Part shown: in pieces, positions 1 through 64,000 of the stretch
Numbering within the stretch: position 1 is the first letter of the stretch
Layout: the number at the start of each line of letters is the position of its first letter
Virus record (IMG/VR): IMGVR_UViG_3300020048_003360
Span: 144,023 to 208,022 of that record
Strand: one strand, 5' to 3'
From: a virus
Taxonomy: Duplodnaviria; Caudoviricetes
Length of the DNA: 64,000 bases
Notes under the pieces: generated by a model
What the model saw: only the letters and a program-made list of their open reading frames with translations
Databases searched by the model: none
What the model was told of the DNA's origin: nothing
Translations under genes and position numbers: made by a program

Positions 1-1
1 T

Positions 2-2950
2 AGTGCCCTAAATACGGTAGGTAAAGATAAAACTCTATCTGACGTAGGAACTATGTTACCAATAGAGAAACAAAAATATCTAGATCTTATAAAGTTCTCA
101 GATGGTCCGTATAATGAAAAGACATCACCATTCCCTAATGACAAGGAATTAGTAGCTACAGGAACTGAAGTTAGGACATATATCGATATCGCATCTAAAG
201 AAATTAAAGATCAATTAAGTGGTAAAAGACCTAATCAAACTAAATTAGGTACCACAATCCTAGCTGGCGCTACAGAAGGATTTAAAAAGGCTGGTGTTTT
301 AGGCGCCTTAGCTGGTGGTTCTATGGCATTAACCAATGTAGTTGCTAACAGTTTAATTGGGGATGCCAAGGCTAAGGCTTTAGATCCTAAAAAGATCGCT
401 GGTGACGCACTTAAGTTAGCTACTGGTGAATCTAGCTCTGATATTAATATTTCTGTAAATGGTATTCCTGGTAATTTAAATGCTTTCAATAAAGGTAAGC
501 TAGACGCATTAACTACAATTAGGTATAAAACATATGGTTTAGTAGAGATGGAATTGAGTAAGGTAAAGGCACTAGATGCTTTAGAAACACTCATTAGTAA
601 GAGAGTCGTTTATAAAGGTGATATTGCCCATTGGGAAAGTTCAATTGAGAATGTTATAAATACCATAGGTAGTACATTTGGTGTTAATAACTATACTAGT
701 AAAGAAGCAATTAAGTTTACCTCTTGGTTTAATTTACGTTTCTTACCTGTGTATTTAAACTTTCTTACTACTTTAACTAAACTTACTGGTAGTAAAGTAA
801 AAACAACCACACTAACTACACTCAAACCAGAATCACTATTAGATTTAGCTATATCTATCTACACAACCAGTACTAAAAATGAAGGTAATACCATTAGTGT
901 TTGGAGACTACCCGATAGTCCATGGGATGGATACGTACTGAATGATGAAGTAAAATCAACTGAAGGTAACGTACAGTCCATTAGAGATGGTATTAAAGAG
1001 TCTGTTTTAGCTGAAGAAAATGCTAAAGATAAAGCAGGTCCAGTAAAGAATCCATTCTTAGATAAGGTTAAAGACACCGCATCAAATGTTTTTGATAAAG
1101 CAACTACTGGACTTAGTAACTTTGCTAGTAATATTGGTTTAGGTGCTGTCAGTAAAGGTATTGATAGTGTTTCTTACGATATTGGACAGGCTCTTTTTGG
1201 AGGTAAGGAAGTTACACATGCTGGGAATGGTACTGGTGGCGATATTAACAGCATTCCATTACCTAAAGGAGATGGTTCATGGGATGCTGTAAAAGACACC
1301 ATCGTAGCTGCTTCTAGAATGGTTGGTGTCGATGAAAAAGTAATGGCCACTATGGCCGCAGTTGAATCTGGTTTCCGTACAAGAGTTAAGGCCGAAACTA
1401 GTAGTGCTACAGGTCTTTATCAGTTTATTAAAGATACCTGGAAAAGTATGATTCTGAAGTATGGGAAGAAGTATGGTATACACCCAAGGACAGAGCCCAC
1501 TGATCCTAGAGCAAATGCCCTAATGGGTGCTGAGTATATTAAAGAAAATATTCAGGCGATTAAAGGTACCTTAAAAAGACCATTAACCGATACTGATGTT
1601 TACTTAGCACACTTCTTAGGTGCTGGTGGGGCCAAAACATTCTTTAGAGCAGATACAAATGAAATTGCCGCTAGAGTAATGCCCAAAGCAGCAGCTGCTA
1701 ATAGTAGTATTTTTTATCATGCCAATAGAACACCTAGGACTATAGGAGAAACATATAGTGAAATAAATCGTAGATTTAGATCAAAGGCTAAGAAGTTTGA
1801 AACAGCTGAAATGGGAATGAGTAGTTCAGTACCCACCAATACTAAAGGTGCTACAGCTCCTATTGCTGGTGCTACGCCTAAGGTAGATAAGACGCAACCT
1901 ACTATAGCTAAAGCACCTGAAGCTACAACTACTAGGAAGGGTAGAGGATCTACTACAGTAGATACTAATAAACCAGTTTTAACTACAGTACCTACAATAG
2001 CTAAAGCGGCTAATGATCCTATGGGATCTAAAGTACCTATATTAGCTGCAGTACCTACAGTAGCTAAAGTTGATTCTAAACCTACAGTAGCTAAAGTTGA
2101 TTCTAAACCCACACTAGCTAAAGTTGTTAATGAACCAATGACAACTAAGGTACCTACAGCGCCATTAGGAGGTACTAAATCTAAAGTAGATATCATTCAG
2201 CCAACTCTAGCAGAAGTACCGCCTATAGCTACTCCTAAGGCCCCTAGTGATGTTCCTACTAAAGTAGTACTTAGTGACGAAGATGCAACAGCTAAAGTTA
2301 TTGCAGAAAAAGCATTTGATAACTTAGCCGCCGGAATGCATGCTGATAAAGTTGCTAAGTATGTAGCAAAACACGGTAAGCAACCGTCATGGGCTAATAG
2401 AGACACATCTAGTGGAGTCTCTCTAACTACTGCTAAGTTAGATAATACTTCAGTTAAACTTAACACGACACCAGTTAAGCTTAAAGATGGTGGTCTAGTA
2501 GAAGATAGGAAGTTATTTGAGATTAGTGACCAGACGCCTGGTTTAGTGGCTGCTAGATCTACTACTAAACCAAAAATAAAGGTAGTTAAGAGTAGTGAGA
2601 AAACTGAAAATGACGTTAGTGGTATAGCAAATGGTGGATTTATGTCTCCTAGAGCTAGAGATGCAATTGCTCAAAAAGACTATCAAAAGTCTGCTACTGC
2701 TGAAACACTAAAGAAAGTTAGTAAGACTCTAGATTCTTCACTAAGTGTTAATGAAGATCAATTAGAAGTTTTAAATAAAATACTAGCTACAATTACTAAA
2801 GGTATTGTTAACAAGGCTAAAGCAGACTCCCAATCTACTAGCAAGATTACCAATAGTAATCCACAACCTACTGGCACTAATCACTCTATGAATAGAGGAG
2901 CAAGTAGAGCTCCAGAAGCTCCTGTATCTATGAGTAAAAGAACTGCTTAA
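2..2950 (+). CDS. Virion tail-associated lysin / tape-measure-like protein with SLT lytic transglycosylase domain (phiKZ gp181-like), 5'-truncated by window edge
   Basis: Frame is open from position 2 (SALNTVGKDKTLSDVGT-M53). SLT motif ATMAAVESGF...SSATGLYQFIKDTW...ANALMGAEY...YLAHFLGAGGA, followed by a P/T/K/A-rich linker. The gp181 assignment is from recalled synteny. Confidence 0.8.
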   Translation, partial: SALNTVGKDKTLSDVGTMLPIEKQKYLDLIKFSDGPYNEKTSPFPNDKELVATGTEVRTYIDIASKEIKDQLSGKRPNQTKLGTTILAGATEGFKKAGVLGALAGGSMALTNVVANSLIGDAKAKALDPKKIAGDALKLATGESSSDINISVNGIPGNLNAFNKGKLDALTTIRYKTYGLVEMELSKVKALDALETLISKRVVYKGDIAHWESSIENVINTIGSTFGVNNYTSKEAIKFTSWFNLRFLPVYLNFLTTLTKLTGSKVKTTTLTTLKPESLLDLAISIYTTSTKNEGNTISVWRLPDSPWDGYVLNDEVKSTEGNVQSIRDGIKESVLAEENAKDKAGPVKNPFLDKVKDTASNVFDKATTGLSNFASNIGLGAVSKGIDSVSYDIGQALFGGKEVTHAGNGTGGDINSIPLPKGDGSWDAVKDTIVAASRMVGVDEKVMATMAAVESGFRTRVKAETSSATGLYQFIKDTWKSMILKYGKKYGIHPRTEPTDPRANALMGAEYIKENIQAIKGTLKRPLTDTDVYLAHFLGAGGAKTFFRADTNEIAARVMPKAAAANSSIFYHANRTPRTIGETYSEINRRFRSKAKKFETAEMGMSSSVPTNTKGATAPIAGATPKVDKTQPTIAKAPEATTTRKGRGSTTVDTNKPVLTTVPTIAKAANDPMGSKVPILAAVPTVAKVDSKPTVAKVDSKPTLAKVVNEPMTTKVPTAPLGGTKSKVDIIQPTLAEVPPIATPKAPSDVPTKVVLSDEDATAKVIAEKAFDNLAAGMHADKVAKYVAKHGKQPSWANRDTSSGVSLTTAKLDNTSVKLNTTPVKLKDGGLVEDRKLFEISDQTPGLVAARSTTKPKIKVVKSSEKTENDVSGIANGGFMSPRARDAIAQKDYQKSATAETLKKVSKTLDSSLSVNEDQLEVLNKILATITKGIVNKAKADSQSTSKITNSNPQPTGTNHSMNRGASRAPEAPVSMSKRTA
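2054..2126 (+). repeat. 27-nt tandem coding repeat (PTVAKVDSK x2 plus partial third copy)
   Basis: cctacagtagctaaagttgattctaaa at 2054-2080 and 2081-2107; degenerate third copy to 2126. Confidence 0.9.
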
Positions 2951-2978
2951 TTAATCTATGGTGTAGTGAAGAAATTAA

Positions 2979-3014
2979 TAGGTGTGTCTATTGTATATGG
3001 ACACACCTACTTTT
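2979..3014 (+). terminator. Intrinsic terminator-like hairpin
   Basis: taggtgtgtcta / tggacacaccta stem followed by ctttt, just after the lysin stop codon. Confidence 0.55.
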
Positions 3015-3025
3015 AAGGAATTACA

Positions 3026-5182
3026 ATGGCAGTTGCTTATGTTTTAAAAGATGCGGATTGGGTACGGCAAGCTTTTTTAGTAGCTAGTCGTCATCTAACT
3101 GATGATAACGCTAGACAAAGAACATTTAGTACAGTTAGTTATAAGTATACAGATACTACACCTGGTGGTAATTTGGCAATTAACCCACCTCCACAATTTA
3201 CACGTACTGCTGATATTCCAGTAAAAGGTGTATTTGCTGGTAGTAGTTCTGGTATGGGTAATATAACTGATGGTGGTAGTATGGGTAGGTACTATAGTGA
3301 AGCTATTGATGATAATGCCCAACTCATCTATATACGACTTGGAGTACCTCGCTTTAATTCATTAACTACTTTTTTTACTGGCTTCTATGATAGTGGCGCT
3401 AGTCAGTTAGCACGTACTGGTAGAGTGGGTGGTGCTTTTTATAGACTAGGGCAAGCAATTGGGTTTGTAATCAGTATAATTCATTGGAAAATAATAGCAA
3501 TACATCTTACTGGATTAGCTTATAGATTTGCTACTGGTAGTCCATCTAGTAAGTTTTATTATCTAAAACCTACTATGCCGGTATACTGGACAGCTGTTAC
3601 TACTATAGTAAATCAATTATCAGTAAATAGAGGTATAGTACCAAGACTAGGTGGTAAAGATCAAGAACGATTTGCTGGTGGATATGAGTTTGATGATAAC
3701 GGCTTAAAACAACTTCATAATTTATTACCAGATATTTTCTCACGTGGTGGTGGTATAGATGTATACGCACTAGCTAATAGGGCTCAACGTTTAGCTAGAA
3801 AAAGATATAAGGAAATGAAAACGCAACTAGATATGGTAGAGAGATTAAACCTAGCTGAAGCTGCTAGGGAGATAATGACAAAACCATTAGCTGATGATAC
3901 AAAAACATCATATAACGATTATATAGAGAAGTGGTTAAAGAACGATCAATCTAAACCCACTGCTGATCCACCGAGTCCAGCTGTCAATAGCAGTACCGGT
4001 ACATTAGCTGAAGGTCAGGCTGCTGCTGCTGGTAATACCAATGCCGGTGAGATTAGAAATCCAGCTACTGGATATGCTGTAGAGAGTATTCCAGATACGG
4101 ATCCAGATAGTAAAACTGGTTTTTGGGAATTCTTTACAGCTGAGTTAGACGACGGCTCAGCGTTTGCTACGTTTAGAGTAAACTCTACTGGATCCGTTAG
4201 TGAAAGTTTTAGTAATAGTGTAACAGAGTCGGAATTAGCACAGCAGATTAATAATGCATCTAGTAGTGCTCGTAGTACTACGTTTGATTTTGCTGGCGGC
4301 AATATAGTAGGTGGTGTTATAGGTGATGTACTTGGTGGTGTATTTGGCGCTGTAAAGAACGTTATTGCCGGTGCAGCTGATGGTTTAGGTATTAGTGGTT
4401 TAGCGGCATTAGCTGGTACTGCATTCGTAGATATACCTAAACACTGGCAGAGTTCATCTGCATCGTTACCTAGATCTACATACACTATTAATTTAGTGAG
4501 TCCATATGGTAACCCAATATCTCAAATGTTAAATTTAGATATACCGCTAGCTATGTTACTGGCTGCCGCGCTACCATTAGCAACTGGTAAACAGTCCTAT
4601 ACTAGTCCATTTATTTTAGAACTCTATGATAGAGGTCGATGCCAGACTCGTTTGGGTATGATTGATTCATTATCAATTACTAGAGGTACTAGTAATTTAG
4701 GTTTTAATAATGACGGACATGCATTGGCTATTGATGTGAGTTTTTCAATAGTGGATATGTCATCAGTGTTAACTATGCCAATTAGACAGAACTTTAATGG
4801 TATATTTAATAAAGCCGCAGTAGGTGTAGCTACAGTAGCTGGTGCGGCTGGGTTACAAGTGAGTTCAGATTCATTTGGACCTAGTGATGGTAAAATCGCT
4901 CTAGCATTGGCTGGTGCATTTGGTGCTGCAATAGGCACTGGTATGTTTGATGATGATACTGTTTTTACTGACTATATGAACGTTTTAGCTGGTATGAATT
5001 TACAGGATCAGATTTATACATGGCGTAAATTTAAACTCAATGCAACAAGAGCTATGAAGACCTGGGAGAGTTTTAATAGTCCCGCTAACTGGGCTGGTAT
5101 GTTAGGTGATATACCTCCAGCTAGACTATGGTCTGGATTACATAAAGGAATTGGTACTGGCACAATTAGTGGTAATAACTAA
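3026..5182 (+). CDS. Virion structural (tail/baseplate) protein, phiKZ gp182-like
   Basis: 718-aa ORF with AAGGA RBS, directly after the gp181-like gene; conserved-looking blocks such as YSEAIDDN and SPYGNPISQ...LGMIDSLSITRG. Assignment by recalled synteny. Confidence 0.6.
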   Translation: MAVAYVLKDADWVRQAFLVASRHLTDDNARQRTFSTVSYKYTDTTPGGNLAINPPPQFTRTADIPVKGVFAGSSSGMGNITDGGSMGRYYSEAIDDNAQLIYIRLGVPRFNSLTTFFTGFYDSGASQLARTGRVGGAFYRLGQAIGFVISIIHWKIIAIHLTGLAYRFATGSPSSKFYYLKPTMPVYWTAVTTIVNQLSVNRGIVPRLGGKDQERFAGGYEFDDNGLKQLHNLLPDIFSRGGGIDVYALANRAQRLARKRYKEMKTQLDMVERLNLAEAAREIMTKPLADDTKTSYNDYIEKWLKNDQSKPTADPPSPAVNSSTGTLAEGQAAAAGNTNAGEIRNPATGYAVESIPDTDPDSKTGFWEFFTAELDDGSAFATFRVNSTGSVSESFSNSVTESELAQQINNASSSARSTTFDFAGGNIVGGVIGDVLGGVFGAVKNVIAGAADGLGISGLAALAGTAFVDIPKHWQSSSASLPRSTYTINLVSPYGNPISQMLNLDIPLAMLLAAALPLATGKQSYTSPFILELYDRGRCQTRLGMIDSLSITRGTSNLGFNNDGHALAIDVSFSIVDMSSVLTMPIRQNFNGIFNKAAVGVATVAGAAGLQVSSDSFGPSDGKIALALAGAFGAAIGTGMFDDDTVFTDYMNVLAGMNLQDQIYTWRKFKLNATRAMKTWESFNSPANWAGMLGDIPPARLWSGLHKGIGTGTISGNN

Positions 5183-5240
5183 AACAGCATATATCCCATA
5201 CATATTCTCAATTAGGGAATATGTATGGGTATATGCTGTT
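5183..5240. terminator. Long bidirectional hairpin between convergent genes
   Basis: aacagcatatatcccatacatattc ... gaatatgtatgggtatatgctgtt inverted repeat. Confidence 0.8.
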
Positions 5241-7002
5241 AATCATAGTCATAGTGGTGCGTTATTAGTGAGCCGTCGCTAAGTATTCTTTTTTCTACTG
5301 TTTGTGTAGAAATAATTACTCCATTATTATAATACGGAGAATCGTAGTGCTTATAGGTTTGGTCACTAGTACGTACCCAATCTCTAGTCATGTCTGGCTT
5401 AATGTTAGAGTAAGTATCTGTATGTGTTGTTACCTTTGCGGTATCGTACTCTAATTTTGCCTGCACAAATGCATCCGTTGGAGTCACTACTGTAGTTGTT
5501 TTAGGAACACTAACCAATGATCCATTATGAACTATAATATTTTCCTTAGCATTATTAGTTGTTTTGGCCTGTCCTTTAAATAACGATACTGGATCGCTAA
5601 GTGTTTTATTAAGTCCACTTAATCTATCACCAACTTCTAGTATTGTTTTAGGAAAATTACTAAAAATAGATTTTTCTACAGTAACTGGTTCTGAAAAAGA
5701 TTTTGCAAATAAAAGATCTTGATTAGGTACACTATCTGTAGACAATGCTACAATACTATTGGTAAAGACACTACTAGTTGGCGCTGGAGTTAATATACTA
5801 TCTAAACTAATACCTTCACCAACTACATTAGTAAAATCACTACTAGCACCAATTGCATTAGATAAATCACCCACTTTACCATTACCAACCGTATCTGTAG
5901 ATAACCAATTACTATCTATGGTATTAAACCCACTCATCATATCTACATATGAGTCCTTACCTGTCATAGTTACGCCAGGTGCTGACTTACTAAAGTTTTT
6001 AGCAAAATCTTTAATTATAGTAGGTCCAGATTTCTTTAATAATCCTTTAGCGGTTGATAATGCCATTGCTTTTAATGATTTTAAATCACTAAATTTACTA
6101 ATAGATTTAGCTAAATCTTTAGCTACTTTACTAACAGTAAAGATGTCATTTAATCCACATATTAGCGAACTAAATATTCCACCCATACCTAAACCAGCGG
6201 CTATTTTACCTACATTCGACAATGCAGCTGCTTTTGTCTTTCTATCATCAGTACCAAATGGTGTTGTAGTACAACCATTACTTTTAGCTAATGAGTTTAT
6301 AATGTCGCCCATTGCTAAACTACAATTTAGATCTTTATTTTTTATTCTATATCTACCACCACCATTTGTTCCGTATTTACGTGAATTTAATAAATCTCTA
6401 TTAATACCACGTATTAATGAATTACCAGCACCATCACAATTTTTAGATACTCTATTTATACTGGGAAATAATGTAGGAAATGTTTTATCCAACATAGCTG
6501 TTGGATTAGATAAATCCTTTACTTTTATTTTTTTACTAGCATTGATTAATTTGTCAGTTAAACTACTTTCACTAGCCTTACTACCCTTTAATGCAGCAAC
6601 TGGTTTACTTACGTCAGTAGCCAATATATTATTAATTGTTTTACCAGTATCTGCAAGACTATATATATCAGCCGCAGCAAATGTATCATTAGGTCCAGAA
6701 CTAAATGTAGGTATAGCTAAACTAGAAGACGCCTTACTTAATTCAGCTACTGAACTAGCTAAAGATATATTCATTCCATCAGTAAGTGATATAGGCGGAG
6801 TAACGCTTAAGTTAGCAGCCACAGCACTTGAGGCCGCGCTACCCGCTTTATTTAAATCTTTTGTTATTGTTAGTATATTGGATTCTTCAAAAGCGTCTGA
6901 AACAGCAGTAGTGGTAGCAGCATTATTTTTCGTAAGTGCTGTTTTTGCTTTTTTTGCTGACTTTAATAAAGATAAGCCCATTTCATATATACTATCGGCC
7001 AT
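5239..7002 (-). CDS. Hypothetical, probable virion structural protein
   Basis: 587-aa S/T/A/K-rich ORF with AAGGA RBS; no recognisable enzyme motif. Confidence 0.55.
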   Translation of the reverse strand: MADSIYEMGLSLLKSAKKAKTALTKNNAATTTAVSDAFEESNILTITKDLNKAGSAASSAVAANLSVTPPISLTDGMNISLASSVAELSKASSSLAIPTFSSGPNDTFAAADIYSLADTGKTINNILATDVSKPVAALKGSKASESSLTDKLINASKKIKVKDLSNPTAMLDKTFPTLFPSINRVSKNCDGAGNSLIRGINRDLLNSRKYGTNGGGRYRIKNKDLNCSLAMGDIINSLAKSNGCTTTPFGTDDRKTKAAALSNVGKIAAGLGMGGIFSSLICGLNDIFTVSKVAKDLAKSISKFSDLKSLKAMALSTAKGLLKKSGPTIIKDFAKNFSKSAPGVTMTGKDSYVDMMSGFNTIDSNWLSTDTVGNGKVGDLSNAIGASSDFTNVVGEGISLDSILTPAPTSSVFTNSIVALSTDSVPNQDLLFAKSFSEPVTVEKSIFSNFPKTILEVGDRLSGLNKTLSDPVSLFKGQAKTTNNAKENIIVHNGSLVSVPKTTTVVTPTDAFVQAKLEYDTAKVTTHTDTYSNIKPDMTRDWVRTSDQTYKHYDSPYYNNGVIISTQTVEKRILSDGSLITHHYDYD

Positions 7003-7017
7003 TTTAGTTCCTTAATA

Positions 7018-7050
7018 ACAAAAAAAATAAGGGAGAAACAACCTCCCTTA
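7018..7050 (-). terminator. Intrinsic terminator
   Basis: taagggag/ctccctta stem with an A-tract (U-tract on minus strand) after the NADAR-like gene. Confidence 0.7.
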
Positions 7051-7054
7051 CTTC

Positions 7055-7624
7055 TTATACTTTAAAAATTTCTTTATAATCCAGGTAATCTGGTCGTTCA
7101 CCTATTTTCATTAGGACACGATTTTCTTCAAATGACTCTACTAGCCATTTATAGTTATTTAACTTAACCACTACCTCACCTTGTCCTTCAGCATCACCAG
7201 TGGCCTGATGTAACCAATACTGATCAAAAGGTAATGTAGTTTCTATAAACAATTTTTGCAGTTTTGGATTCTGCTCAATCTTGTAGAAATTAGCAGCTGC
7301 TATTACATCATGAAATTTATCTACACGACACCATGTAAGTGATTTACCATAGTTTTTAGCGGCCATGCCAGATAGAGAACGTAATTTATCGTCACGTTCT
7401 ATATTCTGTATGAAATGCCAAAAACCTTCCATACTGTTAAATGATCCAAAGTATGGATGTTTAAATGGTAATTCGTAAAAATGAGATAACATCTGCCCTA
7501 ATTCAGTCTTACCACGTATCCAAATATTGATGTGTGTGACTCCATCTTGATTAGGATCTATATCACTAACTAATGTATGTCGCTCACGTGGACGATCTAT
7601 GGAATATTGAGTACCCGCTAACAT
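7055..7624 (-). CDS. NADAR (YbiA)-like protein
   Basis: LSHFY..PF.....G.F.S.EG.W, AK.YGK and KIEQNP.L resemble the NADAR pattern LSNFY..PF...G..Y.S.EH.(Y/F), AK..GR, KF.QNP.L. By-eye match. Confidence 0.55.
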   Translation of the reverse strand: MLAGTQYSIDRPRERHTLVSDIDPNQDGVTHINIWIRGKTELGQMLSHFYELPFKHPYFGSFNSMEGFWHFIQNIERDDKLRSLSGMAAKNYGKSLTWCRVDKFHDVIAAANFYKIEQNPKLQKLFIETTLPFDQYWLHQATGDAEGQGEVVVKLNNYKWLVESFEENRVLMKIGERPDYLDYKEIFKV

Positions 7625-7635
7625 TTTATTACTCC

Positions 7636-8094
7636 TTACTCATTATCTAGATATTCAATAGATTGAACTTCTTCTAATGATTCTGATTGATCTAGTTGTT
7701 TAGTAAATAGATGACCAGTATGTCGACCACCTAAGTTAATTTTTGCTTTATGTTCAGTAACTTTTGTATTTGCGTGGTATGCAGTTAGCGTAATCTCTAC
7801 TTTTAAAATATTAAGAAAGCGTAAGGCTTTCATAAATACTTTCCACGTCATTTGTGGTTTAGCTAACTCCTTCGTTAAGTTACTTCTATAGGAAATCTGA
7901 TCTTTCTTATTATTTGGTATGCCATTCAAAGGATTAGTTACATGATCTTGTAGTATAATCCCAAAACGTTCTGGACCTATACCTAAATCCAATAATATCT
8001 GTCTCCAGAGTCTAGAAAGAACTCCGTTTCCTCCGAATGTTTTTGTTACCTGCTTATCCGGTGAGTTTAATATTTCGTGCATACTCGATTGCAT
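7636..8094 (-). CDS. Conserved hypothetical protein
   Basis: 152-aa ORF, AAGGAG RBS, tightly packed in a minus-strand operon. Confidence 0.7.
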   Translation of the reverse strand: MQSSMHEILNSPDKQVTKTFGGNGVLSRLWRQILLDLGIGPERFGIILQDHVTNPLNGIPNNKKDQISYRSNLTKELAKPQMTWKVFMKALRFLNILKVEITLTAYHANTKVTEHKAKINLGGRHTGHLFTKQLDQSESLEEVQSIEYLDNE

Positions 8095-8135
8095 TTTGAT
8101 ACTCCTTATTTAAAAACTTAATTAACTACACATTT

Positions 8136-8681
8136 TTAGTGAACAATATCAATTTCATTCCCATGTATTGAAAAGAATTCCTTATAGATATAATCACTAA
8201 CCCACACAGTACTATCGTACTCACTATCTAATTTTTTCAAATACTCATGAAATTTAGATACTTCGGTAAAATCATCTGTCTTACTCGCTATAAAGTCAGA
8301 TAAGTCAGAAAATGCTAACCAGAGTTTGTTATTACGACGTACCTCTAACTGTACGTAATTATTTTCTTTTATAGATATCACTCTATAAAATAAATCATTA
8401 TTACCATCTATAGTAAATAGACTAGATCCTAATCTACTTAAAATTTCATCGGCATCTAATTCTATTTCAGTAGTTTTTATTTTGTTTTTAGCTAGTAATT
8501 TTAGAGTGAGATTCAGAGTATCCACACCCATATTTATATCTTTCAAGTCTATTAGTAATCTCATACCGCTCACACCTAAATCATAATAGTCCAATATAGC
8601 TCTTCTTAGTGCAGTGGGTCCAATTTTTAGTTTTTCCAAAACACTTAAATATAACGCATAATACATAGTGGTTTCTAACAT
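8136..8681 (-). CDS. Hypothetical protein
   Basis: 181-aa ORF with AAGGA RBS. Confidence 0.65.
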   Translation of the reverse strand: MLETTMYYALYLSVLEKLKIGPTALRRAILDYYDLGVSGMRLLIDLKDINMGVDTLNLTLKLLAKNKIKTTEIELDADEILSRLGSSLFTIDGNNDLFYRVISIKENNYVQLEVRRNNKLWLAFSDLSDFIASKTDDFTEVSKFHEYLKKLDSEYDSTVWVSDYIYKEFFSIHGNEIDIVH

Positions 8682-8695
8682 TTTAGTTCCTTTAT

Positions 8696-9232
8696 TTAGA
8701 TACTTACTTTGACTATTTCGTTTGATAAATTATAAAGATTAGTGATTAACTTCGTTAAAATCCTTTTGTTATGTTCCGCTAATCCAACTTCAGCACTATC
8801 ACAACCCTCTAGCAATTTACAGAGCCTTAATGTCTTTTCCCTATAATTAAACACAAGATACTCCACATCAGTATAAAAGCCATCGACAGTGAGAATTTGA
8901 TTTAGTGGCAGAATTTTATATTCCTCACCAACTAATTTAGCTGGTACTATCTCACCATTATGAATTACTTTAATTATGAAGTCTAACTTATTAACACATT
9001 CATTTAGATCCTTAAAATTAGTTAATATTTCCACTGGCATTACTGAACCAGAGCTAATATTACGAAACCATACTGGATATATTAATGTAGTTATTTCTTC
9101 ACACTGTTTTCTGTTAAATGCATATGGATCTAAACGAATTTTATTATATTTCCATAATTTATATCTTATTAATAATTTCTGAAATACCTTAATGAAAAAC
9201 ATTACATTTCCTTTTACAGGATTACTGGACAC
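8696..9232 (-). CDS. Hypothetical protein
   Basis: 178-aa ORF directly downstream of an early-promoter motif. Confidence 0.65.
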   Translation of the reverse strand: MSSNPVKGNVMFFIKVFQKLLIRYKLWKYNKIRLDPYAFNRKQCEEITTLIYPVWFRNISSGSVMPVEILTNFKDLNECVNKLDFIIKVIHNGEIVPAKLVGEEYKILPLNQILTVDGFYTDVEYLVFNYREKTLRLCKLLEGCDSAEVGLAEHNKRILTKLITNLYNLSNEIVKVSI

Positions 9233-9237
9233 TCATA

Positions 9238-9270
9238 TAGGTAATATATTGCCATAAATTCTTTGAATAG
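9238..9270 (-). promoter_or_regulatory. phiKZ-type early promoter (TATATTAC core, extended motif)
   Basis: Minus strand reads TATTCAAAGAATTTATGGCAATATATTACCTA. TATATTAC is the established phiKZ early consensus, and near-identical copies occur at 54277 and 61387. Confidence 0.7.
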
Positions 9271-9727
9271 CTTACTATATCATGTGATCTATATTATATC
9301 AATGGAGTTTAATATGTCCAATAGCGTCAATGATGATGGAGAAGAAATTCTCTCATACGTACATGAAAAAAGAACACAAGTAATAAGTCATTTAATGGCA
9401 AAGGGTGTACCTAACGATCTAGATACTGTAAAAGTACTTTTAACAGCACTAAAAGATATGGATGGCCAAACTCTCAGTAAGAAGAGAATTAAACTTGAAG
9501 AAAAAGTTAATGATAATCAAGCCCAAGCTGCAGCACTCATAGCTAAGATATTAGGAACAACTGGCAGGACAAACAATACTGATGATTTTATTGATGCCGA
9601 TGTCATCATCCCATCATTACCTGATTCCATTCCTTCACCAGTTTTAGTACCTGGTGAAATTGACTTGATACAAAAAACTTTAACGTATGAAGAATTTATT
9701 AATAAATTCATAAGTTCAGATGATTGA
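9263..9727 (+). CDS. Hypothetical protein (true start probably ATG 9314)
   Basis: 154-aa ORF; GGAG RBS precedes MSNSVND. Confidence 0.65.
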   Translation: MNSLLYHVIYIISMEFNMSNSVNDDGEEILSYVHEKRTQVISHLMAKGVPNDLDTVKVLLTALKDMDGQTLSKKRIKLEEKVNDNQAQAAALIAKILGTTGRTNNTDDFIDADVIIPSLPDSIPSPVLVPGEIDLIQKTLTYEEFINKFISSDD

Positions 9728-9729
9728 TT

Positions 9730-9774
9730 CTAACGCTACTAAATCCTGATTTATTTAGGATTTAGTAGCGTTAG
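9730..9774. terminator. Bidirectional hairpin between convergent genes
   Basis: ctaacgctactaaatcct / aggatttagtagcgttag perfect 18-bp stem. Confidence 0.8.
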
Positions 9775-10529
9775 AGTTTTTCATTTATTATGCTGTAAAA
9801 ACTTATATCAATTATCTCTAGTGTTATAATACCCATAGCTAATGTTTTTAATGCCTTCATTGGATGTACTGACTCCTTTATCATTTTTTCTAATTCATTA
9901 GGAGTTGGTTTCTTTACAAAGTATATTGCTGGTATAAATAATGTAATTTCTGGTATTTGAGTGACTAGGAATAATTCAGCATTAACCTCTAACCATTCTT
10001 CATAGTTGTACATTATCATAACTGTAAAATTATTCTTACAGTAAATTGGTGTTAATTCCCTAGGTGATATACTAACAAATTCAATTTTTACCGTATCTGG
10101 TAAATGAGTAAGTATAGCTGCTCCTACGGCAGTTCTTTCCTCACCATTTAATTCATAGGGATATAAATTAACAACAATATTTATTTTTTTCTGTACTGGT
10201 GTGGTCTCAGACTGTTCTTGTAACTTAAGCACCATAGTTCTTAACAACGACATCATATTGGTAAGAATTGAGTTAGCTAAGGTTTCTACATTTCTATTCT
10301 TATAAAGTTCTCGATATGTCTCCATATCAACACCACTAAACTCATCAATATCGCGCGTATGGTATTCACCATCTAATAAAAGCTTATTTACTACATTTGT
10401 ATCTATTCGTGCTATTGTACCTAGTCTGGTATCTAATAGTGAATCCATACTAACTAAAATTGTAGTTTTTTCATCAGACATTTTATTCTTTATTAAGTGG
10501 TGTTGATAAAGACATAGCGCGTTTATCAA
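9771..10529 (-). CDS. Conserved phiKZ-like hypothetical protein
   Basis: 252-aa ORF with N-terminal ILVSMDSLLDTRLGTI block recalled from phiKZ-like core genes; function unknown. Confidence 0.6.
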   Translation of the reverse strand: MINALCLYQHHLIKNKMSDEKTTILVSMDSLLDTRLGTIARIDTNVVNKLLLDGEYHTRDIDEFSGVDMETYRELYKNRNVETLANSILTNMMSLLRTMVLKLQEQSETTPVQKKINIVVNLYPYELNGEERTAVGAAILTHLPDTVKIEFVSISPRELTPIYCKNNFTVMIMYNYEEWLEVNAELFLVTQIPEITLFIPAIYFVKKPTPNELEKMIKESVHPMKALKTLAMGIITLEIIDISFYSIINEKL

Positions 10530-10989
10530 TAATATCTAACGTAACAAATAACTGTAGCAATAATAAAATCACTAACCAACTGTTACTTCTTAGCAGCGCT
10601 TTAGTATTTGTAACACTAGCTAAACCACTAAGGATGTCATTGGGCATTAGATTACTATTAGCACCTACCGAATACAGGCCAGCACCATTAGCTATGTTAT
10701 CCGCCAATCTACCATATGCGTCCTCATCTTTACCCCATCTACTAAAAAATGTAAAATGTAATGTAAAAATAAAATCACGATATTCTTCATTTATGAAAAC
10801 TAACTCAATAGCTCTCTTAATACCAGCACTAGTAACCAGCATATATGGCTTTTCTTGTAGAATAATACCAGCAATAAATGTAGTGACTACTCCCTTAGAC
10901 TCTGGCAATAAATTTGATAAAACGTGTTTTACAGATTCTTGAAATATAATTGCGACATCTACCATGTCTACTGGTTCAATATTAGTCAT
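10483..10989 (-). CDS. Conserved hypothetical protein
   Basis: 168-aa ORF in the operon downstream of the RNAP subunit. Confidence 0.6.
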   Translation of the reverse strand: MTNIEPVDMVDVAIIFQESVKHVLSNLLPESKGVVTTFIAGIILQEKPYMLVTSAGIKRAIELVFINEEYRDFIFTLHFTFFSRWGKDEDAYGRLADNIANGAGLYSVGANSNLMPNDILSGLASVTNTKALLRSNSWLVILLLLQLFVTLDIIDKRAMSLSTPLNKE

Positions 10990-11011
10990 CTTATTCTCAA
11001 TTTAATATATG

Positions 11012-11701
11012 CTATAAAGTATTTTGTAAATGAGCACTCTGTAATAGTACTTTCAATGTCTGAGTACTCTCTACACCACCAGCTAGATGTTCCACACCAC
11101 TAATACTAAAACCACCAGTATGTGATATGTGTTGATTGGACGCATTAAAAGCCTTTGAGTCACCACCTCTAATTTTCATTAGTTCAGTTAGAGTATCTTC
11201 TAAATTCAATGATGCCAAAATTTGTACTTCAGGATAAGATATTTTACTACCTTTTGATTTTCCTGTAGGTTGACCAGTCATATCGTCTACTGACTTATTA
11301 TCTTCTGGAATAGATATCTTCTTAACTAATAATTGAGCTTGTCTACGTAATGGTAGATCTACAATTAAGTATGGTATTGGTGTTAAGTACGCTGGACTAT
11401 CACTATCAGAATCTTTCATCCAGATACGTTCAAAGAAGTTATGTCCTAATTCTTTAGCTAATTCTAAATTTCTCTCTACAGATAATTTATCTTCACTTAA
11501 ATTAGGTGCTATTAATGCTAATTTAATATCACCATTCTTTAGAGACAACATAAAATCATTAAACTGTTTGTCAGACATACTGGCAAATAAAGTTTTATAT
11601 ATTTCTTGATTAGCTGTAGTTTTATTTTCTGAATTTGGTAATAATGCACCTATATACTTCAATATATAGGCTTCAGTTATTTTTCTCTTATCGTTAGCCA
11701 T
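11012..11701 (-). CDS. Virion RNA polymerase beta subunit, C-terminal fragment (phiKZ gp149-like)
   Basis: GQPTGKSKGSKISYPEVQILASLNLEDTLTELMKIRGGD aligns with the RpoB C-terminal GQR.GEMEVWALEAYGA..TL.E..T.KSDD segment. Split beta subunits are established for phiKZ-like phages. Confidence 0.75.
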   Translation of the reverse strand: MANDKRKITEAYILKYIGALLPNSENKTTANQEIYKTLFASMSDKQFNDFMLSLKNGDIKLALIAPNLSEDKLSVERNLELAKELGHNFFERIWMKDSDSDSPAYLTPIPYLIVDLPLRRQAQLLVKKISIPEDNKSVDDMTGQPTGKSKGSKISYPEVQILASLNLEDTLTELMKIRGGDSKAFNASNQHISHTGGFSISGVEHLAGGVESTQTLKVLLQSAHLQNTL

Positions 11702-11754
11702 ATCTATTCCTTTTTAAATATACCTATACTGAGCTGACCCACCCTCATCCATTA

Positions 11755-11994
11755 TTACTCTGGATTCACTTTAGTAAAAATACGTCCTTTTTTACCTTCA
11801 TTAGAAGTTATTAATTTCCACTGTCTCATTTTTGCAGTTTGTGTATTAACTTTAGTAATAGATATTTTCCATACTTCAGCTGCTTGAGTAGGTGTAAATT
11901 GATCAGGAAGTAAAGACAGACGATATTGTCGTATAGCATCAGCATCTTTAAATGACTTAAGGTTACATTTAGCATAATGGGCCTTTATTGTCAT
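11755..11994 (-). CDS. Small basic protein, possible winged helix-turn-helix
   Basis: FTPTQAAEVWKISITKVNTQTAKMRQWKLI pattern, 79 aa. Confidence 0.4.
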   Translation of the reverse strand: MTIKAHYAKCNLKSFKDADAIRQYRLSLLPDQFTPTQAAEVWKISITKVNTQTAKMRQWKLITSNEGKKGRIFTKVNPE

Positions 11995-12003
11995 AATTTT
12001 ATC

Positions 12004-12184
12004 CTACTGCAAGATAGTAACTTGATTCATCGCATACGCATTATCTACATCTCTATCATCAACCTTTTCTATTACTATTAAATTAGGTGTATTTGTACCC
12101 AATATATTAGTGAGCATTGCTGGTAATAGTTTTTTCAAATGACAGTAATAATGATTACCATCCTGTAGTTTAATAATACGCATA
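12004..12184 (-). CDS. Small hypothetical protein (about 59 aa, MRIIKLQDGNHYYCHL...)
   Basis: Read manually; AAGGA RBS upstream; not in the supplied track. End coordinate approximate. Confidence 0.45.
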
Positions 12185-12210
12185 ATTTATTCCTTACTTA
12201 TTAAATAAAT

Positions 12211-12261
12211 AAAAAAAAAATAAATTACCCTATCAGTCATATTATTTTGACTGATAGGGTA
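12211..12261 (-). terminator. Terminator of the tRNA operon
   Basis: taccctatcagtca / tgactgatagggta 14-bp stem next to a poly-A run (poly-U on minus strand). Confidence 0.8.
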
Positions 12262-12270
12262 GTTAAGTAA

Positions 12271-12355
12271 TGGGTGGGGTGTGATACGTTAGATTTTAAT
12301 CATACCATAGCGACCGCATCAAAAGTTTCCAAAGCTTTATTGGAAGAACACCCCA
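12271..12355 (-). ncRNA. CCA-ended tRNA-like element with 8-bp terminal stem, non-canonical
   Basis: Minus strand: TGGGGTGT...ACACCCCA-C-CCA with internal TTCCAA/TTGGAA hairpin; no TTCRA T-loop. Confidence 0.3.
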
Positions 12356-12589
12356 TTGATAATTTACATCCCATAGAACACTACACAAAATATATTGCAT
12401 AATGCTCTACAGGTTGCACACTAGTAGTTATGGGAGTACTAACGCCATAAAACTAATGACAGCTTGCAGTTATATTAAGAATCACTTAATATAACTACCG
12501 TACGGTTATGAAGAGTGATTAGTTCTTCTACATTCACCGTAAGTTAATCCTCACATTATCCCATAAAGTACGTATGGAATGTTTGGAAT

Positions 12590-12624
12590 TGGTGGGCCCG
12601 CCCGGACTCGAACCGGGGACCAAA
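12590..12624 (-). pseudogene. Orphan tRNA 3' half (Ile-like acceptor)
   Basis: TTGGTC-CCCGG-TTCGAGT-CCGGG-CGGGCCC-A-CCA; no matching GGGCC(C/T)G 5' half found in the cluster. Confidence 0.8.
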
Positions 12625-12628
12625 TTAT

Positions 12629-12796
12629 TTAAATTTCTACGTCAGCTCTTACAAGTGGTCTATTCATAAATTGTTCTGCAACTAATCTATGTTCATAAAC
12701 ATAACCTTCCATTGCTCCAGATCTTACAGCTTCTGGATGTTCAGGATTATAAACCATTCTATATTCATTAACAATACGTAATTCTTTTTTAGCCAT
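12629..12796 (-). pseudogene. Truncated HNH homing endonuclease (N-terminal fragment)
   Basis: MAKKELR...YNPEHP...GYVYEHRLVAEQFMNRPL then a stop before the HH..N..DN..NL motif. RBS ACAGGA precedes ATG 12796; the track's longer start lies inside a tRNA. Confidence 0.65.
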
Positions 12797-12818
12797 TTTT
12801 ATAATCCTGTTAAGTGTT

Positions 12819-12894
12819 TGGTGGGACCGGAAGGAGTTGAACCTTACATTCTTGGCTTTATGAGAACCCTGCTTCACCGTTAAGCTACAGTCCC
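12819..12894 (-). tRNA. tRNA with CAT anticodon (Ile2 or elongator Met; not initiator)
   Basis: GGGACTG-TA-GCTT-AACGGTG-AAGC-A-GGGTT-CTCATAA-AGCCA-AGAAT-GTAAGG-TTCAACT-CCTTC-CGGTCCC-A-CCA. G1-C72 pair; G27.A43 mismatch; bulged T-stem. Confidence 0.75.
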
Positions 12895-12929
12895 AATTTA
12901 CTACATTTAACTTCTCAAAAATTGTGCTC

Positions 12930-13443
12930 CTTAAGATATTTCTATCTATACTGTCATTCTAAATCAAGAGCATTATTTAGAATCTAGACTATGTTATCAC
13001 CATATATTTGGTAGCTCTTACTCACCACACAGGTGGCTTGCTCAAATACTTAGGTATTCCGTTTCTAGTCTCTACACCTTCCTGTTATTCCTTAACGACT
13101 GTACCACTTCGATCCGTGGCCTTGGTAGGAATACTACGAGTTCAGGCTGGCTCGGCGCTGGCATATTAATAACTACCTTAGAACAGTCTTACTGCCGATG
13201 ATTTTTCTTCGGAAAACCATGAAACCATCATCTGCTTCAGATACTTATTAACTTAGCTTTTGCCGAATTTACGGAAATACTACTAGCGGGTTTCCCTTGA
13301 TACGTTACGCCTTTTCGCGTTCGTCTTACTATACCTGATTCCATTAAGGACTCACAAACATTTCTGCTTGCTCTTCGGCGATTATCCTATCCAGGTTATC
13401 GAAAACTGACTACCATATCATTTTTCGCTAGTGACCTATTACG
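12930..13443 (-). ncRNA. Group I intron-type ribozyme A (no tRNA exons)
   Basis: P2 ACTAGCG/CGCTAGT; P3 TTCCGT/ACGGAA; J3/4 AAA; P4 TTCGGC/GCCGAG; P6 GCCTG/CAGGAAGGT; P7 GACTA/TAGTC; P9 hairpins; ends ...TTAAG. Strongly similar to the tRNA-Leu intron. Boundaries inferred by alignment. Confidence 0.85.
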
Positions 13444-13454
13444 ACACTTTATTC

Positions 13455-13721
13455 TCACACTATATTAAACCTACCATCAAACAATAGGTTTTCATTTTGT
13501 AATCTGATGTCTCCAGAGACGTTCAAATAGTAGGCATCCTTAACCACGGAGCCGTCTTCTAGATAAACATTTATCCTTAAGACATGATTCCCAAGCGTTT
13601 CCTTTATGTCCAGAAACACTCTATCCTTTACAGTAACTCTGGTAGTTACTTTAAGGTCTTCACTTTCTCCAATAGTGAAGTCATTACCAATAAAATACCT
13701 AATCATTTGCACCTCCATCAA
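13455..13721 (-). CDS. Hypothetical 88-aa protein between two group I elements
   Basis: GAGGAG RBS upstream; TGA at 13455-13457. Confidence 0.65.
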   Translation of the reverse strand: MMEVQMIRYFIGNDFTIGESEDLKVTTRVTVKDRVFLDIKETLGNHVLRINVYLEDGSVVKDAYYLNVSGDIRLQNENLLFDGRFNIV

Positions 13722-13747
13722 TTAACTCCTCATTAAAGATTGTGCAC

Positions 13748-14200
13748 CTTAGAATGTTTCCATCCATTTAGTCATTTATGGTCAAGTGTATTACCATAAA
13801 TCTAGACTATTATGCTCCTTCATTAACTGTGGTTCATATTAGAGCTTCTGACAGCCATATGGTATTTTAGGTACATCAGAATTTAAGTACCACAACTACT
13901 AATCTACTAGACAACTAACTTAGGATTCCGTTTTTATAATCACACCTTCCTGTCGTGTCTTTGGAGGTACTTCTATCCTCAGTACTTTATGGGGTCTTAG
14001 TCCCACTACAGGCTTGGCTCAGTATCAACATATTCTTTAAAATAGGCTCTTCATTACATTCGGGCAACCCTGCTAGAACTAACCGAATGAATTCTATTTA
14101 CTCAAACCCGTGGCAGGATTTAACTTCGATTTGAGTACCGTCTCTTAAAGAACTTAGTTTTTACTGATTTTACGGAAACTGATATCTTTGATTAGATCAT
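13748..14200 (-). ncRNA. Divergent group I-like RNA B
   Basis: P3 TTCCGT/ACGGAA; P4 TCAGT/ACTGA (compensatory relative to TCGGC/GCCGA); CCAAGCCTG...CAGGAAGGTG; P7 GATTA/TAGTC; P9 TTTATGGT/ACCATAAA; ends ...CTAAG. J6/7 is 3 nt shorter and no clear P1. 5' boundary approximate. Confidence 0.7.
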
Positions 14201-14234
14201 TGTGTCATTTAGAATGGTAGGTAAAGGAATTAAG

Positions 14235-14489
14235 TTTTTACACTACCTTTTTAACCTATTTTATCCATAGCCACGACTACAGTGCTAATCTAAAGTAACC
14301 AGTGCGGTACTATGCTAGGTGCATAATTGTATAACTCTGCCTAGCGCAAAGCGTGTGTCCTTTACTACTAAAGTTCACGGGAGTAAATGAAGCTATGGAC
14401 TTCATTCAGGGATTTTTCTTCTGATTATGCTCATTGCCGAAGATCCACCCGTCGCACGGTCGTATACCCATGTCCATAGCATGGGTTCC
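14235..14489 (-). ncRNA. Candidate structured RNA of unknown class
   Basis: GC-richer non-coding tract with hairpins ACCCATG/CATGGGT and CCGT/ACGG, plus a GCTATGGA...TCCATAGC...GCTATGGA alternative pairing. Confidence 0.35.
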
Positions 14490-14639
14490 CTACTTGCTGA
14501 AAATCTTTCTACACGAGTAATCTATCACTCGCTTATCGTTTATCATGTAAGACAGTCCCACATAATTACATCCTGATTCGGTTTCTATCTTGGAGTAAAT
14601 AACTTCTCCAGATATAAGGAAAATAATGAGTAGATACAT
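14490..14639 (-). CDS. Small protein with hydrophobic N-terminus (49 aa, MYLLIIFLISGEVIYSK...)
   Basis: Read manually; AAGGAG RBS; TAG at 14490-14492. Confidence 0.6.
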   Translation of the reverse strand: MYLLIIFLISGEVIYSKIETESGCNYVGLSYMINDKRVIDYSCRKIFSK

Positions 14640-14656
14640 TTATCTCCTTACTTAAA

Positions 14657-14706
14657 TGGCCTCCCGTAGTGGACTCGAACCACTGACCCCAATCTTAGAA
14701 GGATTG
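14657..14706 (-). pseudogene. tRNA-Arg(TCT) fragment lacking its own 5' acceptor strand and D-arm
   Basis: CAATC-CTTCTAA-GATTG-GGGTC-AGTGG-TTCGAGT-CCACT-ACGGGAG-G-CCA, beginning 6 nt after the CCA of the preceding element. Confidence 0.75.
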
Positions 14707-14712
14707 TTTAAT

Positions 14713-14794
14713 TGGCGGGACAGGTGCGACTCGAACGCACATACTCCAATTACGCGGTTAACGACGGCTTAGAAGGCCGTTGCGATACTGCCCC
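14713..14794 (-). tRNA. Atypical tRNA-Arg(TCT)-like RNA with no D-arm and a 23-nt variable region
   Basis: GGGGCAG-TATCGCA-ACGGC-CTTCTAA-GCCGT-CGTTAACCGCGTAATTGGAGTAT-GTGCG-TTCGAGT-CGCAC-CTGTCCC-G-CCA. Acceptor, anticodon and T stems all pair. Confidence 0.7.
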
Positions 14795-14804
14795 AATTAT
14801 ACTC

Positions 14805-15056
14805 TTACCTAGCAGACGCCATACCCATGGTGGCTCTATGGATAGGTACTACATTGTCGCCGCTCTTCCTCGCCAACTCTCCATAGCAATCAGCTCTGAG
14901 CAACTCTTTCAGTCGCTCAATTGTGTCCTTATCGGAAGTTACGACCAAGTGCAAAGAAGCTGTATCATCGATGTTAGAGTCAATTACAGCTAACTGCACT
15001 GTTTCTTGCTTCGTTGAGTGTGTGGGCGCAAACATCCGTGTAAACCAGTTAAACAT
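14805..15056 (-). CDS. Hypothetical protein
   Basis: 83-aa ORF, AGGA RBS, interspersed among tRNAs. Confidence 0.6.
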   Translation of the reverse strand: MFNWFTRMFAPTHSTKQETVQLAVIDSNIDDTASLHLVVTSDKDTIERLKELLRADCYGELARKSGDNVVPIHRATMGMASAR

Positions 15057-15092
15057 TTTATTCGTCCTATTATTTAGTTGATCGATGTCTTA

Positions 15093-15359
15093 CTACTGAG
15101 TACTCTCTACAGATTCACTACTAACTTCCTTTGCTGAGATCATCCATTCAAGAAAGCTATGATACACACTCATTGCTTCATTTTCATCAACCGGCACTCT
15201 AATTCCTCTCACATAGAAGCCATCTTCAGCAATTCTAAGGACAGGTTCACCAGTTTTAGCATGGTGAAAGATTACAGAATTAGGATATAACTCTGCAGCA
15301 GTCATAGCCACTTCTGAATGAACTTCGTTAATTGCCACTGCATCCACATTTTCTTCCAT
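15093..15359 (-). CDS. Hypothetical protein (start MEENVDAV...)
   Basis: The track's longer ORF begins inside tRNA-Thr; AAGGA RBS precedes ATG 15359. Confidence 0.6.
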   Translation of the reverse strand: MEENVDAVAINEVHSEVAMTAAELYPNSVIFHHAKTGEPVLRIAEDGFYVRGIRVPVDENEAMSVYHSFLEWMISAKEVSSESVESTQ

Positions 15360-15379
15360 GATCATTCCTTTAAATAAGA

Positions 15380-15454
15380 TGGTGCCCAAGGTGGAAGTCG
15401 AACACCAGATCCCCGCATTACAAGTGCGGTGCATTACCATTCTGCTACAAGGGC
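15380..15454 (-). tRNA. tRNA-Thr(TGT), degenerate, possibly pseudo
   Basis: Perfect anticodon arm CCGCA-CTTGTAA-TGCGG and terminal CCA; two T.T mismatches in the acceptor stem and an irregular T-stem. Confidence 0.65.
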
Positions 15455-15467
15455 TATTTATTAAATA

Positions 15468-15770
15468 TTAATTTGATTGACCAATTGCCATATCGACAAT
15501 ATCTTTCAATGTAATATTATCTTTATACATTCCGTATTCATACTCCTCTAATGGAAAATGAATTAAACTAAACGCCTTACTTAGCTTTTCAGGATCTGAA
15601 ATAACAACAGTTTCTTCTAGCTTAACTTGAGTTTCAATATTAACAGATTCCAAATGAATCTTATTAGTACCAATTATTTCAACATTTGTTTCAAAAATCT
15701 TTTTCATTTCATTTCCTAAATAACCTTTATTCCATAAGGATTTAAAAAGCTCTTGTAATTCCAAGATCAT
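15468..15770 (-). CDS. Hypothetical protein
   Basis: 100-aa ORF; AAGGAG RBS directly after a tRNA 5' half. Confidence 0.6.
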   Translation of the reverse strand: MILELQELFKSLWNKGYLGNEMKKIFETNVEIIGTNKIHLESVNIETQVKLEETVVISDPEKLSKAFSLIHFPLEEYEYGMYKDNITLKDIVDMAIGQSN

Positions 15771-15787
15771 TTTGTTCTCCTTATGGA

Positions 15788-15820
15788 AATCCGGCGCTCT
15801 ACCAACTGAGCTATTGAGGA
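15788..15820 (-). pseudogene. Orphan tRNA 5' half (Asn-type), ending at U33
   Basis: TCCTCAA-TA-GCTC-AGTTGGTA-GAGC-G-CCGGA-TT. A TCCTC start is typical of tRNA-Asn; no 3' half in the window. Confidence 0.75.
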
Positions 15821-15830
15821 TTATTGTAAC

Positions 15831-16359
15831 TGGTGGGGGTAATCGGAGTCGAACCGATATACCTTGCGGTGAGGGATTTTACTTACCACTTCGGTTTTCA
15901 CCGCCAGTCTTAGCCCTTGCGGGTTATCTTCTGTTCGTGGTCTGGACTATGCTATCGCCATATTACGATTTATCACCTTGACTTGACTTTACAAGTGATA
16001 GTTTATAGTCAACCGTAACGTAGGCATTCCGTCTCTAGTCTCTACACCTTCCTAATCATTAAAGCGGAGTTCTCGCTGTCTTTCGACGGATATTTCCAAC
16101 ATTAACAGTTTAGGCTTGGCTCGGCGTTGGCATACACTCATTCGTATCTTTTCAGGAACCTATCGTTTCGGTATTACCAACCTGCAAAGAATTTTAACTA
16201 TTGAGTGTGAAGCGTTCGCCGAATTTACGGAAATACTACTAGCGTCTTTCGATTGAGTCATTACGCCAAGACAGGAAAAGCCCGCCGAGACTACCAACTC
16301 ATTTTTCGCTAGTGACCCATTAAAGAGTCCCTTGTGTCTACCAATTTCACCATACCCCC
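15831..16359 (-). tRNA. trnL: tRNA-Leu(TAA) interrupted by a group I intron (exons 16359-16326 and 15881-15831)
   Basis: Joined exons give GGGGGTA...AGGGA-CT^TAA-AA-TCCCT-CACCGCAAGGTAT-ATCGG-TTCGACT-CCGAT-TACCCCC-A-CCA, with perfect stems and a long variable arm. Confidence 0.9.
15882..16325 (-). ncRNA. Group I intron (444 nt, no ORF) in tRNA-Leu
   Basis: P1 GACU|C...GGGUC with U.G at the splice site; P2, P3 TTCCGT/ACGGAA, P4 TTCGGC/GCCGAG, P7 GAGACTA/TAGTCC; terminal G at 15882. Confidence 0.9.
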
Positions 16360-16383
16360 TCAAATTGAAAAGTTCTAGTTACA

Positions 16384-16404
16384 ACTACATATAGGTAATA
16401 TATG
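16384..16404 (-). promoter_or_regulatory. phiKZ-type early promoter upstream of the tRNA operon
   Basis: actacatataggtaatatat, identical to the copy at about 54266-54285; reads ATATATTAC on the minus strand, about 35 nt upstream of tRNA-Leu. Confidence 0.65.
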
Positions 16405-16465
16405 TTTATAAAAAGTTTCAATCGTTGTATTTCCACACAGTATCTATATATCAAATAAAAAAACT

Positions 16466-17209
16466 CTATTGAGAATTAAGTATTGTGGCCAGTGCTCTAG
16501 CTTGATTAACTGGCGTACTACTAAAACAATCCGATAATATATTATTATTCTCACTAGCTTTGACTCGTAACTCATCCATTAAGTCTGGATGTAAGCTAGT
16601 CCAAATAGTCCATAGCCTTAAGTATTCTTGCCATAAATCTATTTTAGTGTCTAATGGCGGTTTACCTTTACCTAACCGCCAGTTATTACTACCTGGACTA
16701 TGGGCTTTAACATCACACTGGTAGTGACTCTCTAGATATCTACCATCTGGCATTATCGCATATAGCGCACTAAAACGTTTATCTCCCACACTAGAGCACT
16801 CATACCCACCTTTACGCTGATACGTTACTGTTGGATTGGTATTCTTTATTCCATATTTTATTAAATATACTGGCTTATTTAGTTGTTTCATATAGTCCAT
16901 CATGTGTTTAGTACCATTGGACTTACCATCCCAAAAAACTAATAAAGCGTCAGCAAACTTACCCATTTCGGTATTTCTAATGTATCCTGCTTTCTTACCT
17001 AAGCCAGTCCAGTTAGCTGGAAATTCATATACCTTAATATTATTTAAAAGACCATATCTGTATCCTAGTTTATCGGCACCAGGTGCCATACCAGAAACAA
17101 TAGCAGTGTCTCTATTTATTACTTTTATTATATTGTTTATTGTGTCACTTAATAATTGATAGTTAGTAAATGTTCTAGTACCAGCTACAATTAATTTATA
17201 TTCATCCAT
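16466..17209 (-). CDS. SLOG (YspA/DUF2493) domain fused to a C-terminal NADAR-like domain
   Basis: N-terminus IVAGTRTF...IVSGMAPGAD...FPANW...GKKAGYIRN.EM...ALLVFWDGKS.GT..M is a typical SLOG pattern. C-terminus YECSSVGDKRFSALYA...E.HYQ..VK...GKGK; NADAR-like call is tentative. Confidence 0.7.
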   Translation of the reverse strand: MDEYKLIVAGTRTFTNYQLLSDTINNIIKVINRDTAIVSGMAPGADKLGYRYGLLNNIKVYEFPANWTGLGKKAGYIRNTEMGKFADALLVFWDGKSNGTKHMMDYMKQLNKPVYLIKYGIKNTNPTVTYQRKGGYECSSVGDKRFSALYAIMPDGRYLESHYQCDVKAHSPGSNNWRLGKGKPPLDTKIDLWQEYLRLWTIWTSLHPDLMDELRVKASENNNILSDCFSSTPVNQARALATILNSQ

Positions 17210-17283
17210 TTCACATTATCCTTATTCTAGAAACAAAAAAAAGAGATCACGCCAGTAGTTACACTGGTATGACCTCTTTGCTA

Positions 17284-17733
17284 TCAATTAGGACGTTTCT
17301 TATTCGTCCACTCCCAGTCATGTGGTGGAATAGATAATTCCACTCGTCCTACCATTGGTACATCTACCCATATCAGTAGATGTCCATCTGGTAGGGCTTT
17401 TGCCAATTCATCTGGAATCTCCTCTACTGAGACTCCTAATGAATTAGCCTTTTGGCCAGCCCGCACAGCGATATCTTGCCATGCATAATAAGCTGCCAAG
17501 GATAAAGACACGCGGTCAAGCGTATCGCCAAGGTCCTTCATTGCTACCACCAGGCAGTTCCTGACTGCCTGGAGGTCTGGGTAGACCAAACCCAGTAGTT
17601 CGTTAACCTCTGGTAACTTACCAGAGACCGCATCGACCTCTAGCAACTTATATCCTTCTCGTGACTGATGAAGGGTAGTCATTACTGCGTGGCCGACATT
17701 GTGTCGCACCAACATTTTGAACTGATTTTTCAT
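17284..17733 (-). CDS. Hypothetical protein, GC-richer than flanks
   Basis: 149-aa ORF, coupled by an ATGA overlap to an upstream 20-codon ORF. Confidence 0.65.
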   Translation of the reverse strand: MKNQFKMLVRHNVGHAVMTTLHQSREGYKLLEVDAVSGKLPEVNELLGLVYPDLQAVRNCLVVAMKDLGDTLDRVSLSLAAYYAWQDIAVRAGQKANSLGVSVEEIPDELAKALPDGHLLIWVDVPMVGRVELSIPPHDWEWTNKKRPN

Positions 17734-17792
17734 GTCAGTTCAGCCATTTCGTACTTCACCAACTCGTTCATACTACGTGTGTTCTTGTTCAT
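17730..17792 (-). CDS. 20-codon upstream ORF (MNKNTRSMNELVKYEMAELT)
   Basis: GAAGGAG RBS; TGA overlaps the next ATG. Confidence 0.45.
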   Translation of the reverse strand: MNKNTRSMNELVKYEMAELT

Positions 17793-17978
17793 GGTACTAC
17801 TCCTTCTTGCTACCGTTTGGTTCCCTCGTAGCACAGGGAGGTCAAATGACCTAGATGAGATAGATTACCATAATGTTCTCACATTAGTAATATGTGACTA
17901 TAAAAAACTGTAATGACACTTACGACATAAATAGATAACACTAAGTCACTAGTGTTATCTATTTTAAAATAATTTTAA

Positions 17979-18437
17979 TTATCTAGATCTAGCGGTTCGT
18001 TTATTAAAAACAACATTATAAGCATCATGTATAGAAATTCCATCTCTAGTAGCTATTTCTGCTAGAGTAGCAAAATCAATTACTACACCCTCTACTGGCT
18101 GTATTTCCGTAAATGCCTTTTTTAGTATTTCATGATCACTATCGGATATAGTGGGCTTAGATAATTTCTTAGCAATACGACGGATTAGTAAATACCCAAT
18201 TAAGTCAAAATCTACATCTTCATCTTCATCTGATTGACTACTGACTAATCTACTTAACTTATCATCAATTCGCACATTGATCTGTTCTATGTTCGAGGCT
18301 TTACTAAATACTCGTATAGGCTCTAATGCTGAATTACCATATTTTCGATTTTTAGAAATTAGCATTTCTTTAACTGCTTGTAGTTCATGTTCTAAATTAA
18401 CTACAAACTCATCATGTACTGTATCTTTAGATAACAT
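17979..18437 (-). CDS. DUF1599 / nucleotide-modification-associated domain 1 protein
   Basis: EMLISKNRKYGNSAL...INVRIDDKLSRL motif; directly downstream of thyA. Confidence 0.65.
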   Translation of the reverse strand: MLSKDTVHDEFVVNLEHELQAVKEMLISKNRKYGNSALEPIRVFSKASNIEQINVRIDDKLSRLVSSQSDEDEDVDFDLIGYLLIRRIAKKLSKPTISDSDHEILKKAFTEIQPVEGVVIDFATLAEIATRDGISIHDAYNVVFNKRTARSR

Positions 18438-18484
18438 TTATTTTTCCTATACTTTCACTATGGTTAAAAATATAACTTAGGTAC

Positions 18485-19441
18485 CTATACTGCCATTTTT
18501 GCTTTTATAGCTTGATGTGATTGATAATTTACTAATGAAATATCTTCTGGAGTAATTCTGGTAAATACTCCTGGAATATCCTTTATAGCCACTCTCTTAA
18601 TTTCATTACTTAGGTGTAGTGTGGGTAATTCAAAAGGAGTATTCTTTAACTGTAACTCTAGTGCTTCAAAATGATTACTGTAGATGTGTGCATTAGTAGC
18701 TTGAATAATTACTTTACCTGGCTTATATCCAGATAGTCTAGACATAATGGATAGAAATAATGCAGTACTGGCGATATTAAATGGTGCGCCTAAAAATAAA
18801 TCCCATGAACGGATTGTCATTACTACATGTAAAGTATCGTTTATAGGTGTAAATCGATAATCCATATGACAAGCTGGCAAACAAGCTAGGTCTATTTCAG
18901 CTGGATTCCACCCTGTTACAATAATGCGCCTATCTGATGGATTAGTAATAATGGTGTGTAGTGCTTTTTCTAGCTGATTAATAGATCTTTGTACTACATA
19001 TTCAGCGTCATAACCTACACCACCGTTTCCAATGTAAGTATATCCTAATTCACATAAACGTAAATATTCATCATGGTCTACTACTCTGGTGTCTTTCCAA
19101 TCAGTCCATTGAGCGCTATAAATTCTGCCTAGATCATCATGACCCTTACGATTTGGATTAGCTAACCATGCTGGTGTTTCATTAGCATTAGCGTCCCAAA
19201 TTCCACAACCTAAGATTCTAAATTCAGCAGCATTAGTATAGCCTCTAAAAAACCCCAACAACTCGCCCTTTAATGTATTAAAGGCTAGTTTCTTAGTGGT
19301 AATAGCTGGGAATGCCCCAGTAGATAAATCATACTCTAGTTGGGCACCTACGAGCGTTCTACAAGTTTGTTGTGTACGCTCATTAAATACATCAATACCC
19401 ACATCTCTACATTTAATCATTAGGTCTAAATAATTTTTCAC
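18485..19441 (-). CDS. thyA: Thymidylate synthase
   Basis: FPAITTKKL, LGRIYSAQW, SDRRIIVTGWNP, LPACH (catalytic Cys), RSWDLFLGAPFNIAS, NAHIYSNH. Confidence 0.95.
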   Translation of the reverse strand: MKNYLDLMIKCRDVGIDVFNERTQQTCRTLVGAQLEYDLSTGAFPAITTKKLAFNTLKGELLGFFRGYTNAAEFRILGCGIWDANANETPAWLANPNRKGHDDLGRIYSAQWTDWKDTRVVDHDEYLRLCELGYTYIGNGGVGYDAEYVVQRSINQLEKALHTIITNPSDRRIIVTGWNPAEIDLACLPACHMDYRFTPINDTLHVVMTIRSWDLFLGAPFNIASTALFLSIMSRLSGYKPGKVIIQATNAHIYSNHFEALELQLKNTPFELPTLHLSNEIKRVAIKDIPGVFTRITPEDISLVNYQSHQAIKAKMAV

Positions 19442-19445
19442 TCCA

Positions 19446-20405
19446 TTACTCCTTTGCTTGAGTTACGTCTAGATCGTTATTATAACGTCCTTTAGTGCGA
19501 TACATAAATTCTTCTGGTACAGCAGTATGTCTAAAGAAAACAATTTGACCTATAGCCATTCCAGATACTAATCTTAATGTATGGTATTTAAGTATGTTGG
19601 TAAGTTCTAATGTTAAGGTTGAATTATGCCAAGTCGCATCGCAGTTATGTACGTAACATCCTGCCTGTAGTGCAAAATTATGATAATCTTCTATTGTTAA
19701 ATCATAAACAGGTATAGCTACATCAAAGTTACGCCTCATTACTGAAGATACGTTATACCCCGTCATTTCGGCTATATTGTCATAAAACGGCATTACTGCT
19801 ATTCCTGTGGTAAGCATACTGGCTTTACAATATTCACCATTACGTAACATTACTAAATGGTCGTCAGTACATGAAAAGGACTTACCGTTATCTAAAGTAA
19901 TATCCAAAACAGTATTGACATGATTACTTATAAAACTTTTTTCAACATATCCAGGAACAAAATCACCATATGAGTCTAATGAATAAACCCACTCGCCTTC
20001 TTTAATATCCTTAATTTGTCTCACATGTCCATCTAAACATGGGATAAGTGTTTCGCCAGTTAGACACCAACCTGCCATACTGTGTTCTAAACCAGACCTA
20101 GCTAAACTACTCTTTAACATGAATTGAGCACTAATATTATCTGGTAAGTAAAACATTTCTTTAGTAGATGCCAAACAAAATTGACTAGGACATAAATCTA
20201 CCTGATAGTTATATGGCCTCATAATTGGTTTTTGTCTTAAAGATAAATCAATAATATTATTATCATAATTTGGTGTTGTTTCTAATAGAAAACTATCACC
20301 TAAATGTAGATCAATAGAGGCAGCATTAATAGATTCTCTATCTACACCACGAATAACGCCAGTTTCTACTAATTCTAATAATTCTACTGCAGATAATAAA
20401 CTCAT
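19446..20405 (-). CDS. dcd: dCTP deaminase with an internal mini-intein
   Basis: INAASIDLHLG, KSSLARSGL, AGW|CDATW..LTLEL, IGQIVFF; 141-aa insert after AGW. Confidence 0.9.
   Translation of the reverse strand: MSLLSAVELLELVETGVIRGVDRESINAASIDLHLGDSFLLETTPNYDNNIIDLSLRQKPIMRPYNYQVDLCPSQFCLASTKEMFYLPDNISAQFMLKSSLARSGLEHSMAGWCLTGETLIPCLDGHVRQIKDIKEGEWVYSLDSYGDFVPGYVEKSFISNHVNTVLDITLDNGKSFSCTDDHLVMLRNGEYCKASMLTTGIAVMPFYDNIAEMTGYNVSSVMRRNFDVAIPVYDLTIEDYHNFALQAGCYVHNCDATWHNSTLTLELTNILKYHTLRLVSGMAIGQIVFFRHTAVPEEFMYRTKGRYNNDLDVTQAKE
19644..20066 (-). mobile_element. Mini-intein (141 aa, no endonuclease)
   Basis: Block A CLTGET, block B SCTDDHLVM, block F VYDLTIEDYHNF, terminal HN followed by +1 Cys. 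Confidence 0.92.
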
Positions 20406-20411
20406 CTTTAT

Positions 20412-20636
20412 TTATTCCTTATTCTTTATATAATCAGAAAGTATGTTAATGAGTACTGCGAATACAAACATAATAGACTGCAGTACTAAATAACCAATTA
20501 CGGTAGTGCCACCAATACTATAAACTATTAAAATGGTTAGTAATGTAGCCAAAACACCATCTAAAGCATATTTTTTAAGAAACTTAATTATAGAACACCC
20601 ATTACTACATGTATTTAGCTCATCTACTTTATCCAT
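20412..20636 (-). CDS. Small membrane protein
   Basis: 74 aa with two hydrophobic segments. Confidence 0.55.
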   Translation of the reverse strand: MDKVDELNTCSNGCSIIKFLKKYALDGVLATLLTILIVYSIGGTTVIGYLVLQSIMFVFAVLINILSDYIKNKE

Positions 20637-20649
20637 TTTATCACCTAAT

Positions 20650-20973
20650 CTAGTTAATGGCTGGAGGTAACGATAATCGCACTATAGTAGGAGCTACTCC
20701 AGTCTCAAATAAACGTATCCAATCTTTGATTTCACCAGTGTCCACTAAACAATATCTAGCATCCATGGTGTTTTCATCAGACACACTACCTAGTATAATA
20801 CGAAATGCTCTATTGATAAGAAAACGTAATAACTTATTGTCAGTAGTATTTAATCCATCTGGATGTAAGTGACACATCCAATCAGTGGGTCTTTGATGTC
20901 CTAATTTAATTAAAACGTCATTTACCATTTTTATTAAATCAGTATTAGTTTCTTCAGTTACGGTATTGTTCAT
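20650..20973 (-). CDS. Conserved hypothetical protein
   Basis: 107-aa ORF coupled to the uvsX stop codon. Confidence 0.6.
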   Translation of the reverse strand: MNNTVTEETNTDLIKMVNDVLIKLGHQRPTDWMCHLHPDGLNTTDNKLLRFLINRAFRIILGSVSDENTMDARYCLVDTGEIKDWIRLFETGVAPTIVRLSLPPAIN

Positions 20974-22418
20974 TATAGAAATTCCTTTTTAATAGTTTTC
21001 TTGTCTGCTTCTAACCAATATGGTACATAGGGATTGTCTTTAAGACGCATCCGCATTAGATCCATAGTACTTAGAAACGGAATAGGATGTTTATCGTTGC
21101 CTGTAGTCCACCAACCCCTAGTACTAAGGAGCTGATTCCAATCGTATCCCAATGCAGTTAAATCATCGTATAATTGCTTTGGTGTACATATTAATTCTTT
21201 ATCTAACTTATGCCAAAGATTTTGGATCTGACACATCTCTGAAGTAATGTTTAGTGCTCTACGTAACTTAGGATCATTATCTATCTTACTACGCACGGTA
21301 GTTCTAGATAGTTTTACATCTGGATATAGTGCTAAGCTATAGTTCTGTACATTACCTTCTAAACCAAATCTACCCATTTCTTTGATATAGTGGAATTCAG
21401 TTAGACTAGGCAGTACGCCTTCGGATTGAGATACTATTAAAATTAACGTCATCCCACTGGTACCAAACTTACCACGTAGATTACGTAGATGTACTGTATT
21501 TAGATCAGTATCGTATTTTAACTTATCTTCAGAATCTCTAGGATATAATGGACCATCTCCATCTGCTTGCATCAAAGGACGACTATCGAAACAATGCCAA
21601 CAATTATGAGTAGCAAAAGTAAATTTATCAGTAGCTCCTTTAATCTTATCGCCATTCTTTAAATGCTTTAGTTTTGTGATGGGCATATCCCTACCACCAC
21701 CACCTGACTGCATTGCTGATTCTTTACCGATGTGGGCCACCATTAGTAAATAGTTATACGAGCCACAATTTAATCTAGGTGCTTCCATTAGTAGTCGTGT
21801 TTTAATTAGACCTTGACGCATATGAATTGTATTACCACCAGACTCACCTAATGCATTATCGTCTTGCATTTTAATAACGTCAGATGTTTCAAATTCAGTA
21901 AAACTATCCATTTCAGTAAAGGTAGGTAAGTTAATCATTAATTGACTTTTTAAATCTCTACCTAAGAACGGAGTTTCTACTTTATTCTTATTAAAGTTTT
22001 TAATTTTATCTTCACAAAAACTCTTATGGAGTTCATACCACTTTTCACCAGTATAAACAATCTTATCAGTAACTACCCATCTACCAGTGAGTAATATATC
22101 TTCATTAGCTAATTCAGGAATTCTTCTAGCTAACTCAGCTAAACGTGATTCACTTACGTTTACTTCTGTATCGTATGTATTTCCAAATGAACCTCTGATA
22201 CGAGACATAGCTGTAAAAGCCTGGTAGTGCATTATGGTCGATTTAAAACTATTACCCATACCTACTATACCAGTCAGTGTAGATAGTCCACCATTGAGTA
22301 TTGATTCGCCATATCTGCCAGTTTCAAAAGTACCGGTAGGTATATCTAAACCAGCACCTATATTTATAAGTGGTTTAAGAGGCGTACTTGGTATAAATGT
22401 TTGGTTATATTCCATCAT
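20973..22418 (-). CDS. uvsX: RecA/UvsX-like recombinase (phiKZ gp152-like)
   Basis: Walker A-like GMGNSFKST, YDTE, Walker B-like EMDSF, LLMVAH. Confidence 0.75.
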   Translation of the reverse strand: MMEYNQTFIPSTPLKPLINIGAGLDIPTGTFETGRYGESILNGGLSTLTGIVGMGNSFKSTIMHYQAFTAMSRIRGSFGNTYDTEVNVSESRLAELARRIPELANEDILLTGRWVVTDKIVYTGEKWYELHKSFCEDKIKNFNKNKVETPFLGRDLKSQLMINLPTFTEMDSFTEFETSDVIKMQDDNALGESGGNTIHMRQGLIKTRLLMEAPRLNCGSYNYLLMVAHIGKESAMQSGGGGRDMPITKLKHLKNGDKIKGATDKFTFATHNCWHCFDSRPLMQADGDGPLYPRDSEDKLKYDTDLNTVHLRNLRGKFGTSGMTLILIVSQSEGVLPSLTEFHYIKEMGRFGLEGNVQNYSLALYPDVKLSRTTVRSKIDNDPKLRRALNITSEMCQIQNLWHKLDKELICTPKQLYDDLTALGYDWNQLLSTRGWWTTGNDKHPIPFLSTMDLMRMRLKDNPYVPYWLEADKKTIKKEFL

Positions 22419-22526
22419 TAATCCTTTGTGTGTTCAGATTATGTAGTTAGTGAATTATTTTTTACTCGCATCGTAGATCATTATTCTATGACCTTATTCT
22501 TATTAATAATCTATTTAGGACACATC

Positions 22527-23528
22527 ATGGCAGCTACAGCAACTAAGTACACAACACTCCAACAGTTCGTAGGAAAAGCAGCTGGAGAGGCACTTACTGA
22601 AAAAGACGTTCAAAAAGGTTTGGCATCTACTGATAAATCTGTAGTTAAGTTAGCTAGACACGCTGAGCGTCGTTTAAAGTCTCCTAAAGTATCTAAAGAA
22701 GAATATAGTGAACTAAATGGTAGTAGAATCTTAAGTAGTCAAATTAAGATGGAAGCATTTTCTGGTGGTAGTGTAAAGAGTTTAATTAATGATTCTTTAC
22801 CAGTTCTAATAACTGATATAAAAAGCTTTTTTAATAGATTCACGTCCGACACACCAACAATTGGACTACGGAGTAATCAAAGAGACTTTATTAAGGACGT
22901 TAGTAAGCATGCCTATTTAGACATCGCACCATTAACTGCATACGTACCAGAAGGTCTCTCTACTACCTATCTAGAGTATTCTAAACCATTGTTAGAATCA
23001 GCACTACATGCTTCAGGAATGCTAAAGAGTACTTTATCTGACTATACTTTATTTCTAGGTAATCTAATTAATAATGCCGATAGTAGATTATCAGTAACTA
23101 ACTTTACTAGAGAGCATGAGAAACTAGAACGCAATAGACATATCTTGAATGGCGATATTGGTGATTGTTTTGATAAAGGCAGTGTTAGGAGTGAAGTTAG
23201 TGTAGATAAAGTAATCGATAGAAATTCTGATTGGGAAGCTGTTTTTAATAATATTAATTCAGCTGTAAAGCTCATTGAGAGTGTAGATCGTAAGGCATTA
23301 AATAAGAAGATTGCTGAATCAGTTACTCTCTTAGATATTATTCTAAAGAAAATTGAACGTGATGAATTCAGTGGTATGTCTCCAGAGGGAATTAATAATC
23401 TCAGTATGGGTGCATATCAGATGGCATCTGAGTTAGAATTCTTTAGTATTACATATTATCGAATTTTAGCACTAGCTACTAGTGTGGATAATACTCTTAT
23501 CCATTATAATAAAGTCATGAAAAAGTAA
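22527..23528 (+). CDS. Probable virion structural protein
   Basis: AGGA RBS precedes MAATATKY at 22527; contains xxE motifs (KMEAF) like phiKZ head-protein processing sites (inference). Confidence 0.55.
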   Translation: MAATATKYTTLQQFVGKAAGEALTEKDVQKGLASTDKSVVKLARHAERRLKSPKVSKEEYSELNGSRILSSQIKMEAFSGGSVKSLINDSLPVLITDIKSFFNRFTSDTPTIGLRSNQRDFIKDVSKHAYLDIAPLTAYVPEGLSTTYLEYSKPLLESALHASGMLKSTLSDYTLFLGNLINNADSRLSVTNFTREHEKLERNRHILNGDIGDCFDKGSVRSEVSVDKVIDRNSDWEAVFNNINSAVKLIESVDRKALNKKIAESVTLLDIILKKIERDEFSGMSPEGINNLSMGAYQMASELEFFSITYYRILALATSVDNTLIHYNKVMKK

Positions 23529-23533
23529 TATAA

Positions 23534-23577
23534 CGTCATAAAAGCCAGAGCATACTATAGCTCTGGCTTTTATGATG
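23534..23577. terminator. Bidirectional hairpin
   Basis: cgtcataaaagccagagc / gctctggcttttatgatg. Confidence 0.8.
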
Positions 23578-23581
23578 CTAG

Positions 23582-23965
23582 TTATGCAGTTTCCATTGAC
23601 TTATAGTTCTTTAGGATGGTTTCAATATCATGCACCATAGCTTCTGTATCGGCGTATCGTAACCACTTAGGTGATACATCTATAATTGAATTTACGGTTC
23701 TCGATAAGGAATATGGATCAATAATTAATTCTTCTGGTGTTTTATTACTCCATATACTACCACTAAATGATAGTGGTAATTTCATCGCATCTTCAACAGT
23801 ACATAGTCCTAATAAATTATTAAGCTTATGCATAGTTTCAATAGATGGATTATGGGAATCTACTAATCTCCCCAATAGTGAAGTAAGAAATACTAATCTT
23901 TTAGTTTTCTTTGGTATTAAAATACTACCTAAAAAAGAAAAGAAACTATTTTTAATTAAAGACAC
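23582..23965 (-). CDS. Hypothetical protein
   Basis: 127-aa ORF downstream of RNase H. Confidence 0.6.
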   Translation of the reverse strand: MSLIKNSFFSFLGSILIPKKTKRLVFLTSLLGRLVDSHNPSIETMHKLNNLLGLCTVEDAMKLPLSFSGSIWSNKTPEELIIDPYSLSRTVNSIIDVSPKWLRYADTEAMVHDIETILKNYKSMETA

Positions 23966-23977
23966 AATATGTCTCCA

Positions 23978-25480
23978 TTAGTTAGGAATTATTCTACGAT
24001 TAGAATAAACACCACAATATATTGCTCTACCATCATCTACTTCAACAATAGTAGCATATCGCATCATATCAGGTGAATCCATCCACGTAATAACAGTTAT
24101 TTTGGGATGTAATGTCTCTAATTTCTTTAAGGCATTTCTATTTAAAATATCTATGCCTAGAGTCATTACAATATTAATAAGGCCGGGTCCAACACTAGTA
24201 AGATATTTAACATATACACTTAAACTAGAATATCCACTATCGTATTCTGGATTTAACTTTAAACTAGTTGTAACTACACCTTTCTTATTTGTTTTGGTTT
24301 CTGTTGTATAGAGAATATCCGTAATATCAGTTGTAGTGATATCAGGATGCTTTTCTAAGTACTGATCTAATAGATTAGATAATCTACTAATATTCTCTAC
24401 AGCCCGCATACAGAGTTTTGGTGGATTAAATTCATATGTTATCGGCTCTCTATAATCGTAACCATCATTATTTTTAACTAGCGCAAATAAATCTAATCTA
24501 TTATGACTAATTTTATTTATAGCCAAATCACCATATAGATTAAGATCACTATAGATATTACCTCTATATACAGCATCTAACCTAGCCATTATGATGCTAT
24601 CAGAACCATATGCTATTTTAGATTGATAATTTCTAATTAGTTCTAATATTGTATCTGGCTCATGTAGTATTACTACGGAATAAGCACCATCACTAGTGCG
24701 AGCACCAAACGAATCATCATCTTTATCGGTATCGCCTAGATAATATACAGCTGGTTTTATATATTCTGGTAATGTATTAAAAAACATACGACTACTAGAA
24801 ATTAATGGATGATGATCACCAGTATTTGTTTTCCAATAACCAATTGGTGATGTGGTAACTACTTCTGTAAAAATTCGTTTTCGCATAGCTGCAGTTACGG
24901 CTATAGTGGCTAATTTATCAGCTAAAACATTACCCAGTATATCGCTATGACCTTTGACCCAACTAATCTTTACTTTAATGCCACGTTGAGTTAATATTGA
25001 TTTTGCCTCTATCAACTCTTTCCATTCATCAATATTGGCTGGTTCATTACCATCTTGTTTTTGCCAATTATTTCGTATCCAGGTAGTTACCCAAAAATCT
25101 AACCCTTTACGTACATATTCACTATCTGTAAATAAATGTACTTCAGCAATATCGAAATCTTTAGCGTGTTTTAATGCACTAATAGCTGCTGTTAATTCAG
25201 CTACGTTATTACTAGCCTGTGATAATGAACCATATCCATCAATATAGTGCACTGGAATTACTTCGTTGATAGCTAAATCCGCATCAGTACCTAACTTAAG
25301 TACATAACCAGCCGTCGTTAGGGCATGACCAAATGTTCCTGGTATCTTTTTTTTCAGATCACTATCGTACATATAACCATGCATTCCCCATCCAGCAAAC
25401 TGACTATTTTCTTTAGATCCACCATCTGTATATAAAACAATTCCTTTTCTACAGTTATCCAAAGAGTCTACTTTAAGCAT
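23978..25480 (-). CDS. rnhA: Ribonuclease HI with C-terminal extension (phiKZ gp155-like)
   Basis: YTDGG, NNVAEL, FTDSEYV, WIRNNW, WVKGHS...GNVLADKLA. Confidence 0.9.
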   Translation of the reverse strand: MLKVDSLDNCRKGIVLYTDGGSKENSQFAGWGMHGYMYDSDLKKKIPGTFGHALTTAGYVLKLGTDADLAINEVIPVHYIDGYGSLSQASNNVAELTAAISALKHAKDFDIAEVHLFTDSEYVRKGLDFWVTTWIRNNWQKQDGNEPANIDEWKELIEAKSILTQRGIKVKISWVKGHSDILGNVLADKLATIAVTAAMRKRIFTEVVTTSPIGYWKTNTGDHHPLISSSRMFFNTLPEYIKPAVYYLGDTDKDDDSFGARTSDGAYSVVILHEPDTILELIRNYQSKIAYGSDSIIMARLDAVYRGNIYSDLNLYGDLAINKISHNRLDLFALVKNNDGYDYREPITYEFNPPKLCMRAVENISRLSNLLDQYLEKHPDITTTDITDILYTTETKTNKKGVVTTSLKLNPEYDSGYSSLSVYVKYLTSVGPGLINIVMTLGIDILNRNALKKLETLHPKITVITWMDSPDMMRYATIVEVDDGRAIYCGVYSNRRIIPN

Positions 25481-25539
25481 ATTATGTCCTGATATTTAGT
25501 TTGGCTATACTATCTAGAGATAATATTAAAAAACACTAT

Positions 25540-26052
25540 TTACTTTTTATCGATACAATCTAGAGTATATGTACTATGACTTCTTATTAAGAGTTTCATA
25601 CTACTATCTATATACTCATGTAGTTCTAAAATATGTTTCTTTTCTACTTCTACAATAGTGGCTAAATCACCATCCTGTACTTTAGATATTTCTTCTAATG
25701 GAAACTTTGGTTTAGGTGGGAAAACTGGTAATATATAATTATCACATCTATACGTATCATTTTTTTCTATATTTAAGAAATCCAATGCCACACCAGTAGC
25801 CACTAAAACTTCTGGTTTGAGTATTTTTAACTTAGCATTAAGTACCTTATTGTCGTTTTCTATAGCTATGTATTTATTAGAGATAAAAAATAACCTTTCT
25901 ATAGTGATAAAATTTAAACCAAAAGAACTAAAAATAAGACAAATAAAAATTACCTTTTTTCTATCTGTTACCAAAGCCTCTAGAAAGGTAATTTTACCCA
26001 GTACCATTTCTTTAATAAATGGCCATAATAAATTAAAAAATTTTAATATCAT
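25540..26052 (-). CDS. Hypothetical membrane-anchored protein
   Basis: 170 aa with hydrophobic segment VIFICLIFSSFGLNFITI. Confidence 0.55.
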   Translation of the reverse strand: MILKFFNLLWPFIKEMVLGKITFLEALVTDRKKVIFICLIFSSFGLNFITIERLFFISNKYIAIENDNKVLNAKLKILKPEVLVATGVALDFLNIEKNDTYRCDNYILPVFPPKPKFPLEEISKVQDGDLATIVEVEKKHILELHEYIDSSMKLLIRSHSTYTLDCIDKK

Positions 26053-26122
26053 AAATCATCAATATCCTAGTTAAGTAAATTTTAGTTATTTTATGATCGT
26101 CAATAACTGAAGGAACATCATA

Positions 26123-27424
26123 ATGTTTGTACTAAAAGCTTTTGCTACCAATAGTGTCTTTATTGACAATACGCATAATGCAGTCTCCGCTATAGGTGAG
26201 ATAACCACACAATCACTAACATATGCGCGTGATAAAGGATTTTATAAATCTTCTCTCGCACAGAATATAGATATAGTTGCGTTTACATCTAGACTAGATG
26301 GAACACCATATATACTAAATCAAAACTTAGTAGATGACATTGTGAAGATTTCTGACTTCATATATAATGCAGCTATTACTGCCGGTACTGAACTATTTGC
26401 TGATGTATTACTAAATAGTCTATTAACTACGTTCCCAACAATAATTAATAATGTTGCTTCTGGCAATATAGTAAGTGATGGTAATGTAGAAATTCCAGAG
26501 TGGGTATCATGGACTATCATAAATGACGCAGCTATAGGTACTGAAAATGAAATAAAAATATGGTTTGTAGATAGTAGTTTTCAACTACAGTATGATGAAT
26601 ATGAAATTGTAGTGATACCACCTATGGAGCCTTTAAATAATTTCTTTTTATCTACTATAGACGTCATTACGTTTTTAGATAGTCAAATACCCACTACAGT
26701 AATGGAAAGAATACAGTTAGCCAAAGCTGATTATCCAGAATCCATTATTGCTGCTAGACAATTTGATTTTGTAGACCCTACTACTCCAGGAAACTTAATT
26801 CCAACTACTTGGTATTTATTGATATACGGTGCAGCTGGTGATAATATTGACGTTATCAAGAATAAATTAATAACTTATATATTAGCAAACAGTACGTTTA
26901 ACCAAGCACAATGGACTAATATATTCCCCACTATATTTAAAACTACTGAATTTGTAATAATCCCTAGTTGGAATCGATATTCAATTCCAAATATGACATT
27001 ACAAGCTGGTATTTACTCACCTGGCATAACTATATCAGAAGCATTAAATTTACTATTGAGCACTATAGTAAATTATCCAGTAATACATATAGAAAATAAC
27101 GCTGACGTATTTTCACAGCCATATAAGGCACTTACTTTATTATCTGTTGGTAGTCCAGACAATACTAATAATATCTTTAATATTACTAATATGTTTCCTG
27201 ACTTTATTGACATACCATCAACTAGTATGGATTTTGCACGTATGAGTCAGCGTACACAAGATTGGGCTATTTTATTAGCTAGAATGATACTGATTGCTGA
27301 GACCTTAACTGTATTTAGTAGTGTGCCTTCCGATATGTCTAAAGTTGTTCGTAACGACATACTCTATATAGTAAGTAAATTTGAAAACATTAATTACTTA
27401 GTTGCTAGTAAAAAGAGTTTTTAA
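26123..27424 (+). CDS. Probable virion structural protein
   Basis: 433 aa, AAGGA RBS, located between RNase H and the spike genes as in phiKZ-like synteny. Confidence 0.55.
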   Translation: MFVLKAFATNSVFIDNTHNAVSAIGEITTQSLTYARDKGFYKSSLAQNIDIVAFTSRLDGTPYILNQNLVDDIVKISDFIYNAAITAGTELFADVLLNSLLTTFPTIINNVASGNIVSDGNVEIPEWVSWTIINDAAIGTENEIKIWFVDSSFQLQYDEYEIVVIPPMEPLNNFFLSTIDVITFLDSQIPTTVMERIQLAKADYPESIIAARQFDFVDPTTPGNLIPTTWYLLIYGAAGDNIDVIKNKLITYILANSTFNQAQWTNIFPTIFKTTEFVIIPSWNRYSIPNMTLQAGIYSPGITISEALNLLLSTIVNYPVIHIENNADVFSQPYKALTLLSVGSPDNTNNIFNITNMFPDFIDIPSTSMDFARMSQRTQDWAILLARMILIAETLTVFSSVPSDMSKVVRNDILYIVSKFENINYLVASKKSF

Positions 27425-27435
27425 GGAAAAAATAA

Positions 27436-28086
27436 ATGAGTTTATCTACAATAATACCTCCAATTGGAACTAGTGGAATTTGGTATCCATTAGCACCATT
27501 TAATACATCATTACAATTAGGTGTTCCGTATACTTTAATATCCATTAGAACACTAAGTGAAATAATTGCAAGTGATAGTGAGCCTGAAGTTGATTACTAT
27601 ACGGCTAATGGCATTGGTAGCGATATTTATGAAAGAGACTTAATAAACAATACTGCCATATTATCACTACAAAATGGTAATGGCGCAATAGTACATATTC
27701 CCAGTAGTTTCTTTACTACGTATCCTGATATAGGTGGTGTTATATATAGGGTGATGGCACTGACTGTAAATTTAGGTGCCTTACCCGACACTATGAGTTT
27801 GAGTAACTTAATTAGTAAGGTAGCTAGTGATGTTACTGAACTGATAGGCGTAGAGGCCATTGTTAAGCCTCTAGCTCTATCCGAACCCACTATGTTAAGT
27901 AGTGTAGATGCAGCTACTGTAGAGGCTGCTAGGGTGGCTAATATAGGCACTACATTAACTGACTATACTAAGTATGTAAAAGCCAGTAATGAATTAGCCA
28001 GTGCTAGACAAAAAATTATTCTACTGGAGAAAGTATTAAAACAATTACATGCAAATGGTGTAGAGTTACCAGCAATTGAGTTGTAA
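27436..28086 (+). CDS. Probable virion structural protein
   Basis: 216 aa, AAGGA RBS, co-oriented with the previous gene. Confidence 0.55.
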   Translation: MSLSTIIPPIGTSGIWYPLAPFNTSLQLGVPYTLISIRTLSEIIASDSEPEVDYYTANGIGSDIYERDLINNTAILSLQNGNGAIVHIPSSFFTTYPDIGGVIYRVMALTVNLGALPDTMSLSNLISKVASDVTELIGVEAIVKPLALSEPTMLSSVDAATVEAARVANIGTTLTDYTKYVKASNELASARQKIILLEKVLKQLHANGVELPAIEL

Positions 28087-28143
28087 ATAAAGAAAAAAAT
28101 ACCACCCAGCAGAGGACTAAGAATCTAGTCATGCTGGGTGGTA

Positions 28144-28482
28144 TTAACGAGAGTGGCGGGCAAACAACGCCTCCACTCTTGTGTTATACTCTGCGTCACG
28201 GGCAGCCAGTTTGGCCTCCCATTCGATAGCTCGGGAGGCCTTCTTAGCCTCCCACTCCTTGTCACTGGCAGCCAAACTGGCTGCCCACTCCTTATCGGAG
28301 GCCAACTTGGCCTCCTTTACCCTTGCGTTGTACTCCTTATCTTGGGCAGCCAACATGGCTGCCCACTCCTTATCGGAGGAAGCCAAATTGGCCTCCCATG
28401 ACTGTTGCTGGAACTGCTCCAGCTGCTGATGCTGCTGGATGTGAAACTGGACTTGAGAGGTAAATAATTCGTGATGATCCAT
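28144..28482 (-). CDS. Low-complexity helical protein with 11-aa (33-nt) repeats
   Basis: Repeats A.LA(A/S)SDKEW; AGGAG RBS; GC-richer than flanks. Confidence 0.6.
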   Translation of the reverse strand: MDHHELFTSQVQFHIQQHQQLEQFQQQSWEANLASSDKEWAAMLAAQDKEYNARVKEAKLASDKEWAASLAASDKEWEAKKASRAIEWEAKLAARDAEYNTRVEALFARHSR

Positions 28483-28577
28483 GATATTGCTCCTAATAAG
28501 TTAGCTATTAGAGAAATTCCAATAGCTTGTTCACTTTAGTTATATGTGACTGAAATTTTCTGCATTATACTTTTTAC

Positions 28578-28616
28578 GTCATATAGCCAGAGCTGCTATA
28601 GCTCTGGCTATATGAC
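28578..28616 (-). terminator. Hairpin terminator after the spike operon
   Basis: gtcatatagccagagc / gctctggctatatgac, nearly identical to the hairpin at 23534. Confidence 0.75.
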
Positions 28617-28621
28617 CTATA

Positions 28622-28933
28622 TTAGAATGCTTTTGCAGTATCACTACCAGTTACAGTTACACCAGATCCACCTTGTATATTTACAGTATCACCTACGCAC
28701 ACTACATTCCGTTCATCGCACTGACATAGTTCAGATCCAGTAACAGCAAAGAACGTATGTCCACAATCTGTAACGCCAGTATCTCCTACTCTTACAATAT
28801 TGATATCATCCACAACACCAGTATCGCTTCCAGTAACCCATACACCAGTACAACTTCTAGGATGATCTCTACCTGGCCCATTACACGTTCCCACAATAGT
28901 ATCGCCTATCCTGCATATATTTCTTTCTGACAT
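28622..28933 (-). CDS. PAAR-like spike-tip protein (phiKZ gp163-like)
   Basis: Threefold R.GD / TGS repeats with Cys and His (CNGPGRDHP, DCGH). Confidence 0.75.
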   Translation of the reverse strand: MSERNICRIGDTIVGTCNGPGRDHPRSCTGVWVTGSDTGVVDDINIVRVGDTGVTDCGHTFFAVTGSELCQCDERNVVCVGDTVNIQGGSGVTVTGSDTAKAF

Positions 28934-28957
28934 CGTAATACTCCGTATAAGTATTTA

Positions 28958-29761
28958 TTATTTACCTACAGCTAATCCACCCTTAATCTTAACCATGCCT
29001 TTAATATTTACTGCTGGAGAATTTAGTGTAGTTTTAGAAGTATCTGCAGAGATCGAACTACCGGCTTTCACTACTAAATCTTTACACGACATGTTTATTG
29101 TATCTGTACATGATAAATTAATATTTGTTTTATTTACTTCTACTACAGACCCATCTTGATTAACCATACTAATTTGATGTGCCGGCGTATCGAGTTTAAT
29201 ATAATTGCCCTGGTCATCCTGGATTTGAATAAAACCAGCTTCTGTATTTATTTGAATGTCATATTGATATGGCTCTCCATTGGCATTTGATGTATGTAAA
29301 TGGATATATTTTCTATGTGTAGACACTTCCATAAAATATGAATTACTAGCATCAGTAGGATCAGCTTCTACTGTAGTACCACTAAAAGCATATATTACAG
29401 TTTCTAGTTTTCGTAAATTCATATCGTTACGTAGTATTTGCCACCAATACTTATCGGTATCAGCAAATCTATATAGAATCACCAATTCACCACGCCTAAC
29501 ATCAGGTGCCGTCATTCTATTACTATCGCTAATAGGTAACCACGTAGCTGTTACGCTAGTGGTGCTATCTACACTAGTACTGTAATTAGCTTTAGAGGCA
29601 TCAGCAGCACTAGCTATTATAGATGTTATTGAATCCGATAGCTCACCATTTAACATAGTAGTGTGTTCTATAGGAGTACATTCTATATCTTTAGATGTTA
29701 GTTTTTTATTACTTGCTACCAATGCTAGTGAATAAAAATGTAACTGACTTATATTTTTCAT
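28958..29761 (-). CDS. Baseplate central spike (phiKZ gp164-like)
   Basis: OB-fold-like N-terminus (APDVRRGELV..YRFADTDKYWW) and beta-helix-like C-terminal repeats; adjacent to PAAR. Confidence 0.7.
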   Translation of the reverse strand: MKNISQLHFYSLALVASNKKLTSKDIECTPIEHTTMLNGELSDSITSIIASAADASKANYSTSVDSTTSVTATWLPISDSNRMTAPDVRRGELVILYRFADTDKYWWQILRNDMNLRKLETVIYAFSGTTVEADPTDASNSYFMEVSTHRKYIHLHTSNANGEPYQYDIQINTEAGFIQIQDDQGNYIKLDTPAHQISMVNQDGSVVEVNKTNINLSCTDTINMSCKDLVVKAGSSISADTSKTTLNSPAVNIKGMVKIKGGLAVGK

Positions 29762-29829
29762 AAACTAATTCCTTAGGTGTTTAAATATCTAGTAGATCTA
29801 TATTTTGAATAGTTAAATTAGGCCTAAAC

Positions 29830-32373
29830 ATGTTAATATTATCTCTAACGCTAGTGTTGTATCGTAGATTTGGATTAAATAATATCACAAATTTTAATAT
29901 CAATATGTCAGAACCAATACAGTGTATTATTGGCACTAATGGTAGTGGTAAATCATCACTAATATATCAATTAACACCACTGCCTCCATCTCCAGATGAC
30001 TTCCATATAGATGGCTCTAAGACTATAATAATAAATCAAAATGATAATTTATACACATTAAAAAGTACCTTTGGACCAACTCGTCACTCTTTTAAAAAGA
30101 ATGATATGGAATTAAATCCAGGTGGTACAGTAACTGTCTTTAAAGAATTAGTAAAACAAGAATTTAATATAACTCCTGAAATACACGAACTATTGATTGG
30201 AAATGAAGTATTCCACAATATGTCACCAGCTCGTAGAAGGGAGTGGTTTACTAAACTATCTGACATTAACTACGACTACGCTCTATCTGTATATGAAAAA
30301 CTAAGAGAGAGATCTAGAGATATTAGCGGTGCATTAAAGTTAGCTAAAACTAGACTAACTACCGAAATTGCTAATGTTGTATCTACTGAAGAAGAACTTA
30401 AATTAAGACGCGATATAAAACTAACACATAGTGAACTAAATCTACTACTAGAGAGAAATTCACCATTAGATAATCCAGTTAGATACTATGTTAGTGAACA
30501 AGATAGTAAATTAAAAGAATTACAAAAACTCAGTAATACATTATTACGTATGCGGTGTGTAGCACCATATGGTGTACATCCATATGGTTTAGATCCTACT
30601 GCAGCAGTAGAAAGAGATGATTGGTTAGAACCTATCACACATGGTTTTAATTCTATTGAAAAAATAGATGAGGTTATATATAGAGATAGTCACATACTAA
30701 CTGCCGGAGAAGCACTTTTAAATAATGCAGTTAGTGAACATAGTAAAGTAGCTGAAAAAATTAATATCTTAATTAAAGCTGGTGAAAACGGTATTAAGTC
30801 TTTAGTAGAAAAGGTATCTAATTTACACAAAAGAAAACTAGATATTCTAGCTAAACGCAAACTAATAATAGATGGATTAAGTGACCCAAATATAATTAAT
30901 GCATTTGACTCGGTTTATGATGTTATTATAAATATAGTATTAGTAATAGAAGAAAATAGTACAGGTAGATTTAGTAGTGTTAATTTAAATAATCTAAATG
31001 AACTATTACTTAAGTATAGAAACAATAAATTAGTTTTAACTTCTGAATTATCTAAATTAGAAGCTAAAAAACTACATATGGAGACACATAAAACAAATGG
31101 AAAGGTAGCATGTCCCAAATGTAATCATATATGGATACCTGGTTATAGTGATGAACATTTAGAACTTTTAGTTAAAGAGTTAATTAAAAAAGAAGAAGAG
31201 TTAGTTAAACTAGAGTTATTAATAACCAATACTGAAAAAGAAATAGAAGCTAATAAGGAATATAAATCATTCTATACGGATTATATTAGATGTACTAATA
31301 ACTGGCCAATTTTAAAACCAGTATGGGATTATATATCTAATGGTAATTACTTAAGAAATAGTCCACGTATGATTGTTTCTATATTGGACACACTCTATAT
31401 AGATCTTGGTTATGAGTTAAGTGCTAGGAATATAGAACTCGAAATAGTTGAAACTACAGCATTGATAAAATCAGCTGAATCAATAGGTGATGCTAATTTA
31501 TTAGATATGCAGTCTAAACTAAATGATCTTACTATATATGTAGATACTAAAACAGCTGAGTTAAATAAATTAAGAGCTAATCTATCTCAGTATAAACAAT
31601 ATAGGAAACAACTATTAGATGCTTTTAAGTTAGGTAATGAAATAACTAAATTAATGGCTGAGGTAGAACAAATAAATACAGATATGATTGAGATGTTGCG
31701 TAGAGAAGTATTAGGTCACTGTATTAAACAATTGCAGAGTAGTTTAGCCTTAAAAGAAACCACACTGAATGGAATTGATTTACATAAAGGAATTATTAAG
31801 AACTTAGAAAAACAAATAGAGGAACTAACTCTGGAGGAAATAGCCTCTAAGTTATTAGTTCAGAAACTATCACCAAATACAGGCTTAATAGGTGAAGGTA
31901 TGTTGGGTTTTATTAAGTTATTTATAAGTCAGATGAATAGCTTAATAAAAAAGATATGGACGTATAAACTACATATATTAGACTGCGGTATTGGTAATGG
32001 TGAATTAGATTTTAAATTTGGTGTTTTAATGGATACAAACACTATACCAATATCCGATATAAAACTATGTAGTAACGGTATGAAGGAAATAATAAATTTA
32101 GCATTTAAAATTATAGCTATGCGGTACTTAAATATCTCAAATAGTCCATTAGTCTTAGATGAGTGGGGTGGTGGATTTGATAGTACGCATAAACTTTCCG
32201 CTATGGCAGCTGTAAAGGAATTAATGGAAACTAAATCATACTCTCAGTTATTTATAGTATCTCACGATTATAGTCAATATGGTTCTTTAACTAATAGTGA
32301 AGTTACAGTATTAGACTCTAGAAATATAGCCATCCCAGATAACTGCAATATGCACGTTACGATTGAAAATTAA
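29830..32373 (+). CDS. sbcC: SbcC/Rad50-like SMC ATPase (phiKZ gp165-like)
   Basis: Walker A GTNGSGKSS, zinc hook CPKC within a coiled coil, signature CSNGM, Walker B LVLDE, IVSH. Confidence 0.9.
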   Translation: MLILSLTLVLYRRFGLNNITNFNINMSEPIQCIIGTNGSGKSSLIYQLTPLPPSPDDFHIDGSKTIIINQNDNLYTLKSTFGPTRHSFKKNDMELNPGGTVTVFKELVKQEFNITPEIHELLIGNEVFHNMSPARRREWFTKLSDINYDYALSVYEKLRERSRDISGALKLAKTRLTTEIANVVSTEEELKLRRDIKLTHSELNLLLERNSPLDNPVRYYVSEQDSKLKELQKLSNTLLRMRCVAPYGVHPYGLDPTAAVERDDWLEPITHGFNSIEKIDEVIYRDSHILTAGEALLNNAVSEHSKVAEKINILIKAGENGIKSLVEKVSNLHKRKLDILAKRKLIIDGLSDPNIINAFDSVYDVIINIVLVIEENSTGRFSSVNLNNLNELLLKYRNNKLVLTSELSKLEAKKLHMETHKTNGKVACPKCNHIWIPGYSDEHLELLVKELIKKEEELVKLELLITNTEKEIEANKEYKSFYTDYIRCTNNWPILKPVWDYISNGNYLRNSPRMIVSILDTLYIDLGYELSARNIELEIVETTALIKSAESIGDANLLDMQSKLNDLTIYVDTKTAELNKLRANLSQYKQYRKQLLDAFKLGNEITKLMAEVEQINTDMIEMLRREVLGHCIKQLQSSLALKETTLNGIDLHKGIIKNLEKQIEELTLEEIASKLLVQKLSPNTGLIGEGMLGFIKLFISQMNSLIKKIWTYKLHILDCGIGNGELDFKFGVLMDTNTIPISDIKLCSNGMKEIINLAFKIIAMRYLNISNSPLVLDEWGGGFDSTHKLSAMAAVKELMETKSYSQLFIVSHDYSQYGSLTNSEVTVLDSRNIAIPDNCNMHVTIEN

Positions 32374-32381
32374 GGAAAGTT

Positions 32382-32963
32382 ATGTCGAACTTAGAAACGA
32401 TACTTAATCTTTGTAGTGCAAAATTAAACATAGCGCTAAACGTAGGTGATGATGAGGCAAAACTTCAGATTAATGACGTAATTAGCATACTGGCTAAGTT
32501 ATTAGAATCAATGCCTTTAAATAGTAATTCATCTATATTTTCATTTGTGGATAATACCGTTGTTAAGGAAAGATCAGAAAATCAACTCTCTAATGTATTG
32601 GTGCGATATCTACCTTCAAAATTTATTACTGGTGGTTTAGGTGTTATGAGTAGTACTGAGCGGGGTATTGAATTCTTTACAACATATACTCCAGACATAT
32701 TTACACTACCTATAACTAGACTATTGACATGGCCAAATGGTTTTTATTTCAATCACAAAACTAAAGACAACCAGCTATTGGTGCGATCTGATTTATGCAT
32801 TATTTGTTTTGATGGCTTACCTAGTAGTAAGTTAAATATTAAGGTAGTCTTTTTACCACTAACTGAAGATTCAAAATTCATAAATTTTGAAAACTTAACA
32901 ACAAAACAGTTATCGGATGTAACATGTGATTTAGAAAATACATTAAAATATCATCTAACTTGA
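32382..32963 (+). CDS. Hypothetical protein
   Basis: 193 aa, AAGGA RBS. Confidence 0.6.
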   Translation: MSNLETILNLCSAKLNIALNVGDDEAKLQINDVISILAKLLESMPLNSNSSIFSFVDNTVVKERSENQLSNVLVRYLPSKFITGGLGVMSSTERGIEFFTTYTPDIFTLPITRLLTWPNGFYFNHKTKDNQLLVRSDLCIICFDGLPSSKLNIKVVFLPLTEDSKFINFENLTTKQLSDVTCDLENTLKYHLT

Positions 32964-32974
32964 ATGGAGTGGTA

Positions 32975-33331
32975 ATGTTAACAGAACACTGTATAGATGA
33001 TTGTGCCTGTCATCTAGATATAGCTATACTGGACGAACCAGGTAATGGTGGTGCTAATCATCACTACCGCATATCAGCACAAACCGGTAATCTAGTACCA
33101 ATTGATATTATTTTTCAAAATGGAACTATTCCTAATGCCGGTGTAAATGGAATAACTCATGAGGCATTACTAGCGATAGTGGCCGATAGATTAGCTAGTT
33201 TTCAAAATGGTCCATTTGTATGTAATGAAAATGCTGTAGCTTTAGTATATATTAACCTAGCTTTAAATTCATTACATAAAAGAACTATAAAAAGAGTCAT
33301 TAGAGAAGTAGAAGGTAAAGAAATACCGTAA
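32975..33331 (+). CDS. tad1: Tad1-family anti-defence sponge protein
   Basis: GNGGANHHY...FQNG...GITHEALLAIVADRLASFQNGPF..NENAVAL..INLAL..L.KRT..R..REVEG matches recalled Bacillus phage Tad1 (GPGGAYHEY...FQKG...DLLEIVRDRLKSFQAGPF..RENACAL..VEEALMWM.RR...R..R.V.G). GGAG RBS before ATG 32975. Confidence 0.8.
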   Translation: MLTEHCIDDCACHLDIAILDEPGNGGANHHYRISAQTGNLVPIDIIFQNGTIPNAGVNGITHEALLAIVADRLASFQNGPFVCNENAVALVYINLALNSLHKRTIKRVIREVEGKEIP

Positions 33332-33341
33332 ATTACCAACC

Positions 33342-33392
33342 GTTATATAGTCTATCATATTCCTGATGTTAGGAATATGATAGACTATATGC
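33342..33392. terminator. Bidirectional hairpin
   Basis: atatagtctatcatattcct / aggaatatgatagactatat. Confidence 0.8.
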
Positions 33393-33395
33393 TTG

Positions 33396-34634
33396 TTAAA
33401 TATTTAAACTAGTAATCTTAAGAAAATATGCGTCAGAGTAAATACTAGGTTTATTAGTAAGGGCGGTATTGTCCACACTATTCTCGTTCACAGCGTCTAC
33501 AGTATTGTAATTATAGTTAGTATGCATTGTATCCGTAGCTACTATACTATATTGTCCATCTTCATATGTAGCCCAGTAATTAATTATTTTTCCATTTTGT
33601 ACTACTAATGGATATTCTGGTTTTTCATAACTAATAAACATATCACCATATGGTGTTTTTCGTACAGGTGACTTTGTAACATAAACATCTGGATTATCTA
33701 GTATTATAAAAAATGACTGCGATAACGTTAGATATGCCATTATGTTAGCGTCACTAAAGAACTCAAAAATACTAATTTGGTTTTTATTACGTATAGTAGT
33801 GGTTAATGGTAGACTACTGAAGTCTAAATATTCTTTAGAATTAAAGTACCTATCTAGCAGAGGTATATTATTAAGACTAATCCTAAAGCTGGTGTTATTA
33901 ATCGGTTTAAAAACATCATCAGCCATTAGGTGTAGATACCCGCCCAATACTAATAAAACTGTCTTATCACTAATGTCGGTTCCTATGTCTATAAAAACAC
34001 CATCGCTATATTTTTGATCTAGATATTGCTTATAAATCATTTCTGGTTTTATTTGTACAAACTCTAGTGATCCTAATTCAGCAAAACTATAAATACCAAT
34101 TTGATTCATATTTGACTTACGTAGAGTTTTCATCCCATCTACGCAATAAATACCAGTACCATCTGTATCTGTTAAATGAAAAAAACCATTTATATTCACT
34201 AAACAACTTTTAAAAAATAAATTATAATCTAAAGTTGGTTTAGTTAAATACAGCCAGTTTTTATCTGATTCTGGCTGATTAGCAGTTACTGATGTATTTG
34301 GATTTACAGCTACAATTGAGTATCCGGCTTTAAAAGCGTCGGCATATTTAGCTGTTGTTAATTTTGGTATTGTATCTATGGGTAGTGTCGGTAGTGTTTT
34401 ATTACCATTTTCTATTAGAAATTGAGTTAACGTAAGTGTTAAACCATTCGTATTTGGTAAGATACTACCTAAATCTACAATTACATTATTTGGTAAAAAC
34501 TGATTCGATAAAGTGACTATTATTTTAGAATACTCACTCATTAGTGTATTTAGTGGGATATTACTAATATCGTCATCTACCCAAATACCAGTACCACTAG
34601 CTCTTCTTGACATTGATGAAATAAATTGATACAT
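33396..34634 (-). CDS. Probable virion (baseplate) structural protein
   Basis: 412 aa, divergent from the tail-fibre gene; conserved-looking blocks (CLVNINGFFH, LVLGGYLHL). Assignment from recalled synteny. Confidence 0.5.
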   Translation of the reverse strand: MYQFISSMSRRASGTGIWVDDDISNIPLNTLMSEYSKIIVTLSNQFLPNNVIVDLGSILPNTNGLTLTLTQFLIENGNKTLPTLPIDTIPKLTTAKYADAFKAGYSIVAVNPNTSVTANQPESDKNWLYLTKPTLDYNLFFKSCLVNINGFFHLTDTDGTGIYCVDGMKTLRKSNMNQIGIYSFAELGSLEFVQIKPEMIYKQYLDQKYSDGVFIDIGTDISDKTVLLVLGGYLHLMADDVFKPINNTSFRISLNNIPLLDRYFNSKEYLDFSSLPLTTTIRNKNQISIFEFFSDANIMAYLTLSQSFFIILDNPDVYVTKSPVRKTPYGDMFISYEKPEYPLVVQNGKIINYWATYEDGQYSIVATDTMHTNYNYNTVDAVNENSVDNTALTNKPSIYSDAYFLKITSLNI

Positions 34635-34734
34635 GGGGCTTTTCCTTTATCATATAGTGGTTACACCAGCATAGGATTAGGAGACTATTTAAATCTACTA
34701 ATTTTAGTTAATTTAGTAATATTGGAGTCAGATA

Positions 34735-37700
34735 ATGCCAAACAATATAGTCCCAGTTTATCCATTAGATCCTACTGGACAATTAGCATCAAACCTAATA
34801 CTTAATGAATCACAAATACTAACGGCTAGTAATGGCATAAATTATCATTTTTTAGTTCCTATAAATGGACCTTTTTTTGAAAATAGTTTAGTCGTCACGT
34901 TAACCAATCCAACTACAAATGAAGTTACTGTATTAAGTAAGGGTATAGATTTTTATCCTAGTCATTGGTTTATATCTGCCAGTAGAGCGTGTGCTAATTC
35001 TATTTATGGTTCTATTACGTTTTTAGATAAAACACTAAATGGAATAATTAAATTACGTTACCAAACTATTGGTGGTGATTGGACTATTGATTCTAGTGAG
35101 ATAGCTACAGTTCTGGCAGATACATTACATAATCCTAGAATTACTGCTTGGGAAGAAGTAGTTGACTACCCATTTGCTTTTCCACCAATTCCACATCAGT
35201 GGAATTTAGTAGATATGGTGGGAATGAGTGATGTGGTAGATACGTTAAGCGCTATAAATAATAGCATTATTGAACAAACTGCTAGTAGCACGCAATCATC
35301 TATTGTAGTGGCAACTGCTACTTTAGAAACATATAGTCCCACTGCTGGCACTATAGTGGCAGGAGATACCCTTCTAACTGCATTACAAAAAATTGGCGGT
35401 AATATAGCTAATGAGATTACTAGAGCCACTACAGCTGAAGGTTTATTAGTACCCAAAACTACTACTGTAAATGGTAAAGCACTAAGTACCAACATTACAT
35501 TATCTAAGTCAGATGTAGGTTTAGGTAATGTAGATAATACTAGTGATGTTAATAAACCAGTATCTACAGCACAAGCTACAGCCATTGCTTTAAAAGCCAA
35601 TATTGCTAGTCCTACTTTTACTGGTACAGTAAGTGGCATTACTAAATCTATGGTAGGTTTAGGTAATGTAGATAATACGTCTGATGCCAATAAACCAGTA
35701 TCTACAGCACAAGCTACAGCTATAAATACCGCCATAGATCAAGCAGTGTTATTAGTTGGTAGCTCAACAGAAATATCTAGCACAATACAAACTGCTTTAA
35801 ACTTAAAAGCCAATCTAGATTCTCCAGCATTAAGCGGTATTCCATCTGCACCTACAGCTGCTGTTAATACCAATACCACTCAAGTAGCTACCACTGCTTT
35901 CGTAAATGCAGAAATAGCTAATGACGCACCTAGTAAGACAGGTACTGGTGCATCTGGTACATGGGGCATATCCATTACTGGTAATGCAGCTACAGCCACT
36001 AAATTAGCTACAGCTCGTACTATAGGTGGTGTATCATTTGATGGTAGTGCTGACATTAACTTACCTGGTGTAAATGCTGCTGGTACTCAGAATACTAGTG
36101 GTAGTGCTGCTAGTTTGACTAATACACGTTCAATAGCCATCACGGGTGATGCAGCTTGGGCTGTTAACTTTAATGGTAGTGCTAACGCATCTGCAATATT
36201 AACATTAAGTGCTAGTGGCGTAGCTGTTGGAACGTATAGGTCTGTAACAGTTAATGCTAAGGGACTAGTAACTGCTGGTACTAATCCAACTACTATTAGT
36301 GGTTATGGTATTACTGACGCATACACAAAAACTGAAGTAGATGGTCTTATTACAGGACTTGACTTTAGGGCATCGGTTAGGGTTGTTTCTACTTCTAACA
36401 TTACTCTATCTGCCACACAAACTATTGACGGAGTATCAGTAGTGGTTGGAGATAGGGTTTTAGTCGCTGGACAGACTACTGCCTCTCAAAATGGTATTTA
36501 TGTAGTATCTGCTGGAGCTTGGGTCAGATCGAGTGATGCTGATAATACACCAGCAAATGAAGTAACTGCAGGTATGTATACTTTTGTTAGTGAGGGTACT
36601 ACATATGCTGATTCTGGTTGGGTATTAACTACAAATGACAATATTGTATTAGGTACTACAGAATTAGTTTTTACTCAGTTTAATGGATTAGGTCAAATAA
36701 CTGCTGGTAATGGTTTAACTAAGACAGGAAATGTAATTAATGCTGTTGGTACCGCCGGCCGTATCATTGCTAATGCAGATACAATTGACCTCGCTACTGT
36801 AACGCAATCTACAGGAGCTTCATTTGTTAAGCTTACATTAGATGCATATGGCAGAGTAAGTGGTAATAGTGCTGTTGCACTTAGTGACTTAACCACTTTA
36901 GGTGCTTCTACATTATCGTTAGGCACTACAGATGGTTTGGCATTAACTACAAATGGTTCTAATGGTTCTGCAACAACAGCGGCTAAATCAGACCATACAC
37001 ATCCATTTCCAACTAAAGTTAATTTAGGAGCTACTACTCTTGGTAGCAATCTATTCACTATAACTAATCCTAGTGCTGTAACATTTCCAAGATTTAATGC
37101 AGATAATTCAGTTACGTCTTTAAGTGCTGCTGATTTTAGAAGTGCAATTGGAGCGGGTGTAGGTGGTGGAGACTTCTCAAGTAATACTGCTACTTCAGTA
37201 GATGGAGAAATAGTATTATTTAACGGTACATCTGGTAAGTCTGGTAAAAGAGCCACTACCACTGGTTTATTAAAAGCCACCAGTGGTGTTATGAGTGCTG
37301 CTGTAGCTGGAACTGACTTTATAGCGCCTAGTGGTGCACTGGGTACACCAAGTAGTGGTACGTTAACGAATTGTACTTTTCCAACATTAAATCAGAATAC
37401 TACTGGTAATGCAGCTACCGTTACTACTAATGCTAATCTAACTGGTGAAGTTACATCAGTAGGTAATACTACTACTGTAACTAATGCAGCTGTAATTGGT
37501 AAGGTATTAACTGGATATGCTAGTGGAGCTGGTGCTGTAGCTGCTACAGATACTATATTGCAAGCTATTAATAAGCTAAATGGTAATGATGGATTAAAAG
37601 CCAATATAGCTGATACCTATACTAAAGCAGAAATAGATAGTCAACTACAGGGTCTAAAACCCAAAGCTAGTGTACTAGCAGCATCTACTGCAAATATTGC

Positions 37701-38868
37701 ATTAAATACAGCTACAGCTACATTAGATGGTGTAGCATTGGTAGCTGGATCTCGTGTACTATTGAAAAACCAATCCACGGCATCCCAGAATGGTATTTAT
37801 ACCAATCTAACCACTACTAACTGGATACGTGCTGTAGATGCAGACGTAAATAGTGAACTAGTATCAGCATTTGTATTTGTAGAACAAGGTACTGTTAATA
37901 AAGATAGTGCCTGGGTACAAACTGCTGATAATATCGTACTAGGTACTACTAATCTCATATGGGTACAGTTTGCTGGAGCTGGTGCATATCAGAGTATCAT
38001 TACTGGTGGTGCATCCACTATTACAGGAACTGACTTAACCGTATCTAGAGGTCTAGTCTCAGATAGTAATGGTAAGGTAGCAGTATCTGCAGTAACGTCA
38101 ACTGAACTTGGATACGTTAGTGGAGTTACCTCTGCTATTCAGACTCAGATAGGCACTAAAGCTAATATAGCATCTCCAGTATTTACAGGTAATGTAACTG
38201 GACTAGGTATAGCTACTGGTACTAGTTTTAACTCCATTACTGGGCTGAGTAGTACTAATCCAGCTGCAGCAGGTACTGTAGGTCCAGGTAGTTTATTTAC
38301 TGCAGCTAGAGCAGATCACGTACATCCATTACAGACTACCATTACTGGTAATGCAGCTACAGCCACTAAATTAGCTGCAGCAATTACTATAGGTGGTGTA
38401 TCATTTGATGGTAGTGCTAGTATTAACTTACCTGGAGTAAATACTGCTGGTAATCAGAATACTACTGGATCATCAGCTAGTTGTACTGGTAATGCAGCTA
38501 CCGTTACTAATGGTGTTTATACCAATACTATTAATTATGGTACTAGTATTAATAGTCAGACTGGAACTAGCTACACTACAGTGTTCAGTGATGCTGCGTC
38601 AGTAGGTAATCCTACTGCTATGGTATTAATGAATAATGCAGCAGCACAAACAGTTACTATACCACCTAATGCGTCTGTGGCTTATCCTATAGGTGCTACT
38701 TTACAAATCACACAAATGGGTGAGGGTAAAGTAACTATTGCACCTGGAGTTGGTGTAACTATTAACTCTGCCAATAATCATAAGTCTATTGGCATACAGT
38801 ATGGCGTAGTTAGTTTACTACAGACTAGCTTAAATGTTTGGCTATTAGTAGGTTCCTTAATAGAGTAA
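34735..38868 (+). CDS. Tail fibre protein with phiKZ-type N-terminal anchor and mosaic repeats
   Basis: N-terminal YPLDPTG...LNE...GPFF...YQTIGG anchor; duplicated GLGNVDNTSD.NKPVSTAQA, GNAATATKLA...GGVSFDGSA.INLPGVN and DG.....G.RVL...Q...SQNGIY modules. Confidence 0.8.
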   Translation: MPNNIVPVYPLDPTGQLASNLILNESQILTASNGINYHFLVPINGPFFENSLVVTLTNPTTNEVTVLSKGIDFYPSHWFISASRACANSIYGSITFLDKTLNGIIKLRYQTIGGDWTIDSSEIATVLADTLHNPRITAWEEVVDYPFAFPPIPHQWNLVDMVGMSDVVDTLSAINNSIIEQTASSTQSSIVVATATLETYSPTAGTIVAGDTLLTALQKIGGNIANEITRATTAEGLLVPKTTTVNGKALSTNITLSKSDVGLGNVDNTSDVNKPVSTAQATAIALKANIASPTFTGTVSGITKSMVGLGNVDNTSDANKPVSTAQATAINTAIDQAVLLVGSSTEISSTIQTALNLKANLDSPALSGIPSAPTAAVNTNTTQVATTAFVNAEIANDAPSKTGTGASGTWGISITGNAATATKLATARTIGGVSFDGSADINLPGVNAAGTQNTSGSAASLTNTRSIAITGDAAWAVNFNGSANASAILTLSASGVAVGTYRSVTVNAKGLVTAGTNPTTISGYGITDAYTKTEVDGLITGLDFRASVRVVSTSNITLSATQTIDGVSVVVGDRVLVAGQTTASQNGIYVVSAGAWVRSSDADNTPANEVTAGMYTFVSEGTTYADSGWVLTTNDNIVLGTTELVFTQFNGLGQITAGNGLTKTGNVINAVGTAGRIIANADTIDLATVTQSTGASFVKLTLDAYGRVSGNSAVALSDLTTLGASTLSLGTTDGLALTTNGSNGSATTAAKSDHTHPFPTKVNLGATTLGSNLFTITNPSAVTFPRFNADNSVTSLSAADFRSAIGAGVGGGDFSSNTATSVDGEIVLFNGTSGKSGKRATTTGLLKATSGVMSAAVAGTDFIAPSGALGTPSSGTLTNCTFPTLNQNTTGNAATVTTNANLTGEVTSVGNTTTVTNAAVIGKVLTGYASGAGAVAATDTILQAINKLNGNDGLKANIADTYTKAEIDSQLQGLKPKASVLAASTANIALNTATATLDGVALVAGSRVLLKNQSTASQNGIYTNLTTTNWIRAVDADVNSELVSAFVFVEQGTVNKDSAWVQTADNIVLGTTNLIWVQFAGAGAYQSIITGGASTITGTDLTVSRGLVSDSNGKVAVSAVTSTELGYVSGVTSAIQTQIGTKANIASPVFTGNVTGLGIATGTSFNSITGLSSTNPAAAGTVGPGSLFTAARADHVHPLQTTITGNAATATKLAAAITIGGVSFDGSASINLPGVNTAGNQNTTGSSASCTGNAATVTNGVYTNTINYGTSINSQTGTSYTTVFSDAASVGNPTAMVLMNNAAAQTVTIPPNASVAYPIGATLQITQMGEGKVTIAPGVGVTINSANNHKSIGIQYGVVSLLQTSLNVWLLVGSLIE

Positions 38869-38899
38869 CTTTTTTTTAAATTTTTAATAGGATATTCCA

Positions 38900-39199
38900 A
38901 TGTTTCTTTTAAATAAATTACTACGTCGAGAAAACTACAGAATGTTTAGTTTTCTATTATTAGCTCTTTTTTTCTACGGTATCGCACTAACTCTAGCTAC
39001 TCTCGATACTCTACTACTACCACAAGTACAAATAGTCTTATGGAAAGCCGGACACATCAGTATTGGTGCTTTCTTAGGTTATTGGGTAGATAAACAAATC
39101 TTTAGAGATATAATCTCTCCTCAATCAAATCCACTTACACATCTTCGTAGAGCTATAGTTGTAGTAGGCGCAATGATTGCAATTGCTTTAGGTATGTAA
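38900..39199 (+). CDS. Putative holin (Mu-like putative holin family)
   Basis: PQVQIVLWKAGHISIGAFLGYWVDKQIF...LRRAIVVVGAMIAIALGM resembles the recalled family pattern; three hydrophobic segments; directly upstream of a transglycosylase. Confidence 0.65.
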   Translation: MFLLNKLLRRENYRMFSFLLLALFFYGIALTLATLDTLLLPQVQIVLWKAGHISIGAFLGYWVDKQIFRDIISPQSNPLTHLRRAIVVVGAMIAIALGM

Positions 39200-39261
39200 G
39201 CTTAATTACTGGTATTCTAATTAATATTTTTAGAATACCAGTAATTTAACTAGGAACTGAA

Positions 39262-39996
39262 ATGACTTACTTAAAGATTTTGTTTATAGTATTGCCATTA
39301 CTGGTTTTACATCAATCAGTATTTGCAATTAGCCCAAATAGTACTTTAGAATTACAACTATCGCAATCTTTAGAGAATCCGCCACCAACTCCAGTTAAGA
39401 TACCTAATAAAAATCCAGATACTTTACCTACGCCCAGTATAATGTTACAATATCGCGCTGACTTAACTAGGGAAGCACAGGCAGTATATGGCCTAAATGC
39501 ACCAATTGCTATGTTGGCTGGTCAGATATGGCAAGAGTCTGGCGGTAGGGCAAATGTCACCGCTATAGACTTAGGTAGGGGTCTTACCCAATTTATGGAT
39601 GGTACAATAGCACAAATAGTTAGAGTACATCCTGAGTTAGGACCAGCTAATCCATACAATCCTCTATGGGCAATACGTGCCCAAACAAAATATATGATGT
39701 GGATTAATAAGAGGGTAAAAGGTAAAGATAATTGTGAAAAATATAGTGCTGCATTAAAATCGTATAATGCTGGACTAGGGTATGTACAAAGAGCTCAAAA
39801 GGTTTCACCTCAGCCAGATATATGGTACGGCGTAACTGAAGATATAGCTAGTGGTCAATCACACAAAAACTTTATATACTCTAGATGGTATCCCAGACAA
39901 ATTCTATTTAATCATCAAAGAAGATTTGTACCTTGGGGTGGTTTAGTATGCGATCTAAATAATGTGCCAGTTGATAATCCAAAGTTTAAGAAATAA
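39262..39996 (+). CDS. Endolysin: SLT lytic transglycosylase with N-terminal signal peptide
   Basis: GQIWQES...GRGLTQFM...YNPLWAIRAQ..YM...ALKSYNAGLG; N-terminus MTYLKILFIVLPLLVLHQSVFA. Confidence 0.85.
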   Translation: MTYLKILFIVLPLLVLHQSVFAISPNSTLELQLSQSLENPPPTPVKIPNKNPDTLPTPSIMLQYRADLTREAQAVYGLNAPIAMLAGQIWQESGGRANVTAIDLGRGLTQFMDGTIAQIVRVHPELGPANPYNPLWAIRAQTKYMMWINKRVKGKDNCEKYSAALKSYNAGLGYVQRAQKVSPQPDIWYGVTEDIASGQSHKNFIYSRWYPRQILFNHQRRFVPWGGLVCDLNNVPVDNPKFKK

Positions 39997-40009
39997 ATAT
40001 AGTTTAAAG

Positions 40010-40074
40010 CAGCATAGAAGCCTATCCATCACTACTTAGCACTTAGCTGGTGGTGATGGATAGGTATTATGCCG
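40010..40074. terminator. Bidirectional hairpin
   Basis: cagcata..cctatccatcacta / tggtgatggatagg..ttatgccg. Confidence 0.75.
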
Positions 40075-40114
40075 TAAGTCTCTTAAAGGTATGTCATAGG
40101 GTCTTTAAACTACA

Positions 40115-40543
40115 TTATGAGATTAGATTTCCTAACTTCATAAATAACTCTACTACTAAGTATAATGCATATGGTGGTAAAAACATAGCTGCTATTGTAG
40201 ACCAGAAACCTTTAGCTACTACTACACCCATAATCCAACAGATTAAAAATGCAGTAGCAAAAATAGTATTTGATATTGAATTAATATTCATTTTAATTTT
40301 CTCACTATTTTTAACTATAGGTGATGTAATAGGGTCTTTTTTAGGCACACTTACCCCACTAGCTACTAAATTTTCTGATAAATTATCAACTATAGAATCT
40401 ACAATACGTATTTTAAGATGTTCGTAACCTATTATTTCTTCAGCCGGACAAATAATTGTATTACCCTTAGCTAAAACTATACGATTGGCAGTAGTTAAAA
40501 CAAATCTATACGATTGAGAATCAACTGGGTTCGGATTTATCAT
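40115..40543 (-). CDS. Hypothetical membrane protein
   Basis: 142 aa with C-terminal hydrophobic helices. Confidence 0.55.
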   Translation of the reverse strand: MINPNPVDSQSYRFVLTTANRIVLAKGNTIICPAEEIIGYEHLKIRIVDSIVDNLSENLVASGVSVPKKDPITSPIVKNSEKIKMNINSISNTIFATAFLICWIMGVVVAKGFWSTIAAMFLPPYALYLVVELFMKLGNLIS

Positions 40544-41172
40544 GTGTGTAAATGTATATTTTTAGTTAAAAAAACATTCTTAAATATTTCGTCAATTTCC
40601 TTACGTACTTCTGGTGGTGTATTATCATCATCGCGGATAATATTTGTAAATAAGATAGGTAGTTCTGGTACAGATGTATGTACATCAGGTAATTCAATAT
40701 CTATCTTACATTTTGTACTATATCTACCAGAACCTACTGCAGCTCCAGGTAGATAGAACATATCTACTTCTAAAATTAATTCAGTATTAGGTATTTTAAA
40801 AGAGTATCTATCTTTCAACATACCTACGTCAGCTAGTAACTGATACTGACGAAAATTATCTTCAGTAGAAGGAATAGTAACCTCTAATCTAATTTCTTTA
40901 TTATGGGTAGCTATCTTTGTAGTATTGGTATATACTGCAGTTTCTTCGGTAATATTTGGAATTGTTTTACGAACACGAGACTTACCACTAGCCGCATTAC
41001 CTGGAGAATGCGGGATATCTATTTGCCACTGCTCATGATGTTCTTTACTATATGCTTTTAGTAGTTCTGACATATCTACTAAATCAGCATAAAGAACAAC
41101 TTCTATTTCTTTTACTATTTCACCAGTAGCTGCTTCTTCTAGCGCTCTACGTAACATTTTCATTTTCATCAC
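40540..41172 (-). CDS. CYTH-like (triphosphate tunnel metalloenzyme) protein
   Basis: KEIE, SRVRK, LKDRYSF, LEVDMF, KIDIEL spacing matches the CYTH ExE / RxR / K.R / EvD / E.E pattern. By-eye match. Confidence 0.55.
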   Translation of the reverse strand: MMKMKMLRRALEEAATGEIVKEIEVVLYADLVDMSELLKAYSKEHHEQWQIDIPHSPGNAASGKSRVRKTIPNITEETAVYTNTTKIATHNKEIRLEVTIPSTEDNFRQYQLLADVGMLKDRYSFKIPNTELILEVDMFYLPGAAVGSGRYSTKCKIDIELPDVHTSVPELPILFTNIIRDDDNTPPEVRKEIDEIFKNVFLTKNIHLHT

Positions 41173-41300
41173 CTAACAAACATTAATAACATAGACATAG
41201 CCACAATAACAGTAATAATTAAGAGTTCTACAATAATACTTGTATGGATGTTTTTTTTATTAGTAGATACTTCTTCTAGAGTTCTGCAGAGTGTCTTCAT
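41169..41300 (-). CDS. 43-aa peptide with hydrophobic C-terminus
   Basis: Read manually: MKTLCRTLEEVSTNKKNIHTSIIVELLIITVIVAMSMLLMFVR; TGA overlaps the next start. Confidence 0.45.
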   Translation of the reverse strand: MKTLCRTLEEVSTNKKNIHTSIIVELLIITVIVAMSMLLMFVR

Positions 41301-41304
41301 CTTA

Positions 41305-41937
41305 TCATCCAAAGATAACTTTCATAACTGCCAAAACAGCATCTAGTACACTTTTTAAAACACTAGTGTCTTTACCTGTAGTGGTGCTAGTTAAGAGTAG
41401 AGTAATTATGATGGCAACAATAGCTACAATTATAATTAATCCATTATTAAATATTCTTCTACCAGTTCGTTTAATTCTAATCTGTTCCTTTTTAGCTTCT
41501 TGTTTTTCTAGTTCTTCAGGAGTAGGGTTTTGTCTTTTATCAATACCTTCAAATTCTAAATTCTGACTTCTTCTATCCTTAGCACCCCACAATGGTTCTA
41601 CTTTAGCTATCTCAGCTTTTTTTAGTTGAATATAACCAGCTAGTAATTCTATCTGCGTTTCAAAATCATGTTTACTTAAAGCTGATTTTAATTCAGCTCC
41701 AGTACTTTTATCACTTAGCTTTTCAATACTGTCATTAAAGTCAGCCAATCTATTGTGAACTGTAATTAATTCAGATAATGGTGTAGTTTCTAATGAACCC
41801 ACACTAGCTAGATGTTTACTAATGTACGCGTTGTCAGCCACTCCTTTTAAAACCACTTCTGCCATTTTTGGTATGACTGGTTTTCTTTTATCCGATGGTA
41901 ATGGAGCAGCTACCCATTTAATTTCTCTTTCAACCAT
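41305..41937 (-). CDS. Hypothetical protein with C-terminal transmembrane helix
   Basis: 210 aa; GLIIIVAIVAIIITLLL. Confidence 0.6.
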   Translation of the reverse strand: MVEREIKWVAAPLPSDKRKPVIPKMAEVVLKGVADNAYISKHLASVGSLETTPLSELITVHNRLADFNDSIEKLSDKSTGAELKSALSKHDFETQIELLAGYIQLKKAEIAKVEPLWGAKDRRSQNLEFEGIDKRQNPTPEELEKQEAKKEQIRIKRTGRRIFNNGLIIIVAIVAIIITLLLTSTTTGKDTSVLKSVLDAVLAVMKVIFG

Positions 41938-41939
41938 TA

Positions 41940-42233
41940 TTATTCCTTATTGGTATTTTTCATAACCTCTATCTTCCAGGCTCTTAAAAGACTTAGTCTT
42001 TTATTACAGACAGAAGCATTATGAAGTAATTCACTACTATAGTTAACTAATAATTCTTCGCGTCCTACTAAATTAGTATTTAAATATGTAGTTTTATCTG
42101 GTGGTGGAGATATTACGCAATCTAATATAAGTTCATCTGGAACCATTACTTGTGTGGCTACATTTACTGTTGGTGGAGTACTAGCACACCCAGATAATGA
42201 AATTAATATTGATATAATAAAAAATTTAAACAC
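41940..42233 (-). CDS. o-spanin-like lipoprotein
   Basis: Lipobox LSG-C after a short hydrophobic signal; Pro-rich with further Cys; follows an i-spanin-like gene. Confidence 0.65.
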   Translation of the reverse strand: MFKFFIISILISLSGCASTPPTVNVATQVMVPDELILDCVISPPPDKTTYLNTNLVGREELLVNYSSELLHNASVCNKRLSLLRAWKIEVMKNTNKE

Positions 42234-42243
42234 TTTATACTCC

Positions 42244-42669
42244 TTACTTATTACAAGATGGGTGTGATTCTACACTATTGCAGAACTGTTCCCATAATCC
42301 ATTTATTAGTACTTCACTACGTTTTAATATAAGACCTTCATCCACTTCAGCTAGTGGTATATTTGTATCTACTTTTATTTGATCTAGTTGTTGTTTTACC
42401 TTATATATTACGATGGTTCTTTTAGCTGTTAAGTGATCTATGTCTTTACTTAATTTAACATTGGTCTTACTAGTTACCGTAGCCACTGCTTTATCAACTT
42501 TAATTGTTTTTTCTAATACTTTATTAGCTACCTCGTGTACCACTACTGCTTTTTCTAACTTTTTTACTTCTTTACCTTTATAATGATTACTTATAAATAA
42601 ACCAATAAGTATAGTCGATAATACAGCAAGTAAAATTAATTTACCTTTAGTGAACATAATGTTCTCCAT
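42244..42669 (-). CDS. i-spanin-like protein
   Basis: N-terminal transmembrane helix, long helical periplasmic part, C-terminal Cys pair. Confidence 0.6.
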   Translation of the reverse strand: MENIMFTKGKLILLAVLSTILIGLFISNHYKGKEVKKLEKAVVVHEVANKVLEKTIKVDKAVATVTSKTNVKLSKDIDHLTAKRTIVIYKVKQQLDQIKVDTNIPLAEVDEGLILKRSEVLINGLWEQFCNSVESHPSCNK

Positions 42670-43237
42670 TAATGACTTTTATGTACATACCATACGCTAC
42701 AGCTAAAGCATCTATAGAATGCTCATCTAAGTTAAATAACGGAATAATTCCATTATAATTAAGATTGGGTAAATCTATTATTTTCTGTTTCATTGTGTAT
42801 TTATCGGCATTTCCTTTTGCACCCACAGCATTCTTAACAGATGATGGATCTATAGTGTACAGTTTATGCCAGTAGCTATAGTTCATAACACTTCTTTTTA
42901 TACTACACATTACTTCAGTAAGTGCTACACCAGCTGCCGGAAACTTAACCATAAAGAAAGGTGATTCTGAACAAATAAATGTTGGTTTATAGTAATGGAA
43001 TATCCTAAGTAATTCATTTTCTAATCCCAATATTCTACCAGTTCTTTCACCATATCTATTAGATGTCCAGTCGTCATTACCTTTAAGTTTATTACCATTT
43101 AAAGTAAAAGCATCGCTAGTTATTATTTTTAGATTATCTAGATTAATGATTAATATCGCTATGCCTAAATTTGTAGTACCTGGATCTATACCAATGATTA
43201 TTATTTCATTAGATGAATCTTTAGGCATAACTAACAT
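42647..43237 (-). CDS. ruvC: RuvC-like Holliday junction resolvase
   Basis: IGIDPG..NLG, CSESPF, PSSVKNAVG.KGNA.K, DEHSIDALAVA. Confidence 0.85.
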   Translation of the reverse strand: MLVMPKDSSNEIIIIGIDPGTTNLGIAILIINLDNLKIITSDAFTLNGNKLKGNDDWTSNRYGERTGRILGLENELLRIFHYYKPTFICSESPFFMVKFPAAGVALTEVMCSIKRSVMNYSYWHKLYTIDPSSVKNAVGAKGNADKYTMKQKIIDLPNLNYNGIIPLFNLDEHSIDALAVAYGMYIKVINGEHYVH

Positions 43238-43292
43238 AATTTAATTCCAATATTTACCCACACCACTAATGCAGTGTGGGGTTTATTAAATG

Positions 43293-44129
43293 TTATTCTA
43301 ATTGAAATAGACTTTCGGTAGCACCTACATCCAATAGAATATCAATACCTGAAGAATTATAAGCTAATGCAAATAGTGCATTTACAAATGATATACACTG
43401 AACAGCAACTGCCTCATTAAATGGAGCAGATCCATTATTGATAGTGGGGCTTTGTACTACCTTATCTACTCCTGAACATAAAGCTATTTCAGATATAATA
43501 GCATAACCTGGATCACCATAAATAACATTTGCTACATTTAGTAACTCAGCTACATCATCAGCTGTTAAAGCAATACTCAATTCAGCAGATGCAGAAACAT
43601 AGTCACCAGTTACTAAATTTACACCAGTATTATTAAGTGGTGGTGGTACTGGATTTAGATTAGCTGCGGTAGGTGTAAATGGATTAGTTGTAGAAACGCC
43701 ATTAACGACAGAAATACTGTTCAGTTCAGGAACTAAAGTATTAACAGGTAGTCTTTTTAAATAATAGGCAAAGTATTGAACACCATCGTGTGTCTCAATA
43801 CGACGTAGTGCGTATTTTGCCTTAGCTACTGCGTCTATATCATTATCTAATGGACGCAGTACAAATGGAATACCATTGTATAAAGCTGCATCTGTTGCAC
43901 TATGTTGAATTGGATTTGTTAATGGAATGCCGTTGGCTCCTATGGTCATTTTGTGACCACCATTACCAATTGCATAGTAACCTAATGTAGGAGTTCTAAT
44001 TGGAGCTATACCTGCCTGAATTCCATAGAGTTCATTTAATGTTGAATCTGGTGACATTACAAAACTAATGTTACTAAGTAAACAAGTTTGTAAGTATGAA
44101 GAATATGCCGTTCTGGTGGTCAGTTGCAT
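43293..44129 (-). CDS. Virion structural protein (phiKZ gp127-like by synteny)
   Basis: 278 aa; YYAIGNGGH, YYLKRL, ISEIALCSGVD blocks. Confidence 0.55.
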   Translation of the reverse strand: MQLTTRTAYSSYLQTCLLSNISFVMSPDSTLNELYGIQAGIAPIRTPTLGYYAIGNGGHKMTIGANGIPLTNPIQHSATDAALYNGIPFVLRPLDNDIDAVAKAKYALRRIETHDGVQYFAYYLKRLPVNTLVPELNSISVVNGVSTTNPFTPTAANLNPVPPPLNNTGVNLVTGDYVSASAELSIALTADDVAELLNVANVIYGDPGYAIISEIALCSGVDKVVQSPTINNGSAPFNEAVAVQCISFVNALFALAYNSSGIDILLDVGATESLFQLE

Positions 44130-44139
44130 GGTGTTTCCT

Positions 44140-46386
44140 TTATGGTGTAATGGGATAATTAATTACTTCGTTATCTGCATAGATATAATCAGTTACAGTA
44201 TTTTCTATTTTTATCGATGGGTTTTCATTAAACCCATAAATATCAATATTTGGACTAGTGGAATCACCAGTCACCACTATAGCTTTCTTAACTCTAATTG
44301 TTTCAATTTGTATTTTAAATTTAGTAATTGGTGTGGATAATATTGGATGTTTTCTTTCTGTATGGGTATGTTTAATGACCATGCTCTCACTCATGGAAAC
44401 TTTAGTCATGTCTCCAATATTAATTTGGTGTTTATATTCAGAATAATGATTTGCTTCTGAATAAATAACGCCAGTACCTAAATCTAATAGTGTAAAATCA
44501 CCAGTTTCTCTAGTAAAAATATTATCAGCACGAACCGTAGTCCAGTCAGTTCTATTAACAACACCATTATTAATAGTAGAAATAAATTGCACACTATAGC
44601 TAGATAATTGCGTCATGATATTCATCATGGCTTTTTGGATATTGCCAATAGAACTATTTGCAAATTCAGCCACACCAGTAGCAGCAGTTAAGATAGTGGT
44701 ATAGAATGTAGATAATTCAGATGCAGCCATATCACTAATATCTATATTGCGTTCATTTAACCAACTACCATATAGTGTTTCAGTTGGAACTAAAGTACAA
44801 ATACAGTCACTATAGATACGTGACACCATATTAGCCACCATAGCTCTTTGTATTGATTGTTCTTGCTTAGCTGTAATTTTTCTTTGCATTTGAGCAGCTT
44901 TATGTATTTTAGTACACAAAATATAAAAAGCATCTATAGAAATAAGAGTATCTATTTTTGGTTGTAATGAAAGTAATTCTACAGCAAGTGTTCTATCTAC
45001 TCTTTTACTATCTACCATAGTCATGATTTCATCGGCAGTCACTATAGTACTGGCTGTGGGTAATATTCGCTGTACCCTAATAGCCACTGCTTTAGGAATC
45101 GTTAAAACGTTAATTCCAATTGAATTACAAAAAACATACCAGGCTAATATAAACGCATCCAAAGCAGATAGTGTTAATAGACTATTTGTTTTTGGATTAA
45201 TGACGTTTACATACGCTACGTATTTACCTATACTGGCTAAGTAAATCCATTGATTTATTAGTATTTCATTTAAACTATATGGCTCACTATTTGACTCATC
45301 AATAACTGAAGATTCTAATATTTTAGTTGGAATTATACTAGAAGTAGCATTTTCCATCTGTTCTTCTATCGATAATATATTTTGTTCATTATGTTTTTTA
45401 TTATCAGAAACTACTTTATTCTCAATATCCAACACTTCACTTAATGTTAATATACGTTGTCTCGATAGATCGTGTTTTTCATTTAGTGATTTTCTATAAA
45501 ATACAATCTCAGGATAAATATTATCTGATAAGTTAGTTAAATCATGATGCATTGTATATTCAGTGAGTGGTAAATTACGCACTGTCATGATATTATGGGT
45601 TAACCAATCAAATACTGCTTTCTTACCAGCATTACGTTCTATATACGCAATGTTTCTATAAAAAAATAATCCCTGACTTAAAGTCATGTGGTCGATATAG
45701 TCATTTAATAAATTATGACTAGCTAAATATTGTCGAACGTGAAAACTATGTGCTTCATTAGATTTACATGCCTGTAGTCTGTATGTTAAGATAGCTGGTA
45801 ATAGATTAAGATACATAATACCTAAAGCTGTAGCGGGATATAACACATCGCTAATACCATACTGTACATTTGTCCATCTAATTTTATAACCATATATCCA
45901 TTTTTGTAGATTAGAGATTAAACTATATTCATTTGGTTCTACTAAGTGTAATGGATATCCTAAAATAGTTCCATCTGTAGCTGCTATGGCTTTATTAATA
46001 TCTATCGGATATAAAATACCTTTAATCAGTAACTCTTGATCTGGATACTGTGTTAATAAAACTTTATAGTGTCTAGTACCATACTGATATGCTTTTGCTG
46101 TAGCTGGATTTAAAATTAAATTTTCTATTGTAAATTTAATTACTTCCAATGTATCCATTGAAATAATATACATCGGTACATCTACTGGATGATACTGACC
46201 ACTTATATTTAAATAATACTTAAAAGTTTCTGGTTGTAATAAATTAACTTCATCAACACCAATCATCATAGCTTGATCATTTACATATCTATTTAAGCCA
46301 TCTACAGTATCTTGTGATTTAATTATTAATGTAGATGCTAATTGTGTGCAGGCATTAATATAGATTTCATAGTAGTTATTTAGCAC
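44140..46386 (-). CDS. Virion structural protein (phiKZ gp128-like by synteny)
   Basis: 748 aa, divergent from portal; KYYLNISGQYH, YIERNAGK blocks. Confidence 0.55.
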   Translation of the reverse strand: MLNNYYEIYINACTQLASTLIIKSQDTVDGLNRYVNDQAMMIGVDEVNLLQPETFKYYLNISGQYHPVDVPMYIISMDTLEVIKFTIENLILNPATAKAYQYGTRHYKVLLTQYPDQELLIKGILYPIDINKAIAATDGTILGYPLHLVEPNEYSLISNLQKWIYGYKIRWTNVQYGISDVLYPATALGIMYLNLLPAILTYRLQACKSNEAHSFHVRQYLASHNLLNDYIDHMTLSQGLFFYRNIAYIERNAGKKAVFDWLTHNIMTVRNLPLTEYTMHHDLTNLSDNIYPEIVFYRKSLNEKHDLSRQRILTLSEVLDIENKVVSDNKKHNEQNILSIEEQMENATSSIIPTKILESSVIDESNSEPYSLNEILINQWIYLASIGKYVAYVNVINPKTNSLLTLSALDAFILAWYVFCNSIGINVLTIPKAVAIRVQRILPTASTIVTADEIMTMVDSKRVDRTLAVELLSLQPKIDTLISIDAFYILCTKIHKAAQMQRKITAKQEQSIQRAMVANMVSRIYSDCICTLVPTETLYGSWLNERNIDISDMAASELSTFYTTILTAATGVAEFANSSIGNIQKAMMNIMTQLSSYSVQFISTINNGVVNRTDWTTVRADNIFTRETGDFTLLDLGTGVIYSEANHYSEYKHQINIGDMTKVSMSESMVIKHTHTERKHPILSTPITKFKIQIETIRVKKAIVVTGDSTSPNIDIYGFNENPSIKIENTVTDYIYADNEVINYPITP

Positions 46387-46469
46387 GTCATTATCCTTCT
46401 AGTAAATTGATTCATGTAATGAGTCAATTGTGTATTTTATTTATATCACTTTTAAGAGTAATCTAAAAA

Positions 46470-49199
46470 ATGAAAAACGATAACTTTAAGAAAGTAGTCG
46501 ATGCAGTTCGTGATGATAAGAAATTAAGATTTCCAATCTTAAGTTTAGTCAGAAATGATCCTGGTTTAGCAGCTGTATTAAGTAAGTTAACATCATCTAC
46601 AAATCCAATACAGTATGATAATGCTGGTATGCGCGATAGCCAGATGCCTAATTCCCATATGTTTAGAAACACATCGGATTTAATAGCACAGAATGTTAAC
46701 GACGCACGTACTGTATTACAAGTATTACCCGACATGGAGTTAGCAGCACAAATTTTAGTGAGCTCTATTATTGCTCCTAAAGATATGGTTACTACTGAAC
46801 TTACATATTCCGTAATTGAGGGATTAATAGCTCCAGATGTAGGTGCTGCTTTAATTACAAGAACTAAAAAATATTTTGAGCACGACTATAAAATTAAACC
46901 ACTTTTAGCTAAAATGCTAAGAGATATTTTATTTGAAACTGGTAGTTACGCAATAGCTGTTTTACCAGAAAATACTATTGATGATGTAATCAATGGAAAA
47001 CATAATATTACTCTAGAAAACCTATCAGAACATATTGATTCTAATGGGATGGTAAAACCATTAGGTCTATTAGGACCCGCTATTTCTGAAAGACCGACCG
47101 TTGAGCGTGCTGGTGGTGGTTTATCTTTAGAATCATTAAAAAATCATTCTAATAATAAATTGATAGATGGTAGAGTAACATTAGAATCTGCATTTCAAAA
47201 AACAGTAGATACATTCTTAACAGTAACGGATAATCATAATCTATTAAAAATACCACAAATAAATCAACGAGTCCGTGAAGAAAGGATTGCTAGTATTGTT
47301 GGTATTAAAGCACTAGAATCATTTAGTAGTAAAATAAATGATAGACAAATGACTGGTATGGTATATGGTGAACGTAATACTAACTATATGCCAATTACTA
47401 AACTAAAAACTCAAGAACAATTGAATCGTAAGACTGTGGGTAATCCATTAATATTACATTTACCCAGTGAGTCGGTTATTCCAGTATATGTACCTGGCTG
47501 CGTAGAAGAACAAATTGGTTTCTTTGTATTAATTGATGAAAATGGTAATCCAGTAACAAAAGCAGATAACGTGGATCAGTATCAGCAATTATCCACTAGA
47601 CTAAGTAGTAATGGTAGCTTTCCATCGGCTATGTTGTCTAGAGTGCGCGCTCAAATGCAGGGATTTGTTCCTGACAATAAAGAACATATGGATTTCGCAA
47701 CACGCGCATATGGTGATATTATTGAACAGGATCTATTAGCCAGACTACGTAATGGTGTATATGGTAATGGTGTGGCTTTAGCTAAGAATGAAGAAATCTA
47801 TAGAATTATGTTCTCTAGAACACTGGCTAAACAACATACTCAACTACTATTTATTCCAGTTGAACTAATGACATATATTGCGTTTAGTTTTACACCAGAT
47901 GGTATTGGTAAGTCACTACTAGACAATATGAAGATTCTTAATAGCCTACGTTCTATGGTATTGTTTGCTAATGTAATGGCGTCATTAAAGAACTCTATTG
48001 GTCGCACTGAGGTAAAATTAAAACTAGATGAGACTGACCCAAATCCACAAAAAACTATTGAAGTAGCTATGCATGAGATCATACGTAGTAGACAACAATA
48101 CTTTCCACTCGGTATGAATAGTCCAGCTGACTTGACAGATTGGTTACAAAAATCTGGATTTGAATTTACTTTTGAAGGTCATCCTGGATTACCAGACGTT
48201 AGTGTAGATTTTGGTGAAAAGGCCACTAACTACGTTAAGCCAGATGTGGAGTTAGAAACTAACCTACGCAAACAAGCAATCATGGCGTGTGGATTGAGTC
48301 CTGAAACTGTCGATAATACATTTAATGCTGAATTTGCAGTTAGTGTCGTAACTAACAATATTCTTTTATCTAAACGCGTAACTCAAACTCAAGAACAATT
48401 TACACCACAACTGAGTAGCCATCTACGTAAATGTATGATGAACTCTGAAGAATTGATAAATGATTTACGTAAAATATTAGAGGATAATTTTGATAAACTT
48501 AAAGTAGAGGCAGAAAAGGATGGTGAATTAGAAGATACCGTAGTGGAAAAAAAAGCTACTACTGCTGATGAAAAGAAACAATTAGTAAATAACTATCTTC
48601 GTACATACATTATGAATTTTGAAGTAAAACTACCAGAACCTAATAATGTAACCTTAGAAAATCAAATGTCTTCATTAGATACCTATAGTAAAGCTTTAGA
48701 CGTATCTTTAGACGCATGGATTAGTGAGAAATTCTTTACCACTGATACTGGTGGTGATGTGGCAGCACAAGTGGCTACTGTTAAAGAAGTGGTGAAAGCC
48801 TATTATCTACGTAAGTGGATGGCTGAAAATGGAGTCATGGGAGAACTTGCAGAGATCTCTTTGAAGACGTATGATGGTAGTCCTATGGTAGATATCTTTA
48901 AACTACAGGAAGAGCATCTAGCTAACCTCACAAGTAGTCTAACTAAGTTTATGGTTGGTTTGAATAAAGTGAAGGAAGCCAGTAACAAAATAATGTCTGG
49001 AATAGACACAACAGCTGAAAGTGGTGAGGCTGGTGGTGAAACTGGTGATGAAACTGGTGGTGAAGAAGCTGGTGGTGAAACTGATGATGAATTACCAGAT
49101 GAAGTTCCTGAAGAAACTGATGATGAAGTTAAAGTGAAGGAAGAGGATAAAACTAACTTAAACGATGAGTTACCTGAAGAGGAAGAAAAAAAAGAGTAA
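46470..49199 (+). CDS. Portal protein (phiKZ gp129-like) with acidic C-terminal tail
   Basis: 909 aa; LPDMELAAQILVSSIIAP, RDILFETGSY, FNAEFA...NNILLSKRV; size and position match the recalled phiKZ portal. Confidence 0.7.
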   Translation: MKNDNFKKVVDAVRDDKKLRFPILSLVRNDPGLAAVLSKLTSSTNPIQYDNAGMRDSQMPNSHMFRNTSDLIAQNVNDARTVLQVLPDMELAAQILVSSIIAPKDMVTTELTYSVIEGLIAPDVGAALITRTKKYFEHDYKIKPLLAKMLRDILFETGSYAIAVLPENTIDDVINGKHNITLENLSEHIDSNGMVKPLGLLGPAISERPTVERAGGGLSLESLKNHSNNKLIDGRVTLESAFQKTVDTFLTVTDNHNLLKIPQINQRVREERIASIVGIKALESFSSKINDRQMTGMVYGERNTNYMPITKLKTQEQLNRKTVGNPLILHLPSESVIPVYVPGCVEEQIGFFVLIDENGNPVTKADNVDQYQQLSTRLSSNGSFPSAMLSRVRAQMQGFVPDNKEHMDFATRAYGDIIEQDLLARLRNGVYGNGVALAKNEEIYRIMFSRTLAKQHTQLLFIPVELMTYIAFSFTPDGIGKSLLDNMKILNSLRSMVLFANVMASLKNSIGRTEVKLKLDETDPNPQKTIEVAMHEIIRSRQQYFPLGMNSPADLTDWLQKSGFEFTFEGHPGLPDVSVDFGEKATNYVKPDVELETNLRKQAIMACGLSPETVDNTFNAEFAVSVVTNNILLSKRVTQTQEQFTPQLSSHLRKCMMNSEELINDLRKILEDNFDKLKVEAEKDGELEDTVVEKKATTADEKKQLVNNYLRTYIMNFEVKLPEPNNVTLENQMSSLDTYSKALDVSLDAWISEKFFTTDTGGDVAAQVATVKEVVKAYYLRKWMAENGVMGELAEISLKTYDGSPMVDIFKLQEEHLANLTSSLTKFMVGLNKVKEASNKIMSGIDTTAESGEAGGETGDETGGEEAGGETDDELPDEVPEETDDEVKVKEEDKTNLNDELPEEEEKKE

Positions 49200-49210
49200 A
49201 GTAAAACTGT

Positions 49211-49258
49211 CGTCATAATAGCCAGTTAGGTCGTAATGACCTAACTGGCTATATGCCG
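49211..49258. terminator. Bidirectional hairpin
   Basis: cgtcataatagccagttaggtc / gacctaactggctatatgccg. Confidence 0.8.
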
Positions 49259-49260
49259 TT

Positions 49261-51243
49261 TTATTCTACTAATGTTAATAAATAAGAACTATCATCAATC
49301 AGTCCTTTACAGAAGCTAATTACTCTTCCATCTTTTGTTCTGATTAAATTTCGTGAAAACTCACTTTCACGCGCTATATTAGCTGCATTTATACTATTTA
49401 CTAACCCATATAAGAATGAGCATGTCCCATATTCTAATTTAGCCGATAAATTATCAGCTAAATTAATTCCAAGATCAAATACACTGTAGTCAATATATGT
49501 CAAACAATATTCGGTTGCCAAATACGTACAATGCGGTGATGCTGGATCGTCTGAATCTGGTAGTGTGCATTCTGGATCATAGTAGCTATGATTATCGTGT
49601 AGATTTAGCATAACTGTTTTGATATACTTATCCTGATGTTTTAGGAAACTGTTAAAAATAACATCGCCAAACTCAGTACCAATATGATTTATCAAATCAA
49701 CTATATCGGTAACAAAATTTTCAATACTAACACCTGGAATACCCATCTCCTCCTTTAAAAGTCGGTTAATTAAAGCTGTCATTCTGACATTACATTGTGT
49801 CCAAAACTCTAAACTAGAGTTATTAAACAACTCCAGCATCTTTCTGCTCAATGCTTCAAATGTTTTAGTTGCACTGAACTCATTAAGTACTGCGATATCA
49901 TCATGTGTTGAAATGATCGTATTCGCAACAATGTAATAACCACGATATATTTTTGAAACCTCACCACCAGTAAATTCAAATGATTGTAATCTATGTACAT
50001 TTAAATTTGTCCATGCATCAGCTAATGAACTTTTAACCAAGGTTTTACCATTAATATAGGTGGTAATTTCAGGATCTATTATTTTTTCAGGTTCAGCTTG
50101 AATGGTGCTGCTGGCGATTTGTACTTTATTATGGCTTTCTGTTAGTTTTACAAAAACAGTATCGCTATTTTCAAACTTAAAAGGTTCTGGCACTGTACCA
50201 AAAACAGTGATGAGTTTATGTCGTTCTTCATCCATTAGTTTACTCTCTCTTGGTTTGGTAAAGACTCCAGACACATTACCGTCTGACCCAATATTATAAT
50301 ATAACTCATGTGTTAGAATATTTGTTACTGGATAATAATGTTCATGTTTCAGAGGTCTCCATTTAATACCAGATAAATTAACTGGGACTATAGAAGATAC
50401 AGCTTGTGCTACAACTGGTGCTGATTGAGTCATTTCTGTTGCCCTAGGAGTAAATGGTTGTGAAAGATCAGGTGTTTGCTTTTGTTGTAAGATGTCTCTA
50501 CTGTATTTACCACCACCACTAACACTTTTAGATACGTTGCTTGGCCGATTAGGTTGTTGACTAAATACACTAGGTGCATTTGATTGAAACTGAGGTTGCT
50601 GCGGATACTGAGGTTGTTGAAACTGTTGTTGCGGATACTGAGGTTGTTGAAACTGTTGCTGCGGATACTGAGGTTGTTGAAACTGTTGCTGTGGATACTG
50701 AGGTTGCTGTGGATACTGACTTGATCTCATCTGCACCCTCATAGACTCAACTTGTGCTATCATATTACGATACTCATTAATCGCCATACTGGCTACAGCT
50801 GCAGTTTGTTGATTGAGCATCTGACCTAAATGCGGATATATTGCTAGATTATTTGCACAATATAGCTCACATACCCTACTAACAGCATCTTGAACAGCTA
50901 CCTCTGGATTAGCATATACTCTATTCTGCACACCTAAAACAATGTAGTCAAGAATAATCTTAACTAAATTATCAAATTCTTGGTTAGCAAAATAATTTAC
51001 AGCCATCTGATTACACATGAAGATGCGTAGTGGTGACTGACTACTAGTTTTATTCTGTATTTCTACAGCAGCACCTGCAGCTACTACAGGCACTAACTGC
51101 ATCATCCAATTTGGTCCAACGTAATTGTTAGGTACGTATGGTGGATTATTTAACCCTATCTGAATTGGTGGTAATAACAGTCTATCCGCCGGTGGATAGG
51201 GTGGTTGCTGTTGATTATACATATTACTCCTTAACTTAGTCAA
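49261..51243 (-). CDS. Hypothetical protein with central Q/P-rich repeat region
   Basis: 660 aa (probable start MYNQQQ); directly downstream of the nvRNAP subunit. Confidence 0.65.
   Translation of the reverse strand: MTKLRSNMYNQQQPPYPPADRLLLPPIQIGLNNPPYVPNNYVGPNWMMQLVPVVAAGAAVEIQNKTSSQSPLRIFMCNQMAVNYFANQEFDNLVKIILDYIVLGVQNRVYANPEVAVQDAVSRVCELYCANNLAIYPHLGQMLNQQTAAVASMAINEYRNMIAQVESMRVQMRSSQYPQQPQYPQQQFQQPQYPQQQFQQPQYPQQQFQQPQYPQQPQFQSNAPSVFSQQPNRPSNVSKSVSGGGKYSRDILQQKQTPDLSQPFTPRATEMTQSAPVVAQAVSSIVPVNLSGIKWRPLKHEHYYPVTNILTHELYYNIGSDGNVSGVFTKPRESKLMDEERHKLITVFGTVPEPFKFENSDTVFVKLTESHNKVQIASSTIQAEPEKIIDPEITTYINGKTLVKSSLADAWTNLNVHRLQSFEFTGGEVSKIYRGYYIVANTIISTHDDIAVLNEFSATKTFEALSRKMLELFNNSSLEFWTQCNVRMTALINRLLKEEMGIPGVSIENFVTDIVDLINHIGTEFGDVIFNSFLKHQDKYIKTVMLNLHDNHSYYDPECTLPDSDDPASPHCTYLATEYCLTYIDYSVFDLGINLADNLSAKLEYGTCSFLYGLVNSINAANIARESEFSRNLIRTKDGRVISFCKGLIDDSSYLLTLVE
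50590..50718 (-). repeat. 30-nt tandem repeat encoding QQPQYPQQQF
   Basis: gcggatactgaggttgttgaaactgttg(c/t)t about three times plus partial units. Confidence 0.9.
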
Positions 51244-51291
51244 ATAGACAAAATGTTTACGCGCGTGAAAACACTTACGTCTGCCTCTTTT

Positions 51292-52902
51292 TTACCGCCT
51301 AATCATAGCCTGTATGTTATCCAATAGATCAACAAACTTTGGATTACGCATGACTACTCCGTCTCTCCCGATATGAACACAATTATTAATCTTACTTCTT
51401 CCACTAGGATCACTTTTAGTAATCGCATGTGAATTACCCACTTCAGCAACCGATACATGTAGGCGCTTTGCTGGATCACTTAATGTAGCTCTTTCTTTAC
51501 GACTGTTCAATCTACTACTATCACCCTGAGCCACTAAGAGACTGGTGATCTTAAATGCTTTATTATCACCTGAACTACTAATGGTTGAGATCTCGCCATG
51601 ATTTCTAGTAAGAGAGAAGATTAGTCCTGTCTTAATAGTCATGTTCATTGCTGAAATAATCTCTTTTGCAGTTAATTCTCTTTTACTTGCTGCTTTTAAC
51701 TTAAAGTATAATTTAAAGATAGCGCTAGTGATTTCATACATCACGTAGTAAACTATATTTAATTCCTTATTATACATACTAGCCACACTATCAGCAGCAT
51801 TTAATAACCATTCATTATAGTGCTCTATAACCACTGCAAATAATTGATATATGTCAGTAACTGGTACACCGATATCTTTTAACTTATGCAGTATTAAACT
51901 ATCTATGTATTCATCCAATGACATAATGTGGTCGTTTATATCATCATACAGTTTTCCTTCGTTAACTGATCCAGAAAAGATAATGTGTCCTAACAAAATC
52001 ATCCATAGTCTTTTTGAATCCAAATACTCCATTGATGGTTGAATACGATTAGGAAAATGATCAACTACATAAAAGAAACCACCAATCATATTCTTTACCA
52101 TTGGTGTGAATTCTGATTTACGTATTGCTACTTTTACTTGACTGGGTTCATAAAAACCCCTTCCACAACCCTTTGGTTTTATCTGACTACTACTACAGAT
52201 AATCCATTCATCTTCTGGGAAACTAATTACATTAATTTCACCATCACCCACTATAGGTGTACAGTTACCAAACTTTAGGAATGTATCAGTAAAGCCATAT
52301 TTACACAATAGATAATGCATTAAGGTGCAATTTGCTTTTACTGTGGGTCGTAAATTATTTAATCGAGTTGGTCTATGGTAAATTTCACTATGCGATACCT
52401 GCACTATCTCACGCTTAGCATCTATCATAAAACCATGACTACTACGTTTAAATGTCAGTCTATCACGTAATAATCTAACGAATATATCAGACACACCAAC
52501 ACTCACCACTCTATCCGATAAGATTGGTGTAATATTAAATCTACTGCCACCAAGGTGTATAAACCCACCATCATCTACATATGGTAGAAATAAATATCTA
52601 GCATCTAAGGCCACACCATTATAATGGAAGAAATACTTCATTAAATAAATATTTGACTTAGCTACATCAATTATTCGTTTAGTACCTTTCTTCTTACCAA
52701 TAAAAGCGAATTCTTCACTAGGTGTGCATCTATGGCAGCCACTATATACTAAACCTTTTGGAAAACCTTTCGATGCGCTATGCATTACTGCATCCACATA
52801 TTCTTCCACATACTTTAGATGCTCACACGCTAACCCATTGGCTATCAATGGGTTTATCTTAGGAACATCTTTATCAAGCATTTGCGCTAATACGGGATCC
52901 AT
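51292..52902 (-). CDS. Non-virion RNA polymerase beta subunit, N-terminal part (phiKZ gp123-like)
   Basis: 536 aa; GL.Y.GC.RCTP.EEF, RYLFLPY, LGGS.F..TP...D blocks recalled for gp123; position between capsid and portal matches synteny. Confidence 0.7.
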   Translation of the reverse strand: MDPVLAQMLDKDVPKINPLIANGLACEHLKYVEEYVDAVMHSASKGFPKGLVYSGCHRCTPSEEFAFIGKKKGTKRIIDVAKSNIYLMKYFFHYNGVALDARYLFLPYVDDGGFIHLGGSRFNITPILSDRVVSVGVSDIFVRLLRDRLTFKRSSHGFMIDAKREIVQVSHSEIYHRPTRLNNLRPTVKANCTLMHYLLCKYGFTDTFLKFGNCTPIVGDGEINVISFPEDEWIICSSSQIKPKGCGRGFYEPSQVKVAIRKSEFTPMVKNMIGGFFYVVDHFPNRIQPSMEYLDSKRLWMILLGHIIFSGSVNEGKLYDDINDHIMSLDEYIDSLILHKLKDIGVPVTDIYQLFAVVIEHYNEWLLNAADSVASMYNKELNIVYYVMYEITSAIFKLYFKLKAASKRELTAKEIISAMNMTIKTGLIFSLTRNHGEISTISSSGDNKAFKITSLLVAQGDSSRLNSRKERATLSDPAKRLHVSVAEVGNSHAITKSDPSGRSKINNCVHIGRDGVVMRNPKFVDLLDNIQAMIRR

Positions 52903-52980
52903 TATTTTTCCTATCGTCTTTAGGTTATGAGTCCACTAAATCGAATAGTGAACTCATAAATTAAAGCATTGCAATAAATA

Positions 52981-54186
52981 TTATCCAAATGCTTTAAAAG
53001 CCATAAAGGCACCGGCAATACCCATTATAACTGTGGGCATTATTTTAAGTATCTCTGATTCATCTTTTCTCTTATAGCTCCTTTCCTCATATCGATCTTT
53101 AGTTTTTTCTCCTTTAACTTTTTGCTGTAATAAAATCTTAGCAGCATTAAGCTCTTCTTTTAGGAGTATATCCTTTGTTTCTAACTCCAATAATTTTTGT
53201 TTATGTAAGCTATCGGCTACTGCAGCTTTCTGTCTTAATTCATGTTCCGTATTCTCCATTTCTAATAGTTTTTGTCTATGCTGATTATTCGATATCTCAG
53301 CTTTCTTTGTTAACTCACTTAGTAGTTGCTGATGTCTTAATTCAGCACTTTCTAATTCCATTACTGCAGCTGCATCAGTTTTACTATTTAATGCATTTTC
53401 TCTCGATCTAAATAAACCTAACTTTAGATCAACCTCATCACTAAATGGATAATAGACAACGTTATCTGAAGTAATGTTTAGTTTATTCTCTTCCACATCA
53501 CTACCACCATCTGGTATTAGATAAATACCATTTTTCATCCTAGCCATTTTAAAAGGAAATACTTTCTGTATTTCATTTAAAAAACTATAATAACGTACAC
53601 CGTACGTACAGTCATTATCCACTATTAGAATAGCATTATTTTTTATTCTATATGGATTAGTAGTCGATACAGCATCTTCAATTGTAGAGTACTCTCCTAT
53701 TTGTGAGTAAGGATGTGGTGGTGCATCATCACTATCCTCTAGAGATATAAGTATATCTAACATTTTATTATAGCCGCTACCTCCAAGTTCTTTTAATTCA
53801 TTAAGGGTCATTGAATAACTTAATCCGATCCTAAGACCACCGTGGTGATTATTTAATATCTGTTGTGTAAATGCCTCCTTAAACATCTTTAATTCAGTAG
53901 TTGATGTTTCACCAATTGACGTGATGAATCTTTTAAAATCAGCTTGTAGATTAGGTCTAATATGGTACTCTACCCTTACAGTAAACGCCACACTACTTAA
54001 CGAAAACTGAGTTGGTAAAGTTAACTTAATACCAGAACGTAAAACTACCGTAATTGGCGCTGATGTGTTATTAATATAACTAAACTTTGTTTCAAAAGGA
54101 CTAGCACCATCTATTACATTTGGTGGTCCTATTGGTGTTACATTTATATTGCTCTGAAACATGGGTGGGATGTTAATGGATGACAT
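52981..54186 (-). CDS. Conserved hypothetical protein with C-terminal coiled coil
   Basis: 401 aa; heptad-like HRQKLLE / HKQKLLE repeats and hydrophobic terminus. Confidence 0.65.
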   Translation of the reverse strand: MSSINIPPMFQSNINVTPIGPPNVIDGASPFETKFSYINNTSAPITVVLRSGIKLTLPTQFSLSSVAFTVRVEYHIRPNLQADFKRFITSIGETSTTELKMFKEAFTQQILNNHHGGLRIGLSYSMTLNELKELGGSGYNKMLDILISLEDSDDAPPHPYSQIGEYSTIEDAVSTTNPYRIKNNAILIVDNDCTYGVRYYSFLNEIQKVFPFKMARMKNGIYLIPDGGSDVEENKLNITSDNVVYYPFSDEVDLKLGLFRSRENALNSKTDAAAVMELESAELRHQQLLSELTKKAEISNNQHRQKLLEMENTEHELRQKAAVADSLHKQKLLELETKDILLKEELNAAKILLQQKVKGEKTKDRYEERSYKRKDESEILKIMPTVIMGIAGAFMAFKAFG

Positions 54187-54265
54187 CGCAATTTGTCTTC
54201 TATACTGCTAGAAGTTCCCAGTAATTTTTCATAACTACACCTCTTTAAAGACGAATACCAAAAGT

Positions 54266-54305
54266 ACTACATATAGGTAATATATTGCCATAATTATTTT
54301 GAATA
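54266..54305 (-). promoter_or_regulatory. phiKZ-type early promoter (extended motif)
   Basis: Minus strand TATTCAAAATAATTATGGCAATATATTACCTATATGTAGT, upstream of the operon containing the nvRNAP subunit. Confidence 0.7.
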
Positions 54306-54317
54306 ATAAACATACGG

Positions 54318-54360
54318 CATATTAGTCACACTGGTTTAAATTACCAGTGTGACTAATATG
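54318..54360 (-). terminator. Hairpin terminator
   Basis: catattagtcacactggt / accagtgtgactaatatg. Confidence 0.75.
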
Positions 54361-54507
54361 TTAATTTATTCCTTACAAATACTACATAATTTCAATTTAC
54401 ACGCTATGAATAAAATGGCGATAGATATTCCATATAAAATTACTAATGAGATTAAAACCCGTCCACCACCAATTAATACTGTAATTATAATGTCCATTTA
54501 CAAAATA

Positions 54508-54840
54508 TTAATTTGTGTTATTCACTACATCTGCGTCAATAAACAAATATTTAATAAATCCATCTAATAATTCTAATTCTGTAGAATGAGAAGGAGTATC
54601 ATCACTTAATGTTTCAATATAATTATTTTTAGCAGTCTGAAGATTCTTAAACATTTCTGATTCATATACAGATAGTGCCTCATCTACAGCAGCCTTAACA
54701 CTATTTCTAATTAAGTCATTTAGTTTTTCTCTATCTATAGTAATTAAGTCGCTAGCAGGTACATTTAAATCGGCACCTAAGCTATTATTATTAGTAGGTA
54801 CAACTAGGTCTGAAGAAGGATAATGAACTAGATCACTCAT
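54508..54840 (-). CDS. Hypothetical protein
   Basis: 110 aa, AAGGA RBS. Confidence 0.6.
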   Translation of the reverse strand: MSDLVHYPSSDLVVPTNNNSLGADLNVPASDLITIDREKLNDLIRNSVKAAVDEALSVYESEMFKNLQTAKNNYIETLSDDTPSHSTELELLDGFIKYLFIDADVVNNTN

Positions 54841-54919
54841 TTTAATATTCCTTAAATATTATTAAAAAACTTCTACTCACATTATGTTGAATTTTAGTAT
54901 TTTTTAATTATACAGCATA

Positions 54920-54959
54920 TAGGAGATGCTACAGATATCGATATCTATAGCATCTCCTA
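54920..54959 (-). terminator. Hairpin after the major capsid gene
   Basis: taggagatgctacagatat / atatctatagcatctccta. Confidence 0.75.
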
Positions 54960-54990
54960 AGGCCCAATAATTATTTCTTTACTACTTTAC

Positions 54991-57210
54991 TTATGGTACA
55001 GAACGGAAGTTAACAGGCACTTTACCCACAGAAACAACATCAGAAATACCAGTAACAACGAGTGATGACATAATTGGCAAGTTAGTAACGTGTAGGAAAG
55101 AAGGTTGAACAGTTAGTTCTTTGCTATTGGCACCGTTACGATGAATAGGTAGAACCAAAGTTAGTTCAGGTTTCCATGCCATGTTACCGAAATGCATTGG
55201 GTTAGGTACGCCATCCATACCAGAATCAAACACACCAAAGGTCATGATGATCTTACCAGCCATGGTACGGTTCAATGTAGAAACAATCTTAACATTGAAA
55301 TCATTACCTAGGGTACGGAAATCACCGCTAACAGTTAGATAGCGAGAAAGAACTGGATCAGTGCCAATGATAATGGTAGGTGTGGGTGCAACGCCACCAG
55401 CTAACGCATCAGCGGCAGCCTTATAGCCAGAATCACGATACATACGGTAAGCCATGTCCCGAAGCTTGTTAACTAGAACAGCTTGAATATCAGCAGAACG
55501 CTCATGTGACTTTAATGAATCAATCTGAGCATTAACGTCAATTTCAGCATACTCATAGAAAGGAGTAATCAAGAAACGTGAAACGCCTAGAATTTCAGGA
55601 GCGGCAGCACCTAGATTAGCAGGAGCGGTAACGCCAACATACTCAGCTAGATAACTTTCAACACGTAGTAGTTCAGCAACTGCTTCGTTAGACGTACGGA
55701 TGTGGGTAGCTGTAATTAGAGCAGCCAAATCGGTAGAGTCATTCACATCACCTAGGGTTAGAGGACGTGGAACGGTAATTGGTGAGCGTAGTGGGACAGC
55801 GTAAACTTGATTGTAATAGGTGGTGTCAAGCATCTGACCACGCATACGACGGTTCAAGTTAGTACGACGTGCATCTAGATCGTAACCAATCATTTTGGCA
55901 TCGGCAAATAGAGTAGCAATAGCTAGACCAGTACCAGCGGTAAGGTCAAGAGATGCACCGCTATTATCAATAACACTAACAACACTAATATTGCTAGCAA
56001 ACAAGCTGGTATCAGCTAGTTCTAGGTTAACGCCACCAGAAACAGAAATGCCTAGACGAACTTGGAAGTCACCAGCAATAACTGGAGCCAAAATAGCAGA
56101 AGCAGCACCAGTAACATCTTTGGTGTTAGCATTAACTAGAAGACTCTTAGTGGTAAACTGTACGTTCATCAAACGGTAGTTCTGTTGTACTGAATACGTG
56201 AAGACAGCCAATGGCAGACGCTGTGTAGCGAATGGGATGACTTCAGCGGTAGCACCAGCACCCAATTGCATATAGATAGCAGCCAAAGTAATAGCAGTAT
56301 CGATAGAATCAGTGGTATCTTGTAGACCGGTCTCTAGTAGAGCGGCAGTCTGTGAAATACCTAGTAGGGAGAAACTCTTACCAACAGCATATGCTGAAGT
56401 AGTAACGCTTTCACCATCAGCAACAACAACGTCCTTAGGAGGAAGTAGTGCGGCATCAACAAAGTTATGTGCTGACTCAGCACGATAAACTGGAACAATC
56501 TTGGTCATATCATTCTGAAGAATGGTAGGATCAATAACAGCTTGGATGATGTTACGTTTATTGAACTGATCTAGATTGCCGGTAATCTGACGACGCACTT
56601 CATTGTAAACTTGAATGAGGCGAATAGAGACAGTAAAACCAACTTGGTCAGGGGTAACTACTACGGTGGGGTAGAAGGTCTCACCAAACTCATCCTGACG
56701 TGCTGCTTGCATGTTATAAGCAACAGAATACACAACAGCATTCTTGTTTTCTTTTTCATCGTAGGCTTCTAGAGCCTGACGCATACGCTCGCTAGTGAAA
56801 TCACCACCAGACGGGGAGATAAAAGAAACAGATTCACTAGCAACTACATTACGGCTGATAGGTGCTTGAATGAAACCAGGAATGTCGCCAGAGATAATAG
56901 CTGCAGCAACACCAGCATCACGTTGAGCTTGGGTTAGTTTAGCAAAGCCAGTACCATGAGTAGCAACAATGCTTTCAAGAGCGGTACTAAGTGAACCAAT
57001 GCTACGCTGAACTTCTAGTTCTACAGTAGCGTCCATACCTTCTAGAGAGATGGCGCTTCTAGAAATAGATTTAGAAACAAATTGATGACCGTGTACATTT
57101 AGCTCGCCCTGAATACCTGCAACCATAGTGTCAAGTGGGGTAGTGGCGAAAGAGCTACCAAGACGTTGCTTATTGCTGAATAATGAATTTTTCATTATAG
57201 TGAACCTCAA
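54991..57210 (-). CDS. Major capsid protein (phiKZ gp120-like); probable start MKNSLF at 57195
   Basis: About 735 aa, codon usage typical of a highly expressed gene; ALE|AYDE site like phiKZ prohead-protease sites; QDEFGETFYPTVVVTPD and HFGNMAWKPEL blocks. Confidence 0.85.
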   Translation of the reverse strand: MRFTIMKNSLFSNKQRLGSSFATTPLDTMVAGIQGELNVHGHQFVSKSISRSAISLEGMDATVELEVQRSIGSLSTALESIVATHGTGFAKLTQAQRDAGVAAAIISGDIPGFIQAPISRNVVASESVSFISPSGGDFTSERMRQALEAYDEKENKNAVVYSVAYNMQAARQDEFGETFYPTVVVTPDQVGFTVSIRLIQVYNEVRRQITGNLDQFNKRNIIQAVIDPTILQNDMTKIVPVYRAESAHNFVDAALLPPKDVVVADGESVTTSAYAVGKSFSLLGISQTAALLETGLQDTTDSIDTAITLAAIYMQLGAGATAEVIPFATQRLPLAVFTYSVQQNYRLMNVQFTTKSLLVNANTKDVTGAASAILAPVIAGDFQVRLGISVSGGVNLELADTSLFASNISVVSVIDNSGASLDLTAGTGLAIATLFADAKMIGYDLDARRTNLNRRMRGQMLDTTYYNQVYAVPLRSPITVPRPLTLGDVNDSTDLAALITATHIRTSNEAVAELLRVESYLAEYVGVTAPANLGAAAPEILGVSRFLITPFYEYAEIDVNAQIDSLKSHERSADIQAVLVNKLRDMAYRMYRDSGYKAAADALAGGVAPTPTIIIGTDPVLSRYLTVSGDFRTLGNDFNVKIVSTLNRTMAGKIIMTFGVFDSGMDGVPNPMHFGNMAWKPELTLVLPIHRNGANSKELTVQPSFLHVTNLPIMSSLVVTGISDVVSVGKVPVNFRSVP

Positions 57211-57328
57211 AAAAATTAAAGAAACTTACTATTGGGCATTGAGTTTAAACTCATAGATATTAATGCTTTTTACACATAGAGAAAAATTCTTCGCAATATT
57301 ACGCTAATGAAATCTCCTTAAACCACCA

Positions 57329-57901
57329 CTACTGACCTACTGATAGCAATTTTAGATATGCTTTAAAATATTCTGTTTTAGCTATATCATGGAATGCTGA
57401 GTATCTATACAATATCTCAATTATTGATTCCACAACATCTCTTTGTAATTTAGTATTGTTAGTAGCTGTAAAATAACCTGGATAAATAACGACACCAAAT
57501 ACATCTGGGGTTAGGTCATATATAGCAAAAGCTTCCTTATATTTTTCATCATAAGAATCTTTACTAAAAAGCTCTGATTCTAGTTTAGAAAACAGACTAG
57601 AATCGTTAGAAACTGGATCTATAGACTTCCAAAGACTATCTGATAATTCAGTGTTTACCCTACATATACTATCGCTCCATATAGAAGTTAAGCTAGAATA
57701 GTAGTCTATATTAGTTACTAATTTAAAATACTTAGTATTTTGCAGTGCTAAAAATCTAGCTAAATCATCTAGTGCCATTAATGGTCTAATTTTTTCTAGA
57801 TCTAAACACGCGCTTAATTGAAGTCCATTTCTCTTAAGAGTTTCTTGTACCCAAAACGGGATTAGAATAGCTATCTTTTTCTGACCTACAGTTTCAGCCA
57901 C
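57329..57901 (-). CDS. Probable head protein (phiKZ gp119-like by synteny)
   Basis: 190 aa between capsid and helicase genes. Confidence 0.5.
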   Translation of the reverse strand: MAETVGQKKIAILIPFWVQETLKRNGLQLSACLDLEKIRPLMALDDLARFLALQNTKYFKLVTNIDYYSSLTSIWSDSICRVNTELSDSLWKSIDPVSNDSSLFSKLESELFSKDSYDEKYKEAFAIYDLTPDVFGVVIYPGYFTATNNTKLQRDVVESIIEILYRYSAFHDIAKTEYFKAYLKLLSVGQ

Positions 57902-58082
57902 AATTACTCTCCAAGTTTAAATGATGGATAATGAGATAGTATAAGGTATCATAGTATTCTACTATATAAGGTATAAAATAATCTATACAACATATTAATA
58001 TAGAAGAAAATACCAGATGCATCAATACGGTACATACTATTTAGTTATTTCCGATTAACTTATATCGAAGTAAGAAAAAATA

Positions 58083-59624
58083 ATGACACCAAAACTATTG
58101 CTAGTCCACAGCATTACTCTACTATATAGAGAAAGTCAATTAAGTAGTGAAGACGAACGTTCAGCTACACTAATAAAAGAAATTCTACATACAATACCAC
58201 TACCTGAACTATCGCATGGTTTTAATCACGAAAGAGATATATTGGAGAGTTTAAAAAACACAGCTCTCTATATGTGTGAAGTCCCGCCTGATCATAGGTA
58301 TGAATTAAATGACATTCTGCAGAGATTGAAAGTCAATACTCTAGAAGAAGATGGATTATACGATGCGCTAGTGGAGGGAATCGCACCTGCATTATCGGAT
58401 GAAGCTTTAAAAAGAACTTGTTTAAACTTACGTCGTTCTTTAAACTCTCACTTTAAAGAAGAAAAACTAGCTAAAATCGTAGGTGATGCTGCTTATAAAT
58501 TTAAGTTTAGTAGAAATAAAATTACAAATATGAAAGCATTTGTATCGGATCTTAGCACTGCCTTAGAACCGTATATGATAGATGTGGTAAACAAAGATCC
58601 CGCCATTATATCTGATGTAGATATTGGTAATTTAGATCAAGTTACTAATATATTTAATGAAGTCAGAAAATCTAATAAAGGCATTGGTATTTTAAAGACC
58701 GGATACCAGGGTTTAAATAGAATGCTGAATGGTGGTTTTAGACGTGGTGAACAAACCGTAATTGGGGCTTTACAGCATAAATATAAAACTGGTTTTAGTT
58801 TAACGCTATTTAAACAAATGGCACTATATAACATTCCAGTAATGATAGATAAAACTAAAAAACCACTGTTATTAAGAATTTCATTTGAAGATAATCTAAC
58901 TCTTAACTTTCAATTCTTATATCAATCATTAAAAGAAAATGAAACTGGAGTAAAGGCAGATCTAGCTGGAGTTAGTGATGCTGAGATGGCTGCATATGTA
59001 CAAGAAAAATTAAGTGTAAGTGGATACCACACTAGACTAATGTTTGTAAATCCATCTTTATGGACCTATAAAGATGTGTGTAATAAAATTTTAGAATTAG
59101 AAGCCGATGGATATGAAGTACATATGGTAATGGTAGATTATTTACTGAAGCTACCTACCACTGGCTGCGATCAAGGTCCTATGGGTCATGATATTAGGAA
59201 TTTATATGAGCGTATACGGTCATTCTGCAGTAGTAGAGGCATAGCCTTTATTACCCCTCACCAGTTATCTACGGACGCTAAAATGATGGTCAGGGACGGT
59301 CGTAGTGACTTTGTTAAGGGATTAGTTAGCGGCGGTTTCTATTCTGGATCTAAACAAATCGATCAAGTTGTAGATTTAGAAATATTTATCCATATTGAAG
59401 AATTAAATAGTATATCATATTTAACGATTCAGCGTGGTAAACACAGAATCATTGAACAAACGCCAAAGAAAGATCAGTATATAGTACTGGCATTTAATTC
59501 TATAGGTGGAATACCTGATGATATATTAATTGCGGATAGTACTAGATATAAAGTGGGTGGCGAGACAGTAGGCTCTGGAAATGACTTGATCCCTTATTGG
59601 GAAAAAAATACTCTTGATTTATAA
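58083..59624 (+). CDS. dnaB: DnaB-like replicative helicase (phiKZ gp118-like)
   Basis: TGYQGLNRMLNGGFRRGE, divergent Walker A GALQHKYKT, VMVDYL, TPHQLS, IQRGKHR. Confidence 0.85.
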   Translation: MTPKLLLVHSITLLYRESQLSSEDERSATLIKEILHTIPLPELSHGFNHERDILESLKNTALYMCEVPPDHRYELNDILQRLKVNTLEEDGLYDALVEGIAPALSDEALKRTCLNLRRSLNSHFKEEKLAKIVGDAAYKFKFSRNKITNMKAFVSDLSTALEPYMIDVVNKDPAIISDVDIGNLDQVTNIFNEVRKSNKGIGILKTGYQGLNRMLNGGFRRGEQTVIGALQHKYKTGFSLTLFKQMALYNIPVMIDKTKKPLLLRISFEDNLTLNFQFLYQSLKENETGVKADLAGVSDAEMAAYVQEKLSVSGYHTRLMFVNPSLWTYKDVCNKILELEADGYEVHMVMVDYLLKLPTTGCDQGPMGHDIRNLYERIRSFCSSRGIAFITPHQLSTDAKMMVRDGRSDFVKGLVSGGFYSGSKQIDQVVDLEIFIHIEELNSISYLTIQRGKHRIIEQTPKKDQYIVLAFNSIGGIPDDILIADSTRYKVGGETVGSGNDLIPYWEKNTLDL

Positions 59625-59638
59625 CACTGGAAATAGTA

Positions 59639-60163
59639 ATGATTGCCGATAGACGAGTAATTAGGGTAATGAATGATCTCAGAATCAAACATCATGAGTT
59701 AGTTAAGTATGGTGGATTTGGATATTGTGGATATGGTTCACAATTACTAAGAGATGCACTTTTGGAAAAAGATATTAATAGTGTATTATTAGTAAGTAAG
59801 TATTTTGCTAATACAGTAGATGGTAATAAAGCAAAATTTACATTAAGTACTATGGTAATGGATATTGCAGATACCGATCTAGATAGTAATTATAGAGAAA
59901 TTAAACGTAACTTTATTAAAAGGGGTAAGTTACCTGATAATTTAGGACATGCTGTATTATTAATAGGTGAAGTCATTTACGATATTACTTCAGAACAATT
60001 TGGATTGCATGGGGTATATTCTCTATCGTTATTTAGAAATATTTGGAAAGAGATATATTTAGCAAAAATAAAAATTGACTCTACATCTGATTTTGGTATT
60101 AAGGAAATTAAATTAGGTAAACGTGTTTGCTATCTAGATAAACCCATTTACGCTAATTGGTAG
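59639..60163 (+). CDS. Transglutaminase/papain-like fold protein (putative)
   Basis: Candidate Cys-His-Asp triad: YCGYGSQLL...GHAVLL...IYDITSEQF. Confidence 0.45.
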   Translation: MIADRRVIRVMNDLRIKHHELVKYGGFGYCGYGSQLLRDALLEKDINSVLLVSKYFANTVDGNKAKFTLSTMVMDIADTDLDSNYREIKRNFIKRGKLPDNLGHAVLLIGEVIYDITSEQFGLHGVYSLSLFRNIWKEIYLAKIKIDSTSDFGIKEIKLGKRVCYLDKPIYANW

Positions 60164-60177
60164 TAGTAAAAAAAATA

Positions 60178-60229
60178 CAGCATAATAGTCAGAGTATCCT
60201 AAGTAAATTAGGATACTCTGACTATGTCG
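60178..60229. terminator. Bidirectional hairpin
   Basis: cagcataatagtcagagtatcctaa / ttaggatactctgactatgtcg. Confidence 0.8.
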
Positions 60230-60230
60230 T

Positions 60231-60560
60231 CTATAGGGGCGAAAGTAATTCTTTCACTACAACACCATGGTGTTCTATATAGTGCCTTAGTCCGTATGGA
60301 AAAACTATTTTTTTATGATGGAGCACTACTGTATAATCACTACTTCCATTTTCGCAGTTGCATATCCTACAAATGGAGTTACCACCATGTTCCCTAACCG
60401 ATGCACGTCGAATAAGTAAGTCCAGTCTTTCGAGCATTATTCTTACTTCTTCTGGTGTGGCTGAATCTGCTATTGGTATTGGTAAGTCTGGCGCACTAAA
60501 TACATTACGCCAATAGCCAATTAATATATTTGTGCGGTCGTGAATTAGTGATTCTTTCAT
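60231..60560 (-). CDS. Hypothetical protein with Cys/His cluster
   Basis: G.S.CRIC.C.NGS...FPYGLRHYIEHH. Confidence 0.6.
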   Translation of the reverse strand: MKESLIHDRTNILIGYWRNVFSAPDLPIPIADSATPEEVRIMLERLDLLIRRASVREHGGNSICRICNCENGSSDYTVVLHHKKIVFPYGLRHYIEHHGVVVKELLSPL

Positions 60561-61027
60561 TTTGATTCCTTAATTAAAAATTCTTCAGCATAACCATCTT
60601 TTATGGTATAAAGGATTTGATTAATACCATAGTGTCTTAGTGCGGTCATGCAGATTTCGCATGGTCTAGAAAGCGCTTTTTGTCCCTTTTTATCATGCCT
60701 AAAGATATAAATTCTGGCGTTAGATAAATCGTATCTGGTATTTATCAATTTGGTTAAACAGTGCATTTCTGCATGTAACCAAATTGATTCGCGTCTATTA
60801 CAGATACTGGCCCACTTAGATTGCAATGGGTGAGACTTCTTCACATTCTGACCAACTGCTATTACTTCGTTCTTTAATACAACTACTGCACCTATGTGTA
60901 CTCTTACAAATGTAGAGAGTTCAGAAGCTGCCTTAGCCATATTAAAGAACTTAATGTCTCTACTATTAATTGGCACTACTTTAATTCCTTTTTTATGGAA
61001 TGGAACCACTGAATACTTTATTAACAC
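60557..61027 (-). CDS. Zn-dependent cytidine/dCMP deaminase-family protein
   Basis: HIGAVVV, LHAEMHC (HAE), SRPCEIC (PCxxC). Confidence 0.85.
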   Translation of the reverse strand: MLIKYSVVPFHKKGIKVVPINSRDIKFFNMAKAASELSTFVRVHIGAVVVLKNEVIAVGQNVKKSHPLQSKWASICNRRESIWLHAEMHCLTKLINTRYDLSNARIYIFRHDKKGQKALSRPCEICMTALRHYGINQILYTIKDGYAEEFLIKESK

Positions 61028-61382
61028 CTAACTCCCACTCGTACAGAGTGTAAGTGACGTTAAAGTCGTAATCGGTACCACGTACCCACTCACTCTTTTC
61101 TTTTAACCAGTCCATGTACTCTTCTTTCGTATCGAAATACTCAACTTCCATGCTGTGTTTAACATCTGGAAATTGTTTATCAAAGTACATATACTCAATT
61201 GCATAGACTGCATTTAACGGCCAATTCCCTTCATGTTTGGGACTATAGAAGCCGTGTCTATCTGCTTTGGGAGTAGTCATTTCCGCTAATGACTTACAGA
61301 TGGTGAAAGCTACTTCTGATGTTCTTTGATAAGATGTACTCACGATATATCTCCAGTTATTTGAGAATAAAAGTATTCTCAT
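60993..61382 (-). CDS. Hypothetical early protein
   Basis: ORF directly after an early-promoter motif; true start probably downstream of the listed one. Confidence 0.55.
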   Translation of the reverse strand: MRILLFSNNWRYIVSTSYQRTSEVAFTICKSLAEMTTPKADRHGFYSPKHEGNWPLNAVYAIEYMYFDKQFPDVKHSMEVEYFDTKEEYMDWLKEKSEWVRGTDYDFNVTYTLYEWELGVNKVFSGSIP

Positions 61383-61384
61383 TA

Positions 61385-61415
61385 AGGTAATATATTGCCA
61401 TATTTATTTTGAATA
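61385..61415 (-). promoter_or_regulatory. phiKZ-type early promoter (extended motif)
   Basis: Minus strand TATTCAAAATAAATATGGCAATATATTACCT. Confidence 0.7.
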
Positions 61416-61444
61416 GTATTTAGTATTAAAATACAGTTTGAGTA

Positions 61445-61906
61445 TTATTGTATTTTAATACTAAAAAATGATGCTTCTGTAACATGTGATATATTGGTAA
61501 ATATATCTAATCCGCCAGCTTTTAATGTAGCTGCCGCTAACTCATAACAAAACCAACAATCATCTTCTTCCCATCTTCTACTTGGATTTAATGCTAAACC
61601 TATTACTCCTTTGTAGTCGTATTTTTTACCTAGTTGATTCTCTAAAAAGATACTGGCTTCTTCTATATTTGGTACAGGAAACTTAAGTACCCTAACTATT
61701 TTATCGGTAGCCATTACGTCTTCTAATAAAGTTCTTCTGACACCAGCTATAGCAATGGCCTCGTATAATAAATCATCTTCACCCACAGCTATATAGCAGT
61801 GTGATGATTCAGCTAATTTAAATCTACTATGTGGTAATGTCCAACGCACAATCCAAGAAAATATATTCCATATATCTTTAGTGAAGTAAAGTGTAACGTA
61901 GTTCAT
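61445..61906 (-). CDS. Permuted papain-like amidase (YiiX/YaeF-like NlpC/P60)
   Basis: SHCYIAVG...YEA, LGKKYDY.GV, WFCYELAA, with His before Cys (permuted order). Confidence 0.75.
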   Translation of the reverse strand: MNYVTLYFTKDIWNIFSWIVRWTLPHSRFKLAESSHCYIAVGEDDLLYEAIAIAGVRRTLLEDVMATDKIVRVLKFPVPNIEEASIFLENQLGKKYDYKGVIGLALNPSRRWEEDDCWFCYELAAATLKAGGLDIFTNISHVTEASFFSIKIQ

Positions 61907-61983
61907 TTATAAATTCCTATAAGACGGATTATTACCCACAGCAGACTAATCCACTGTGGGTAATGTTTTATGATTTATCTAAA

Positions 61984-62190
61984 TCACATACCTTCGGGCA
62001 TTGGTGGCACTTCTGGACGAACCCAATCAGGAGTCTCTACGATAACGCCATCTACTAGTGTGTACTTACCTAATGCGAAGGTATCTAATAGATCAGCTGG
62101 TAGTAGTGCATCATCAACAACTACTGCATTTGGAGTATCTACAGTACCGATGTATTGAATGCTATTATCTGGATTTGCTAGAATAAACAT
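61984..62190 (-). CDS. Small tail-fibre-associated protein (putative)
   Basis: 68 aa directly after the propeller fibre; KYTLVDGVIVETPDWV pattern. Confidence 0.45.
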   Translation of the reverse strand: MFILANPDNSIQYIGTVDTPNAVVVDDALLPADLLDTFALGKYTLVDGVIVETPDWVRPEVPPMPEGM

Positions 62191-62260
62191 ATTTGATCCT
62201 ATAAGGTTAAGGTAATGGTGGGTGTTACATAAAATTAACTACTAGAGTATTTTTTATCTA

Positions 62261-64000
62261 TTAGTCTCTTCTAAATTGAGTAATATTACTACTGGTATTA
62301 TTAGCAGTATAAACATTATTGTCATTTGGTGAAACAACAATAGCGTTTGGTGCTGTACCTATAGTACCTACTCTATCTGGTACCAATGGTACTAGGGTCT
62401 TAGCTACGTAGTCAACACTATATTGAGATACGTTATTAGCTCCTTTACTACTAATATATACGTGTAAACCATCTAGAGAGAATTTAACTTCAGTTGGACT
62501 AACACCAGCGGTTAAATTAGATAAAGCCCCTAACATACCCGTAGTAATATTTCTAGAGTATTGAGATACTGTACTACCACTGCTGTTAGTTACATATACA
62601 TGTTTGTTATCTGGTGAGATAGTGATGCCCTGTGGACTACCACCAGTAGCTATAGTAGCTGGTGTTAATGCAGTTAATACTCCAGTAGTAGTATTTCTAG
62701 AGTATTGAGATACTGTATTACTAGTGTTGTTAGCTACATATACATGATTGTTATCTGGTGAGACAGTGATCTCCTGTGGACTACTACCAGTAGCTACAGT
62801 ACCTATACTAGTTAATACTCCAGTAGTGGTGTTTCTAGAAAATTGGGTTACTGTTCCAGTGTGATTAGTTACATATACATGATTGTTATCTGGTGAGATA
62901 GTGATGCCCTGTGGGCTACTACCAGCAGCTATAGTAGCTGGTGTTAATGCAGTTAATACTCCAGTAGTAGTATTTCTAGAGTATTGAGATACATTATTAT
63001 TATTCTGGTTACCTACATATACGTGTTTGTTATCTAGTGAGACAGCGATATCGCGTGGATTATTACCAGCAGCTATAGTACCTAGACTAGTTAATACTCC
63101 AGTAGTAGTATTTCTAGAGTATTGAGATAATGTACTATTGCCCGTGTTACCTACATATACATGATTGTTATCTGGTGAGACAGTGATACTAAATGGTAAA
63201 CTACCAGTAGCTATAGTACCTAGACTAGTTAATACTCCAGTAGTAGTATTTCTAGAGTATTGAGATAATGTACTATTGCCCGTGTTACCTACATATACAT
63301 GATTGTTATCTGGTGAGACAGTGATACTAAATGGTAAACTACCAGTAGCTATAGTACCTAGACTAGTTAATACTCCAGTAGTAGTATTTCTAGAGTATTG
63401 AGATACTGTATTACTAACGAGGTTAGCTACATATACATGATTGTTATCTGGTGAGATAGTGATAATACGTGGACTACTATCAGTAGCTACAGTAATCGGT
63501 ATTCCACTACCACTTACTAAAGTTAAAGCTCCTGTAGTAGTATTTCTATCAAAAAGACTATATTCACTAATGTCATTATTAACTACACAAGCTAATAGTC
63601 CATTAGGTGAAATAGCAATATCTATAGGGCCACCAATAGAATTCACTATATTACTAAAGCTTAGTGCTCCAGTAGTAGAATTAATAGTACAGACACTAAT
63701 GTTATTACTACTGTAATTTGCACTATATAAGAACTTATTATCTGGCGATATGACAATACCTTCCGGCCTAATAGTTGGATTATAAGATGCACTCAGTACT
63801 CCAGTAGTGGTATCTCTAGAGTATTGGGATACTGTATTATTCCAGTAGTTAGTTACATATACATGATTGTTATCTGGTGAGATAGTGATACCATATGGGC
63901 TACTACCATTAGCTATAGTGCCTATAATAGTTAATGCTCCAGTAGTGGTGTTTCTAGAGTATTGTAATACTGAACTACTACTATAGTTAATCACATATAC
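62261..64000 (-). CDS. Beta-propeller (YVTN/lactonase-like) repeat protein, probably the C-terminal part of a tail fibre/receptor-binding protein; 5' end outside window
   Basis: About 12 repeats of I..SPDN.HVYV.N..S..VSQYSRN.TTG.L; frame open to the window end (VYVINY...). Confidence 0.75.
   Translation of the reverse strand, partial: VYVINYSSSSVLQYSRNTTTGALTIIGTIANGSSPYGITISPDNNHVYVTNYWNNTVSQYSRDTTTGVLSASYNPTIRPEGIVISPDNKFLYSANYSSNNISVCTINSTTGALSFSNIVNSIGGPIDIAISPNGLLACVVNNDISEYSLFDRNTTTGALTLVSGSGIPITVATDSSPRIITISPDNNHVYVANLVSNTVSQYSRNTTTGVLTSLGTIATGSLPFSITVSPDNNHVYVGNTGNSTLSQYSRNTTTGVLTSLGTIATGSLPFSITVSPDNNHVYVGNTGNSTLSQYSRNTTTGVLTSLGTIAAGNNPRDIAVSLDNKHVYVGNQNNNNVSQYSRNTTTGVLTALTPATIAAGSSPQGITISPDNNHVYVTNHTGTVTQFSRNTTTGVLTSIGTVATGSSPQEITVSPDNNHVYVANNTSNTVSQYSRNTTTGVLTALTPATIATGGSPQGITISPDNKHVYVTNSSGSTVSQYSRNITTGMLGALSNLTAGVSPTEVKFSLDGLHVYISSKGANNVSQYSVDYVAKTLVPLVPDRVGTIGTAPNAIVVSPNDNNVYTANNTSSNITQFRRD
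63071..63405 (-). repeat. Perfect 138-nt tandem duplication (about 2.4 units; 46-aa blades)
   Basis: agctatagtacctagactag... starts at 63071, 63209 and 63347. Confidence 0.9.

Follow-up and report, generated by a model that had tools for sequence, protein, structure and literature searches.

Two orphaned tRNA-type group I ribozyme paralogues, possibly kept as leader RNAs, in a tRNA/small-ORF cluster of a phiKZ-like jumbo phage

Introduction

Why should a bacterial virus carry two group I-type RNAs outside any tRNA gene, one on either side of a small open reading frame (ORF)? Group I ribozymes are textbook selfish introns, and to our knowledge none is kept for a task other than its own removal beyond the eukaryotic twin-ribozyme introns and one Clostridioides riboswitch. 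A preliminary description of this locus had read the ORF as an exon flanked by two functional introns, from which a circular mRNA, exon skipping or ribozyme-driven processing of a tRNA precursor might follow. This study examined what the two elements, here called A and B, are, whether they retain the parts needed for splicing, and which account of their presence is the most probable.

The window, that is, the whole stretch of DNA analysed, is the final 64 kb of an IMG/VR virus record 208 kb long. Among its products is a major capsid protein of PhiKZ type (E=5e-192), and the source is therefore a phiKZ-like jumbo phage.

Results

The tRNA/small-ORF cluster

The two elements, the tRNA-Leu intron, the flanks, the ORF and a tRNA-Met gene are all encoded on the minus strand, within a 4.2-kb cluster running from about 16400 down to a terminator at 12261-12226. 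The main features, in the direction of transcription, are as follows.

16359-16326 and 15881-15831, minus strand: exons of tRNA-Leu(UAA), from ARAGORN on the joined exons
15882-16325, minus strand: parent-type group I intron of tRNA-Leu(UAA), inserted after U33, omega-G at 15882
15820-15775, minus strand: tRNA 5' half
14710-14654 and 12640-12587, minus strand: tRNA 3' halves
14180-14489, minus strand: structured 5' domain of element B, 310 nt, multi-hairpin, starting right after the stop codon of a 49-aa ORF
13748-14177, minus strand: core of element B
13719-13747, minus strand: leader after B, GUGCACAAUCUUUAAUGAGGAGUUAAUUG, with a GAGGAG ribosome-binding site 7 nt before the ATG
13455-13718, minus strand: 88-codon ORF (87 aa, P0001), an orphan gene
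12930-13443, minus strand: element A
12901-12929, minus strand: decayed leader copy after A, GAGCACAAUUUUUGAGAAGUUAAAUG, then UAG
12819-12894, minus strand: tRNA-Met(CAU), immediately downstream of A
12226-12261, minus strand: intrinsic terminator, a 14-bp stem and T run, the sole strong one in the cluster

The split tRNA-Leu(UAA) stands at the upstream end and is followed by the tRNA 5' half, then by three small ORFs, two further tRNA-like genes and a tRNA 3' half, then by the 49-aa ORF, B, the 88-codon ORF and A, and finally by tRNA-Met, a 55-aa HNH endonuclease fragment and the 3' piece of a second tRNA-Met. Since no terminator lies inside the cluster, the tRNA-Leu, the small ORFs, B, the 88-codon ORF, A and tRNA-Met probably form one co-transcribed unit. 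Neither a variant lacking A or B nor any sequence difference was found in four DNA runs, all from one study and possibly from the source sample; a search for RNA runs covering 12800-14400 gave none.

The tRNA-Leu intron and its family

Once 16325-15882 was excised, ARAGORN called tRNA-Leu(taa). The intron has a P1 of GACU/GGUC, including the U.G pair, and a P10 of UAAA/UUUA. Its score against Rfam RF00028 is 19.4 bits, below the 33.5 bits of element A, where the curated gathering threshold is 50 bits; because this undoubted intron scores just 19.4 bits, the threshold is uninformative for a family with such long inserts.

Scanning of viral, metagenome and species-genome collections with core strings from the window recovered a family that, going by the Azoarcus and Anabaena sequences, we take to be the widespread bacterial tRNA-type group I intron of subgroup IC3. 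An 18-nt core is present in at least 120 bacterial species genomes, and the core motif also occurs within tRNA-Leu, tRNA-Met/Ile and other tRNAs of phage contigs. Four core blocks are nearly invariant across 30 distinct members.

Structure of elements A and B

Both elements align with the tRNA-Leu intron over the entire group I core. P3, P4, P5, P6, P7, P8, P9 and P9.1, checked base by base, occur in each of them, as do the P3-P4-P6 and P7-P3'-P8 core and its P3/P7 pseudoknot. Removal of neither element yielded a tRNA with ARAGORN. The core alignment, the helices and the ARAGORN results thus bear out the initial identification of A and B as group I-type RNAs, homologous to the tRNA-Leu intron and lying outside a tRNA. 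The parts of element A, supported by a partial RF00028 match, the helix check and repeats, are listed below.

13436-13431, minus strand: guide-like GGUCAC
13432-13426/13288-13282, minus strand: P2
13296-13288, minus strand: L2, GGGAAACCC
13276-13271/13062-13057, minus strand: P3
13267-13262/13156-13151, minus strand: P4
13251-13245/13172-13166, minus strand: P5a
13146-13143/13084-13081, minus strand: P6a
13070-13066/12991-12987, minus strand: P7
13048-13043/13010-13005, minus strand: P8a; P8 carries the CCUAAG..UAUGG receptor
12982-12975/12964-12957, minus strand: P9
12947-12943/12938-12934, minus strand: P9.1 with GAAA loop
12933-12930, minus strand: 3' end UAAG, omega-G at 12930, homologous to the UAAG of the tRNA-Leu intron

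The RF00028 match to A extends over 12957-13316 (33.5 bits, local E=2e-6) and remains below the gathering score of 50, while the likeness to the tRNA-Leu intron is strong by nhmmer (E=5e-17). About six core positions that are invariant in 30 relatives are changed in A:

P4 base pair 7, G>A, leaving an A.C mismatch
J4/5, C>A
J5/4, CAA>CAG
J7/3, GAG>GAA
J8/7, GAUAGCA>GAUAACA
P7, C>U, turning the closing P7 pair into a G.U wobble

Five of the six fall in J4/5, J5/4, J8/7, J7/3 and P4, which in group I structure are mostly the strands that dock P1. The G-binding G-C pair of P7, P3, P8 and omega-G are all kept. The homology to the family is clear; that A or B is functionally equivalent to its other members is doubtful.

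Element B matches A by nhmmer (E=1e-7) and has no match to RF00028, so that the Rfam comparison suggested in the preliminary description picks up one element, below threshold, and misses the other. The helix check, alignment and block comparison gave the following parts of its core.

14177-14172/13931-13926, minus strand: P3
14167-14162/14024-14019, minus strand: P4
14152-14145/14040-14033, minus strand: P5a
14012-14008/13953-13949, minus strand: P6a
13941-13937/13809-13805, minus strand: P7, GAUUA/UAGUC with one G.U pair
P8, minus strand: CCUAAG..UAUGG receptor
13854-13827, minus strand: extra 28-nt hairpin inserted between P8 and J8/7
13800-13793/13782-13775, minus strand: P9
13765-13761/13756-13752, minus strand: P9.1 with GAAA loop
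13751-13748, minus strand: 3' end UAAG, omega-G at 13748, homologous to the UAAG of the tRNA-Leu intron

B departs from the family-invariant core positions far more than A does, including in the strand that forms the guanosine site. The usual bulged A of P7 and the 3 nt before it are absent, J6/7-P7-J7/3 reads UGU|GAUUA|UAAAA against the family's UGUAGA|GACUA|GAG, and J5/4 is UGA. The 5' strand of P2 is gone and the L2 loop is AAA where the family has GAAA. In place of the family's P1-P2 region stands the 310-nt 5' domain, which carries the insertion GGCUAUGGAUAA adjoining a guide-like AAUAGGUU (14260-14253). Its predicted minimum free energy (MFE) is -87.3 kcal/mol against -68.4 +/- 4.6 for shuffles (z = -4.11), with none of 100 shuffles as good, and positions 14180-14489 matched no Rfam family at E<=10. 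The limit of B near 14200 in the preliminary description therefore needs revision: P3 begins at 14177 and the folded 5' domain reaches about 14489 (z = -4.1). For the ribozymes themselves, MFE z-scores do not separate real from doubtful elements, the tRNA-Leu intron giving -0.4, A -1.9 and the B core -2.6.

Divergence and covariation between A and B

The two elements have in common a derived J4/5 and a derived 3' domain, which consists of P9 and a GAAA-capped P9.1 hairpin. Between P7' and the leader, identity stands at 86% over unpaired positions and at 42% in the P9 and P9.1 stems, where 13 of 13 pairs are nonetheless kept, through seven double compensatory changes and one wobble. Further double compensatory changes occur in B, two in P4 and one at the base of P5, and in A in P2.1 relative to the family. 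Partners of GAAA loops and 11-nt receptors are also intact, namely L2/P8 and L9.1/P5 in A and L9.1/P5 in B. The peripheral inserts are unalignable, and the duplication is therefore old. With the stems almost wholly turned over and a non-tRNA leader still 79% identical, we infer that selection acted on the fold, and apparently on the leader, after the non-tRNA flank had been acquired.

The shared 3' leader and the 88-codon ORF

The 9 nt right after omega-G are GAGCACAAT and GTGCACAAT at the two elements A and B, and the motif TAAGGWGCACAAT occurs at these two flanks alone in the whole 208-kb record. The UAAG and the near-identical 9 nt noted initially are confirmed; the shared flank is longer than described, covering 29 columns rather than nine, with 23 identical (79%), and 13 of 1000 shuffles score as well. 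The homology stops exactly at the start codon and is at background level right after it. The ribosome-binding site GAGGAG of the B leader has decayed to GAGAAG in that of A. After A, a start codon (12906-12904) is followed at once by a stop codon (12903-12901), with tRNA-Met 6 nt further on. The shared derived 3' domain, J4/5 and 29-nt leader indicate that A and B descend from one duplicated ribozyme-leader-ORF module. No conserved pairing partner for GWGCAC was found within A and B.

The ORF does lie between the two elements, at 13455-13718, as first reported. Its ATG at 13718 comes 29 nt after the omega-G of B; the distance of 26 nt given previously is that of an in-frame TTG at 13721. Its own frame has the best codon-usage score, weakly so. 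P0001 belongs to no PHROG family, has no homologue other than itself among 5.8 billion proteins, has no relative in viral contigs or among the neighbours of other family members, and gave no informative Atlas match, all being below the useful range. Because the reading frame is closed two codons upstream of the start, the ORF is not a spliced coding exon.

The 5' splice site

The 5' splice site of A had been placed 11 nt past the ORF stop. This is merely where homology to the tRNA-Leu intron begins, and no P1 supports it: between the presumed exon AAGUGU and the guide GGUCAC two of six positions pair, and the 3' flank of A holds no P10 partner at the homologous site. B has no recognisable guide. 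An ORF framed as an exon by two working introns is hence not upheld, A lacking P1 and P10 and B a guide.

No significant likeness to the tRNA-Leu exons was found in the flanks of A and B. The idea that a tRNA-Leu 5' exon has decayed upstream of A was rejected, since 900 of 1000 shuffles reach the same score; for the stretch GTGAACTT..AAAGGAC upstream of B the likeness was not significant (509 of 1000).

A scan for helices ending in U.G gave one candidate P1 for each element: ACCUAUUGU (13489-13481, within the last codons of the ORF) with GUAAUAGGU (13442-13434) for A, and GUCCAUAGCU (14400-14391) with GGCUAUGGAU (14272-14263) for B. These have 9-10 bp, and shuffles were as good in 56-149 of 1000 cases for A and 42-112 for B (4-15%). 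The scan misses even the known 4-bp P1 of true tRNA introns and so does not settle the 5' site question.

Both cores are complete and colinear, from the P2/P3 region in A and from P3 in B through to P9, and the design is therefore not a permuted intron-exon one. The absence of a 5' splice site, the closed ORF frame and the lack of permutation together remove the basis for exon circularisation or skipping. Taken over both elements, the sequences suggest real folded RNAs that probably no longer splice.

A relative with a B-type remnant in a tRNA gene

The distantly related L009 carries the same tRNA-Leu intron, with a tRNA-Met right behind it that is 93% identical to that of the window. It also holds a dead tRNA-Leu paralogue with a perfect 7-bp acceptor stem (GUUUGAA/UUCAAAC), intact, plus a T arm, with D-arm/5' exon similarity at p=0.009 and 3' exon similarity at p=0.004. 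Inside it lies a remnant of the P5 extension peculiar to B (E=8e-11), which indicates that the B lineage began as a tRNA-Leu intron. The preliminary description regarded tRNA exons in relatives as the mark of simple deletion remnants and as counting against its reading, and this is what L009 shows, its B-type intron remnant lying inside a decayed tRNA-Leu paralogue.

Searches for further elements of the A/B type gave little. In IMG/VR, the P3-P4 motif scan found no such relative, the B-specific P5 motif scan matched L009 and nothing else, and the P7'-P9 motif scan gave 38 loci, all by chance, with no nhmmer match. In the INPHARED phage collection the matches were to tRNA alone, and the records of five relatives held tRNA introns and no A/B-type element. 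The A/B layout was accordingly seen in no relative across IMG/VR, INPHARED and these five records.

Family members outside tRNA genes

Of 36 distinct family members in viral and metagenome contigs, about 19 are located outside tRNAs, by hand classification. Their cores are fully conserved and run into a short hairpin that opens with omega-G. Next come a ribosome-binding site and an ORF, which in L051 encodes an HNH endonuclease; in L077 a terminator takes their place. Loop and 5' guide covary, with the U.G pair preserved in every case: the guide is AGGUC and the loop ACUU in seven distinct elements (L010, L012, L013, L014, L051, L072 and L074), while guide AGCCC is matched by loop GGUU in two (L044 and L077) and by GGUG, with a mismatch at the fourth pair, in L018/L060. 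This covariation suggests that in the host-less hairpin class the P1 substrate strand lies downstream of the ribozyme. The idea that the A/B leader is a decayed copy of this hairpin was rejected, the likeness not being significant. A limited literature search turned up no account of phage group I ribozymes that are tRNA-type and host-less, and A and B belong to a wider, apparently undescribed set of tRNA-type ribozymes outside phage tRNA genes.

Discussion

Retained leaders or relics

The reading favoured here, with a probability of roughly 0.4, is that A and B are orphaned tRNA-intron paralogues of one duplicated ribozyme-leader-ORF module and have been kept as cis-acting leader RNAs. They are two old, diverged paralogues of the bacterial tRNA-type (IC3-like) intron still carried in tRNA-Leu(UAA), now sitting in spacers of a rearranged tRNA/small-ORF cluster without tRNA exons or a canonical 5' splice site. 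The ancestral module would have been duplicated, with the B copy still heading the 88-codon ORF and the A copy decayed to AUG-UAG ahead of tRNA-Met. Both RNAs would presumably act in cis on the co-transcribed precursor. Their 5' splice site chemistry has, as far as the sequences indicate, probably been lost, and the likeliest to survive would be the guanosine site and cleavage after omega-G, that is, 3'-splice-site hydrolysis. After such a cut, the message downstream, or the tRNA-Met precursor, would begin with the conserved leader. Ribozyme-driven processing of a tRNA precursor, one of the outcomes first proposed, may take place.

Several results argue for retention. A and B belong to the family and have its helices, neither restores a tRNA when removed, and the leader they share is significant and unique in the genome. 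The 13 of 13 P9/P9.1 pairs are kept where the stems are 42% identical, against 86% for unpaired positions and 23 of 29 for the leader, and compensatory changes extend to P4 and the base of P5 in B and to P2.1 in A. The GAAA-loop/11-nt-receptor partners are intact, the changes in A fall mostly in P1-docking strands while its G-binding pair and omega-G persist, the 5' domain of B is strongly folded (z = -4.1) and the cluster has no internal terminator. Moreover, about half of the family in viral and metagenome contigs is found away from tRNAs, immediately ahead of a ribosome-binding site and an ORF, and retains fully conserved cores. Set against this, no relative with the same layout was found, and if a genuine 3' exon once stood where the shared flank is, the compensatory changes could be older than the orphaning. 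A is changed at six otherwise invariant positions and B at many more, including the guanosine-site strand; the A leader no longer heads an ORF; the cluster tolerates junk such as tRNA halves and the HNH endonuclease fragment; and group I introns ordinarily hydrolyse their 3' site slowly, as a side reaction.

A close rival, nearly as likely as retained leaders, is that A and B are decaying relics, dead copies of the tRNA-Leu-type intron produced by duplication, endonuclease-driven recombination and deletion, with no present function and with a structure still good because function was lost recently. The B-type remnant inside the tRNA-Leu paralogue of L009 fits such decay, as do the tRNA 5' half, the tRNA 3' halves and the 55-aa HNH endonuclease fragment in the cluster, the altered invariant core positions (six in A, many in B), the missing P1 and P10, the stop codon directly after the start codon behind A, and the want of any other A/B-type element in IMG/VR. 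It sits less easily with the 13 of 13 P9/P9.1 pairs kept despite 58% stem change, beside 86% identity in the unpaired core and 79% in the leader, with the intact tetraloop-receptor pairs, or with the strong structure of the B 5' domain. The family homology of A, furthermore, begins and ends within about 2 nt of the intron ends, a match that random deletion would not yield.

It is rather improbable that A and B are ordinary self-splicing introns that sit at ectopic, non-tRNA sites of a polycistronic transcript and use new long P1 helices. Both candidate helices have 9-10 bp and end in U.G; that of A would be accompanied by a P10 between GCAC and GUGU, its guide strand abuts P2 as in the family, and splicing there would create an in-frame UGA at the junction and a protein 8 residues shorter. 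Homologous 3' flanks are also the expected look of co-converted 3' exons. The helices are, however, weakly above chance, and the U.G would lie 8 bp from P2 compared with 3 bp in the family, which would alter P1 docking. In B, the P1 loop would be 118 nt and the exon strand lies inside a predicted hairpin, and the changes in J4/5, J5/4 and J8/7 of A and the remodelled core of B also speak against such splicing. Least credible by far is the joining of the A 5' site to the B 3' site, or the skipping of exons, to give the 88-codon ORF as a circular or alternatively spliced RNA. The nearly identical 9 nt after both omega-Gs would in principle let one guide take either 3' site, and A and B are probably co-transcribed. 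The scheme nevertheless requires that A have a functional 5' splice site, for which no candidate is convincing, the omega-G of B would have to dock in the active site of A in competition with A's own, and neither element is permuted.

Wider significance

Two host-less copies in one jumbo phage show a signature of selection on the fold and on a non-exon leader. If leaders are cut or remodelled by these RNAs, phages would have repeatedly domesticated the tRNA intron as an RNA-processing device. A broader proposal, that A, B and the other host-less phage elements are 'leader ribozymes' acting just downstream of omega-G with no exon joining, must be regarded as speculative and rather unlikely on present sequences. 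Were it true, leader ribozymes would determine the 5' end of the message of the next gene, or how accessible that message is, and would be a bacterial-virus counterpart of the eukaryotic lariat-capping (GIR1) ribozyme, and the 310-nt folded 5' domain of B might be a regulatory module. If A and B are relics instead, the locus clearly documents how introns decay in a phage tRNA cluster, and it also cautions that most of its content escapes tRNA and intron scanners.

Comparison with known systems

The closest known relatives are the tRNA introns of Azoarcus (tRNA-Ile), Anabaena and plastids (tRNA-Leu) and Agrobacterium (tRNA-Arg), all of which we take to belong to subgroup IC3. They have the same core strings (P3-P4, P4'-P6, J6/7-P7-P3' and J8/7-P7'), GAAA loops on 11-nt receptors in P5 and P8, and omega-G. 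Unlike them, A and B lack tRNA exons, P1 and P10, carry two serial hairpins in the 3' domain instead of a closed P9 junction and are changed at positions invariant in 30 relatives; B has in addition lost P2 and L2 and gained its 310-nt 5' domain.

The GIR1 or lariat-capping ribozyme of twin-ribozyme introns in Didymium and Naegleria is similarly derived from a group I ribozyme, lacks P1 and a 5' splice site and stands directly upstream of an ORF; its sole job is to cut just after the guanosine-site nucleotide, which makes the 5' end of the message (PMC3679873, PMC4167309). GIR1 lies inside another intron in eukaryotic rDNA, has a specific double-pseudoknot core (P3-P7 and P15) and forms a 3-nt lariat (PMC3679873, PMC4167309); the ORF after B is not a homing endonuclease.

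In Clostridioides difficile, a c-di-GMP-II riboswitch with a group I ribozyme shows a comparable order of structured domain, ribozyme, ribosome-binding site and ORF, and the ribozyme acts on the message leader in the 5' UTR rather than inside a gene (summarised in PMC3984707). There the ribozyme has a working P1, 5' site and 3' site, and a known aptamer accompanies it (PMC3984707). The B 5' domain matched no Rfam family at E<=10, and no ligand or switch is indicated for A or B.

Degenerating introns and homing-endonuclease remnants are known from a cycle of invasion, decay and loss, and defunct intron ORFs occur in T4 (PMC2790892). The rearranged cluster with its tRNA halves and HNH fragment resembles such cases, as does the gutted intron in the dead tRNA-Leu of L009. 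In contrast to what is expected of relics of that kind, A and B keep 13 of 13 pairs in stems that are 58% changed, and a 29-nt flank that is not an exon is conserved between them.

Ribozymes outside tRNA genes

Members of the tRNA-type (IC3-like) group I intron family were also found outside any tRNA gene at a number of loci (L numbers) on other contigs, with one of two guides, the intron strand that pairs in P1:

guide AGGUC: L010, L012, L013, L014/L046, L051, L072 and L074
guide AGCCC: L018/L060, L044/L057 and L077

The cores of these host-less members are fully conserved, and each is followed by a short 3' hairpin that starts with omega-G, the terminal guanosine of the intron, as its base 1. 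The 5' guide covaries with the loop of this hairpin (ACUU or GGUU) and the U.G pair is retained. The arrangement looks like a ribozyme with its P1 substrate strand located 3' of itself. Downstream of the hairpin lie a ribosome-binding site and then an ORF, which in L051 is an HNH endonuclease; in L077 a terminator is found instead.

Repeats and modules within introns

Whole introns of the family were found repeated head to tail in two JGI contigs:

L048: 549-nt unit, 2.7 copies
L062: 663-nt unit, 3.4 copies

Among the full copies compared, identity at unit spacing was seen in L048, and was limited to the first two full copies in L062. In L048, the gap between omega-G and the guide of the following copy is just 6 nt (TTATTG). 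These repeats could represent a DNA tandem array, or the assembly of circular intron RNA or DNA.

A module of about 65 nt (GTATCTGAAGCAGATGATGGTTTC..GACTGTTCTAAGG) forms both the P5 extension of element A, a host-less intron of the window (module at 13180-13245), and the P6 extension of the tRNA-Leu intron of L006; on this sequence match it is a peripheral RNA module that has moved between helices. The tRNA-Leu intron of L009, a distant relative, carries an insert with tRNA-like features in its P2.1 loop (about 2330-2420, minus strand), in which GGCGGAACGGTAGACGC..GTTCGACTCTTAC is flanked by complementary ends (CAGGGAT../..TCCCTG). No tRNA was called there by ARAGORN. The insert may be a tRNA-like gene nested within the intron.

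tRNA genes of the window cluster

The following features were recognized in the window:

15831-16359, minus: tRNA-Leu(UAA), interrupted after U33 by a group I intron of 444 nt
15775-15820, minus: tRNA 5' half
14716-14794, minus: tRNA-like gene with UCU anticodon loop (Rfam, 34 bits)
14654-14710, minus: tRNA 3' half with CUUCUAA loop
12629-12796, minus: HNH homing endonuclease fragment, 55 aa (PHROG, E=4e-5)
12587-12640, minus: second tRNA-Met, 3' piece (identity to L009's second tRNA-Met, 85%)

The split tRNA-Leu(UAA) was detected neither by ARAGORN nor by Rfam at gathering thresholds; in this AT-rich phage, the availability of a tRNA for UUA codons would depend on its splicing. The adjacent 5' half is cut short by the next ORF's ribosome-binding site. 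The tRNA-like gene, also not called by ARAGORN, has an almost absent D arm and a variable insert of 20 nt, and shares the CUUCUAA loop with the adjoining 3' half. The HNH fragment continues into the tRNA-Met piece, and this second tRNA-Met appears to have been destroyed through insertion of the endonuclease gene.

In contigs from three DNA runs, position 16411 is linked to 12204 via 25 other letters (TATTCTAGAATCACACATTTAGTAT), connecting the end of the tRNA/ribozyme cluster to its own start. The depth of this joint equals the phage depth in run X1, and the 4.2-kb cluster may be a tandem duplication or a circle.

What the first reader, a model, noticed from the sequence alone, without database searches (positions are those of the whole stretch)
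12930..13443. Intact-looking group I ribozyme A in an intergenic spacer
Seen: full core (P2 with a large insertion, P3, P4, P6, P7 GACUA/UAGUC, P8, P9). Its first ~25 nt (TAATAGGTCACTAGCGAAAAATGA) nearly match the tRNA-Leu intron, but the upstream sequence is the 3' UTR of an ORF (AAAGTGT|C) and the downstream sequence is the leader of the CAT tRNA. A P1 with U.G is possible (GUGU-C / G-G-U-CAC, one bulge). Inference: intron transposition, possibly by reverse splicing, into a non-coding site, where it may still excise or process the adjacent tRNA leader.
Basis: partly seen in the sequence, partly recalled or inferred. Interest (0 to 1): 0.7.

Follow-up and report, generated by a model that had tools for sequence, protein, structure and literature searches.

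The report
Host-less group I ribozyme in phage
A ~520-nt relative of the self-splicing intron in this giant phage's tRNA-Leu gene sits alone between a small ORF and a tRNA-Met gene, folded like a ribozyme but lacking the exons and splice-site pairing an intron needs, so it is a stranded intron or a ribozyme kept for another job.

Summary
On the minus strand, 13440..12921 carries a complete IC3-type group I core (P2-P9, P7 GACUA/UAGUC). Segments are 84-94% identical to the intron in this phage's tRNA-Leu(UAA) gene 3 kb away and to tRNA introns in other viral contigs. It lies between an orphan ORF (stop 13457..13455) and tRNA-Met(CAU) (12894..12819), so it has no host gene.

It is not a conventional intron. 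The site matching the tRNA-Leu 5' splice site pairs at only 2 of 4 positions with the retained guide sequence. No alternative P1 beats chance. Six joining-region positions that do not vary in 16 relatives are changed, including J4/5 and J5/4.

Its helices are nevertheless intact, with compensated changes. Its last ~90 nt match the neighbouring element B rather than the tRNA introns. Between A and B, 8 base pairs changed on both sides, which indicates selection on this 3' domain.

Origin by recombination around homing-endonuclease genes fits better than reverse splicing. A truncated HNH gene and tRNA fragments lie next door, and a parallel displaced ribozyme exists in another contig.

Whether it still cleaves or splices cannot be settled without RNA data. 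The scan had already reached a similar verdict on sister element B.

The parts
13455..13721 (-). Upstream orphan ORF (88 aa; 83 aa from the ATG with a GGAGGTG ribosome-binding site). Its stop at 13457..13455 lies 14 nt before A's guide region.
   Evidence: No homologue other than itself among 5.8 billion proteins. No Pfam or PHROG family above threshold.
13432..13440 (-). Guide-sequence (IGS) region AAUAGGUCA, matching AAUGGGUCA of the tRNA-Leu intron. G13436 corresponds to the wobble G of P1.
13283..13431 (-). P2 domain. P2 is 13431..13426 / 13288..13283. P2.1 is 13420..13414 / 13304..13298, with a 109-nt insertion. A GGGAAACCC hairpin lies at 13296..13288.
   Evidence: P2.1 is kept through two double (compensatory) changes relative to the family consensus.
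13151..13276 (-). P3 5' strand (13276..13271), J3/4 AAA and P4 (13267..13262 / 13156..13151). J4/5 is AAAA (13261..13258) and J5/4 is CAGC (13160..13157). P5 has a 97-nt extension.
   Evidence: J4/5, J5/4 and the last P4 pair differ from 16 of 16 relatives. The P5 extension is 87% identical to a module that sits in P6 of L006.
13081..13150 (-). J4/6 (CCAG, one A missing relative to the consensus) and P6 (13146..13143 / 13084..13081) with its extension.
12987..13080 (-). Catalytic centre. J6/7, then P7 GACUA (13070..13066) / UAGUC (12991..12987). J7/3 is GAA. The P3 3' strand is 13062..13057, P8 is 13055..12999 and J8/7 is GAUAACA.
   Evidence: P7 is supported in the family by two compensatory pairs in L128. 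P8 is compensated in A (G-C to A-U).
12921..12986 (-). B-type 3' domain. P9 is 12982..12975 / 12964..12957, followed by the conserved UGAC (12956..12953). A GAAA-loop hairpin lies at 12947..12934. The tail UAAGGAGCACAAU is 12933..12921.
   Evidence: Between A and B, 8 pairs changed on both sides. 97.5% of cells are paired, against 32-47% when partners are slid.
12895..12920 (-). Spacer before tRNA-Met. It still aligns with B's 3' flank, which in B holds the ribosome-binding site and start of the 88-aa ORF.
12819..12894 (-). tRNA-Met(CAU), complete. It is the gene immediately downstream of A.
   Evidence: It is 93% identical to the tRNA-Met that directly follows tRNA-Leu[intron] in L004.
12588..12796 (-). 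Truncated HNH homing-endonuclease ORF (55 aa), followed at once by the 3' half of a tRNA(CAU). These are debris of an intron-bearing tRNA gene.
   Evidence: (PHROG 10730, E 3.6e-5). Intact versions of the same arrangement occur in L105.
13722..14490 (-). Element B, a more diverged sister ribozyme that shares A's 3' domain and flank. RF00028 does not recognise it.
15835..16355 (-). tRNA-Leu(UAA) interrupted after U33 by the bona fide intron C (about 16325..15882). It is the reference for A's 5' part.
   Evidence: (ARAGORN with introns: tRNA-Leu taa, 444-nt intron)

Best explanation
A is a host-less, chimeric descendant of the tRNA-Leu-type IC3 group I intron family carried by this and other phages. 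DNA recombination in the tRNA cluster stranded it in a spacer, probably during homing-endonuclease-driven exchange, not by reverse splicing (inferred). Its 5' four-fifths (guide sequence, P2 to P8) come from the consensus tRNA-intron lineage. Its P7 3' strand, P9, a GAAA hairpin and a 13-nt tail come from the lineage of neighbouring element B. It is transcribed with the co-directional tRNA/ORF cluster (inferred) and folds into a group I architecture with the G-binding P7 intact. It no longer works as a conventional intron. There are no exons to rejoin, no canonical P1, and the J4/5-J5/4 loop that reads the 5' splice-site wobble pair is altered. At most it retains guanosine binding and cleavage at or near its 3' end (inferred, untested). 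Its fold was under selection until recently. I take present-day neutrality, a stranded intron early in decay, as slightly more likely than a new function.
For: Core identity: RF00028 33.5 bits over the full model, and 84-94% identity in blocks to intron C and to L004-L012.

No host: an ORF stop lies 14 nt upstream and tRNA-Met 26 nt downstream of the tail.

No P1: the tRNA-Leu members form GACU|C with GGGUC, at -4 to -6 kcal/mol. A has GUGU at that site, with 2 of 4 pairs. The best alternative upstream partner has no U.G and p about 0.10. Distal UGACU sites occur at chance frequency.

Core departures: A differs from 16 of 16 relatives at GGCGAAC>GGCAAAA, CAACG>CAGCG, CCAAGCC>CCAGCC, GAGACGG>GAAACGG, GATAGCA>GATAACA and TAGTCC>TAGTCT.

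Mosaic: the last ~90 nt and the flank align with B, not with the tRNA introns.

Recombination setting: a truncated HNH gene plus a tRNA(CAU) 3' half lie just after tRNA-Met. In L004 the position before the orthologous tRNA-Met is held by tRNA-Leu[intron]. In L105 a rival HNH-bearing intron occupies tRNA(CAU), and the consensus-type ribozyme lies exon-less before tRNA-Arg(CCU). In syntenic L008 that ribozyme is inside the tRNA.

Dispensability: L004 keeps only a ~105-nt fragment of a B-type element.
Against: The helices are not decaying. P2.1 (two pairs) and P8 (one pair) are compensated, and only one helix-end pair is broken. The A-B comparison shows 8 compensatory pairs beside a nearly invariant single-stranded tail. 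That is the signature of a functional RNA, at least until recently. One-sided changes are commoner in the joining regions (6 in roughly 45-50 nt) than in helices (3 in roughly 84 nt), which pure neutral decay does not predict. The family used for 'invariance' was collected with a pattern from the core itself, so invariance of J6/7-P7-J7/3 is partly built in. Origin by recombination is inferred from context and not shown for A. No intron-less or A-less allele was found.
Confidence: 0.5

Rival explanations
1. A is still an active self-splicing intron that excises from the intergenic transcript. It would use a non-canonical P1. One option is the irregular GUG(U)/G(U)CAC pairing at 13447..13444. 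The other is the 7-bp ACCUAUU/AAUAGGU helix, which puts a C-G pair at the splice site (5' splice site after C13487, inside the last codons of the 88-aa ORF). In that model omega-G is G12951 and a 3-bp P10 (UAU/AUA) forms.
For: The helices and the G-binding P7 are intact. The 7-bp helix lies in the canonical register relative to G13436. The same guide nucleotides can pair with the sequence after G12951. Natural tRNA-Leu introns with C at -1 are reported, though untested (bioRxiv 10.1101/2020.01.27.920355). The J4/5 changes could be an adaptation to a Watson-Crick splice-site pair.
Against: No P1 candidate exceeds chance: p about 0.10 for the best, and 10% of random 9-mers in this window do as well. 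There is no U.G. C at -1 inactivates the Tetrahymena intron (same paper). J4/5, J5/4, J8/7 and J7/3 are altered. Splicing of a spacer gives no evident benefit. No RNA data exist.
Confidence: 0.2
2. A and B are domesticated group I-derived RNAs, an 'A/B type'. They are kept for a job other than splicing. One possibility is guanosine-dependent or hydrolytic cleavage just 3' of the ribozyme, which would release or define the 5' end of the downstream RNA (tRNA-Met for A, the 88-aa ORF mRNA for B). Another is a stable folded module that protects or organises the polycistronic transcript.
For: There are 8 compensatory pairs in P9 and the tail hairpin between A and B. The 13-nt tail is nearly invariant, and a UGAC motif is conserved. 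P4 and P8 are also compensated in B. Each element sits directly upstream of a gene, and B's conserved flank runs into the ribosome-binding site. Other exon-less copies with perfect cores exist elsewhere: L105, and L009-L012, L055 and L128 with a conserved 3' hairpin.
Against: There are only two members, both in one genome. Three pattern scans of IMG/VR for the A/B-type motifs gave only chance matches or none. B's active site looks remodelled (shortened J6/7, no guide sequence) and RF00028 does not recognise it. The related contig L004 has lost all but a fragment. The compensations could predate the loss of exons. The tail's predicted long-range partners are not significant.
Confidence: 0.2
3. 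A is the catalytic part of a much larger intron. Its 5' splice site is a distal GACU upstream: UGACU at 13774..13770 in B's 3' domain, or at 13683..13679 inside the ORF. The 88-aa ORF would then lie inside the P1 loop, as homing-endonuclease ORFs do in other introns.
For: UGACU pairs with GGUCA in exactly the register used by the tRNA-Leu intron, with U.G at G13436. L105 shows an ORF carried in the 5' part of a tRNA intron of this environment. Splicing from 13770 to G12951 would recreate a B-like 3' domain.
Against: UGACU occurs about once per kb on this strand, so two sites in 1 kb is chance. The ORF has no endonuclease signature and no homologues. The J4/5 changes argue against wobble-pair recognition.
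Confidence: 0.05

Closest known systems
[quoted passage not shown]
   Same: Same core architecture and near-identical core strings (UUCGGCG.../...CGCCGAGCCAAGC, AAGGUGUAGAGACUAGA..., ...CAUAGUCC) as recalled for Azoarcus, and as seen here in the phage tRNA introns C and L004-L008. The guide sequence GGUC is retained.
   Different: There is no tRNA around it and no canonical P1 or U.G. The J4/5-J5/4 loop is altered. P9 and the 3' end are replaced by a different domain. The phage tRNA-Leu relatives sit after U33, not after U34.
Allosteric group I ribozyme in the 5' UTR of a Clostridioides difficile mRNA (c-di-GMP-II aptamer plus ribozyme; described in PMC3984707)
   Same: A group I ribozyme located in non-coding leader RNA rather than inside a gene. 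B, and A's flank, abut a ribosome-binding site.
   Different: That ribozyme has defined splice sites and a ligand-sensing aptamer. Nothing comparable was found here, and no function is shown.
GIR1 / lariat-capping ribozyme of twin-ribozyme introns (PMC2219692)
   Same: A group I-derived RNA that has given up splicing and acts at its own 3' side, just upstream of an ORF.
   Different: GIR1 has a rearranged core and lies inside another intron. Rfam gave no GIR1 match on A even at E up to 10. A keeps an ordinary P3-P9 core.
Defunct or displaced mobile introns in the homing cycle (e.g. T4 introns with degenerate endonucleases mobilised in trans, PMC2790892; IStrons, PMC4227781)
   Same: Debris of homing-endonuclease genes and gene fragments lies beside the ribozyme. 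The sequence is mosaic. Copies occur at non-standard sites.
   Different: Those elements still sit in, and splice from, host genes. A has no host gene at all.

Membership tests
Group I intron (Rfam RF00028) | Covariance-model score at or above the gathering threshold (50 bits) | tested here: not met
   A scores 33.5 bits, E 8e-7, when searched alone and is not listed in window-scale scans. The bona fide tRNA-Leu intron C scores even lower (17 bits). The shortfall therefore reflects large insertions, not a lack of homology.
Group I intron | Conserved catalytic core: the P3-P8 and P4-P6 domains, with P7 forming the guanosine-binding site | tested here: met
   All helices were located and pair. 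P7 is GACUA/UAGUC, with covariation in relative L128. Six joining-region positions and one helix-end pair depart from the family consensus.
Group I intron | P1: the 5' exon end paired to an internal guide sequence, with a U.G wobble at the splice site | tested here: not met
   The homologous site has 2 of 4 pairs. The best alternative has no U.G and p about 0.10. Distal GACU sites occur at chance frequency.
Group I intron | Omega-G at the 3' end, with P10 to the 3' exon | tested here: inconclusive
   The family's GUGGUAAG end is replaced. Conserved unpaired G candidates are 12955, 12951 (A only), 12930, 12929 and 12927. Only G12951 has even a 3-bp P10.
Group I intron | Interrupts a gene whose exons make a functional product when joined | tested here: not met
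   The flanks are the end of an orphan ORF and a complete tRNA-Met. ARAGORN with introns finds no split tRNA around A.
Group I intron | Self-splicing or GTP-dependent cleavage | not testable with these tools
   No RNA run holds the sequence. The four DNA runs are identical and show no A-less form.
Phage/bacterial tRNA-type IC3 intron clade (C, L004-L012 and others) | Near-invariant core strings in J3/4-P4-J4/5, J5/4-P4'-P6, J6/7-P7-J7/3-P3' and J8/7-P7'-P9 | tested here: inconclusive
   A matches most positions, so common descent is clear. It differs at GGCAAAA, CAGCG, CCAGCC, GAAACGG, GATAACA and TAGTCT, and in all of P9.
GIR1 / lariat-capping ribozyme (Rfam) | Match to the family model | tested here: not met
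   Not among the matches up to E = 10 on A or on B.

The most novel reading that the evidence does not exclude
A and B belong to a so far undescribed class of host-less group I ribozymes that phages keep in tRNA/ORF arrays. They would no longer splice exons. Instead they would use the retained guanosine site and a new 3' domain (P9, UGAC, GAAA hairpin, AAGGNGCACAAU tail) to cut or shape the transcript just upstream of the next gene. The exon-less copies in other contigs (L105, the L131 tandem pair, and the L009-type with an ACU|UAA-bearing 3' hairpin) would be further cases of group I ribozymes working outside introns.
Probability: 0.2. Interest if true: 0.8.

Novelty: new variant of a known kind. 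Interest (0 to 1): 0.55.

Why it matters
Group I ribozymes are known almost only as introns. The few exceptions, the lariat-capping ribozyme and the c-di-GMP-controlled ribozyme, each revealed new RNA biology. A folded group I ribozyme with no exons, whose helices covary with a sister copy, is one of two things. It may be a rare snapshot of how a mobile intron dies after homing-endonuclease traffic displaces it from its tRNA. Or it may be a further case of a ribozyme taken over for RNA processing. Either reading can be tested with one in-vitro transcript. The finding also shows that tRNA-type IC3 introns, including exon-less copies, circulate among large aquatic phages, and that the standard Rfam model at its gathering score misses them.

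Tried and rejected
1. Rfam at gathering threshold on the window found no group I hit. At E up to 10 over 6 kb the filters also removed it. Only the short-stretch search recovered it.

2. RNA evidence: no RNA holder is listed. Contigs of four DNA runs from one study are identical to the window over A. They show no variant and no joint that skips A. One short-sided joint across the tRNA-Leu intron probably comes from another organism.

3. Searches for more A/B-type elements. The pattern for P7'-P9-AAUGAC gave 23 chance matches. The tail pattern gave none. The P3-P4-J4/5 pattern gave none.

4. Relatives of the 88-aa ORF: none in IMG/VR, and only itself in the protein collection.

6. Pairing of the 3' tail with a 5'-domain segment (A -12.6, B -11.9 kcal/mol) is not better than shuffles, p 0.06 and 0.43. 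The L9-tail pairing has one compensatory change but only two sequences.

7. I tested whether the non-tRNA elements L009-L012 interrupt a protein gene, with a 3' exon reading 'ALLNA'. The downstream peptides are unrelated and the upstream ORFs differ, so I dropped the idea. The 14-mer is better read as a hairpin.

8. The constrained fold did not enforce my constraints, so I used only its coordinates. The plain MFE z-score is -1.48, which is uninformative for a pseudoknotted RNA.

9. The promoter/terminator scan gave nothing above shuffles, and no terminator between the ORF and tRNA-Met.

Full report
**Setting.** The window is the last 64 kb of a 208-kb IMG/VR virus record, about 78% complete. 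It encodes a phage-type multisubunit RNA polymerase subunit (PHROG 3233), so it is a jumbo-type phage. Four DNA runs from one aquatic-metagenome study hold it. Everything discussed lies on the minus strand inside a cluster of tRNA genes and small ORFs. In transcription order the cluster reads as follows:

- tRNA-Leu(UAA) with intron C (about 16355..15835)
- a tRNA 5' half
- ORFs and tRNA-Thr
- an odd tRNA-Arg(UCU)-like gene and a tRNA fragment
- a 49-aa ORF
- element B (14490..13722)
- an 88-aa ORF (13721..13455)
- element A
- tRNA-Met(CAU) (12894..12819)
- a truncated HNH ORF, then a tRNA(CAU) 3' half

**Is the ribozyme there?** Yes. RF00028 misses it in window-scale scans. Searched alone, it aligns over the whole model at 33.5 bits, E 8e-7. 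The undoubted tRNA-Leu intron of the same phage reaches only 17 bits, and B gets nothing. The low scores therefore come from large peripheral insertions.

A's blocks are 84-94% identical to intron C and to introns found with two core patterns in nine IMG/VR contigs and several metagenome contigs. These relatives fall into three groups:

- In tRNA-Leu(UAA): C, L004, L005, L006, L080, L089.
- In tRNA(CAU): L007, L008.
- Outside any tRNA: L009-L012, L055, L128, L105, and a tandem pair in L131.

I located every helix of A and checked the coordinates. They are P2, P2.1 with a 109-nt insert, P3, P4, P5 with an extension, P6, P7 GACUA/UAGUC, P8 and P9. The family itself supplies covariation for P7 (GAGCA/UGCUC in L128) and for P8.

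**Context.** The upstream ORF stops 14 nt before the guide region, and tRNA-Met begins 26 nt after the conserved tail. ARAGORN run with introns finds the split tRNA-Leu around C but nothing around A. The upstream ORF has no homologue other than itself and no family. 'Intergenic' is therefore safe, but the ORF may not be a real gene.

**Splice-site features.** In the tRNA-Leu members, P1 is GACU|C paired to GGGUC, with the U.G wobble. A keeps the guide (AGGUC), but the homologous flank is GUGU|C, which gives 2 of 4 exon pairs.

The strongest upstream partner of the guide is ACCUAUU (13489..13483), with seven Watson-Crick pairs. It places a C-G pair, not U.G, at the splice position. Its energy is matched by 10% of shuffles and by 10% of random 9-mers in this window. 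Canonical UGACU partners exist at 13774 and 13683, but that pentamer occurs once per kb.

The family's 3' end (GUGGUAAG|) is absent, and several conserved G residues could serve as omega-G. None of this excludes splicing. No splice model is supported above chance.

**Departures from the family core.** The block alignment shows a core that barely varies in 16 relatives from very different contexts. A differs at these points:

- the last P4 pair and J4/5 (GGCGAAC to GGCAAAA)
- J5/4 (CAACG to CAGCG)
- a 1-nt deletion in CCAAGCC
- J7/3 (GAGACGG to GAAACGG)
- J8/7 (GATAGCA to GATAACA)
- the outer P7 pair (G-C to G.U)

From established knowledge of the Azoarcus structures, the J4/5 and J5/4 adenosines contact the splice-site wobble pair. 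Their alteration fits loss of a 5' splice site. One caveat applies: the relatives were collected with a pattern from J6/7-P7-J7/3, so invariance there is partly by construction. The other blocks were not part of the pattern.

Against simple decay, the helix changes are mostly compensated. P2.1 goes from UGAGUUG/CAACUCA to UGAUAUG/CGUAUCA, and one P8 pair goes from G-C to A-U. Only one helix-end pair is broken.

**The 3' domain and element B.** From the P7 3' strand onward, A resembles B rather than the tRNA introns. An 82-column gapless alignment has 26 differing columns. Sixteen of them form 8 pairs changed on both sides: 5 of 8 pairs in P9, 2 of 5 in a GAAA-loop hairpin, and 1 in a possible L9-tail pairing. 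In all, 97.5% of cells are paired, against 32-47% when partners are slid.

Beside these covarying stems, the single-stranded UGAC and the tail AAGG(A/U)GCACAAU are almost unchanged. The similarity continues about 25 nt further, into what in B is the ribosome-binding site and start of the 88-aa ORF. B also compensates P4 (two pairs) and P8.

This 3' domain has therefore been under selection for its fold in both lineages. Whether that selection acted after the elements lost their exons, or earlier in some unknown host gene, cannot be told from two sequences. Three further pattern scans found no other A/B-type member.

**Origin.** A is a mosaic:

- The guide, P2 and P2.1 resemble C and L004 (92%).
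- P2'-P3-P4 resembles L005 (92%).
- The P5 extension resembles a module that sits in P6 of L006 (87%).
- J6/7-P7-P3' matches the consensus (94%).
- The 3' end resembles B (71%).

In the related contig L004, the gene directly before the orthologous tRNA-Met is tRNA-Leu with its intron. Immediately after tRNA-Met the window carries a 55-aa fragment of an HNH endonuclease (PHROG 10730), abutting the 3' half of a tRNA(CAU).

L105 shows an intact version of that arrangement. There, a tRNA(CAU) is split by a different, RF00028-positive intron (52.5 bits) that encodes a full HNH protein. About 230 nt further on lies a consensus-type ribozyme with a perfect core and no exons, 23 nt before tRNA-Arg(CCU). 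In the syntenic contig L008 the consensus-type intron sits inside the tRNA(CAU). L131 has two ribozymes head to tail. L004 retains only a ~105-nt fragment of a B-type element next to a tRNA 3' fragment.

Together these make a plausible series: displaced but perfect (L105), altered (A), strongly remodelled (B), and a fragment (L004). This favours recombination and homing traffic as the way A was stranded, and it argues that such copies are dispensable. Reverse splicing is not needed, and the flank does not support it.

**Verdict.** I put about 0.5 on a stranded, chimeric ex-intron that still folds but no longer splices conventionally. I put 0.2 on continued splicing from the spacer through a non-canonical P1. 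I put 0.2 on a retained non-splicing function shared with B, and 0.05 on a large intron with a distal 5' splice site. The review literature places bacterial and phage group I introns in tRNA, rRNA and protein genes. Its one domesticated case is the C. difficile 5'-UTR ribozyme (PMC3984707). I found no description of host-less copies in phage tRNA arrays. An earlier follow-up in this scan reached a similar two-way verdict for B. I used it only as a cross-check.

Noticed in passing
L009, L010 (=L044, L140), L011, L012 (=L109), L055, L128: Consensus-core IC3 ribozymes lie between unrelated protein ORFs in different phage contigs. All start with GAAGGUCGCUAG. Each is followed directly by a conserved hairpin GCAUU-ACUU-AAUGC, with A-U to G-C covariation in L011 and L128. 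Its loop, ACU|UAA, repeats the spliced tRNA-Leu anticodon-loop junction. This may be a mobile ribozyme-plus-target cassette or a cis-cleaving arrangement.
   Followed up: partly
L105:3269-5075: Two group I elements lie side by side. An RF00028-positive intron with a full HNH endonuclease ORF sits inside tRNA(CAU). A second, exon-less consensus-type ribozyme lies just before tRNA-Arg(CCU). In syntenic L008 the consensus-type intron is inside the tRNA.
   Followed up: yes
L131 (oriented element, last ~400 nt of the 812-nt extract): Two ribozymes lie head to tail. The 3' end of the first (GUGGUAAG) is followed after 5 nt by the guide sequence and P2 of the second.
   Followed up: no
window 12588-12796 (-): A truncated HNH homing-endonuclease ORF (55 aa, ends before the HNH motif) is fused to the 3' half of a tRNA(CAU). 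It is the remnant of an intron-bearing tRNA gene.
   Followed up: partly
window 15790-15830 (-) and 14650-14705 (-): A lone tRNA 5' half (acceptor, D-arm, part of the anticodon stem) lies at the first site. A lone tRNA 3' two-thirds with a UCU anticodon loop lies at the second. The tRNA cluster is littered with gene fragments.
   Followed up: no
window 13176-13245 (-) versus L006: A's P5 extension is 87% identical to a module that sits in P6 of the tRNA-Leu intron in L006. A peripheral domain has moved between different helices of related introns.
   Followed up: no
G000:C1:129663-129966, 86570-86871, 127114-127465 (all minus; outside the window): Three further group I introns score above the RF00028 threshold (77-92 bits). 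Each is preceded by a long open frame, one of them RNA-polymerase-like. The phage thus carries at least four presumably active introns, plus A and B.
   Followed up: partly
window 15882-16325 (-): The tRNA-Leu(UAA) intron lies after U33 (CU|...|UAAAA), not after U34 as in cyanobacteria and plastids. Default ARAGORN and Rfam miss the gene.
   Followed up: partly

What the first reader, a model, noticed from the sequence alone, without database searches (positions are those of the whole stretch)
14713..14794. D-arm-less tRNA-Arg(UCU)-like RNA with a D-loop-like segment in the variable region
Seen: acceptor, anticodon and T stems pair and CCA is encoded, but only 7 nt (TATCGCA) replace the D-arm. 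The 23-nt variable region contains GCG-TAATTGGAG, resembling a D-stem 5' strand plus a GG-containing D-loop, and that GCG is complementary to the connector's CGC. Inference: a rearranged tRNA fold in which the elbow is rebuilt from the variable arm. It could be a functional AGA decoder or a decoy for host anticodon nucleases. Intact stems argue against random decay.
Basis: partly seen in the sequence, partly recalled or inferred. Interest (0 to 1): 0.7.

Follow-up and report, generated by a model that had tools for sequence, protein, structure and literature searches.

The report
Phage arginine tRNA with rewired core
This 82-base gene is an intact member of a large, almost purely phage-borne family of arginine tRNAs whose D-stem closes around the anticodon arm and whose D-loop lies after it, a non-cloverleaf layout I could not find described in any paper.

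Summary
On the minus strand at 14794..14713 lies a tRNA-like gene with intact acceptor, anticodon (UCU) and T arms and an encoded CCA. It has a 7-nt connector where the D-arm should be and 23 nt between the anticodon and T stems.

It is not a decayed tRNA. I collected 70 distinct relatives from 99 loci. A related query matches 263 cultured-phage records, including Felixounavirus, phi92-like, Vequintavirinae-type and Sugarland-like phages and phage 121Q.

The connector's CGC and the downstream GCG form a 3-bp helix. It is paired in every member, through 10 different Watson-Crick versions. The strand after it (UAA-NN-GGAGUAU) behaves like a D-loop, with invariant equivalents of A14, A15, G18, G19, A20, A21 and U48.

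All anticodons in the family are arginine ones (UCU, ACG, UCG). A sister family with isoleucine anticodons has the same wiring but U after the GG.

In tRNA-rich loci the rewired gene replaces the canonical tRNA-Arg(UCU). AGA is 49% of this phage's arginine codons.

The most likely reading is a working AGA decoder. Expression, charging and the 3D fold are untested.

This scan has reported the family before on other DNA. I found no paper describing it.

The parts
14713..14794 (-). Whole gene: rewired tRNA-Arg(UCU), 79 nt plus encoded CCA
   Evidence: It matches the family consensus at every invariant column.
14788..14794 (-). Acceptor stem, 5' strand (GGGGCAG)
   Evidence: Pairs with 14717-14723. 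All 7 pairs covary in the family; 99% of cells are paired.
14785..14787 (-). U8-A9-U connector (TAT)
   Evidence: Invariant in all 70 Arg-type members and in the Ile-type family.
14782..14784 (-). Long-range helix, 5' strand (CGC). It runs straight into the anticodon stem, so geometrically it is the equivalent of D-stem positions 23-25.
   Evidence: Pairs with 14753-14755. 100% of cells are paired, with 10 helix versions.
14781..14781 (-). A at the hinge (position-26-like), opposite C at 14756
   Evidence: The opposed bases covary as A.C 42, C.A 9, C-G 8, A-U 5, U.G 3.
14764..14780 (-). Anticodon arm: 5-bp stem and loop CUUCUAA. The anticodon UCU is at 14771-14773.
   Evidence: The stem covaries. 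U33 and A37 are invariant.
14756..14763 (-). 8-nt spacer CGTTAACC (family motif C-R-T-Y-A-A-N-N), bulged between the anticodon stem and the long-range helix
   Evidence: C-R-T-Y-A-A was present in all members found by a scan that did not constrain it.
14753..14755 (-). Long-range helix, 3' strand (GCG), geometrically the equivalent of D-stem positions 10-12
14741..14752 (-). Displaced D-loop-like strand TAATTGGAGTAT. Proposed equivalents: A14, A15, N16, N17, G18, G19, A20, two extra nucleotides, A21, U48.
   Evidence: Only the two N positions vary in the family (TT, CT, GT, GC, AT, TA or one base fewer). GGAGTAT is invariant in the unconstrained scan. The numbering is inferred.
14724..14740 (-). 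T arm: 5-bp stem and loop TTCGAGT
   Evidence: T54, U55, C56 and A58 are invariant.
14716..14723 (-). Acceptor stem 3' strand plus discriminator G
   Evidence: The family discriminator is G 36, A 21, U 3.
14713..14715 (-). Encoded CCA
   Evidence: CCA is encoded in 48 of 70 distinct members.
14657..14712 (-). Abutting 5'-truncated canonical-type tRNA-Arg(UCU): positions 27-76 only, with no 5' acceptor strand and no D-arm. It is a probable remnant of a displaced ordinary gene.
   Evidence: No close relative in the phage collection. The 'remnant' reading is inferred.

Best explanation
The gene most likely encodes a working elongator tRNA-Arg that reads AGA, and probably AGG by wobble, for a 208-kb, 35% G+C aquatic phage. 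It belongs to a phage family with a rewired tRNA core.

In the ordinary order the chain runs acceptor, D-stem 5' strand, D-loop, D-stem 3' strand, anticodon arm, variable loop, T arm. Here it runs acceptor, U8-A9-U, one D-stem strand, anticodon arm, an 8-nt spacer, the other D-stem strand, a D-loop-like strand, T arm.

The 3-bp helix stacks on the anticodon stem as the D-stem does. The strand behind it supplies equivalents of A14, A15, G18, G19, A20, A21 and U48. So the usual contacts could all still form and give an L-shape: U8-A14, 15-48, G18-U55 and G19-C56. Host ArgRS would then read A20, C35, U36 and G73.

Shown here: the helix, the family, the conservation pattern, the arginine-only anticodons, and the mutual exclusion with the canonical gene. 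Inferred: the 3D fold, processing, charging and decoding.
For: 1. The helix is real. In 60 distinct sequences its three pairs are formed in 100% of cells, with types UA37/GC13/AU8/CG2 and CG47/GC7/UA6. No shuffle or slid register comes near. There are 10 helix versions among 70 sequences.

2. All other stems covary, and the T-loop, U33 and A37 are invariant. This indicates selection at the RNA level.

3. The D-loop-like strand varies only at the 16/17-equivalents, also in a scan that left it free.

4. Bacterial arginine identity is A20, C35, U/G36 and A/G73, with A20 the main determinant (PMC9976931). All members have G-G-A, C35, U or G at 36, and mostly G or A at 73.

5. Anticodons are UCU 68, ACG 1 and UCG 1, all arginine. 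A sister family with the same wiring carries UAU or GAU, discriminator A in all 11 copies, and U after the GG. This fits the isoleucine determinants A73 and U20/U21.

6. Slot filling. Among loci with at least 10 canonical tRNAs, 27 of 28 that carry the rewired UCU gene lack a canonical tRNA-Arg(UCU); 3 of 5 loci without it have one. Phages Iguana and Roth37 have 24-25 tRNAs with canonical Arg(ACG) only.

7. In this phage AGA is 49% of arginine codons, and no other complete arginine tRNA was found in the record.

8. Homology between unrelated phages ends exactly at the 82-nt gene borders.
Against: There is no direct evidence of a mature RNA, of charging or of decoding for any member.

The helix has only 3 pairs, and single-sequence folding does not predict it (z-score -1.08).

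The L-shape and the residue equivalences are inferred from conservation, not modelled.

This phage's tRNA array also holds truncated tRNA pieces (14657-14712 and others), so some decay is happening around the gene.

The record is estimated 78% complete, so a canonical tRNA-Arg could lie in the missing part.

The control group for mutual exclusion is small (5 loci).
Confidence: 0.7

Rival explanations
1. It is a tRNA mimic that is processed but not used in translation. It could be a decoy that soaks up a host anticodon nuclease aimed at tRNA-Arg(UCU), or a regulator or primer.
For: The anticodon loop CUUCUAA is kept invariant in most members, as a decoy would need. Phage tRNA regions are known battlegrounds with tRNA-cleaving defences (general knowledge). 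No charging data exist.
Against: A decoy does not need A20, a G/A discriminator or an encoded CCA, nor three different arginine anticodons. It would not be expected to exclude the canonical tRNA-Arg(UCU) from the same tRNA sets. The isoleucine sister family changes the position-20 nucleotides together with the anticodon.
Confidence: 0.15
2. It is a decaying pseudogene: an ordinary tRNA-Arg that lost its D-arm and picked up junk in the variable region.
For: The surrounding array holds truncated tRNA pieces. ARAGORN rejects the gene.
Against: The same 79-nt layout, without a single indel in most members, is kept in 70 distinct sequences. These come from unrelated phages of enterobacteria, Streptomyces, Vibrio and uncultured aquatic hosts, with compensatory changes in all four helices.
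Confidence: 0.03
3. It is a D-armless tRNA with a class II-like variable hairpin (UUAA pairing with UUGG inside the 23 nt), and the CGC/GCG helix does not form.
For: The four pairs can be drawn, and 94.5% of cells are paired because the bases are conserved.
Against: There is no compensatory change at any of these pairs. Wherever the 3' partner varies (13 cells) the pair breaks. Two of the four pairs are G-U. This hairpin would enclose the GCG strand, which demonstrably covaries with CGC.
Confidence: 0.03
4. It is a working tRNA, but the rewired layout gives a non-L-shaped, flexible molecule like mitochondrial D-armless tRNAs. The conserved 12-nt strand would then be a protein-binding site rather than a D-loop substitute.
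For: Human mt-tRNA-Ser(GCU) also folds its D-replacement connector into an extended anticodon stem, and it has no tertiary core (PMC9427863).
Against: Unlike the mitochondrial case, the T-loop here is fully canonical. The strand also carries invariant equivalents of every D-loop partner of the T-loop and of U8. Position 20 tracks the amino-acid identity.
Confidence: 0.09

Closest known systems
Canonical class I bacterial and phage tRNA-Arg(UCU) (Rfam RF00005), such as the ordinary tRNA-Arg genes in L106 and L062
   Same: Same 7-bp acceptor stem, anticodon arm with loop CUUCUAA, T arm with TTCRA, G/A discriminator, CCA, U8-A9, a G-G-A motif and overall length. It occupies the same slot in phage tRNA sets.
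   Different: There is no D hairpin. One D-stem strand lies before the anticodon arm; the other strand, followed by the D-loop, lies after it. The backbone connectivity of the core therefore differs. The Rfam model matches only by deleting the D-arm.
D-armless metazoan mitochondrial tRNA-Ser(AGY), e.g. human mt-tRNA-Ser(GCU) (PMC9427863)
   Same: A short connector replaces the D hairpin and pairs with nucleotides 3' of the anticodon stem. This extends the anticodon helix and gives a three-way junction.
   Different: The mitochondrial tRNA has a remodelled T-loop, no G18-G19 equivalent and no tertiary core. The phage family keeps a canonical T-loop and a full set of D-loop-type nucleotides, and it serves bacterial translation.
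Rewired phage tRNA-Ile family (UAU and GAU anticodons) found here
   Same: Identical wiring: acceptor, TAT, a 3-bp covarying helix around the anticodon arm, a spacer, then TAA-N-TGG... and the T arm.
   Different: Isoleucine anticodons. A 5-nt spacer (N-G-A-A-A) instead of 8 nt. A 13-nt loop strand with U, not A, after the G-G. Discriminator always A.
Class II tRNAs (Leu, Ser, bacterial Tyr) with long variable arms
   Same: More than 20 nt lie between the anticodon and T stems.
   Different: Class II variable regions form their own hairpin and coexist with a normal D-arm. Here the region pairs with the 5' connector, and no self-hairpin is supported.
Permuted and split tRNA genes (red alga Cyanidioschyzon, Nanoarchaeum; general knowledge)
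   Same: The order of tRNA segments along the DNA departs from the textbook order.
   Different: Those genes are repaired by processing into an ordinary cloverleaf. Here the 5' and 3' ends are in their normal places, and the rearrangement would persist in the mature RNA.

Membership tests
Canonical cloverleaf tRNA (Rfam RF00005) | Score at or above the family's gathering threshold | tested here: met
   34.0 bits against 29.
Canonical cloverleaf tRNA (Rfam RF00005) | D hairpin (3-4 bp stem with an 8-11 nt loop) between positions 9 and 26 | tested here: not met
   Only 7 nt lie between the acceptor and anticodon stems. The model alignment deletes 15 D-arm positions.
Canonical cloverleaf tRNA (Rfam RF00005) | 7-bp acceptor stem, 5-bp anticodon stem with a 7-nt loop (U33, purine 37), and a 5-bp T stem with TTCRA loop | tested here: met
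Canonical cloverleaf tRNA (Rfam RF00005) | Variable loop of 4-5 nt (class I) or a self-paired long arm (class II) | tested here: not met
   The region is 23 nt, and a self-hairpin has no covariation support.
Bacterial tRNA-Arg identity set (PMC9976931) | A20, C35, U/G36, A/G73 | tested here: met
   G-G-A, C35, U36 and G73 are present in the window copy. The same holds across the family. Calling the A 'position 20' is inferred from its place after G-G.
Bacterial tRNA-Arg identity set (PMC9976931) | Arginylation by ArgRS | not testable with these tools
   Needs biochemistry.
Rewired phage tRNA-Arg family (defined by this scan) | TAT connector, a 3-bp covarying helix enclosing the anticodon arm, the C-R-T-Y-A-A-N-N spacer, and TAA-NN-GGAGTAT directly before the T stem | tested here: met
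   The window copy has TAT, CGC/GCG, CGTTAACC and TAATTGGAGTAT.
D-armless mitochondrial tRNA-Ser(AGY) | No D-loop/T-loop interaction partners, and a remodelled T-loop | tested here: not met
   The T-loop is canonical and G-G is invariant. Compare.
Permuted tRNA gene | The 3' half is encoded upstream of the 5' half, so the mature ends lie inside the gene | tested here: not met
   The acceptor strands lie at the two ends of the gene, and CCA is at the 3' end.

The most novel reading that the evidence does not exclude
Bacterial ribosomes and synthetases routinely use a phage-private class of non-cloverleaf elongator tRNAs (Arg and Ile). These keep the L-shape through a different backbone path. 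The rewiring itself would be adaptive, for example by making the tRNA invisible to a host or phage factor that reads the D hairpin, or by removing a homing-endonuclease target in the gene.
Probability: 0.25. Interest if true: 0.9.

Novelty: new variant of a known kind. Interest (0 to 1): 0.8.

Why it matters
The cloverleaf is treated as universal for tRNAs that serve bacterial, archaeal and cytosolic ribosomes. The known exceptions are organellar truncations or length variants of the same wiring (review PMC7609411, which does not mention phages).

A tRNA whose core strands are connected in a different order, yet which appears to keep every tertiary partner, would show that the L-shape does not require cloverleaf connectivity.

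It occurs in hundreds of cultured phages, including standard laboratory and typing phages. There it is left blank or labelled tRNA-OTHER, tRNA-TERM, tRNA-Leu or hypothetical protein, so phage tRNA repertoires and codon-usage analyses are systematically incomplete.

It is directly testable with existing phages and E. coli ArgRS. It would also give a new scaffold for tRNA engineering.

Tried and rejected
- Sequencing runs for the window region: no RNA holder listed, only aquatic metagenome DNA runs.
- For a Felixounavirus-type homologue (L393), two small RNA-seq libraries of one study yield contigs that cover the gene; one 225-nt contig bridges it. Contigs cannot show ends, strand or level, and DNA carry-over is possible. 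I do not count this as evidence of expression.
- Single-sequence folding does not recover the 3-bp helix and is not distinguishable from shuffles. RNAalifold also leaves it out.
- One IMG/VR pattern was too loose and returned mostly random hits.
- No match in 5,426 complete E. coli genomes.
- No protein gene is a constant neighbour across loci. HNH-type endonuclease genes are frequent but not universal.
- Promoter scan of the array: no more hits than in shuffles.
- I looked for a 5' half that could complete the abutting truncated tRNA. The only candidate is a 7-mer 275 nt downstream without a convincing D-arm.
- Literature: ten full-text searches, including the motif strings themselves, found no description. 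The library lacks most subscription journals, so this is not proof of absence.
- A candidate-RNA catalogue for viruses (PMC10690425) mentions tRNA-like candidates, but its supplements are not held.

Full report
**What is in the sequence.** The gene lies on the minus strand from 14794 to 14713. In order it has:
- a 7-bp acceptor stem;
- the 7-nt connector TATCGCA;
- a 5-bp anticodon stem with loop CTTCTAA (anticodon TCT);
- 23 nt, read as CGTTAACC, GCG, TAATTGGAGTAT;
- a 5-bp T stem with loop TTCGAGT;
- the 3' acceptor strand, discriminator G and CCA.

The Rfam tRNA model scores it 34 bits against a threshold of 29, but only by deleting the D-arm and inserting 20 nt. ARAGORN does not call it.

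**It is a family, not an accident.** blastn against 50,697 phage records found about 115 records with the window's sequence as query. With a Felixounavirus-type copy as query it found 263. These include:
- Felixounavirus phages of E. coli and Salmonella;
- phi92-like Justusliebigvirus;
- Vequintavirinae-type phages of E. coli and Salmonella and similar ~145-kb Klebsiella and Proteus phages;
- Sugarland-like Klebsiella siphophages;
- the 348-kb phages 121Q, PBECO4 and 7t3;
- Pectobacterium POP12, and some Streptomyces and Vibrio phages.

The records leave it blank or call it tRNA-OTHER, tRNA-TERM, tRNA-Leu, hypothetical protein or part of an HNH gene.

A strict pattern finds 83 IMG/VR contigs. 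The same pattern finds only 4 MAG contigs of 6-41 kb in 596 Gb of representative prokaryote genomes. There is no match in complete E. coli genomes. In all I hold 70 distinct sequences from 99 loci.

**The long-range helix.** In the 60-sequence ungapped alignment A2, columns 11-13 pair with columns 40-42 in 100% of cells.
- The pair types are CG59/UA1, UA37/GC13/AU8/CG2 and CG47/GC7/UA6.
- 37 cells are changed on both sides.
- For the whole structure, none of 500 shuffles and no slid register approaches the observed values.

Ten helix versions occur: CTC/GAG, CGC/GCG, CAC/GTG, CAT/ATG, CGG/CCG, CGT/ACG, CAG/CTG, CTT/AAG, TCC/GGA and CCC/GGG. The window carries CGC/GCG.

The neighbouring opposed bases (column 14 against column 39) also covary, mostly as A.C or C.A, with C-G, A-U and U.G in the rest. 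This would suit a hinge pair like 26-44.

The alternative, a self-hairpin inside the 23 nt, has no compensatory change. It breaks wherever its 3' side varies.

**The displaced D-loop.** The strand after the helix reads T-A-A-N-N-G-G-A-G-T-A-T. A scan that fixed only the connector, the anticodon loop and the spacer left this strand free. It returned TT, CT, GT, GC, AT, TA or a single base at the N positions, and nothing else varied. This is the pattern of a real D-loop, where positions 16 and 17 are free.

Conversely, the spacer motif C-R-T-Y-A-A held in a scan that fixed only the loop strand and the T-loop.

The helix strand before the anticodon arm runs straight into the anticodon stem. It therefore takes the place of D-stem positions 23-25. 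The strand after the spacer takes the place of positions 10-12 and is followed, as in any tRNA, by the D-loop nucleotides. The final T sits where position 48 would, opposite the A15-equivalent.

One variant (L168) changes both of these at once, from A..T to G..G.

So U8, A14, A15, G18, G19, A21, U48, T54, U55, C56 and A58 all have invariant counterparts. That the molecule therefore folds into the usual L-shape is my inference. I could not model it.

**Identity.** Bacterial arginine identity rests on A20 (the main determinant), C35, U/G36 and A/G73 (PMC9976931). All members have A directly after G-G and C35. Position 36 is U or G. The discriminator is G in 36, A in 21 and U in 3. Anticodons are UCU (68), ACG (1) and UCG (1), all arginine.

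A structural descriptor search of the 3.7 Mb I held gave 0, 0, 0 and 1 hits in reversed or shuffled controls. In the real data it also turned up a copy with anticodon UAU. A follow-up scan and blastn showed that this is a second family with the same wiring:
- It has isoleucine anticodons (UAU, GAU).
- Its five helix versions in the IMG/VR copies, plus ACC/GGT in phage Yaboi, are all complementary.
- The discriminator is A in all 11 copies.
- U follows the G-G.
- It is present in 77 Streptomyces phages and a crAss-like Bacteroides phage.

Bacterial isoleucine determinants include A73 and U20/U21. So the nucleotide after G-G changes with the anticodon, as expected if synthetases read this strand as the D-loop.

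**Slot filling.**
- Iguana and Roth37 carry 24-25 tRNAs in the regions examined, including canonical tRNA-Arg(ACG) but no canonical UCU. The rewired gene is the only UCU tRNA.
- Of 46 loci with the rewired UCU gene and at least 5 canonical tRNAs, 2 also have a canonical tRNA-Arg(UCU).
- At 10 or more tRNAs the count is 1 of 28, against 3 of 5 loci that lack the rewired gene. That control is small.
- Where the rewired gene has another anticodon, it also complements the canonical set. L106 has canonical UCU and ACG plus rewired UCG. Yaboi and the crAss-like phage have canonical Ile(UAU) plus rewired Ile(GAU).

**This phage.** The window is part of a 208-kb IMG/VR record, estimated 78% complete and 35% G+C, from an aquatic metagenome.
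- AGA is 49% of its arginine codons, 18.5 per thousand.
- ARAGORN finds one tRNA in the whole record. Rfam finds three, and none is another arginine tRNA.
- The copy is intact at every family-invariant column.
- Directly behind its CCA lies a 5'-truncated ordinary-type tRNA-Arg(UCU), positions 27-76 (14712..14657). I read this as the stump of a displaced canonical gene, which would fit the mutual exclusion. That reading is inference.
- The array ends at a strong terminator-like hairpin at 12261..12226.

**Spread.** Genes for HNH-type and other endonuclease-like proteins sit next to the gene in many loci, from several unrelated families. No neighbour is constant. Metagenome contigs from other phages share exactly the 82 nt of the gene with L393 and then diverge. 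The unit that is conserved or exchanged is the tRNA itself.

**Comparison with what is known.** The nearest secondary-structure analogue is the D-armless mitochondrial tRNA-Ser(AGY). [quoted passage not shown]

The 2020 review of non-canonical tRNAs lists tRNA-Sec, tRNA-Pyl, allo-tRNAs and mitochondrial forms, and does not mention phages (PMC7609411). Ten full-text searches found no description of this layout.

Notes from this scan show that other agents reached the same reading for this family, and for the isoleucine family, on other genomes. One note records that part of such a claim later fell, without saying which part.

I therefore avoid two stronger statements that my own data do not support:
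- Infernal-based tools do detect the gene, so it is not invisible to all finders.
- It is almost, not strictly, confined to viral contigs.

**Verdict.** The gene is best explained as a working AGA-decoding tRNA-Arg with a rewired core (confidence 0.7). Expression, charging and the 3D structure remain untested.

Noticed in passing
window 14657-14712 (-): A 5'-truncated ordinary-type tRNA-Arg(UCU) directly abuts the CCA of the rewired gene. It has the anticodon arm, a 5-nt variable loop, the T arm, the 3' acceptor strand, G and CCA. It lacks the 5' acceptor strand and the D-arm. No close relative in the phage collection.
   Followed up: partly
window 14377-14383 (-): The exact complement (CTCCCGT) of that fragment's 3' acceptor strand lies on the same strand about 275 nt downstream. 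What follows is not a convincing D-arm (no G-G). It is probably chance (about 0.05), but a permuted or split gene is not excluded.
   Followed up: partly
window 15383-15454 (-): tRNA-Thr(UGU) at 41.7 bits in Rfam, with two U-U mismatches in the acceptor stem. ARAGORN does not call it, and a 115-aa ORF overlaps it.
   Followed up: no
window 12973-13316 (-): Sub-threshold group I intron match (27 bits against 50, E 6e-4) just upstream of tRNA-Met(CAU) at 12819-12894.
   Followed up: no
window 15730-15905 (-): Two weak tRNA-model matches (about 14 bits) upstream in the same array. They are probably further tRNA fragments.
   Followed up: no
window 16466-17209 (-): A 247-aa ORF with an N-terminal YspA/SLOG-type domain (PF10686, E 5.8e-11) next to the tRNA array.
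   Followed up: no
L106:5506-5585; L410, L411, L413-L419; L420:2501-2580; L421:601-667: A second rewired family with isoleucine anticodons (UAU, GAU), a 5-nt spacer N-G-A-A-A and a loop strand TAA-N-TGGT... It occurs in 77 Streptomyces phages, a crAss-like phage and many uncultured contigs.
   Followed up: partly
L177 (IMGVR_UViG_3300020037_006570), near 6147-6177 (-): A 5' fragment of a rewired tRNA-Arg that breaks off after TAAT of the loop strand. So truncated copies of the rewired type also exist.
   Followed up: no
L168:11801-11880 (+): A family member in which the proposed 15- and 48-equivalents change together (A..T to G..G). This hints at a direct contact between them.
   Followed up: no
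L361:4088-4735, L041:5230-6015, L038, L217: Upstream ORFs, some HNH-like, read into the tRNA gene and stop at the TAA of the conserved loop strand. Downstream HNH_3 ORFs start within or just after the gene in L013, L025, L031 and L293.
   Followed up: partly
L106:5901-5979 (+): Rfam CyVA-1 RNA match (52 bits against 41.4) directly after tRNA-Ala, in a tRNA cluster of 20 canonical tRNA genes.
   Followed up: no
L389:17540-17624 (-) (Klebsiella phage Roth37): A second gene annotated tRNA-OTHER (85 nt) about 1.3 kb from the rewired tRNA-Arg. Not examined.
   Followed up: no

Follow-up and report, generated by a model that had tools for sequence, protein, structure and literature searches.

A putative IC3-type group I intron between U33 and U34 of a tRNA-Leu(UAA) gene in an uncultured aquatic phage

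Introduction

Group I introns of bacterial tRNA genes are classified by the host tRNA and by numbered sites in the anticodon loop. The classical bacterial types, Leu.3Ug (CUU/a...g/AAAA), Arg.5Ug, fMet.2Ug and Ile2.5Ug, all belong to subgroup IC3 (Williams 2020, bioRxiv 10.1101/2020.01.27.920355). For phages, the published picture is different. According to a 2014 review, every phage intron known at that time lay in a protein-coding gene (Hausner 2014). Introns in phage tRNAs were described as unreported until the examples of Devoto 2019, which were themselves not classed as group I. Searches of the literature turned up no account of a phage tRNA gene with a group I intron, which agrees with an earlier impression that such introns are rarely reported.

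The present analysis concerns a stretch of 64,000 nucleotides, hereafter the window, taken from a 208-kb IMG/VR virus record (IMGVR_UViG_3300020048_003360, positions 144,023 to 208,022) whose completeness is rated at 78%. The favoured and very probable reading is that a 444-nt group I intron of the IC3 lineage, with no ORF of its own, splits a functional tRNA-Leu(UAA) gene on the minus strand between U33 and U34, in the genome of an uncultured jumbo phage from an aquatic habitat.

The split tRNA-Leu(UAA) gene

All parts of the gene lie on the minus strand. The 34-nt 5' exon (16326..16359), defined by ARAGORN with its intron option, by the joined exons and by the sequence, holds the 5' strand of the acceptor stem, the D arm, the 5' strand of the anticodon stem, C32 and U33, and ends in GGGACU. 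It is followed by the 444-nt insert (15882..16325), which begins with CUUUAAUGGGUC and ends with GUGGUAAG; its assignment as an ORF-less, IC3-type group I intron draws on the covariance model R1, on covariation and on Pfam searches. The 51-nt 3' exon (15831..15881), delimited by ARAGORN, the sequence and the relatives, begins with UAAAAUCCCU. It contributes U34-A35-A36 and the rest of the anticodon arm, the long variable arm, the T arm, the 3' strand of the acceptor stem, A73 and an encoded CCA, so that the gene ends in ACCA.

The original prediction held that removal of 15882-16325 restores a perfect tRNA-Leu(UAA), and this is what ARAGORN finds. The joined exons form an 85-nt canonical class II tRNA-Leu(taa) with perfect stems: an acceptor stem of 7 bp, an anticodon stem of 5 bp, a T stem of 5 bp, a long variable arm, A73 and CCA. 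ARAGORN with its intron option, a check proposed beforehand, calls tRNA-Leu (taa) i(35,444) on the raw DNA and places the intron within the 7-nt anticodon loop, between U33 and U34. With default settings ARAGORN does not call the gene in the window, and the Rfam tRNA model does not detect the split gene there either; the expectation that tRNA scanners would miss it was therefore justified. The predicted spliced junction is GGGACU^UAAAAUCCC (also written GGGACU^UAAAAUCCCUCACCGCAAGG; the caret marks a splice site here and below), and it is made phage-specific by the variable arm, CACCGCAAGGUAU.

The splice site has no slack. The base after U33 in the sequence is C, so that only the 3' exon can supply U34; directly before U34, the unspliced sequence has G, the end of the intron (15882). 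A junction after the C, giving the anticodon CAA, and one at 34/35 were considered and rejected: they would need C at position -1 and U as the last intron base, and the 5' exon contains no U34.

Among the predicted products of the window are a major head protein of 739 aa, large virion proteins, part of the beta subunit of a multisubunit RNA polymerase, a thymidylate synthase and a UvsX-like recombinase, a gene content that matches a jumbo phage. The GC content is 34.5%. UUA, said at the outset to be frequent, accounts for 54% of the leucine codons (53 per 1000 codons). Since UUA is the commonest leucine codon, a tRNA-Leu(UAA) is plausibly useful to the phage.

Position of the insertion site

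For comparison, 185,579 prokaryote species genomes were scanned with a broad R-block pattern, which yielded more than 120 bacterial loci. Most of the 106 intron-split tRNA calls that ARAGORN made on them are tRNA-Leu(UAA) genes cut as GGACUU^...G^AAAAUCC. The remainder are mainly tRNA(CAU), tRNA-Arg and tRNA-Thr genes cut after position 36, together with tRNA(CAU) genes cut after U33; the tRNA(CAU) loci cut after 36 read GGACUCAU^...G^AAUCC. The sampled bacterial loci and the published catalogue (Williams 2020) both put the cyanobacterial and plastid trnL(UAA) site at U34/A35, as had been stated for it.

In the window, the 5' exon ends in ACU, followed by C, and the 3' exon begins with UAAAA, so this is not the Leu.3Ug site. 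Compared with the classical trnL site of bacteria and plastids, the insertion is shifted 5' by one nucleotide. The internal guides are displaced likewise: GGUC in the window intron pairs with G30-U33, whereas GAGU in the bacterial introns pairs with A31-U34.

This position is not new for tRNA-Leu. By its sequence, the window intron is assigned to type Leu.2Ug, which is listed in the same catalogue; the seed alignment contains a row Eba21.Leu.2Ug with the P1 GGACU^C...GGGUCC (Williams 2020). The original prediction was thus right about insertion after U33 and overstated the novelty of the site, for which Leu.2Ug with the same P1 already stands in that seed. It was mistaken in calling the position the Azoarcus tRNA-Ile type: the Azoarcus intron is Ile2.5Ug, inserted after position 36, and the classical type located after U33 is fMet.2Ug.

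Fold of the intron and its group I identity

The splice-site helix P1 (16314..16329) is recovered in the minimum free energy (MFE) fold of the precursor. Exon bases G30-A31-C32-U33 and intron base C1 (16329..16325) pair with the internal guide GGGUC (16318..16314), and U33.G forms the wobble at the 5' splice site, so the U.G pair claimed for P1 is present. Exon and guide are the same in 10 relatives; in the relative L009, whose exon ends in CAU, the guide is GUG. P1 is followed by an enlarged P2 domain (16239..16312), composed of P2 (CUAGCG/CGCUAG), the side helix P2.1 (UGAGUU/GACUCA) and a small hairpin with a GAAA loop (16252..16245). The pairs of P2 and P2.1 covary across 21 relatives. The side branch is missing from the relatives L006 and L032, whose P2 is a plain hairpin, as in bacterial introns.

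The core follows on the same strand. The 5' strand of P3, UUCCGU (16227..16232), precedes J3/4 AAA and has its partner at 16032..16027; the pairing is formed in 96.9% of cases, and all six pairs change on both sides between phage (UUCCGU/ACGGAA) and bacterial introns (CCGCUC/GGGCGG). P4 (16120..16223) pairs UUCGGCG (16223..16217) with CGCCGAG (16126..16120) and encloses P5/P5a (16213..16130), both on the basis of covariation. P6 (16051..16114) has a variable extension, and 3/3 of its pairs covary. Next comes the 'R' block GUGUAGAGACUAGAGACGGAA (16027..16047), which comprises J6/7, the 5' strand of P7 (GACUA) and the 3' strand of P3 (ACGGAA), and was located by pattern scans and by alignment to the bacterial consensus GGUGUAGAGACUAGACGG. 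P8 (15957..16025; GCC.../...GGC), with an extension, is again supported by covariation. The 'S' block (15945..15956), J8/7 GAUAGCA and the 3' strand of P7 (UAGUC), is invariant and is placed by homology, not by covariation. In their classical extent, the group I R and S blocks of the insert are GUGUAGAGACUAGA and GAUAGCAUAGUCCAGACC.

At the 3' end, P9 (15882..15941; ACCAC/GUGGU) encloses a hairpin with a GAAA loop (15903..15892), followed by A-A and the terminal G at 15882. The stem of this hairpin covaries (CG/UA, GC/AU). The alignment to model R1 stops at GUGGUAAG^UAAA, in line with the claim that the intron ends in G. Both GAAA loops, at 16252..16245 and 15903..15892, are conserved. At the level of sequence, some relatives show a receptor-like P5 motif, GCUAAA...UAUGC, where the window intron has GCUUCA.

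Besides P1, the MFE fold of the precursor recovers the acceptor stem, P2, P2.1, P3, P4, P5a and P6. For the entire precursor the MFE has a z-score of only -1.46, an uninformative value that is counted against the favoured reading. A P10 pairing between UAAA of the 3' exon and UUUA of the intron is possible in the window; it is not conserved in the relatives and was therefore dropped as evidence. The open reading frames that overlap the intron are only 33 to 69 aa long, and the three longest (46, 67 and 69 aa) have no Pfam match. The intron thus has no endonuclease ORF; an HNH remnant lies 3 kb away at 12796..12629.

Model R1 was built solely from 36 aligned bacterial tRNA introns. Against the window it matches 15878..16273 over the full length of the model, with 105.5 bits and an E-value of 1.5e-35; in the whole 208-kb record it finds this intron, one weaker second element and nothing else. 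In an alignment of 51 phage and bacterial matches, which is fitted to the model and therefore leans towards its structure, pairing is formed in 87.5% of the cells, and at 31 of 42 pairs both partners change. The alignment has a covariation score of 0.442, compared with 0.149 for shuffled alignments (0 of 500 reach the observed value) and at most 0.085 with slid partners. Changes on both sides between phage and bacterial introns affect P3, P4, P5, P6 and P8. Within the phage family (21 sequences), P2, P2.1, P5, P6, P8 and the P9 hairpin covary, and P3, P4, P7 and P9 are invariant. The model cannot represent P7, which makes a pseudoknot with P3; as P7 and P9 never vary, they are supported by homology rather than by covariation.

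The general Rfam model Intron_gpI (RF00028) gives no match on the window even at an E-value of 10, and relatives reach 23.6-26.2 bits against a threshold of 50. The Rfam group I seed contains no bacterial intron, and cut-offs of 18-20 bits have been used with it (Williams 2020). By R1, covariation and ARAGORN, the insert is identified as a true group I intron that belongs to the bacterial tRNA type (IC3), located after U33 of a phage tRNA-Leu(UAA), as the original prediction had it.

The size of the intron raises the possibility that it is real but not autonomous. Splicing would then need a phage or host protein or a chaperone, or would be timed, and the intron would control how much tRNA-Leu is available in infection. 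Its length is roughly double that of the 190-250-nt bacterial relatives, it carries a P2 side domain specific to the family as well as extensions in P5, P6, P8 and P9, and large peripheral domains of group I introns often bind proteins. The sequence, however, indicates no partner, and no maturase or endonuclease ORF lies inside the intron. The same kind of site is also occupied by L006 and L032 without the P2 side branch and by L007, which has 261 nt and few extensions. Such dependence is considered unlikely, and autonomous splicing of a bacterial-type ribozyme remains the preferred reading.

Relatives and distribution

Scans with the R/P3' signature of the phage family returned 10 viral loci and 29 metagenome loci. 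The family-specific pattern had no match in the 185,579 prokaryote species genomes, a result that holds for the exact pattern and which diverged relatives could escape. Nor did blastn find a related intron among 50,697 deposited phage records, with either the locus or the 3' half of the intron as query.

At least 10 distinct viral or metagenomic contigs, the window included, have a tRNA-Leu(UAA) gene with an intron at this very position; the introns measure 323-729 nt. All ten of these genes give a canonical tRNA once the intron is removed. Their acceptor and T stems differ with full compensation (GGGGGUA/UACCCCC, GCCCGGG/CCCGGGC, CCCCGAA/UUCGGGG), which implies that the exons are under selection as a functional, spliced tRNA.

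Other members of the family are found after U33 of tRNA(CAU) (L007, L018/L026 and L029), after position 36 of tRNA(CAU) (L009, with the guide GUG) and outside any tRNA (L011-L014, L023, L036 and L037). The 28-nt sequence of the joined-exon junction occurs uninterrupted in at least 120 other viral contigs, which, like the R1 score, speaks against a chance resemblance. When 120 viral contigs were examined for a syntenic intron-less allele, none proved to be a close relative of the window phage.

In a tree from the core columns, phage introns separate from bacterial introns. As the alignment is short and a pattern served to choose the phage set, neither a donor nor an order of events is drawn from the tree.

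Several relatives show further peculiarities. L010, the closest relative of the window gene, has a tRNA-shaped insert in the P2.1 loop (minus strand, ~2250-2425). The acceptor-like stem of this insert has 7 bp, its D arm contains GG and its T loop reads UUCGACU; ARAGORN makes no call on it. In the exon-less, intergenic members L011-L014, L036 and L037, a conserved hairpin directly follows the terminal G and is itself followed by a gene start. Its stem covaries around ACUU (GCAUU...AAUGC, GCGUU...AACGC, GUCUU...AAGAC). On the metagenome contig L020 (minus strand, ~120-400), two ribozyme copies stand back to back: GUGGUAAG is separated by at most 4 nt from the next P1/P2 start.

The surrounding tRNA cluster

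A tRNA cluster at 12822-15454 (minus strand) has the anticodons UAA, CAU, UGU and UCU, which match common A-ending codons; in 39 long ORFs, UUA is counted 836 times, AUA 505, ACA 402 and AGA 280. The split gene had been put forward as the sole fully canonical tRNA of the cluster, and of the tRNAs there it does come closest to the canonical form.

Exon-less, diverged ribozyme copies occur in the cluster at 12955-13445 and ~13740-14490 (both minus strand). Copy 2 scores 54.8 bits with R1; copy 3 is seen by alignment alone and has an altered R block. Only 9 nt past the CCA of the tRNA-Leu, a tRNA 5' half (15787-15821, minus strand) provides an acceptor strand, a D arm and the start of an anticodon arm, and runs directly into the ribosome-binding site of a 100-aa ORF (15770..15468). 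No 3' partner for this half (TTGAGGA) was found nearby. A tRNA-like gene at 14716-14794 (minus strand) lacks a D arm, has UCU in its anticodon loop and a long variable region, and reaches 34 bits with the Rfam tRNA model. The tRNA piece that follows it at 14655-14705 (minus strand) is confined to the anticodon arm (also UCU), the T arm, the 3' acceptor strand and CCA. The HNH homing endonuclease remnant (12796..12629, minus strand) is 55 aa long and matches a PHROG profile with an E-value of 3.6e-05, over positions 74-112 of 234 residues; 3' of it, within 12590-12796 (minus strand), lie a lone tRNA T arm, an acceptor strand and CCA. Of the scans for promoters and terminators, those for promoters gave results no better than shuffled sequences.

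A circular RNA from a relative

RNA data are available for a relative. Contig L025 (1-1459) consists of 2.7 tandem copies of a 549-nt unit, in which the terminal G of GUGGUAAG abuts UUAUUGGGUCAC with no exon between them. It is mostly covered (79% to 100% of the sampled words) only by three wetland metatranscriptome runs from three samples, and among the DNA runs none exceeds 9% of its words; a caveat is that RNA libraries can carry DNA. From these three RNA runs (X13-X15), contigs of 579 nt were obtained with a joint going back 549 nt, at depths of 108.6, 31.5 and 3.9. The length fits 549 + 30, as expected of a circular assembly path with 31-letter words. A second contig of one RNA run (depth 5.5) has the same junction and diverges right after the terminal G into a different P2.

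Excised intron circles are a known by-product of group I chemistry. The simplest reading of the 549-nt L025 RNA is an excised intron circle, closed at the terminal G, and its joint shows, in natural samples, that the 3' end of the family introns lies where it was predicted. L025 is only about 61% identical to the window intron in aligned columns. For the window intron, the equivalent circle junction would be GUGGUAAG-CUUUAAUGGG.

The circle also bears on whether such inserts are removed by proteins. Non-group I inserts occur in the tRNAs of Lak phages (Devoto 2019), and the window insert might similarly be cut out and the exons re-ligated by proteins, as with ribozyme-less phage tRNA inserts, its group I-like core being incidental. 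Against this, the insert possesses a complete group I core together with the guide pairing, a U at -1 and a terminal G, all of them conserved, and the circle of the relative closes exactly at the terminal G, as group I chemistry expects. Removal by proteins is thus extremely improbable, and excision by the ribozyme itself is the reading retained here.

Predicted splicing of the window gene

In the favoured reading of a working gene, the guide GGGUC of the folded precursor would pair with exon G30-U33, with U33.G as the wobble, and free guanosine would cut after U33. The terminal G (15882) would next enter the P7 pocket, and U33 would attack the 3' splice site, joining the exons and creating the anticodon loop CUUAAAA. 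The mature tRNA would read UUA, the commonest leucine codon of the phage. The analysis shows where exons and intron meet, how the ribozyme folds, its kinship with bacterial tRNA introns, the conservation of the split gene in many phages and, for a relative, a circular RNA of the kind that excision leaves; self-splicing of the window copy itself is inferred. Since the window intron encodes no endonuclease, it would presumably have spread by recombination or with outside endonucleases.

The intron might instead be dead, a ribozyme that does not splice in a tRNA-Leu pseudogene of a decaying tRNA cluster. Broken tRNA pieces are indeed numerous in the cluster, which also contains an endonuclease remnant and two ribozyme copies lacking exons. 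The RNA runs X5 and X11 hold just 5% of the sampled words of the window phage and are uninformative about it. The exons, however, are perfect, and across 10 lineages they change only with compensation. Every core block matches active-type bacterial introns, and the exon-less copy 2 scores far lower than the window intron (54.8 vs 105.5 bits). The codon read is, moreover, the main leucine codon of the phage. Decay is accordingly regarded as very unlikely, and a functional, spliced gene is the better account of the locus.

A broader reading joins these observations. A phage-borne IC3 radiation, marked by the P3' strand GAGACGGAAU and a three-way P2, would retarget itself to tRNA-Leu 33/34, tRNA(CAU) 33/34 and tRNA(CAU) 36/37 by a change of guide, and would escape from tRNAs as exon-less copies, both in the window cluster and in spacers between genes of other phages; its circles would be abundant, and introns or circles would serve the phage. 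As a whole this is speculative and rather doubtful. If it were true, introns or circles would time the tRNA supply, mark tRNA alleles in phage-phage competition or act as stable RNAs, and the introns would not be neutral passengers.

Comparison with known introns

IC3 tRNA introns of the Leu.2Ug type are already known; the window intron is a further one, carried by a phage and with an enlarged P2 domain. The window locus and its relatives, at least 10 distinct loci at the same site, show bacterial-type tRNA ribozymes established in phage tRNA genes. Standard tRNA finders miss such split genes, so that phage tRNA repertoires are under-counted, and in the window phage the missed tRNA reads its main leucine codon. 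The family also offers natural variants for studying how a guide shifts the splice site by one nucleotide or to other tRNAs.

The closest described system is Leu.2Ug of Eba21 (Williams 2020). It shares with the window intron the tRNA-Leu host, the position after U33, U at -1, the terminal G, the P1 GGACU^C...GGGUC and the core blocks. It differs in coming from a bacterial or metagenome-assembled (MAG) assembly and in its plain P2 hairpin with a GAAA loop. In the window intron, by contrast, P2 is a three-way domain, P3 (UUCCGU/ACGGAA) is distinct and the carrier is a phage genome.

The classical Leu.3Ug introns (IC3) occupy the same host tRNA, with near-identical P4, J6/7-P7 and J8/7-P7 blocks and a near-identical 3' end, ...GGCGG-GAAA-CCGAAGUGGUAAG. 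Unlike the window intron, they cut at U34^A35, and the sampled bacterial introns have 190-336 nt compared with 444 nt. The cyanobacterial tRNA-fMet intron (fMet.2Ug) shares the position after U33 in a different host tRNA, and relatives of the window intron take this very position in tRNA(CAU) (L007, L018/L026 and L029). The Synechocystis tRNA-fMet intron reportedly carries an endonuclease ORF, whereas the window intron has none. The Azoarcus tRNA-Ile intron (Ile2.5Ug) resembles the window intron in its IC3 core, its short P1 and its two GAAA loops, which crystal structure work places in L2 and L9. It cuts tRNA(CAU) after 36, unlike the window intron in tRNA-Leu at 33/34; within the phage family, the Azoarcus-type site is used by L009 with the guide GUG.

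The introns of T4 td, nrdB and sunY, of SPO1 and of Twort are, like the window intron, phage-borne group I introns, and they are self-splicing. Their host genes code for proteins, many of them contain a homing endonuclease ORF, and they fall into other subgroups (IA), whereas the window intron is an ORF-less intron of the IC3 type in a tRNA gene.
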